From: a bacterium
GTDB lineage: Bacteria > JAMORN01
Assembly: GCA_027063545.1 (NCBI GenBank)
Contig: JAMORN010000180.1
Location: 1 to 27,783 of the forward strand
Length of the DNA stretch: 27,783 nt
Direction of reading: 5' to 3'
Position 1 is the stretch's first letter. Each line of letters opens with the position of its first letter. Below are positions 1-27,783 of this stretch, one piece after another. Position numbers and translations under genes: made by a program. Under the pieces are notes generated by a model. That model saw only the letters and a list, made by a program, of their open reading frames with translations. It made no database searches and was not told the DNA's origin.

Positions 1-1
1 A

Positions 2-1213
<1,212 letters not shown>

Positions 1214-1231
1214 GATTAGGGGTAATATAAA

Positions 1232-1630
1232 ATGAAAATAGAGGTGATTACACCGGAAAAGAAAATTTTTGAAGAGGAAAATATAAAAAGGGTTATTCTT
1301 CCTTTAACAACAGGAGAAAAAGAGATATTACATTCCCATGTCTCTTATATTGCTCAACTTGGAGATGGTATAATAGAAGTAGAGAGGGATGATGAGACAA
1401 AATCTTATTTAACAGTTTTTGGCGGATTTGTTGAGGTTTTAAATGATAATGTTAAGATTGTTGCTTTTGTTTCAGAGAGAAAGGAAGATATAGATAAGAT
1501 GAGGGCATTAGAGGCAAAAGAAAGAGCTGAGAAAAGATTAAAAGAAGTTAAAGATAATATTGATATAGAAAGAGCAAAGAAGGCATTAAAAAGAGCAGAA
1601 ATAAGACTTAAGATTTTAGACTTAGAATAA
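1232..1630 (+). CDS. atpC: F1Fo ATP synthase subunit epsilon
   Basis: Follows atpD. N-terminal MKIEVITPEK...GEKEILHSH...GGFVEV beta-sandwich and C-terminal helical hairpin IDKMRA...ERAEKRL...KRAEIRL. Confidence 0.97.
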   Translation: MKIEVITPEKKIFEEENIKRVILPLTTGEKEILHSHVSYIAQLGDGIIEVERDDETKSYLTVFGGFVEVLNDNVKIVAFVSERKEDIDKMRALEAKERAEKRLKEVKDNIDIERAKKALKRAEIRLKILDLE

Positions 1631-1700
1631 GTGTTTTTTAGTTGTTATAGTTTATTAATAAATTAGTTTTTTAAGAAAATTATTAGGCGCTTTATATAAG

Positions 1701-1735
1701 AGGTAGAAGTTATTTTAACTTCTACCTTTTTTTTT
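1701..1735 (+). terminator. Intrinsic terminator of the atp operon
   Basis: Perfect 11-bp inverted repeat AGGTAGAAGTT (1701-1711) / AACTTCTACCT (1717-1727) followed by a T-run to 1735, about 70 nt after the atpC stop. Confidence 0.88.
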
Positions 1736-1739
1736 ATTT

Positions 1740-1801
1740 TTAAGTAACGAGCCCATAAAAGTGGCTCGCTGAAGAGGACCTAACCTGTTAGTGTCGCTTA
1801 A
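1740..1801 (+). ncRNA. GC-rich structured element resembling a type III hammerhead ribozyme (apparently degenerate)
   Basis: Hairpin CGAGCC/GGCTCG (1748-1753/1763-1768), then CTGAAGAG (1769-1776), then hairpin GAC-CTAA/TTAG-T-GTC (1777-1795), closed by TTAAG/CTTAA, with GTA at 1744-1746. The conserved GAAA is reduced to G. Confidence 0.3.
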
Positions 1802-3207
1802 TTTTTTAGATAATCTTTGTACTCCTTATAATAAAAATAAAACAAAGATAAAAGTATCAAAGCAGCATAAAAAAAGATATACTTTATCATAATTGAAAAC
1901 ATTAGGTTTTCAAGTAAGAATGATGGCACAAAGCCTATGGTTCCTAAAGCAAGGATTTTAAATTCTTTCTGTTTATAGGGAATTTTATAATAAACTTTTA
2001 ATGCCAAAACAAATGGCCTTATTAAAAAATAAAGCATAAAAGAGAGCCCTAAGATTCCAATTTTACCCATAATAGCAAGATAGGCAATATCAATCCAAGG
2101 AGACCAAGTAAATTCAAAAAGTCCAGGTCTAAATGCAAAAGGATGGGCTATTCCCATTCCTATAAGGAGTTTTTTCCCATAAAACATTATAGTATCATAT
2201 CCAACAATAATTCTTAAAAGAAAAGACCAATCTTTATAAAAATAAACAACCTTTTCGTAGAATCTCTTATATAGCATAGGGTTTAGTGTTATTATTTTAT
2301 ATAAAATTCCTGTAAATACTCCTGTAGCAATAGAGGCTTGAATTAATGTTTTTAAAGAAAATCTTTTCCACCACATAAATATTATAAAAAAAGAGATTAA
2401 AAGGCCAATAACAATAGTTCTTGTTAAAGTAATAAGCATAGCAATAATACTAACAAAGAATAAAATAGCAAGAAAAATCTTTATAGATTTTTTCTTTTCC
2501 AGAAGTAGCCAAGCAAATAGATAAGGCATAATCATAGAATAGATAAAAGCCTGTCTTGTATATATCCTTGGTCCTAGAGAATAAGCTTTCCTTAAATAAG
2601 CCTGAAATATTATAAGATCAAGAATAATTACAAATAAAATAGTACCATAAAATACTATCTTAGCCTCTTTTTCATTTTTAAAAGAATATGTCAGTAAAAT
2701 AGCAAAATTCCACATCATAAATAAGACAAATTCTGGTTTTAAATCATATCTATAAAGCCCACCTTTTAAAAATCCTAAAATTGAATAAAATATTATAAGA
2801 GAAGAATATAAAAAAACAACTATTAAATCCTTTTTCTCTACTTTTGTTAAAAACTTCGTTTTAATAAAAACAAATCCAAAAACAATAAAAATAAGAAGAT
2901 AAGCAAATGTAGTTGGCAAAGGAATATTTAAGGTAATAATCTGTGTTGGCGGAATTTCAAACATAGAAATAGAATATAAACTTAAAACTAAACCAACACC
3001 AAAATTATAAAACATAGAAAAAACAGAAAAAGCAAAAAGTTCAACAACAAGCGATTTTTTAAGCCCGTATTTATAAGTAAATAAGGTGATAAAAAAAGAA
3101 AATAATAAAAAAACAAAAAATAAGAAATCTTCCCGAGAAAGAGAAAATAACTTTTTTAACAGATTTTCAACAATAAGATTTGTTTTATAAATAATACGAT
3201 TAAGCAT
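1798..3207 (-). CDS. O-antigen ligase/polymerase (Wzy_C) family integral membrane protein
   Basis: Many hydrophobic segments; LITLTRTIVIG (cf. LLLTxSRG), R...LLIGMG, and DIAYLAIMGKIGILGL periplasmic-loop motif. Start overlaps the GT4 stop. Confidence 0.8.
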   Translation of the reverse strand: MLNRIIYKTNLIVENLLKKLFSLSREDFLFFVFLLFSFFITLFTYKYGLKKSLVVELFAFSVFSMFYNFGVGLVLSLYSISMFEIPPTQIITLNIPLPTTFAYLLIFIVFGFVFIKTKFLTKVEKKDLIVVFLYSSLIIFYSILGFLKGGLYRYDLKPEFVLFMMWNFAILLTYSFKNEKEAKIVFYGTILFVIILDLIIFQAYLRKAYSLGPRIYTRQAFIYSMIMPYLFAWLLLEKKKSIKIFLAILFFVSIIAMLITLTRTIVIGLLISFFIIFMWWKRFSLKTLIQASIATGVFTGILYKIITLNPMLYKRFYEKVVYFYKDWSFLLRIIVGYDTIMFYGKKLLIGMGIAHPFAFRPGLFEFTWSPWIDIAYLAIMGKIGILGLSFMLYFLIRPFVLALKVYYKIPYKQKEFKILALGTIGFVPSFLLENLMFSIMIKYIFFYAALILLSLFYFYYKEYKDYLKN

Positions 3208-4390
3208 TGTTATAATACTTTTTATATAAATCTAAATATAATCCTTCATACTTTTCAATAAATTTTTTAAAATTAAAATCTTGTTCTACAATCAACCTTC
3301 CTTTTTTTGTAAGTTTTTCATATTCCTGTTGAGATATTGTTAATATATATTTTAATTTTTTATATAAGTCGTTTATATCACCTTTTTTTACTAAAAATCC
3401 ATTCTCTCCATCTCTTATTATCTCTTTAACACCTGCAATATCACTTGCCACAGAAGGAAGTCCAAAATAGGATGATTCTATTAATACCCTTGGGAGCCCT
3501 TCTCCTAATACACTTGGCAACACATTAACATAAGCAATTTTATAAAACTTTTCTACCTCTTTAGTAAATCCTGTAATAGTAATCCTATTCTCAAGAGAAT
3601 ATTCTTTTATTAGAGATTTTAACCTTTCTGATTCTGGTGTTTCTTTTACGCCTCCACCCACATATATTAAATGAATATCATCAAACTCTTTAGATAATCT
3701 TTTATATGCTTCTAAAAGACTAAAAATTCCCTTTATCCAAGATAAAGTACCTACATATATTATATATCTTTTGTCTAAAGGAATATTGTATTTTTTTAAA
3801 AACTCTATTTTTTCCTCTTTTTTTAAAGGAGAGGTATCAAATTTTGAAAGATCAACAGCATTTCTTATAAAGGTAATATTTTTTGCTTTGGTTCTTTCTT
3901 GAAAGACCTTTGCTCCTGTTTCTGAATTGAAAATAATTAGAGTGGCATTTTTATAGATTCTTCTATCAACAAAAATATTTAAATTAAATCTTTTTTTATA
4001 ATAAACATTTCTTACAGTAACAATATTAGGATATCCAGCCTGTCTTGCTGCCTTTGCACTATATCTTGCTGCTAAAAGATGATTGGCATGAACAATATGG
4101 GGATCAATTTTTTTAATTAGTTTTTTTAATCTATAAACACCCAAAGGATGATATATGGGAACAAATGTCCGAGTTATTTTTCCTATAAAAGGAATATTAT
4201 CAAACTCTAGGATTTCTATATTTATATCCGGAATTTTTGAGACTTCATTATATAAAGGAGTGTCTTCTTTTGGAAGAATTATAGTGATTTCAAACTTATC
4301 TTTATCAATATTTTTTAAAAGATCAAGAAGACCTTGCTGACCACCTCCGATATGATAATAAGTTTCTACATATAACACTTTTATTTTCAT
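3200..4390 (-). CDS. Glycosyltransferase family 4 (GT-B)
   Basis: GGGQQ N-terminal motif, PHIVHANH, YVGTL, VLPSVLGEGLPRVLIES...SDIAGVKEIIRDGENG (E-x7-E-like). Start moved to ATG at 4390 (MKIKVLYV) rather than the track's 4426. Confidence 0.93.
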   Translation of the reverse strand: MKIKVLYVETYYHIGGGQQGLLDLLKNIDKDKFEITIILPKEDTPLYNEVSKIPDINIEILEFDNIPFIGKITRTFVPIYHPLGVYRLKKLIKKIDPHIVHANHLLAARYSAKAARQAGYPNIVTVRNVYYKKRFNLNIFVDRRIYKNATLIIFNSETGAKVFQERTKAKNITFIRNAVDLSKFDTSPLKKEEKIEFLKKYNIPLDKRYIIYVGTLSWIKGIFSLLEAYKRLSKEFDDIHLIYVGGGVKETPESERLKSLIKEYSLENRITITGFTKEVEKFYKIAYVNVLPSVLGEGLPRVLIESSYFGLPSVASDIAGVKEIIRDGENGFLVKKGDINDLYKKLKYILTISQQEYEKLTKKGRLIVEQDFNFKKFIEKYEGLYLDLYKKYYNNA

Positions 4391-4443
4391 GAGATTAAAG
4401 ATAAAAAAAATTATATTATTTGTCAAAAGGATAAGAGGTTAAG

Positions 4444-5688
4444 ATGCTTAAAAAACTTTCATTCTCATTTTTAGATAGTATCGCAGTTTTTTTGGGAACA
4501 TTTATTTTTAGAATACTTATTATAAGAAACTTTTCTCCAAGTGAATATGGAGTTTTTGTCATTATATGGGCTATTTTTGATTTTTTTAATGTTTTGGTTT
4601 ATGGATTTAGCGATAGAGGAGCAATGCGTCTTTTTGTTAGAAATAAAAGAATTGAAATATTAAGTTTTCTCTTTATTTATAGATTAACCCTATTTTTTAT
4701 TATCTTTCTAATAAACTCTATTTTTGGCGAAAAAATCTTATCAATTTTTAATGGAAACTTTAAGAAAGACTATCTTATAATTTTCTCTTTTGTATATCTA
4801 ACCGGCTTTTTTAGAGTTTTATCCAGATCCCTATTTGAAAACTTAATAAAATTTAAAATTTTATTTTTTCATAACTTATTTTACTACATAATCCTTAATA
4901 CCCTAATATTTTTCCAAATAATTAACAATAGTCTAACTGTTTATAACCTGTTGAAAACTATTTTAATAGCAGAGGTAATAGGTTCAATAGAGGGGTTATT
5001 TTTGATGTTTATATTTTTAAACAGGGATATAAAGTTATCATTTAATATGAAGAGGTTTTTATTTTATTCTAAAGAGATAGTAAATTATGGAAGGTATTCA
5101 ATGGGAATTGGTTTTTCTATGATGTTTTATACCCAGATAGACAGTTTAGTAATTGGTAGTTTTTTAACAACAAGAGAGGTGGGAATTTATGATGTAGGAA
5201 AAAAACTTCTTCCAATAGCACGGCTTTTTTCAAATAGTTTATCTAAATATTTATTTCCTGTGGTTGCAAAAGAGCGGGATTTAAAAAAGGTTAGGGATTT
5301 CTATTTTAAAATGTTAAAGTTGGGAGTTGGATTGGGAAGTATTCTTGCACTTTTTAATTTTATTTTTTCTAAGTATATAGTATTAACCTTATTTGGTAAT
5401 GATTACATATCAGCTATAGGAATTGTAAAATTTTTCTCTCTTTATTTTATACTTCATCCAATAATAAACCTTTCAGGCAATACCCTGGGAGGATTAAACT
5501 ATCCAAAATACGATTTTTATAACCTTTTAATAACAATGAGTGTTAATTTTATTTTAGATATTACTTTAATAAAATATTTTGGATTATGGGGTGTTGCTTT
5601 TGCTACATTATTTAGTGTATTTTTAGGTGGTATGCTTAATTTTTATAGAGTAAATCAGATAACAACAAGGAGAATAAAACTTGGCTAA
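4444..5688 (+). CDS. Oligosaccharide flippase (Wzx/RfbX, MOP superfamily)
   Basis: About 12 hydrophobic segments; R..SPSEYGVF, YTQIDSLVIGSFL...EVGIY, LIKYFGLWGVAFAT motifs; SD-like AAGAGG at 4433-4438. Confidence 0.88.
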   Translation: MLKKLSFSFLDSIAVFLGTFIFRILIIRNFSPSEYGVFVIIWAIFDFFNVLVYGFSDRGAMRLFVRNKRIEILSFLFIYRLTLFFIIFLINSIFGEKILSIFNGNFKKDYLIIFSFVYLTGFFRVLSRSLFENLIKFKILFFHNLFYYIILNTLIFFQIINNSLTVYNLLKTILIAEVIGSIEGLFLMFIFLNRDIKLSFNMKRFLFYSKEIVNYGRYSMGIGFSMMFYTQIDSLVIGSFLTTREVGIYDVGKKLLPIARLFSNSLSKYLFPVVAKERDLKKVRDFYFKMLKLGVGLGSILALFNFIFSKYIVLTLFGNDYISAIGIVKFFSLYFILHPIINLSGNTLGGLNYPKYDFYNLLITMSVNFILDITLIKYFGLWGVAFATLFSVFLGGMLNFYRVNQITTRRIKLG

Positions 5689-6862
5689 AAATAGGATTAA
5701 AAGGCTAAAACTAAAAACAGAAAAGAAAAACTTTCATCCTTGGATATACTCTAAGATGATAACCCACCCAAATCCTAAACCAAAAAAGGAAGAGATTGTT
5801 GAGGTTGTTGATAAAAATTCTAAATTTGTAGGTTGGGGATTCTATCACCCAAAAAACACTATTAGCGTCAGAATTATTTCAAGAAAAAAAGAAAAAAAGA
5901 TAGATAAAAATCTAATCTATGAAAAAATAAAAAGGGCAAAAGAACTTAGAGAAACATTAAATATAAATGCAAATAGTTATAGACTATTCTACTCTGAAAG
6001 TGATGGAATTAGTGGGCTTATTATAGATAAATTTGATAAGCTTTTAGTTATAGAACCATATAGTGCTGGAATATTAACAATTTATGAACATATTATCTGG
6101 TCTTTGAAAAAACTTTTTAAAGGTTATAGGATTGCTTTTAAGATTGATGAAAGGGTTGAAAAAAAGGAAGGCGTTGATTTTAGCTTTTTAGAGAAGGAAT
6201 ACCCATTGCCAGAGAGTGTTGTAATAGAGGAAAATGGAGTAAAATATAAAGTTTTATTTGAGAAAAGTCATAAAACAGGTTTTTTCTTTGACCAAAGAGA
6301 GAATAGAGAATTTTTTGGAAAATTAAGTAAAGGAAAAATAGTTTTTGATATTTTTTCATATACAGGTGGTTTTGGGCTTAATGCTTTGAAAAATGGAGCA
6401 GAGTTTGTATTTTTTGTTGATTTAGATGAGAAAGTTTTAGAGGTATTGGAGGAAAATTTAAGATTAAACAATATTTCTGAAGATAGATATAAAATTGAAC
6501 ATAAAGATGCTTTTGATTTTTTAAGGGAAATAGATTTAAATCCTGATTTAATTTCTGTTGATCCTTCTAAGTTTTTATCAGTAAAGGAAGAGTATTCGGT
6601 TGCTTTAAGAAAATACGGAGATATAAATAGACTTGCAATAAGAAAGGTTAAAAATGGAGGAATTATAGCAACTTTTTCTTGTTCTGGAATGCTAAGTATG
6701 GATAAGTTTTTATCTGTGGTAAGAAACTCTGCAAAAGAAGAGAAAAGGTTTTTACAGATAATAAAATCAACCTCAGCAGGTGGAGATCATCCAGTTTTGG
6801 ATATTTTTCCAGAGAGTTTTTATTTAAAAGGGATTTTTGCAAGGGTTTTAGATGATATTTAA
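5681..6862 (+). CDS. rlmI: Class I SAM-dependent rRNA methyltransferase, RlmI-like (23S m5C1962 family)
   Basis: PUA-like HPWIYS, SESDGISGLIIDKF, KTGFFFDQRENR, FSYTGGFGL, VDPSKF, TFSCS, DHP..YLK. TTG start overlaps the flippase stop. Confidence 0.88.
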   Translation: MAKNRIKRLKLKTEKKNFHPWIYSKMITHPNPKPKKEEIVEVVDKNSKFVGWGFYHPKNTISVRIISRKKEKKIDKNLIYEKIKRAKELRETLNINANSYRLFYSESDGISGLIIDKFDKLLVIEPYSAGILTIYEHIIWSLKKLFKGYRIAFKIDERVEKKEGVDFSFLEKEYPLPESVVIEENGVKYKVLFEKSHKTGFFFDQRENREFFGKLSKGKIVFDIFSYTGGFGLNALKNGAEFVFFVDLDEKVLEVLEENLRLNNISEDRYKIEHKDAFDFLREIDLNPDLISVDPSKFLSVKEEYSVALRKYGDINRLAIRKVKNGGIIATFSCSGMLSMDKFLSVVRNSAKEEKRFLQIIKSTSAGGDHPVLDIFPESFYLKGIFARVLDDI

Positions 6863-6897
6863 ATTTAAAGATAATAAAATAAATAAGGAGATGAAAA

Positions 6898-7305
6898 ATG
6901 ATAAAGGTGATTTTAGAGGGAGAAGGATATAAAAATGATAAAAGGATTCTACTTGATGCTTTTGAATTGAGAAGAATAAAGGTGTTTTTAGATGATAAAA
7001 AGATTTTTGAAAAAGAATTGAATATAAAAAAAGAGATTATTGATGGGGAGGAGATAGAAGAACCTGAAATTTCGGTATTTATACCAGAGGATGATAATAT
7101 AGAGATGGAAGATTTAAATTTGCATGACTTTTCCAAAGAATCCATAGAAAAAGAATTTATTTTTGAAGATTTAGATAGTTTTGATTTTAATAAACTTTTA
7201 ATTTATCCTATATATGTAAATTTTAAGGATAATAGTTTTATTCTATTTGATAAACTTTTATATGAGATAGAAGAGGATAACTATATAGAAAGTAATAACG
7301 TTTAA
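6898..7305 (+). CDS. Hypothetical, strongly acidic protein
   Basis: 135-aa ORF with SD AAGGAG at 6885-6890, 7 nt before the ATG; fills the gap between co-oriented genes. No family recognised. Confidence 0.75.
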   Translation: MIKVILEGEGYKNDKRILLDAFELRRIKVFLDDKKIFEKELNIKKEIIDGEEIEEPEISVFIPEDDNIEMEDLNLHDFSKESIEKEFIFEDLDSFDFNKLLIYPIYVNFKDNSFILFDKLLYEIEEDNYIESNNV

Positions 7306-7316
7306 AGAATTCTATT

Positions 7317-8078
7317 ATGCTTCAACCTAAAAATGTAGATATTTATTATTTTTCTGGAACTGGTAATACTAAATTAGTAGTAGATAAAATAAAGGAAGTT
7401 TTAAAAAGTCAAGGATACAATGTTTCTCTTTATAAAATAGAAAAAGTAAATCCAACAGAAATTAATTTAGAAAATAAAGTTTTAGGTTTTGCATTTCCTG
7501 TTGCTCTTCAGGGTACTTATCCTTTTATATGGCATTTTTTTGAAAAATTACCATCAGGAAATGGAAATCTTGTTTTTTTAGTTGATACTTTAGCTGCGTA
7601 TTCTGGAGGAATTTTAGGGCCAGTAAAAAGAATATTAAGAAAAAAGGGTTATAACCCTTTAATTGCAAAAGAGATAAGAATGCCTTCAAATCTATCAGGA
7701 TCATTAGATCAAAAGAAAATAGAAAAAGGGCTAAAACAAGCAGAAAACTTTGCTTTAGATTTAATAGAACTAAAAGGTAGTTGGTATGATATACCAATTT
7801 ATTCAGATTTTTTATCTATTTTCTCGCGGAAAGAATTTTTTTGGAATTTTTTTAGAAGGATATTTCATTTAACTATAGACAAACAGAAATGCAAAAAGTG
7901 TAATATATGTGTGAATATTTGTCCTGTTGGAAATATAGAAATAAAAGAATATCCAGAACATAAAGATCATTGTGTTTTTTGTTTGAGGTGTATATCTTTT
8001 TGCCCTCAAGATGCTATTTATTTTAAAGAAAAGAAAAATTTTAAAAAATATAAATCTATAGAGTTAACTAAATTATAA
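7317..8078 (+). CDS. EFR1-type flavodoxin-like / 2x[4Fe-4S] ferredoxin fusion
   Basis: YYFSGTGNT flavodoxin loop, GFAFPV, and two CxxCxxCxxxCP motifs (CKKCNICVNICP, CVFCLRCISFCP). Confidence 0.9.
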   Translation: MLQPKNVDIYYFSGTGNTKLVVDKIKEVLKSQGYNVSLYKIEKVNPTEINLENKVLGFAFPVALQGTYPFIWHFFEKLPSGNGNLVFLVDTLAAYSGGILGPVKRILRKKGYNPLIAKEIRMPSNLSGSLDQKKIEKGLKQAENFALDLIELKGSWYDIPIYSDFLSIFSRKEFFWNFFRRIFHLTIDKQKCKKCNICVNICPVGNIEIKEYPEHKDHCVFCLRCISFCPQDAIYFKEKKNFKKYKSIELTKL

Positions 8079-8089
8079 GGAGATTTTAA

Positions 8090-9418
8090 ATGAACATATT
8101 ACTTTGTTATGGAAAGCATCCATTTACAACAGGAGAATTTATAGAGAAATCATTAAGAAAATATTTTAATGTTTTTTCATGTGGAACAGTTTTAAACGGA
8201 GCAAAGCATGATCTTACTATAACAGATCCTTATATAGATATATATTCCCTAATAAAGTCATTAGATTTTAAACCAGATTTAGTATTTTTTATTGAAAGTG
8301 GTGTTGAGTTTTTCCCTATAAACATAGATAAGATAAAAGTACCAACTATTTATTACTCAATAGATGCTCATTTTAATTATAACTGGCAAAAAAATTATTT
8401 TTATCTTTTTGATTATGCCTTTATAACATTTAGGCAATTTATAGATAGAGTTTCAGAGTTTATTGATTATACACCAATTTATCTTCCTCATGGATATGAT
8501 AGTAGTATTTATTTTTACAAAAATGAGAAAAAGGATATAAATATTTCATTTGTAGGTGATTTATCAAGAAAAAATAGGCTAAAATTAATAAATAAATTAA
8601 AAAAATATGATATAAAAATATATACAAATATCTGGGGCGAAGAAGTTAGGAAGATCTATTCAAGATCAAAACTTGTTTTAAATGATAATACATTTGGAGT
8701 TTTAAATCCTAGAAATTTTGAGGCTTCTAGCTGTAGAAGTGTTGTTTTAGCAAATCCTGCCGTTGATTTGGAGAACTTTTTCAAGGATAATGAGAGTATA
8801 ATTATCTATAATAGTATTGAAGAATTAGATAAAAAAGTAGATTTTCTATTAAAAAACAGCGAATTACTAGATAAAATAGCGAAAAAAGCACAAGAGGTCG
8901 CTTTTTTAAATACTTGGGATAAAAGAATAGAGTCTGTTAGAGATAAGTTTTTTAGTTTTAAAGAGAAAAGAGAAAAATCTTTTGCTAAGTTAAGTTATGC
9001 TTTAATGTTTTTAAAGAGAGGTATTTATTCAAAAAGTTATGAGTTTCTTCAGGTTCTATTAAAAGAGAATCCTAATAATTTCATAGTTCTTATTAGTTTA
9101 GCAAAACTTTATTTAAATATAGGAGATTATAAAAATGCAGAGATTTATCTTGAAAAAGCAAAATCATTAAATAGTGAGCATTTTAATGTTTTATTTTTAG
9201 ATGCACTTTTAACTTTAAATAAGGATATAAATAAAGGGATTGATAAACTCTTAAAAATAAATGATAAATATAAAGATTATGATGTAAAATATATATTAAG
9301 TTTATTTTTCTTGAACAGTCAAAAGAATTTATCAATAAAACTTCTTAAAGAAGCTATAGAAATAGATCCATATAGATTTGAAGCAAGAGATAAATTAGAT
9401 GAGATTTTAACAACTTGA
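8090..9418 (+). CDS. CgeB-like glycosyltransferase (Glyco_trans_1_2) with C-terminal TPR-like repeats
   Basis: YYSIDAH, YLPHGYD, ISFVG, IYSRSKLVLN, NPRNFEA, NTWDKR motifs; C-terminal helical repeats (ENPNNFIVLISLAKLYLNIGDYKNAEIYLEKA; KEAIEIDP). SD AAGGAG. Confidence 0.82.
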   Translation: MNILLCYGKHPFTTGEFIEKSLRKYFNVFSCGTVLNGAKHDLTITDPYIDIYSLIKSLDFKPDLVFFIESGVEFFPINIDKIKVPTIYYSIDAHFNYNWQKNYFYLFDYAFITFRQFIDRVSEFIDYTPIYLPHGYDSSIYFYKNEKKDINISFVGDLSRKNRLKLINKLKKYDIKIYTNIWGEEVRKIYSRSKLVLNDNTFGVLNPRNFEASSCRSVVLANPAVDLENFFKDNESIIIYNSIEELDKKVDFLLKNSELLDKIAKKAQEVAFLNTWDKRIESVRDKFFSFKEKREKSFAKLSYALMFLKRGIYSKSYEFLQVLLKENPNNFIVLISLAKLYLNIGDYKNAEIYLEKAKSLNSEHFNVLFLDALLTLNKDINKGIDKLLKINDKYKDYDVKYILSLFFLNSQKNLSIKLLKEAIEIDPYRFEARDKLDEILTT

Positions 9419-9476
9419 AAACAATAGAATTAGATGTAAAAAAAATATATTTTTTTGAAAAATTAAAAGACTTTTT

Positions 9477-11408
9477 ATGAAAAGAACCCTTACCATTTTA
9501 TTATTTATTTTCATTTTTTTTACAGATAAAACATCTTTTTCTCAAAGCTTAAATAAAAGAGTTTTTAAACTACAATCTAATAGTTATAAAAAGTTTCATT
9601 ATAAATTAAATAGTAATAAGAAATTTTATCGACATTTCGTTTTCTTAGTAGATTTAGTAGATGGGAGATCCTTTAATAGAAGGATTTTTCCCTTAAGAGA
9701 GGCTGATATTTTAACAATAAGGGATAGGAATAATATATATAACAAAAATTTAGTGTTAGATTGTATTCTTTTTTCTAGAAAATCTCAAAGATATAAAGAA
9801 TTTTTAAAAAAATCAGAGGAAATCTTTTTAAAAGAAAGATCAAATAAGATAAAGAGCTTAATAAGAGAATATCTTTCAAAAACAATATATAAATCTGTTA
9901 CAGAAAGATTTTTTCAAAATCCAAATTATTATATAATAGAGTCATCTTTTGAAGATAATACTAAATTATTTGTTAAAATAAAAGAGAATGCTATAATGGA
10001 AGAGGATATAAAAAATATTATGAATAATATTTATCTATATATTCCATTTATTGTTGGGTCAAAGCAATGGGAAAAGACTATTGTTATAGAAAAAAAGATA
10101 AAGGATAAAAATGGGAATGTAAAAATAAAAAAAGAATACTATAAAGAATATTATACAAAAATTTTTATAAAAGAGTATATATTTAAAATCTTTATAAAAG
10201 ATTCCAATAACATTATAATAACTTTATATAAAGAAAAAAAGAGAACTATAAGTGATAGCTATAGAGTTGACTATAAAAATAGAAGTTTCTATTATTATAG
10301 ATATACATTTTATAAAGCTTTAAGAAATTTTTATTATAGCTATAAAGAGGCAGAAGATCCTATTTTTAATCTTTATTATAGTGGTTTTAAATCTCAAATA
10401 ATAGAAAAATATGATAATAAGTTGGGTTTTGCTATAAATAAAACTTTTGCAAAAAGAACAAAAATAAAACAGGGAGATATTATATATATATTAGAAAAAG
10501 AAAAAAATAAAATTAGACAATCAGGCTGGGGTGTTATCTATAGAAAAGAAGATGAAAACATAGATCCTAATTTTTATTTATATAAATCTATGCTTGTTAA
10601 AGGAAATGCAGATTTATATGATGAGGTAAAAATAAAAAGACAAAGTTTATTCAGAGAATATATGTTTATGTATGCAGGAATAACAGATATACCAGCCTCT
10701 TTTATTATAGATACTACTGTTGAGAATAGATTAATTGATAAGATAAGAACATACCAGACAGCATATGCTTTAAATTTTGGCTTAGGTTTTAAAACCGTAG
10801 GAATTCAATATTTAACAGCCTTTTATTTCCATTTATCTATGATAGATTTAGTTTATTTACCTGTACTTGATGGAGGACATTTTTCTTTAAATTATCATGC
10901 TAGGGATACTGTAGATGGAGAGATAGTAAGCGATAGTGTATATACTTTGACAGGAGATATTTATGGTTTTTTTATGGCAAATTATGGGATAGGTTTGGAA
11001 TATAGACAATTTCTCAGACAAGGATTTTATTTTTCTGTAGGTTTTTATTTTATATTTTCCTTTTTATATAATAATGTATATAATGAATATTATGTAGAAG
11101 ATGATACTCTTAATGTAGAATTTTATACTTCAATGTTTTTAGGGAAAAGAATTGATCTAGGCATAAAATATCTTTTAAATCCTAATGTAATGTTTGATTT
11201 TTCTTTATCTTTTTTTGCTTATCAGAAATCATTTAATTCTTATTTTTCTGTATATAAAGAAGTAGAATACTACGATGAAGAAGATACTATAAAAACAAAA
11301 AGAATTTACTTAGATGAAAACTTAGATAAACGCTATACACCAATTTATTTTCAAAATAACAGAAACTTAGGGTTTTCCATAAGAGTTATTTATATGCCAA
11401 ATATATAA
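9477..11408 (+). CDS. Large exported hypothetical protein, probable C-terminal outer-membrane beta-barrel
   Basis: Signal-peptide-like N-terminus MKRTLTILLFIFIFF...SFS; C-terminal third has alternating aromatic/Gly strands (YALNFGLGFK, YGIGLEYRQF, IDLGIKYLL, LGFSIRVIY). Confidence 0.7.
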   Translation: MKRTLTILLFIFIFFTDKTSFSQSLNKRVFKLQSNSYKKFHYKLNSNKKFYRHFVFLVDLVDGRSFNRRIFPLREADILTIRDRNNIYNKNLVLDCILFSRKSQRYKEFLKKSEEIFLKERSNKIKSLIREYLSKTIYKSVTERFFQNPNYYIIESSFEDNTKLFVKIKENAIMEEDIKNIMNNIYLYIPFIVGSKQWEKTIVIEKKIKDKNGNVKIKKEYYKEYYTKIFIKEYIFKIFIKDSNNIIITLYKEKKRTISDSYRVDYKNRSFYYYRYTFYKALRNFYYSYKEAEDPIFNLYYSGFKSQIIEKYDNKLGFAINKTFAKRTKIKQGDIIYILEKEKNKIRQSGWGVIYRKEDENIDPNFYLYKSMLVKGNADLYDEVKIKRQSLFREYMFMYAGITDIPASFIIDTTVENRLIDKIRTYQTAYALNFGLGFKTVGIQYLTAFYFHLSMIDLVYLPVLDGGHFSLNYHARDTVDGEIVSDSVYTLTGDIYGFFMANYGIGLEYRQFLRQGFYFSVGFYFIFSFLYNNVYNEYYVEDDTLNVEFYTSMFLGKRIDLGIKYLLNPNVMFDFSLSFFAYQKSFNSYFSVYKEVEYYDEEDTIKTKRIYLDENLDKRYTPIYFQNNRNLGFSIRVIYMPNI

Positions 11409-11420
11409 AGAACCTATACT

Positions 11421-12380
11421 TTATAACTTCAATTTAAATGAAATATTTCTTGAGATAATATTATCCTCATCTATAACCTGAGAAACAGAAAGATTTAGTT
11501 TTCTAAGATTTAGCTTTATACCCATACCCTTTTCTTTATAATATGAAATAGCACCAAAAACTTCAATAACATTAGTAATACCAAGATCTCCTCCAACTTT
11601 TATGTCTTTATTATCAAGAAAAATAGAGTTATCAGATAAAGTTATCTTTAAAAATTGACCTTTTTCTTTATTTTCAAATATTTTATAACTTAAACCTGTT
11701 GATACATACATAGGAGAATATTCAAGGGTATCATCCCCTTTTGTTTTTAACATACTAGCACCGAAACTATTAAAAACTAAAGAGATGTTAAGATTTTTAT
11801 TAACTTTGTATAAAAAACCTAAATCAACAGATGAACCATAAATAGATGTTATTTCTATGTTTCTATATAAGAAATTAAATGAAATGCCAAAATACAGTTT
11901 TTTATTGTATTTTTTACTAATTATTGTTTTAAATAATATATCATAGGCCTCTCTTTCTATAACAAAGTCTGGATCCCAGTAATAATAAGAGGTTTCTTCA
12001 TCATAAGGTAAATAAGTTGTTTGATACCATTTCCCATAGTTTATCCAATCAAGATATAGAAAAACATTTGTGTTTGATGATAAATCAAGTTTTGTTTGTA
12101 TATTGTCAATAGTGTATAAATTTTCAAACATACTTTGATGGGAATAAAATAAAAAGTTTTCTTTAAAAAAGAAGCCTAAAGCAGGATTTATACTATAGTT
12201 TGGAGAATTTCTATCTATAAGAGAAATATCAGAAAAAAGCATTCCTATTGATTTTGCATTATTATATGATGAAAAGTTAAAATTTGAATATGTAGAAACA
12301 AACTCATAAGAAAGTATCTTTTTATAGAAAATTAAAGAAAAGAATAAAAATAATATTAAAAAAAATCTATTTCTTCTCAT
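11421..12380 (-). CDS. PorV/PorQ-like (FadL-type) outer-membrane beta-barrel protein
   Basis: Signal peptide MRRNRFFLILFLFFSLIF; NAKSIGML...INPA matches the ARxxGMG...NPA hatch motif; strands LYFGISFNF, VDLGFLYK, VSTGLSYK; ends in ISFKLKL. Confidence 0.7.
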   Translation of the reverse strand: MRRNRFFLILFLFFSLIFYKKILSYEFVSTYSNFNFSSYNNAKSIGMLFSDISLIDRNSPNYSINPALGFFFKENFLFYSHQSMFENLYTIDNIQTKLDLSSNTNVFLYLDWINYGKWYQTTYLPYDEETSYYYWDPDFVIEREAYDILFKTIISKKYNKKLYFGISFNFLYRNIEITSIYGSSVDLGFLYKVNKNLNISLVFNSFGASMLKTKGDDTLEYSPMYVSTGLSYKIFENKEKGQFLKITLSDNSIFLDNKDIKVGGDLGITNVIEVFGAISYYKEKGMGIKLNLRKLNLSVSQVIDEDNIISRNISFKLKL

Positions 12381-12939
12381 TTTTATATAACTCTATCAGT
12401 TCAAAAACGTTTAGGTTTTTTATTTTATCATTATTTTTATTATATCCTATTTTTTCAATATACTTAAAAATTAGGGCAAAATCTATACTTTCTATCTCTA
12501 AAAAAGTAGGAATAAAACTATAATCATTTAAATATGTATCAATAGCAAAGGTTAATTTTATATTTGTATCGGAATCTATTATATGATATTGGATTCTCTC
12601 TTTTTCTATATCTAATATAGGATAAAACCCTAAATTTGTCAAAATAAAATTAAGATTATCAAAATCTGAAATTTCAACCTCAGTTTCTTTATGAAAAACA
12701 AAATTATCCTCTTTTGTTTTATCTTTTAATGTTAGAAGAACTTTTTCACCTTCTTTTCTTAATCTAAGAGTTTTTTTTATGTCCCTTAAATTGAAATGTT
12801 TGTTATTATAATATATTGCTCTAAAATATTTTTTAAAATCAAAAATAGCACCTATAGCTTCAAGTTTTTTAATAATTTCAGTTTTATTAATCTCTAAGAT
12901 TTTTAGTTCTTTTTCTTGAAATTCTTTATTATTCATCAT
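12367..12939 (-). CDS. CYTH-domain protein (class IV adenylate cyclase / triphosphate tunnel metalloenzyme)
   Basis: ExExK signature EKELK, TLRLRKEG, LTLK, ETEVEI, KER, FLEIE. Start probably the ATG at 12939 or 12936. Confidence 0.9.
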   Translation of the reverse strand: MMNNKEFQEKELKILEINKTEIIKKLEAIGAIFDFKKYFRAIYYNNKHFNLRDIKKTLRLRKEGEKVLLTLKDKTKEDNFVFHKETEVEISDFDNLNFILTNLGFYPILDIEKERIQYHIIDSDTNIKLTFAIDTYLNDYSFIPTFLEIESIDFALIFKYIEKIGYNKNNDKIKNLNVFELIELYKNEKK

Positions 12940-13018
12940 TTGTTTTAAATATACAAAAAACAACATTAAAATATAAAGTTTTTTGCTAAATTTAAGTTTA
13001 AAAAATTATTTTATAAAT

Positions 13019-13951
13019 ATGATGTTAAATGAATGGATAAATAAAAATATACCAGATTTGTCATCTAGAATTGAAGAAATCAATAATCAAGATTTTTTAT
13101 TGACACAAACAATTGGTATAGCAGGTCTAGAATCTGTTTATAGAGTTTTGGAAAATTTGAAAGCATCTTTATTCCCAGGTGTATTTGAGAAATATCCTAT
13201 TGAAGAGGAAAGAATAAATATTTTTATAGGAAATAAATTGAGAGAAGCAGCAACAGATCTAGCTTTTTTAATAGAAAAAGTTTTAAAATATACATGCGAA
13301 CATGAGCATAAAAACTCTTGTACACAATGCAAACAAAAGGCTGAGGAGATAACCATAGATTTATTAAAAAATTTGCCAAAAATTAGAGAAATTTTATCAA
13401 CAGATATTATAGCAGCCTATAATGGAGATCCTGCAGCAAAATCTTTTGAAGAGATAATATTAAGTTATCCATCTATTAAGGCTATTTCTACTTATAGAAT
13501 AGCCCATTTTTTATATAAAAAGAAAGTACCTTTAATACCTAGAATAATGACAGAATTTGCCCATCAAGAAACAGGAATAGATATACATCCAGGAGCAGAG
13601 ATAGGAGAATACTTTTTTATAGATCATGGAACAGGGGTTGTAATAGGAGAGACTTGTGTTATAGGTAAAAATGTTAAGATTTATCAAGGAGTTACTTTAG
13701 GGGCTAAAAGTTTTCCTTTAGATGAAAATGGAAATCCTATAAAAGGTATAAAAAGACATCCTAATATAGAGGATAATGTTATTATATATTCAGGAGCAAC
13801 AATTTTAGGGGGAGATACAACAATAGGGCATGATTCTATAATAGGTGGTAATGTATGGCTAACCCATTCTGTTCCACCATATTCAAGGGTTTATAATGCC
13901 CAACCAGAGCCTATAATAAAAGTAGGTAAAAAACCTACATCTGACGAATAA
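13019..13951 (+). CDS. cysE: Serine O-acetyltransferase, EpsC/CysE type
   Basis: GDPAA, SYP, YRIAH, TGIDIHPGA.IG..FFIDHGTGVVIGET hexapeptide repeats, VKIYQGVTLG, KRHP, IGGNVWL. Start uncertain (track 12983 TTG; ATG 13019 preferred). Confidence 0.93.
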   Translation: MMLNEWINKNIPDLSSRIEEINNQDFLLTQTIGIAGLESVYRVLENLKASLFPGVFEKYPIEEERINIFIGNKLREAATDLAFLIEKVLKYTCEHEHKNSCTQCKQKAEEITIDLLKNLPKIREILSTDIIAAYNGDPAAKSFEEIILSYPSIKAISTYRIAHFLYKKKVPLIPRIMTEFAHQETGIDIHPGAEIGEYFFIDHGTGVVIGETCVIGKNVKIYQGVTLGAKSFPLDENGNPIKGIKRHPNIEDNVIIYSGATILGGDTTIGHDSIIGGNVWLTHSVPPYSRVYNAQPEPIIKVGKKPTSDE

Positions 13952-13975
13952 TCTCTTTTTTAAGGGGGAAATAAA

Positions 13976-15076
13976 TTGATTGAACTTTCTCCAAAACTTA
14001 ATACTCTAACACCATATATACCAGGTGAACAACCAAAAAATTTAGAAGAATTTATTAAATTAAATACTAATGAAAATCCATATCCTCCCAGTAAAAATGT
14101 TGATAACTTGTTGAAAACATTTGAAGTAGATAATTTAAGATTATATCCACCACCGCATTTGGAGGATTTAAGAGAAGTTATAGGAAGTTTTTATGGTGTT
14201 AGCGGAGAAAATGTTTTTGTTGGAAATGGGTCTGATGAGGTTTTAGGTTTTAGTTTTTTTGCTTTTTTTTATGGAAAGAAAAAGAAGATTTTAATACCTG
14301 AGATTTCATATTCTTTTTATCCTGTTTTTGCACGTTTATTTGATATAGAGTTTGAAGAGATTCCTTTAAGAGAGGATTTTTCTATAGATTTAGATATATT
14401 TTTAGAGAAAAGTTCTATATGTGGAGGAATTGTTTTTGCAAATCCCAATGCACCTACATCTTTAGGAATAGATAGTAAAAGGTTAGAAGCTTTTCTTGAA
14501 AGTTTAGATCCAAATATTCCAGTTATAGTTGATGAGGCTTATATGGATTTTTATGGGGATAGTATTGTAAATTTAGTAAAAAGATTTAAAAATCTCCTTG
14601 TAGTAAGGACTTTTTCAAAAAGTTTTGCTTTAGCAGGTATAAGATTTGGCTTTGCTATAGGAGATAGTTTTTTGATAGACTCTTTATTTAAGGTTAGGGA
14701 TAGTTTTAATTCCTATACAATAAATATGCTAACCTATGAAATAGCAAAATCTGTTTTTGAAGATATAGATTACTATAATGAAATTGTGAGTAAAATAATT
14801 AAAACGCGAGAAAGGGTAAAAAATAGTTTAAAGGAAATGGGATTAGAAGTTTTTGACTCAAAAACAAACTTTTTATTTATAAGGATAGATAAAGAAAAAT
14901 TTAATATAGATGCAGAGAATGTTTATTTAAAATTAAAAGAGAATAAAATTTTAGTAAGATATTTTAATTCCCCTGAAAAAATAAAGGATTTTATTAGAGT
15001 TACAATAGGAAAAGATGAAGAGATGGATATATTTTTAGAAAAATTAGGGGGAATATTGGGTGCTTTCAAAGGTTAA
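13976..15076 (+). CDS. hisC: Histidinol-phosphate aminotransferase
   Basis: YIPGEQP, KLNTNENPYPP, GNGSDE, NPNAPT, DEAYMDF, RTFSK (PLP lysine)...AGIRFG; SD AAGGGGG before TTG. Confidence 0.93.
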   Translation: MIELSPKLNTLTPYIPGEQPKNLEEFIKLNTNENPYPPSKNVDNLLKTFEVDNLRLYPPPHLEDLREVIGSFYGVSGENVFVGNGSDEVLGFSFFAFFYGKKKKILIPEISYSFYPVFARLFDIEFEEIPLREDFSIDLDIFLEKSSICGGIVFANPNAPTSLGIDSKRLEAFLESLDPNIPVIVDEAYMDFYGDSIVNLVKRFKNLLVVRTFSKSFALAGIRFGFAIGDSFLIDSLFKVRDSFNSYTINMLTYEIAKSVFEDIDYYNEIVSKIIKTRERVKNSLKEMGLEVFDSKTNFLFIRIDKEKFNIDAENVYLKLKENKILVRYFNSPEKIKDFIRVTIGKDEEMDIFLEKLGGILGAFKG

Positions 15077-16592
15077 TAGTGGAGCACTTTTGGGCCTTAA
15101 CTTTATAAAGGTTATTTGTGAGATAGATATATCAACAAAGGGATTTCCTGCTTATTTTCTTGTAGGTCTTCCAGATAATGCTGTAAAAGAATCTAGAGAG
15201 AGAATAATTTCTGCAATTAAAAATTCTGGTTTTGAATTTCCATCTAATGATAGAATAACAATAAATTTGGCACCAGCAGATTTAAAAAAAGAAGGGAGTT
15301 TATATGATCTTCCTATAGCTATAGGTATTTTAATAGGAGCAGAAAAAATATATCCAAAGATTAATTTAGATGATTTTGTTTTTTTAGGAGAATTATCCTT
15401 AGATGGTAGTTTAAGGCCAGTTAAAGGCGTTTTGCCAATAACAGCAGGTCTTAAAAAATATGGTATAAAAAACATAATTGTTCCATTTGAGAATAGATTT
15501 GAGGCAAGTATTGTAAAGGAAGTAAATGTATATGCTTTTAAAACTTTAAAAGAGGTTGTGGATTTTCTAACAGGAAAATTGAAAAAAGACCCTTTTAAAG
15601 ATGATACAAAAAGTATTAACAGCTTATCAACATATAATATAGATTTTAAGGATGTAAAAGGGCATTTTCATGCCAAAAGGGCTATAACAATTGCTGCAGC
15701 AGGAGGGCATAATATTTTAATGATAGGGCCTCCTGGTAGTGGAAAATCAATGCTTGCTAAGAGAATACCAACAATTTTACCAGATTTAACTTATGAGGAG
15801 ATGCTTGAGACAACAAAGATTTATTCAATAGGAGGATTATTAACAGAGGATACACCACTTATAACCAAAAGACCATTTAGAGCTCCACATCATACAACAA
15901 GTAGTGTTGCTTTAATTGGGGGAGGAAGTAGTTTAAAACCGGGAGAGGTTTCTTTAGCCCACAATGGTGTGTTATTTTTAGATGAACTTCCAGAGTTTAA
16001 AAGAGGTGTTTTGGAGGTTTTGAGAGAACCTCTTGAGAATGGTTATGTGACAATTTCTCGGGCAAGAGGAAGCGTGAGATATCCAGCAAGGTTTATGTTT
16101 GTTGCTGCTATGAATCCTTGTCCTTGTGGATATTATGGGGATCCTGAGCATACTTGTAGTTGTTCTTTATCTGAAATAAAAAGATACAGATCAAAGGTAA
16201 GTGGTCCTTTACTTGATAGAATAGATATTTATCTTGATGTACCAAGGGTTGATGTGGAAAAATTAATGGAGGACGAAATGTCAGAAAGTTCTTTAGAAAT
16301 GAAAAATAAGGTTGTAAAGGCAAGGGAGATTCAGTATTTTAGATATAAAAGACATAAAAATATTCTATTAAATTCTCATTTGCCACCTAATTTAATAGAA
16401 AAGTATGTTATACTTTCGAAAGAAGCTAAAAATATATTAAAAATGGCGATAAAAAAATTCAATATATCAAATAGGGGTTTTCATAGAATTCTAAAACTAT
16501 CAAGAACAATAGCAGATATAGATAATTCAGAAAAAGTAGATGAAAAACATATTTTAGAAGCTATAGGTTATAGAACATCTCTGGAATTATAA
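15060..16592 (+). CDS. comM: YifB/ComM family Mg-chelatase-like AAA+ ATPase
   Basis: NLAPADLKKEG, GELSLDG, Walker A GPPGSGKS, RPFRAPHH, PGEVSLAHNGVLFLDE, MNPCPCG, SGPLLDRID. Confidence 0.95.
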   Translation: MLSKVNSGALLGLNFIKVICEIDISTKGFPAYFLVGLPDNAVKESRERIISAIKNSGFEFPSNDRITINLAPADLKKEGSLYDLPIAIGILIGAEKIYPKINLDDFVFLGELSLDGSLRPVKGVLPITAGLKKYGIKNIIVPFENRFEASIVKEVNVYAFKTLKEVVDFLTGKLKKDPFKDDTKSINSLSTYNIDFKDVKGHFHAKRAITIAAAGGHNILMIGPPGSGKSMLAKRIPTILPDLTYEEMLETTKIYSIGGLLTEDTPLITKRPFRAPHHTTSSVALIGGGSSLKPGEVSLAHNGVLFLDELPEFKRGVLEVLREPLENGYVTISRARGSVRYPARFMFVAAMNPCPCGYYGDPEHTCSCSLSEIKRYRSKVSGPLLDRIDIYLDVPRVDVEKLMEDEMSESSLEMKNKVVKAREIQYFRYKRHKNILLNSHLPPNLIEKYVILSKEAKNILKMAIKKFNISNRGFHRILKLSRTIADIDNSEKVDEKHILEAIGYRTSLEL

Positions 16593-16671
16593 TTGATAAA
16601 ATAAATATCTTTTTTTATATTTTTTTTAATCCCTATATTAAATCTATCAACACAAGGAGAAAAGTTGTTTT

Positions 16672-17553
16672 ATGAAAATCTGTGATATTTTAAAAGAAAA
16701 GTTCACCATAAGTTTTGAGTTTTTTCCTCCAAAAACAAGAGAAGGCGAGGAAAATCTTTTTAATACAATTAATGATTTATTAACATTTAATAAAGATTTT
16801 AACCCAGATTTTGTTTCTATCACATTTGGAGCCGGCGGTACCACAAAAGATAAGACATTTGAGATAACAAAGAAAATAAAAGATAAATACAACTTAACTA
16901 TTTTAGAGCATTTTACATGTTATGGTTTATCTAAGAAAGATATAGAAACTTATTTAAAAAGAATAAAAGATATAGGTATAGAGAATATTTTAGCATTAAG
17001 AGGGGATAAACCAAGAAACATAGAAGATTTTGTTCCACCACCAGATACTTTAAATTATGCTAGTGAATTAGTGGAGTTTATAAAGAATATAGATAAAAGT
17101 TTTTGTATAGGAGTTGCTGGTTATCCAGAGGGACATCCTAAGGCACCTTCATTGGAAAAAGATATTGAATATTTAAAATTAAAGCTGGATAAAGGGGCTT
17201 CTTTTGTTATTACTCAGCTTTTTTTTGATAATAATGATTTTTATAGATATATAGAGTTAGTAAGGAAAAAAGGTATAGAAGCTCCTATAATTCCGGGAAT
17301 TTTACCTATTATAAGTTGGACAAATCTAGAGAGATTTACACAACTTTCTGGAGCAAAATTACCCCAAAAAATTTATGAGGATTTATACCCTCATAAAGAT
17401 GATAAAGATTATATTATAAAATATGGGATTGAATTTTCTATAAAACAAATAGAGGATTTAATAGAGTTTGGTATACCAGGTATTCATATTTTTACTTTAA
17501 ATAAAAGTTATTCATCCAAAATGATTTTAAAAGAAATCTTAAAAAAAATCTAA
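16672..17553 (+). CDS. metF: 5,10-methylenetetrahydrofolate reductase
   Basis: SFEFFPPK, VSITFGAGG, ILALRGD, AGYPEGHP, ITQLFFD, PIIPGILPI, GIHIFTLN. Confidence 0.97.
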   Translation: MKICDILKEKFTISFEFFPPKTREGEENLFNTINDLLTFNKDFNPDFVSITFGAGGTTKDKTFEITKKIKDKYNLTILEHFTCYGLSKKDIETYLKRIKDIGIENILALRGDKPRNIEDFVPPPDTLNYASELVEFIKNIDKSFCIGVAGYPEGHPKAPSLEKDIEYLKLKLDKGASFVITQLFFDNNDFYRYIELVRKKGIEAPIIPGILPIISWTNLERFTQLSGAKLPQKIYEDLYPHKDDKDYIIKYGIEFSIKQIEDLIEFGIPGIHIFTLNKSYSSKMILKEILKKI

Positions 17554-17567
17554 AGAAGGGGGTGATT

Positions 17568-18620
17568 ATGGCCGATAGAAATAAAAGAGGCAAGCCAGGG
17601 AAGGTAACAAAGTCGCCAGGGAAGGAAGAGCCTCAAGTTGATCCAAAATTAAAAGAATGGCTTCAAAAAAATACGTATCATTATAGTGATTTCTCAGATA
17701 TATCTAAGTTAGTAAAGGCTAAACAAAAGAAGGATTTAAAAATTTCAGTAGTTATTCCAACGCTGAATGAAGAATCTACTATAGGTTATGAAGTAGAGCT
17801 TATAAGACTTGAATATATGGAGGCTCATGGGTTAGTTGATGAGATAATAGTTGTTGATTCAGGCTCTATTGATGCCACAGTAGAAATAGCTCGAGATGCG
17901 GGTGCTACTGTTTATTATGCAGCAGATATTCTTCCGCAATATGGTACTTATTTAGGAAAAGGAGAAAATCTTTGGAAGAGTTTATACGTAGCAAAAGGTG
18001 ATATTATTTTATGGATAGATGCAGATATAAAAAATGTTTCAGGAAGATTTATATATGGTATTTTAGGACCTCTTCTTTTAAGAGATGATGTTTTATATTC
18101 AAAGGCTTTTTATCAAAGACCTCTTCATACTCCAGATGGAGTTTTAGCAGCAGGTGGAGGAAGGGTAACAGAGATTTTAATAAGGCCTCTTTTTAATTAT
18201 TTCTTTAAAGATTTAACAGGATTATTTCAACCTTTAAGTGGTGAGTATGCAGGTTATAGAACTCTTTTAGAGAAACTTCCATTTTCAACAGGTTATGGAG
18301 TAGAGACAGGTCTTTTAATAGATATATATGAGAATTTTGGTCTTGATAAAATTGCTCAGGTAGATTTAAATAAGAGAATTCATAGAAATAGACCTATAGA
18401 GGAACTTTCAAAAATGGCTTTTCAAATATTAAAAACTTTTATTAGAAAATGTGAGGATTATGGTTATCTAAAAGTAAATAAGAGAGAAGATATAAAGTTT
18501 TTTAATAGATTAATTTCAGAAAGAGAGAATTATAACATTTTAAGTGAGTATATTGATTATATTGAAAGACCTCCAATGATTGAAATAAAAGAGTATAGAG
18601 AGAAATTTTCTATAAAATAA
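17568..18620 (+). CDS. gpgS: Glucosyl-3-phosphoglycerate synthase (GT81; GpgS / actinobacterial-type MpgS family)
   Basis: VVIPTLNEE, VDSGS.D.T, GKGENLWKSL, IDAD (DxD), KAFYQRP, GGRVTE, QPLSGEYA, GYGVE.GLLID, RIHRNR. SD AAGGGGG 5 nt before ATG 17568. Confidence 0.9.
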   Translation: MADRNKRGKPGKVTKSPGKEEPQVDPKLKEWLQKNTYHYSDFSDISKLVKAKQKKDLKISVVIPTLNEESTIGYEVELIRLEYMEAHGLVDEIIVVDSGSIDATVEIARDAGATVYYAADILPQYGTYLGKGENLWKSLYVAKGDIILWIDADIKNVSGRFIYGILGPLLLRDDVLYSKAFYQRPLHTPDGVLAAGGGRVTEILIRPLFNYFFKDLTGLFQPLSGEYAGYRTLLEKLPFSTGYGVETGLLIDIYENFGLDKIAQVDLNKRIHRNRPIEELSKMAFQILKTFIRKCEDYGYLKVNKREDIKFFNRLISERENYNILSEYIDYIERPPMIEIKEYREKFSIK

Positions 18621-18623
18621 CTT

Positions 18624-18656
18624 AAAAAAAGGGAGAGACTACTATTCGTCTCTCCC
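18624..18656 (-). terminator. Intrinsic terminator overlapping the end of the BI-1/YccA gene
   Basis: On minus: GGGAGAGAC-gaatagta-GTCTCTCCC followed by T7; perfect 9-bp stem. Confidence 0.88.
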
Positions 18657-19328
18657 GCCTGATAATATAAGAAGTATTCTAAATATACTCCAGAATAGAT
18701 TAATAATATCTAAAAATAGTCCAATAGCAGCAGCAAGAGGATGAGTTTTTTCTCTTACAAGTTTTGATGTATCATAGAGAATAAAAAGTCCAAATATAAA
18801 AGCACTTGCACCAGATAAAAGTAAGTGAAAAGTATTATTATGGACAAATATCCCAATAACAGATAAGCCTATAATTACTAAAAGTAAAGTAAAAATAGTC
18901 CCAGATAAATAAGAAAAATCCTTTTTTGTTATTAATACATATAAACTTAAACCAAAGGTAACAAATGTTGTTAATACAAGAGCCTGGCCAAATATTTTTA
19001 ACATAAATGGAGATGAAAGTATTAGTGCAAAAATAGGTCCATCAAAGAAACCTACACTAATAGTAAAAAGATAGTAAAAAACAACACCCATAAAATTATA
19101 AGTATTTTTTAATGTTAGAAAAATAAAAGCAATTTGAGCAATAATTGCAATGAGAAAAAATCCTAAGCTACCAACATTTGCTAAAAGTTGAGTTGCACCA
19201 ATCAATCCTGCAAATCCACCTATAGCCATTGTTAAAAAACCAGTAAATAAGTATAAATATGTTTTTCCTAATGTAGAAGTTGCTACCTCTTTAGATTGTA
19301 AAATATCAACAGCATTATATTGTTCCAT
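18642..19328 (-). CDS. Bax inhibitor-1 / YccA family membrane protein
   Basis: About 7 hydrophobic segments, KTYLYL, TKKDFSYL, ILYDTSKL, LFLDIINLF..I signature; strong SD AGGAGG. Confidence 0.92.
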   Translation of the reverse strand: MEQYNAVDILQSKEVATSTLGKTYLYLFTGFLTMAIGGFAGLIGATQLLANVGSLGFFLIAIIAQIAFIFLTLKNTYNFMGVVFYYLFTISVGFFDGPIFALILSSPFMLKIFGQALVLTTFVTFGLSLYVLITKKDFSYLSGTIFTLLLVIIGLSVIGIFVHNNTFHLLLSGASAFIFGLFILYDTSKLVREKTHPLAAAIGLFLDIINLFWSIFRILLILSGGRDE

Positions 19329-19534
19329 AAATTTTACCTCCTTTTATTTTATAGCTTTTTTTTCAAATAAACTATTCTATATAAAATTAAAATAATAAAA
19401 AACAAAAAAATTTCCATATTTTTTAATAATTTTATTTTTTTCATAAAATTTATTTAATTGTTTAAAAAAGGAGTTTATAATATATATGTAGTTTATTTAA
19501 ATTTTGAATACTAAAGAATTATAAAAATTATTAT

Positions 19535-19555
19535 AAAATAGCTGCCTTCGGAAGC
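19535..19555 (-). terminator. Possible weak intrinsic terminator after manC
   Basis: On minus GCTTCC-GAA-GGCAGC (5 of 6 pairs) followed by TATTTT, about 30 nt after the manC stop; the only GC-rich patch in this intergenic region. Confidence 0.35.
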
Positions 19556-19587
19556 CAGATTTATTTCTTTATCTATTTTTAATCTAT

Positions 19588-20994
19588 TTAAACCCTTCCA
19601 TAAATATCTTCAAATCTCACAATATCATCTTCCCCTAAATAATCTCCTATTTGAACCTCAATAATTTCCAACTCTTCATCATAAGGATTTTCAAGTCTAT
19701 GTTTTGTTTCTTTTGGTATGGAAACTTGATGTTTTATATCAAGATCTAAAATATCATCTCCAACCTGAGCTTTTCCTTTTCCTCTAACAACAACCCAAAA
19801 CTCTGATCTATGATAATGAAGTTGAAGACTTAGCTTTTGATGAGGCTTTACAACAATTGTTTTTATTTTATATCCTTCTCCTTCGGATAATACAACAAAA
19901 AATCCCCAAGGTCTATATGAGAAGATATGGTCTGTTCCTTGTACAAGATTTTTATTTTTTAATACTTCAACCACTTCTCTTACCTTTTGAGATTCTCCTT
20001 CTTTTAAAATTAAAAGAGCATCATCTGTATCAATTATATTTATATTCGAAATCCCTACAGCTGCAATTACTTTATTTTTATAATTTATATTTTTATTAAC
20101 AATTAACGACTCTTTTGTATCAATTGTAATGATATTTTCTCCGATTTTTACATTGGAGTTTTTATCTTTATCCATAACCTTATATAAACTATCCCAGCTT
20201 CCAATATCAGACCATGTTAAACTCATTGGAATAATAACAGAGTCTTTTGTTTTTTCCATAATAGCATAATCAATAGAAATAGACTCAAATTCATCAAAAT
20301 GCTCTATTAATTTCTCAAAATTATATCTCTTATATACATTAAATATCTTAGGAGCATACTTTTTATAATCATTAACAATTTTTTTCACGCTAAACATAAA
20401 CATTCCAGAATTCCAGAAGTATTCTCCTGTAGCTACATATTCTATTGCTGTATCAATATCTGGTTTTTCTGTAAATTTTTCTATATAATAAGCAGAGCTA
20501 TCTATTTTTTTTCCTGTTTTTATATATCCATACCCTGTTTCTGGAGCTGTAGGAGTTATTCCAAAAGTTATAATATAGTTATTTGCAAGATTTTTAGCAT
20601 ATTCTAAGTAATCAATAAATCTTCCTTTAGGAGATATAATATGGTCAGATGGGGATACAAAAACAATTTCATCATCTTTTGCTTTCATTTTTTCTTGAAT
20701 ATATTTAATTCCAAATATAATAGCAGGAGCAGTATTTTTTCCTTGAGGTTCTTTTATTACATGAACTTTATTATCTATATTTAAATCTTCTAATTCTTTT
20801 TTAATTAAAAAGTAATAGTTTTTATTTGTAATAACTAATATATCCTCAGGTCTTACATACCCTAAGAATCTTTCAACAGTTAACGCAAAAAAAGATTTAT
20901 TATGAAATAGTTTTAAAAATTGTTTAGGATAATGTTCCCTAGACTCTGGCCAAAGACGAGTTCCTTTACCTCCTGCAAGGATTATTACCTTCAT
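19588..20994 (-). CDS. manC: Mannose-1-phosphate guanylyltransferase / mannose-6-phosphate isomerase
   Basis: ILAGGKGTRLWPESR..YPKQFL, EP.GKNTAPAI, PSDH, PETGYGYI, F.EKPD, WNSGMF, SIDYAIMEK, WSDIGSW, C-terminal cupin RPWG...SLQLHYHRSE.W...HRLENP; SD AGGAGG. Confidence 0.97.
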   Translation of the reverse strand: MKVIILAGGKGTRLWPESREHYPKQFLKLFHNKSFFALTVERFLGYVRPEDILVITNKNYYFLIKKELEDLNIDNKVHVIKEPQGKNTAPAIIFGIKYIQEKMKAKDDEIVFVSPSDHIISPKGRFIDYLEYAKNLANNYIITFGITPTAPETGYGYIKTGKKIDSSAYYIEKFTEKPDIDTAIEYVATGEYFWNSGMFMFSVKKIVNDYKKYAPKIFNVYKRYNFEKLIEHFDEFESISIDYAIMEKTKDSVIIPMSLTWSDIGSWDSLYKVMDKDKNSNVKIGENIITIDTKESLIVNKNINYKNKVIAAVGISNINIIDTDDALLILKEGESQKVREVVEVLKNKNLVQGTDHIFSYRPWGFFVVLSEGEGYKIKTIVVKPHQKLSLQLHYHRSEFWVVVRGKGKAQVGDDILDLDIKHQVSIPKETKHRLENPYDEELEIIEVQIGDYLGEDDIVRFEDIYGRV

Positions 20995-22859
20995 TCTTCA
21001 CCTCCTAACCTTATATATTTATGTGCTATTTTTCTAAGATTCTTATCTAATAAAATATGAAATGTCTGAAGTCTATTCAAGGCTTTTTTAGGAATTTGGG
21101 ATAGAGGAATATATATATAATATTTTTTAAAAGTTTTAATAATCTCTTTTTTCCTTTCGTCAGGTGGTTTTTTAGCAATATATAGAATAAATTTACTTTT
21201 TGTATAATAACATAGTCCATATAGAAGTTTTTCTGATAGAGAATAGTTTTTAAATTCTTTATTCCTTTCTAATATTATCCAGAAATCAGGAATATTTTTA
21301 GGGGGATAAATTAAAAATAAGCCACCATATTTAGCTTTGAATATTCCTTTATGAGTTTGATATCTTTTAAAAGCAGTGGAGTAATATCCTAATGTTGATT
21401 CATTATGATGTTCTGCATACAGGATTCCTTTCATAGGATAAAAATGATCATTATCTTCATCAAAAAATATAATTGTTCCTTCAATATCTACATTATAAAA
21501 TCTTAAATCATACTCTTTTATCAAAATATTCTCTTTATAAAACTCTTTTAACATCTCTTTTATTGCAATACCATCTTTAAGTCCAGAAGAAAATTCTTCT
21601 ATTCTAGAATGTTTTTCTCTTAACAAAGATTTACCAGTTTCTTTTATTTTTTTTATATAGTTTTCTAGAAATATATCTTCAGGAGGATATGAAACTATAT
21701 GATAAAAATGAAAATCATCATAAGAAAATTTATAATCTTCAATCTTTTCTTTTTTTATTTTAAACTTTAAATCAACCCACTCTTTAGGAGACGTATCAAA
21801 GTAGTTAAAAAAGATTTCTGTACTTTTTTTATTGGGTTTTTGAATGAGATCAGCTAGTATCTTTATAGATGTCTCTTTAGAATAGGTTTTTCTATTAAAT
21901 GGGTAAAATCTAGCATTCTTTAAAAAAAGAAAAGCAAAATAGTCATCATCAATAACCTTTCTAATAGATTTTATTAAAGTTATTAAATCAGGAAAAAGCC
22001 TTTTATTCATTAATGTATAATTTCTAGCAAGTTTTAAGATATGATTTAATGTTTGAGGAGATATATTTTTTTCTTTATGTTTTTTGAGATAATCATCTCT
22101 TGTTTTTATTAAGAGATATTTTATTATTTCTTCATAAGTTGATTCTTTAGAAAAGATGTCTAAACTTTGGGATATATATTTATATACAATAAAAGGAATT
22201 TCCCCAGTGATGTAATGAAGATACTTTTCAGGAATATTGTATAATCCTATTTCTTTAGGAGAAAAATTAAAGTCTGATAAAAACTCAAAGTTTCTATATA
22301 TATCCTTTATTTTTAAAAAATCAAGAATATCAACTATAAATAAAATTTTATTATATTTTAAAGTAAGATCAAAGAGTTTTCCGCTTATTATTTTATATCT
22401 TTTTATATCTTCTTTTGTGTAAAAATCTTCGGTTATTTTGGGAATAAGTGTTAATAAATATTCGAGATTGTCAATAAAGTTTAATGAATATGGGTCTGGA
22501 TAATAGGATTCATGTAAATACTTTAATGTTAAAATATTACTATCAACAAAATACAAAGGAATATCTTCTTCTACAGCCCATTTTATAGCTTCTATAGTCG
22601 CTTCTGAAGGATCTATAGGAATAATGATATTATCATATTCTGGATCCTGGTATAATACACATGTTATTTCTGGAAGTCTTTTAATTCCTTCAATAACATA
22701 AGGCTTAGTAAATTCTGGGAGATCTACAGCTATAGTATCAAAATTATTTTCTAATAGAAATTCTTTTAGAAAATGAGTCCATATAAGACTTTTATGAACA
22801 ACAGGAAAAATGGTTATCTCAGGAGATAATTGAAATATAGGATGATTTTTATACATCAT
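20991..22859 (-). CDS. Uncharacterised ~622-aa MoxR partner protein (TraB/YehM-like N-terminus, possible degenerate VWA-like C-terminus)
   Basis: Long ORF; ATG at 22859 overlaps the MoxR stop (ATGATGTATAA) and its stop overlaps the manC start (ATGA). Domain calls are motif-level inference only. Confidence 0.8.
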   Translation of the reverse strand: MMYKNHPIFQLSPEITIFPVVHKSLIWTHFLKEFLLENNFDTIAVDLPEFTKPYVIEGIKRLPEITCVLYQDPEYDNIIIPIDPSEATIEAIKWAVEEDIPLYFVDSNILTLKYLHESYYPDPYSLNFIDNLEYLLTLIPKITEDFYTKEDIKRYKIISGKLFDLTLKYNKILFIVDILDFLKIKDIYRNFEFLSDFNFSPKEIGLYNIPEKYLHYITGEIPFIVYKYISQSLDIFSKESTYEEIIKYLLIKTRDDYLKKHKEKNISPQTLNHILKLARNYTLMNKRLFPDLITLIKSIRKVIDDDYFAFLFLKNARFYPFNRKTYSKETSIKILADLIQKPNKKSTEIFFNYFDTSPKEWVDLKFKIKKEKIEDYKFSYDDFHFYHIVSYPPEDIFLENYIKKIKETGKSLLREKHSRIEEFSSGLKDGIAIKEMLKEFYKENILIKEYDLRFYNVDIEGTIIFFDEDNDHFYPMKGILYAEHHNESTLGYYSTAFKRYQTHKGIFKAKYGGLFLIYPPKNIPDFWIILERNKEFKNYSLSEKLLYGLCYYTKSKFILYIAKKPPDERKKEIIKTFKKYYIYIPLSQIPKKALNRLQTFHILLDKNLRKIAHKYIRLGGEE

Positions 22860-23793
22860 CGTCGCTATCAAAATTATTTAAAAAATCTAAAAAGTCATCA
22901 TCTTCATCTATATCATAATTTTCTATGTATTCTGTTTCAGAAGATGAGTTCTTTGCATTTTCTAATTCTTGTTTGACTTTATCTATAGGTTTACCAACAA
23001 CAGCAGAAAAACTAGAATAAAATAATTCTTTTATTTCATTTAAAGATTCATGCCCTTTTAATTTTTTGTTTAATAGTCTAAGGGCATTTATAGCATCTCT
23101 AACAGAATATGGAAGATTATATTCATGGAGTTGTTGCATGAATTCAACGCAAATTTTTATAATATTATCTTTTAATAAAGGTAGATGATATTTTAATATT
23201 TTTAATTCATCTTCTTTGGAAGGAAATCCTATTTTTATATTAGGAGCAATTCTACTAGCTATATAATCTGGGATTTCAAACACACTAGAATCTTCATTAA
23301 CAGTTAAGGCTATTCTAAATTCAGGATGAGCCTCGAATTTTATTCCTAATGTATTTGAATATAAACTTCTTCTATGATCAAGAAGAGAAGCAAGAGTTGC
23401 CCAAGATTTTTCAGGCATTCTATTGGCTTCATCTAAAATCACAACCCCGCCTTTTATTACTGCAGCAAGAAGAGGAGAGCCTATGTATATTATTTGTCTA
23501 TCTCTATTTAATACAGGGGTTATAACAAGATCTTCAGGTCTTGTATCAGCAGAAACCTGCATAATATACAAATCTAACCCCAATTCTTTTGCTGCAGCTC
23601 CAACGAGTGTAGTTTTACCTATACCGGGAATTCCAGAAATTTTAGGTGTCATGGGAATATCTTCCTCAAAGGCTTTATAAAAAGCAGCCATCACATCATT
23701 AAGATAATCCTTAGAGCCTATCCAAGAAAATTTTGAAACATCTTCACTATCTGGTAAAACTATCTCAATATCACCAATTCTATATCTTTCCAT
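22849..23793 (-). CDS. MoxR-family (AAA_5-like) AAA+ ATPase
   Basis: Walker A GIPGIGKT, DTRPEDL, Walker B VILDEANR, LLDHRR, HPEFRIALTVN, IASR, SVRD lid motif; acidic tail. Start probably ATG 23793 (MERYRIG). Confidence 0.88.
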   Translation of the reverse strand: MERYRIGDIEIVLPDSEDVSKFSWIGSKDYLNDVMAAFYKAFEEDIPMTPKISGIPGIGKTTLVGAAAKELGLDLYIMQVSADTRPEDLVITPVLNRDRQIIYIGSPLLAAVIKGGVVILDEANRMPEKSWATLASLLDHRRSLYSNTLGIKFEAHPEFRIALTVNEDSSVFEIPDYIASRIAPNIKIGFPSKEDELKILKYHLPLLKDNIIKICVEFMQQLHEYNLPYSVRDAINALRLLNKKLKGHESLNEIKELFYSSFSAVVGKPIDKVKQELENAKNSSSETEYIENYDIDEDDDFLDFLNNFDSDDDV

Positions 23794-23835
23794 GTAGAAA
23801 AATATAATAAAAAAATAAAACAAAAACAAAAAAAA

Positions 23836-23997
23836 CTAGCCAGTTACATCTATCATATTGCCTAAAGCAGGATTATTACCAAAATGAATTTCCAAATTTG
23901 ATTGTATCATTTGTTTTGCTAATTCGATTTGTTTTTGATTTGCAGCTGTAAGCATTGTTTTGTTAAGTTCTAATAAATTGTTATTTTGGATTTGCAT
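23836..23997 (-). CDS. YjfB-family (putative motility) small protein, 53 aa, missing from the ORF track
   Basis: MQIQNNNLLELNKTMLTAANQKQIELAKQMIQSNLEIHFGNNPALGNMIDVTG*; SD AAGGAGG at 24004-24010; Q/N/A-rich helix ending in the LG.xID.. motif of YjfB-like proteins. Confidence 0.8.
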   Translation of the reverse strand: MQIQNNNLLELNKTMLTAANQKQIELAKQMIQSNLEIHFGNNPALGNMIDVTG

Positions 23998-24035
23998 TTG
24001 TTACCTCCTTATAAGAAATATCATATTTTTAATAT

Positions 24036-24062
24036 TTATCGGAAGATATATAGAAAACTTTA
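24036..24062 (-). promoter_or_regulatory. Sigma-28 (FliA/SigD) promoter
   Basis: Minus strand reads TAAAGTTT-tctatatatct-TCCGATAA, i.e. TAAA-N15-TCCGATAA versus consensus TAAA(GTTT)-N15-GCCGATAA: one mismatch, exact spacing, intergenic, about 25 nt upstream of the SD. Confidence 0.8.
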
Positions 24063-24063
24063 A

Positions 24064-24411
24064 TTAAAAATCTCCAGAATTTGAAAATAAATTCCCATAA
24101 AATTTTTCTATATTTAACAAGAATAAATTTAAAATACCTTTATCAATAAGTTCATACTCTGAAGAATTTAAAATCTTTTTTACTTTCTCAATAATCTCTT
24201 CATCATCAACAATTCCTAATATTAGCTTTCCATTTATACTATTTGAAGCAAAATTATTTTTCTTAAAAAAGATAGGGATATCATACGTAATTATATGTTC
24301 AAAAGATGTTATATCTGTGTAAAACATATTATATATTCCTAATTCCATAAATACACTAATTATCAAATTTAAATAAGAATTATCTTTTAGTACTAGTACC
24401 ATTAGATACAT
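24064..24411 (-). CDS. PII-like (GlnB-like ferredoxin fold) small protein
   Basis: beta-alpha-beta start MYLMVLVL...LNLIISVFMELGI, central loop with PIF, KLILGIVDDEEIIEKV, C-terminal GILNLFLLNIEKFYG resembling the PII G..F..PV...G strand. Confidence 0.6.
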   Translation of the reverse strand: MYLMVLVLKDNSYLNLIISVFMELGIYNMFYTDITSFEHIITYDIPIFFKKNNFASNSINGKLILGIVDDEEIIEKVKKILNSSEYELIDKGILNLFLLNIEKFYGNLFSNSGDF

Positions 24412-25723
24412 TATTTTTCTCCTTTTTGTGGTGTTTTTTTACATATGCAATATGAGATGTTTTTTCAGAATATCTTTTGTATGCTTCTCCAGATTTTAAT
24501 AAAGCATATTTAACCATTATAGGTCCTATAATTTCTGTTAGAAGAGTGCTACCCAAAACAATTCCTATAATTTGATTTGAATATTGAGGGAATTCATGGA
24601 TAGAAATTAAAGTTAATGCTATAGCAACACCAGCTTGAGAAATTAGACCAAAACCTAAATATTTAGATATAACATCTGGAGCTTTTGCTATTTTTCCTCC
24701 TATATATGCTCCAAAAATTTTTCCGAAAATTCTTGCAAGGAAGAATAGAATAATAAAGAATAGATATTTTTTAAAGAAAATAATTTTTAGTCTAGCACCT
24801 GCCAGAAAGAAAAATAAAACATAAAAAGGTTGGGAGATATCATCAATAGAGTGAACAAGATTATTTCTATTTCTGGAATAATTAACAATATAAAACCCTA
24901 AAGACATAGCAGCCAGTAATACCGAAAAATGTAAATTTTCAATATTAAATGATTCAAAAAAATCAGGAAGTATTTTATCTATCATAGCAAATAAAATAAA
25001 AAGTATAGCCAAGGTAAGATTTATAAATTCAGGCTTTATTTTACTTTTTTTAGATATATTATCCAAAATTATTCCAAATAATAATCCTGTAATAATACTT
25101 ATAGTTATTTGAAACAATCCTTTAAGAAAAATTAAAACATAAAACCAAAAATTTACATTATGAGAAGAAAGTATAGAATGTACATATGAAGCACTAAAAG
25201 CATATATCATTATACCAATAGCATCGTCAGATCCAACAACAGTAAGAAGAGTTTGTGTTAAAATCCCTTTAGCTTTAAGTTCTTGAATAACAAGAAGGGT
25301 AACAGCAGGTGCTGTAGCACTTCCAATAGCAGCAAGGAGAACTATAAGTTCTTTTGATATGTTTTTTTCTGTAAAGTAATTGGTAAATAAAAAGAAAAAT
25401 AAAGTTAAAAAAAATAAAATAGATAAAAAAGCAAAAATAGACTCTCCTAAGGCTACAAAAATAGGAACTCTCCCCATTTGTTTTAATTCTTTAGTCCTCA
25501 GTTCTGCTCCTATAAAGTAAGCAACAAAGACAAGAGTGATATTACTGATAACTGATAAGTTTGTTACCAAAAATGAATAATTGAATAGATCAAGAATATT
25601 ACCAACGAGCACACCAGAAATAATATAGCCAGTAACCATTGGAATTTTAATTTTAGATAAAAGCTTTCCCCCATAGAAACCTAAGAATAGTGAAATACCT
25701 ATAAAAAGTATATAATCACTCAT
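24380..25723 (-). CDS. Cation:proton antiporter (CPA2 / Na_H_Exchanger family)
   Basis: About 12-13 TM segments; IPMVTGYIISGVLVG, FIGAEL, ATAPAVT, DDAIG (ion-binding DD), FFFLAGARL, R.FGK, LISQAGVAIAL. Confidence 0.92.
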   Translation of the reverse strand: MSDYILFIGISLFLGFYGGKLLSKIKIPMVTGYIISGVLVGNILDLFNYSFLVTNLSVISNITLVFVAYFIGAELRTKELKQMGRVPIFVALGESIFAFLSILFFLTLFFFLFTNYFTEKNISKELIVLLAAIGSATAPAVTLLVIQELKAKGILTQTLLTVVGSDDAIGIMIYAFSASYVHSILSSHNVNFWFYVLIFLKGLFQITISIITGLLFGIILDNISKKSKIKPEFINLTLAILFILFAMIDKILPDFFESFNIENLHFSVLLAAMSLGFYIVNYSRNRNNLVHSIDDISQPFYVLFFFLAGARLKIIFFKKYLFFIILFFLARIFGKIFGAYIGGKIAKAPDVISKYLGFGLISQAGVAIALTLISIHEFPQYSNQIIGIVLGSTLLTEIIGPIMVKYALLKSGEAYKRYSEKTSHIAYVKKHHKKEKNNVSNGTSTKR

Positions 25724-25733
25724 AATAGAAATA

Positions 25734-26201
25734 CTATTTTAAATTTTCAAAATCTTCTAATATTTTATATAATTCTTCATTATTTGTACATTTTAATAAT
25801 CTTTCTTTAAAATCAGAAGTTAGAAACATTCTGGATATTTTCCCTATAAGTTGTATATGAAGACTTCTATCTTTAGGATTTGACGCAAACATAATAACAA
25901 TATATACAGGTTTACCATCAAAAGAATCGTAATTTTTTATAGGTTTTTTAAATATATTAAATGAAATTGTTAAAGTTTTTACAGCATCAGTAACAGCATG
26001 AGGAAGAGCAAGTCCATTACCTACACCTGTTGTATATATTTTTTCTCTTTCAAAGATGTCCCTTTTTAATTTTTCAAAGTCAAGAATATTTTTTGATTTT
26101 TTAAATTTATTTAGTATAAAATTTAAAGCCTTTTCTTTATCTTCTATTTCAAGGTCAAAAGAATTAATTTCAGGTTCAAAATAATCTATCAATTCTATCA
26201 T
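25734..26201 (-). CDS. Stand-alone PTS EIIA domain protein (Fru/Mtl/Ntr-type, PTS_EIIA_2)
   Basis: FERE...TTGVGNGLALPHA with the phosphorylatable His; FDGKPV; HIQLIGKISR. Confidence 0.92.
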   Translation of the reverse strand: MIELIDYFEPEINSFDLEIEDKEKALNFILNKFKKSKNILDFEKLKRDIFEREKIYTTGVGNGLALPHAVTDAVKTLTISFNIFKKPIKNYDSFDGKPVYIVIMFASNPKDRSLHIQLIGKISRMFLTSDFKERLLKCTNNEELYKILEDFENLK

Positions 26202-26243
26202 ATTTTTCTCCTATCGATTTTTTATTTTATTTCTAAAATTACA

Positions 26244-26272
26244 TTGATTTTTTTATACATTTTATATATAAT
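26244..26272 (+). promoter_or_regulatory. Candidate sigma-70 promoter for the solute-binding protein gene
   Basis: TTGATT (26244-26249), 17-nt spacer, TATAAT-like -10 box in the divergent intergenic region. Weak evidence in such AT-rich DNA. Confidence 0.35.
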
Positions 26273-26345
26273 ATAATAAATAAAAAATATTAATAACAAA
26301 TTTTATTTTAAATAAAATAAAATCAGAAAAGAACAAGGAGATTAT

Positions 26346-27783
26346 ATGATAAATAAAAAAAATTTTATAATAATAACCTTTTTGTTTTTAGTTTTATTTC
26401 CTATATCTATTTTTTCTAAACAAACTCTTGAAATATGGATAATGCCTAATGGAGCAAATCCTCAAGGGATATTAGAAGATATTCTTAAGGATTTTGAAAA
26501 ACAAAATAATGTAAAGGTAAATGTAAAAGTATTAGATTGGGGTGTTGCTTGGGCAAAGATTTCTCAGGCTTTAGAAAAAGGAGAAGGGCCAGACATTTTA
26601 CAATTAGGAACAACATGGACAGCTTATTTCGCCTCAAAGGGTTATTTAACAATATTAAATAAAAAATTGCCAAAAAATTATAAAGAAAGATTTTTAGATA
26701 TAAGCTGGAAAACATGCGAAATATATGGAGATTCTTTAGTATATGCAGTCCCTTGGTTTGTTGATGTTAGAGTTTTGTTAGGGAATAAAAAGTATCTAGA
26801 TAGTTTAAATATTACTGATTCCTTAGTATCTACATATGAAGGATTTAAAGAAGCTTTAAAAAGAATAAAGAAAGCTAATTTAAAAACAGATAATAATTTA
26901 AAAGTATATCCTTTTGGTTTTCCAGGAAAAGCCGATTGGAACATTCCTCATAATTTTGCTCCTTGGATTTGGTCTGAAGGAGGAAGTTTTATTATATACA
27001 AAAATGGAAGATGGCATAGTAATCTTTTAAATACAAATACATTAAAAGGTATAAAGAAATATTTAAGTTTTGTATTGGATTCTTTAATAGATCCTAAAAC
27101 GTTAAAGGAAAATACTGCATTAGTTGCCCAAAGATTTAATAATGGACAACTTGCTTTTATTATTAATACAACAGAGATATTGATGCAAACAAAGATAACA
27201 ATTAATCAAGGAGGGCTAAAAGAGTCTTCCATAGGTAAAAGTGGAATTTATTCCTTTAGAATTCCAAGAGGAGAGAAAGGTTCTATATCATTTGTTGGAG
27301 GAAGTAATTTGTGTATACCTATAAATAACAAAAATAATCCTTTAGCATTAAAATTACTTTTATATTTAACATCAAAAAAAGCATTGGATGAGTATACAAA
27401 AAGTATAGGTTTTTTACCGCCTGATAAAGAATTGTTAGATACATGGGCGAAGGATAGTTTATATAAAAATGTTGTAGCAGCTGCTAAAGAAGGAAGAGCA
27501 TATCCATCTATTCCTAAGTGGGGGTTAATAGAGGCTTTATTAGCTAATATGTTTTCTGAAGTATGGAGTTTAATGGATGGATTTTATTCGGAAGAAAGGT
27601 TATATAAAATTATTCTATCATATCATAAAAAATTAGAAACAGAAATTTTAGAAAATGAATTGGATACCTTAGAATATAACAATTTTTTAAATAAAGTAGA
27701 AAGCATTAGTAAAAATAAAGAATTAGGTTCTAATAAAAAAACAAAGAATATAACTAAGACAAATTTATCAAAAAATTCTGATT
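26346..27783 (+). CDS. Extracellular solute-binding protein family 1 (sugar-type), 3'-truncated, with C-terminal extension; missing from the ORF track
   Basis: SD AAGGAG at 26335-26340; frame open for 479 codons to the window end: MINKKNFIIITFLFLVLFPISIFS-KQTLEIWIMPNG...VLDWGVAW.KI...GPDILQLGTTW...YAVPWFVDVR...PWIWSEGG...SFVGGSNL...GFLP. Confidence 0.9.
   Translation, partial: MINKKNFIIITFLFLVLFPISIFSKQTLEIWIMPNGANPQGILEDILKDFEKQNNVKVNVKVLDWGVAWAKISQALEKGEGPDILQLGTTWTAYFASKGYLTILNKKLPKNYKERFLDISWKTCEIYGDSLVYAVPWFVDVRVLLGNKKYLDSLNITDSLVSTYEGFKEALKRIKKANLKTDNNLKVYPFGFPGKADWNIPHNFAPWIWSEGGSFIIYKNGRWHSNLLNTNTLKGIKKYLSFVLDSLIDPKTLKENTALVAQRFNNGQLAFIINTTEILMQTKITINQGGLKESSIGKSGIYSFRIPRGEKGSISFVGGSNLCIPINNKNNPLALKLLLYLTSKKALDEYTKSIGFLPPDKELLDTWAKDSLYKNVVAAAKEGRAYPSIPKWGLIEALLANMFSEVWSLMDGFYSEERLYKIILSYHKKLETEILENELDTLEYNNFLNKVESISKNKELGSNKKTKNITKTNLSKNSD

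Follow-up and report, generated by a model that had tools for sequence, protein, structure and literature searches.

What controls a cation/proton antiporter that lacks a regulatory domain of its own and is encoded between two genes for putative regulators, an EIIA protein of the PTS and a small PII-like protein? The question is raised by three genes (referred to below as the triad) in the window, i.e., the whole stretch of 27,783 nucleotides that was analyzed. The preliminary description read them as a candidate signal-gated ion transporter that could integrate the phosphorylation state of the PTS with an adenylate or cyclic-nucleotide signal. Cation/proton antiporters set the cytoplasmic pH, the levels of sodium and potassium, and the cell volume, and we know of no fast regulatory mechanism for CPA2 and Mrp systems devoid of an RCK domain, which are numerous in bacteria.

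Organization of the locus

The ORF map agreed with the gene coordinates of the preliminary description (Table 1), including the 10-nt gap between the EIIA and antiporter genes and the 32-nt overlap of the antiporter gene with that of the PII-like protein. The AAGGAG element preceding the PII-like gene lies inside the antiporter ORF, where it is part of the KKEK codons of the antiporter tail. In the divergent intergenic region (positions 26202 to 26345), sites resembling the sigma-70 consensus were no more numerous than in shuffled sequence; promoter and terminator scans likewise did no better than shuffles, with no terminators detected, and an Rfam scan of the window returned no RNA families. 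The best explanation of the locus is a single operon of the EIIA, antiporter, and PII-like genes, which, jointly with a post-translational regulation of the antiporter, we consider probable.

Table 1. Features of the EIIA-antiporter-PII-like locus (positions within the window)
Feature	Position	Strand	Description	Basis
EIIA gene	25734-26201	-	155 aa; stand-alone, fructose/mannitol/Ntr type	ORF map
Antiporter gene	24380-25723	-	447 aa; NapA-like CPA2 (predicted)	ORF map
PII-like gene	24064-24411	-	115 aa; divergent PII-fold (predicted)	ORF map
Shine-Dalgarno of EIIA gene	26208-26212	-	AGGAG, 6 nt upstream of start	Read from sequence
Shine-Dalgarno of PII-like gene	24419-24424	-	AAGGAG, 7 nt upstream of ATG	Read from sequence
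Divergent intergenic region	26202-26345	.	144 bp, AT-rich; presumed triad promoter region	ORF map
Phospho-acceptor His68 codon	25998-26000	-	Motif GNGLALPHA	Read from sequence
Asp166-Asp167 codons	25223-25228	-	CPA2 ion-binding DD motif (TM5)	Profile alignment to NapA
Lys335 codon	24719-24721	-	TM10; aligns with NapA Lys305	Profile alignment to NapA
His/Lys-rich C-terminal tail of antiporter	24380-24472	-	31 residues	Beyond profile end

The antiporter

The Na_H_Exchanger domain (PF00999) was matched at 1.9e-25 by residues 12 to 408 of the 447 residues of the antiporter, and the absence of a C-terminal KTN/RCK domain noted earlier is supported by Pfam, which gave no match to an RCK/TrkA, KTN, or CorC domain in this protein. 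CPA2 proteins without RCK are normal, e.g., NapA of Thermus. A phmmer search of the PDB with the single sequence yielded no matches, whereas the profile of module-linked homologues retrieved Thermus NapA (4bwz, 2.9e-56) and KefC (1.7e-30) ahead of the CPA1 proteins NhaP and NHE. In the profile alignment, D166-D167 correspond to D156-D157 of NapA, and with this DD pair and the lysine in TM10 the protein is, as judged from its sequence, a NapA-like CPA2 antiporter with the electrogenic signature. NapA of Thermus thermophilus (4bwz, 5bz2) is the best match of the antiporter family among solved structures, sharing the DD motif, the TM10 lysine, and the lack of RCK, but not the 31-residue basic tail of the window's antiporter. 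To our knowledge, EIIA or PII-like partners of NapA have not been described.

The preliminary description considered the His/Lys-rich tail a possible docking or pH-sensing element. This proposal is weakened by its length beyond the profile end (31 residues versus a median of 4 in 63 homologues) and by the ribosome-binding sequence within its KKEK codons. The tail is lineage-specific and unconserved, and its interpretation as a conserved docking element was rejected on the basis of the homologue lengths.

EIIA and the PTS of the source genome

The EIIA protein matched Pfam PF00359 (PTS_EIIA_2) at 2.2e-32 with 112.5 bits versus a gathering cut-off of 27 bits, and it stayed below the equivalog cut-offs of NCBIfam for PtsN (TIGR01419, 60.4 versus 138.7 bits; NF008145, 46 versus 221). 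Orthology to PtsN is not supported by these cut-offs, and linkage to rpoN was not found at this locus; a PtsN-like action of the protein is proposed (see below). The intact phospho-acceptor histidine reported before, His68 in GLALPHA, was recovered, and its column was occupied by histidine in each of the 54 complete EIIA sequences aligned (52 module-linked proteins and the two other EIIA paralogues of the source assembly).

The source assembly (completeness, 82.7%) contains EI (a 597-aa ORF) and HPr side by side on one contig, together with three EIIA_2 genes, the window's included. EIIC, EIIB, and HPr kinase were not found in this 82.7% complete assembly, in line with the earlier characterization of the EIIA as lacking EIIB and EIIC partners. 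The window's antiporter is the only Na_H_Exchanger gene found there and the PII-like protein the only member of its family; canonical PII (PF00543) had no matches across the assembly. With respect to the genomes surveyed, which are related to varying degrees so that the counts are not independent trials, HPr was present in 44 of 45 with an EIIA-linked module versus 292 of 401 overall.

A divergent PII-fold protein

The proposal depended on a PII fold of the small protein, and the fold is corroborated by three lines of evidence. Its AlphaFold2 (AF2) model has a pLDDT of 85 and the element order E-H-E-(loop)-E-H-E, the top Foldseek matches in the PDB were all PII proteins, i.e., GlnK, GlnB, SbtB (7r31, 7egk), and PotN (7o4x), and the family profile matched solved PII proteins of the PDB with an E value of 2.4e-7. 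By its predicted structure and the profile match, the protein is therefore a member of the PII fold. It had no Pfam match and did not reach the gathering cut-off of PF00543, while some of its relatives, which were obtained by genome and profile searches, pass this cut-off (36.7 versus 25 bits).

The nucleotide/2-oxoglutarate site of canonical PII proteins is composed of G27, G35, G37, G87, G89, K90, R101, and R103 (Escherichia coli numbering). Positions 28, 36, and 38 of the PII-like family correspond to G27, G35, and G37 at the base of the T-loop. The window's protein has N28, S36, E38, and L94 and retains G92; together with the missing PF00543 match, these residues substantiate the earlier statement that canonical GlnB motifs are lacking. 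It belongs to a clade with 99% support that comprises 31 rows, each adjoining an antiporter or EIIA gene, and all 11 loci with the order EIIA, CPA, PII-like (the window and 10 others) fall in this clade. Its members kept the three T-loop-base glycines in 3, 7, and 11 of the 31 rows, compared to 43, 45, and 41 of 51 rows in the sister clade, which retains the GxG motifs of both the T-loop base and the B-loop. Counterparts of K90, R101, and R103 are hydrophobic residues or glycine throughout the family in the profile alignment. The P-x-F motif on the predicted T-loop is invariant in the window's clade. Since the glycine-rich nucleotide site has been lost in this clade, the protein is more likely to be an adaptor than a sensor of ATP, ADP, or 2-oxoglutarate, and the adenylate or cyclic-nucleotide input that had been envisaged is doubtful.

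A nucleotide-based alternative in the manner of SbtB was nevertheless considered, in which sensing is mainly the task of the PII-like protein, whose T-loop would gate the antiporter upon binding of an adenine nucleotide or c-di-AMP, with EIIA as an independent second input. The resemblance of the fold to SbtB and PotN, the two GxG motifs of the sister clade, and a diadenylate cyclase domain encoded in the source genome are compatible with such a role, and c-di-AMP commonly controls cation/proton antiporters, e.g., CpaA and KhtT. It is at odds with the replaced glycines of the window's clade, with the lack of the three basic residues in the whole family, and with natural EIIA-PII fusions (see below), which argue for a joint rather than a separate action of the two proteins. 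We regard this alternative as unlikely.

The substitutions could also reflect decay, the PII-like gene being a functionless remnant in a reduced, AT-rich genome and EIIA alone, if anything, regulating the antiporter. The protein has a long branch in the tree, in the longest-branch class, and an unusual composition, several family-conserved residues were lost, and a word-indexed search with the single sequence found only the protein itself. Yet the ORF is intact, its start codon agrees with those of the homologues, which open with MxLLVxVL, and its AAGGAG is strong. The protein still has the hydrophobic core, G25, P46-x-F48, K62, and G106, the fold is predicted with confidence, and the loss of glycines is typical of the whole clade and not peculiar to this gene. 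Decay is accordingly very improbable. A role of the PII-like protein as EIIB-like phospho-acceptor was rejected, because the family has no conserved cysteine or histidine.

Recurrence of the pair in distant genomes

At a threshold of E ≤ 1e-5, the family profile matched 88 of 401 genomes, mostly with one to three per family, and all 88 were no closer to the source than the same domain. The locus survey covered 81 loci with 82 PII-like genes from 68 distant genomes. A CPA gene was located at most three genes away in 52 of the 81 loci, 57 of the 66 CPA ORFs near PII-like genes contained the Pfam Na_H_Exchanger domain, and none of the 66 module-linked CPA homologues matched RCK/TrkA at 1e-5. Other ion exchangers were found at some loci, namely, an Mrp antiporter (MnhE) at 6 and a ClC exchanger with CBS at 3 of the 81. 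About a quarter (20/81) had no transporter within three genes, and the family is hence not strictly tied to antiporters. EIIA was adjacent or fused to 50 of the 82 PII-like genes; a further 15 were accompanied by a CPA gene without EIIA alongside, which is therefore not obligatory. A 12-row alignment biased toward the Mrp-linked clade yielded 80 additional loci from Aerophobetes, Spirochaetota, and other groups, of which 73 had the order PII-like, EIIA, MnhE. EIIA-PII fusions were represented by 14 cases in the surveyed loci and by at least 435 clusters in the protein collection.

Conservation of the triad, which the preliminary description suggested as a check, is reflected by numerous distant genomes in which PII-like and EIIA proteins, separate or fused to one another, are encoded beside ion/proton antiporters. 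The gene neighborhoods support the view that the three genes make up a genuine, conserved functional unit and are not adjacent by chance. It might be argued that the three genes are merely co-expressed for ion homeostasis, while the two putative regulators control something else, e.g., potassium uptake, transcription, or metabolism. PtsN of E. coli indeed interacts with numerous proteins, TrkA, KdpD, and YcgO among them (PMC13104625), and the family members without a nearby transporter would fit such a scenario. However, a direct link is favored, because the pair tracks three unrelated antiporter classes (CPA2, Mrp, and ClC) in several gene orders, and the lack of RCK/TrkA matches in the module-linked CPA proteins would follow if the pair took over the part of the regulatory domain that they are missing. 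Co-expression alone appears to be a distinctly unlikely explanation, less so than decay.

Proposed mechanism and related systems

We propose, with fair but not full confidence and by analogy with known systems, that EIIA and the PII-like protein act in the cytoplasm as post-translational regulators of a NapA-like electrogenic antiporter. EI and HPr would phosphorylate His68 of EIIA according to the PEP/pyruvate state of the cell, i.e., its carbon and energy status. The PII-like protein, presumably trimeric, may dock via the T-loop with its P-x-F motif on the side of the antiporter that faces the cytoplasm, and EIIA would bind the PII-like protein in only one phosphorylation state, thereby locking or releasing the antiporter. 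The AF2 model of a natural EIIA-PII fusion (pLDDT 86) showed confident domains, but at a pTM of 0.60 the interface between EIIA and PII was not confident.

The preliminary description listed only pairwise precedents via TrkA and KdpD and thereby missed the closest one, i.e., the binding and inhibition of the K+/H+ antiporter YcgO/CvrA by unphosphorylated PtsN, which clamps the built-in CorC domain of YcgO onto the transport helices; His73 of PtsN is located at the interface with CorC, and binding is lost in the phosphomimic H73E (PMC11808508; bioRxiv 10.64898/2026.08.14.744764). In both systems, the EIIA belongs to one and the same Pfam family and the PTS is regulatory instead of serving sugar uptake. 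PtsN controls YcgO, a cation/proton antiporter, by binding to it directly in one phosphorylation state only, with the phospho-histidine at the contact site, as suggested here. By contrast, YcgO is a CPA1 protein whose own RCK and CorC domains are bound by PtsN, whereas the window's antiporter is a bare CPA2 protein with a separate PII-fold protein; ptsN and ycgO are unlinked, but the genes of the module are adjacent, with EIIA and PII fused in relatives, and the window's EIIA is under the NCBIfam cut-off for PtsN. By analogy, the PII-like protein might be a trans-acting counterpart of the CorC domain, and unphosphorylated EIIA would inhibit the antiporter, which phosphorylated EIIA would release, the direction being a guess.

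The pairs SbtB-SbtA and GlnK-AmtB as well as PotN resemble the locus in that a small PII-fold protein is encoded beside a membrane transporter. However, they sense nucleotides or 2-oxoglutarate through conserved glycines and basic residues that are absent in the window's clade, none is known to be paired or fused with EIIA, and their transporters are not of the CPA, Mrp, or ClC type. PII-NG proteins are a divergent PII subgroup that is likewise encoded beside proton-coupled cation efflux genes, but these are CzcABC proton/cation antiporters of the RND type (Sant'Anna et al. 2009, as cited in PMC7726332), and the passage in question mentions no EIIA partner. RND neighbors were not present in the surveyed PII-like loci; neighbors of about 1,000 aa next to some solitary family members, which were examined as candidate RND pumps linking the family to PII-NG, turned out to be subtilases and were rejected. 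LacS exemplifies a secondary transporter that is regulated by an EIIA domain phosphorylated by HPr, but this domain is of the EIIA-Glc-like (glucose) type and fused to the transporter itself, and a PII-like component is missing (PMC10710835).

More tentatively, and with somewhat less than even confidence, the EIIA/PII-like pair might be a portable, phosphorylation-controlled gate for no fewer than three unrelated types of proton-coupled ion exchangers (NapA-like CPA2, Mrp, and ClC) that replaces built-in RCK or CorC domains, with one PII-like clade still sensing nucleotides and the window's clade acting purely as an adaptor by which EIIA clamps the transporter.

Implications

The pairing of EIIA with a PII-like protein beside ion exchangers looks like an undescribed way to switch ion and pH balance, and no published description of such an antiporter module was found in the literature. 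If the proposal is correct, the module ties ion and pH homeostasis to a PEP-dependent phosphorelay and hence to the carbon and energy state, provides a function for the otherwise unexplained regulatory PTS of many phyla without sugar permeases, and adds a branch to the PII superfamily whose partner is another signaling protein. The link between both proteins is invisible in current databases, because public annotation labels the small proteins "hypothetical" and the fusions only "PTS IIA" or "PTS sugar transporter subunit IIA." Cultured carriers among the matches, i.e., Sphaerochaeta halotolerans, Pleomorphochaeta, and Spirochaeta isovalerica, make the module accessible to experimental testing.

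Conservation of the module

The association of EIIA, CPA antiporter and PII-like genes is strongly conserved. When 1.84 billion representative proteins were searched with a profile, 967 members of the PII-like family were retrieved at E ≤ 1e-3, of which 402 also passed E ≤ 1e-10, and the forms of about 275 aa are fusions of EIIA_2 with the PII-like domain. Searching with one fusion yielded at least 435 clusters of EIIA-PII-like fusions, publicly labelled only as PTS IIA or hypothetical, including one from cultured Spirochaeta isovalerica. In a set of 401 genomes, in which most families have one to three representatives, matches to the PII-like profile at E ≤ 1e-5 occurred in 88; the weakest of these matches may be canonical PII. 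Eighty loci taken with 6-kb flanks, together with the window (81 loci, 68 genomes), were scored for neighbors with purpose-built HMMs and then checked against Pfam.

In these loci, whose counts are not independent trials, the genomes being related to varying degrees, a CPA gene lay at most three genes away in 52 of 81 cases, and EIIA was adjacent or fused for 50 of 82 PII-like genes. Na_H_Exchanger was passed at 1e-5 by 57 of the 66 neighboring CPA open reading frames (ORFs), and none of the 66 had a TrkA/RCK match in Pfam. The window's order, EIIA-CPA-PII-like, recurred to a total of 11 loci, EIIA-PII-like-CPA was found in 10 and CPA-EIIA-PII-like in 3, and a CPA gene stood beside an EIIA-PII-like fusion gene in 13. 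MnhE, the marker of the Mrp antiporter, was present in 6/81 loci and a ClC exchanger with CBS domains in 3/81. In another set of 80 named loci, retrieved with a 12-row alignment biased toward the Mrp-linked clade and drawn from Aerophobetes, Spirochaetota (Sphaerochaeta halotolerans included), Moduliflexus and other groups, 73 had the order PII-like, EIIA, MnhE. Because the EIIA/PII-like pair turns up beside transporters of three unrelated classes, with several arrangements of the genes and also in fused form, its recurrence cannot be chance, and conservation, the check named for the triad in the preliminary description, is borne out.

Organization of the locus

As previously described, the three genes are closely coupled, with a 10-nt gap between EIIA and antiporter genes and a 32-nt overlap of the antiporter and PII-like genes in the ORF map. 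An AGGAG site, read from the sequence, precedes the EIIA gene, and AAGGAG lies within the final antiporter codons, 7 nt 5' of the ATG of the PII-like gene; this start, and with it the overlap, is confirmed because homologues begin with MxLLVxVL. On one side of the triad lies a divergently oriented sugar-binding-protein gene, and downstream come a yjfB-like gene and a MoxR pair; the ORF map and Pfam show no obvious connection between the triad and the genes on either side. A terminator scan of the window found no terminator-like site between the triad and the downstream genes.

Features of the triad and the genes downstream of it
Feature	Position	Strand	Evidence
EIIA, 155 aa	25734-26201	-	ORF map; Pfam PTS_EIIA_2, 2.2e-32
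Antiporter, 447-aa membrane protein	24380-25723	-	Na_H_Exchanger, 1.9e-25, residues 12-408
PII-like protein, 115 aa	24064-24411	-	ORF map
YjfB_motility-like ORF, 53 aa, directly downstream of triad	23836-23997	-	weak Pfam match, 0.015
MoxR-type AAA_5 ATPase and 626-aa partner	20991-23829	-	

The PII-like protein

The small protein had no Pfam match, and its predicted fold is that of PII, as had been proposed. The AF2 model (111-sequence alignment, pLDDT 85) has the order E-H-E-loop-E-H-E, its leading Foldseek PDB matches are all PII proteins, including GlnK, GlnB, SbtB and PotN, and, compared with solved PII proteins, the family profile aligns along their full length (2.4e-7). Some relatives exceed the Pfam P-II cut-off, and look-alikes in the ESM Atlas comprise "putative P-II family" clusters, hypothetical-protein clusters and one EIIA fusion cluster. 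No canonical P-II match was obtained with Pfam in the whole source assembly.

In a maximum-likelihood tree of 82 PII-like domains, the protein forms a long branch of unusual composition inside a clade of 31 rows (99% support), in which an antiporter or EIIA adjoins every row and to which all 11 loci with the window's gene order belong. The glycines corresponding to PII G27, G35 and G37 are kept in 3, 7 and 11 of these 31 rows, versus 43, 45 and 41 of the 51 rows of the sister clade, whereas T-loop P46 is kept in 31/31 and F48 in 30/31 rows of the window's clade. The window protein itself retains G25, P46, F48, K62 and G106 and has N28, S36 and E38; it alone has L94 in place of the B-loop glycine. 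Counterparts of PII K90, R101 and R103 are absent across the entire family in the profile alignment, in line with the reported lack of canonical GlnB motifs. A diadenylate cyclase domain is encoded in the genome; the adenylate or cyclic-nucleotide input suggested earlier is nevertheless unlikely in the window's clade, judging from its sequences, because the nucleotide-site glycines are gone there, and is plausible in the glycine-rich sister clade.

The antiporter

Pfam detected no domain other than Na_H_Exchanger in the antiporter, which agrees with the noted lack of a C-terminal KTN/RCK domain. The closest solved relative of the family is Thermus NapA (2.9e-56 by profile), followed by KefC, and D166-D167 and K335 align with NapA D156-D157 and K305, which identifies it as a NapA-like CPA2 protein. 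NapA likewise lacks RCK, so an antiporter without this domain is nothing out of the ordinary. The His/Lys-rich SHIAYVKKHHKKEK stretch had been proposed as a possible docking or pH-sensing element; it is part of a 31-residue extension past the end of the family profile, compared with a median of 4 residues in 63 homologues. Its KKEK codons are the ribosome-binding site of the PII-like gene, which the last ten antiporter codons overlap, so that a conserved docking element is ruled out and a local role is possible.

EIIA and the phosphotransferase system

The window EIIA keeps the phospho-acceptor His68 (GLALPHA), as described, and is of the Ntr/Fru type; it is not a demonstrated PtsN orthologue because it scores below the NCBIfam PtsN cut-offs. 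His occupies this column in every one of the 54 complete EIIA sequences aligned, 52 of them linked to the module and two being the other paralogues of the genome. The source assembly (1.57 Mb, about 25% GC, 82.7% complete), to which none of the compared genomes is nearer than "same domain", carries EI and HPr genes side by side and three stand-alone EIIA_2 genes. PTS_EIIC, EIIC-GAT, PTS_IIB and HPr kinase were not found in it, consistent with the claimed absence of EIIB/EIIC, and, to judge from the assembly, the PTS serves only for regulation. The sole Na_H_Exchanger gene sits between one EIIA gene and the sole PII-superfamily gene.

HPr was found in 44/45 genomes with an EIIA-linked module versus 292/401 overall. 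Genome G037 (loci L003 and L047) has no HPr match, though it is a member of the clade whose PII-like/EIIA/Mrp operon is best conserved, and the match in G357 is weak (4.2e-4). Both nonetheless keep the EIIA His; this points to an HPr that escaped detection through divergence or incomplete assembly, or else to a different phospho-donor.

Proposed mechanism

PII-type proteins that act on transporters are SbtB, GlnK and PotN. EIIA-Ntr acts on K+ systems, an antiporter among them (PMC11808508, PMC13104625), and PII-NG genes adjoin CzcABC according to the statement in PMC7726332 citing Sant'Anna 2009. These separate ideas are established; a full-text literature search, with most subscription journals outside its coverage, found no paper joining EIIA, a PII-like protein and an antiporter. 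Of the systems studied, Escherichia coli PtsN-YcgO comes closest: there PtsN in its unphosphorylated form binds the CorC domain of the K+/H+ antiporter YcgO with His73 at the interface and stabilizes CorC against the transport helices, by which efflux is inhibited, and the phosphomimic H73E abolishes binding (PMC11808508; bioRxiv 10.64898/2026.08.14.744764).

In contrast to YcgO, the window antiporter lacks CorC as well as RCK. The PII-like protein may supply in trans the cytoplasmic element contacting the antiporter, probably through its P-x-F loop; binding of EIIA to this protein would be confined to a single phosphorylation state, and antiport would follow the PEP/pyruvate state as read by EI and HPr. 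A direct EIIA/PII-like partnership is supported by the natural fusions; an AF2 model of one has confident domains but a pTM of 0.60, and so yields no confident interface. The triad of the preliminary description stands as a conserved unit, and the reading placed on it is upheld in part, a nucleotide input being unlikely here and the tail no conserved docking element. What the window contributes is a case from a very AT-rich lineage lacking close relatives, a PTS for which the assembly shows no permeases, and an entire clade that gave up the PII nucleotide-site glycines yet keeps the P-x-F loop; the module is testable in cultured carriers.

Other gene contexts

Both other EIIA paralogues of the source genome (contig C159, L013:1429-1908; contig C171, L014:229-771) keep the P-H motif, and next to each is a gene whose product, a large protein of about 466 aa rich in Tyr and Asn, may be an outer-membrane beta-barrel. 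Six loci of the order EIIA-PII-like-CPA (L058:6360-8985, L071, L076, L081, L082, L095) have two tandem CPA-like genes after the pair, the first product (about 404 aa) so divergent that Pfam scarcely detects or misses it, the second of about 447 aa; they may form a heteromeric antiporter with one degenerate subunit. In the three ClC loci (L049:3716-5524, L054:696-2474, L057:3719-5575), whose genomes belong to two families, the chloride/proton exchanger with CBS domains follows the pair on the same strand, so cation antiporters are not the only exchangers that the pair accompanies. The PII-like domain also occurs fused with a CBS pair (P0123, 289 aa), after a PrmC-like methyltransferase (P0046, 422 aa) and at the C terminus of a protein of 862 aa in which Pfam detects nothing else (L080:3728-6316).
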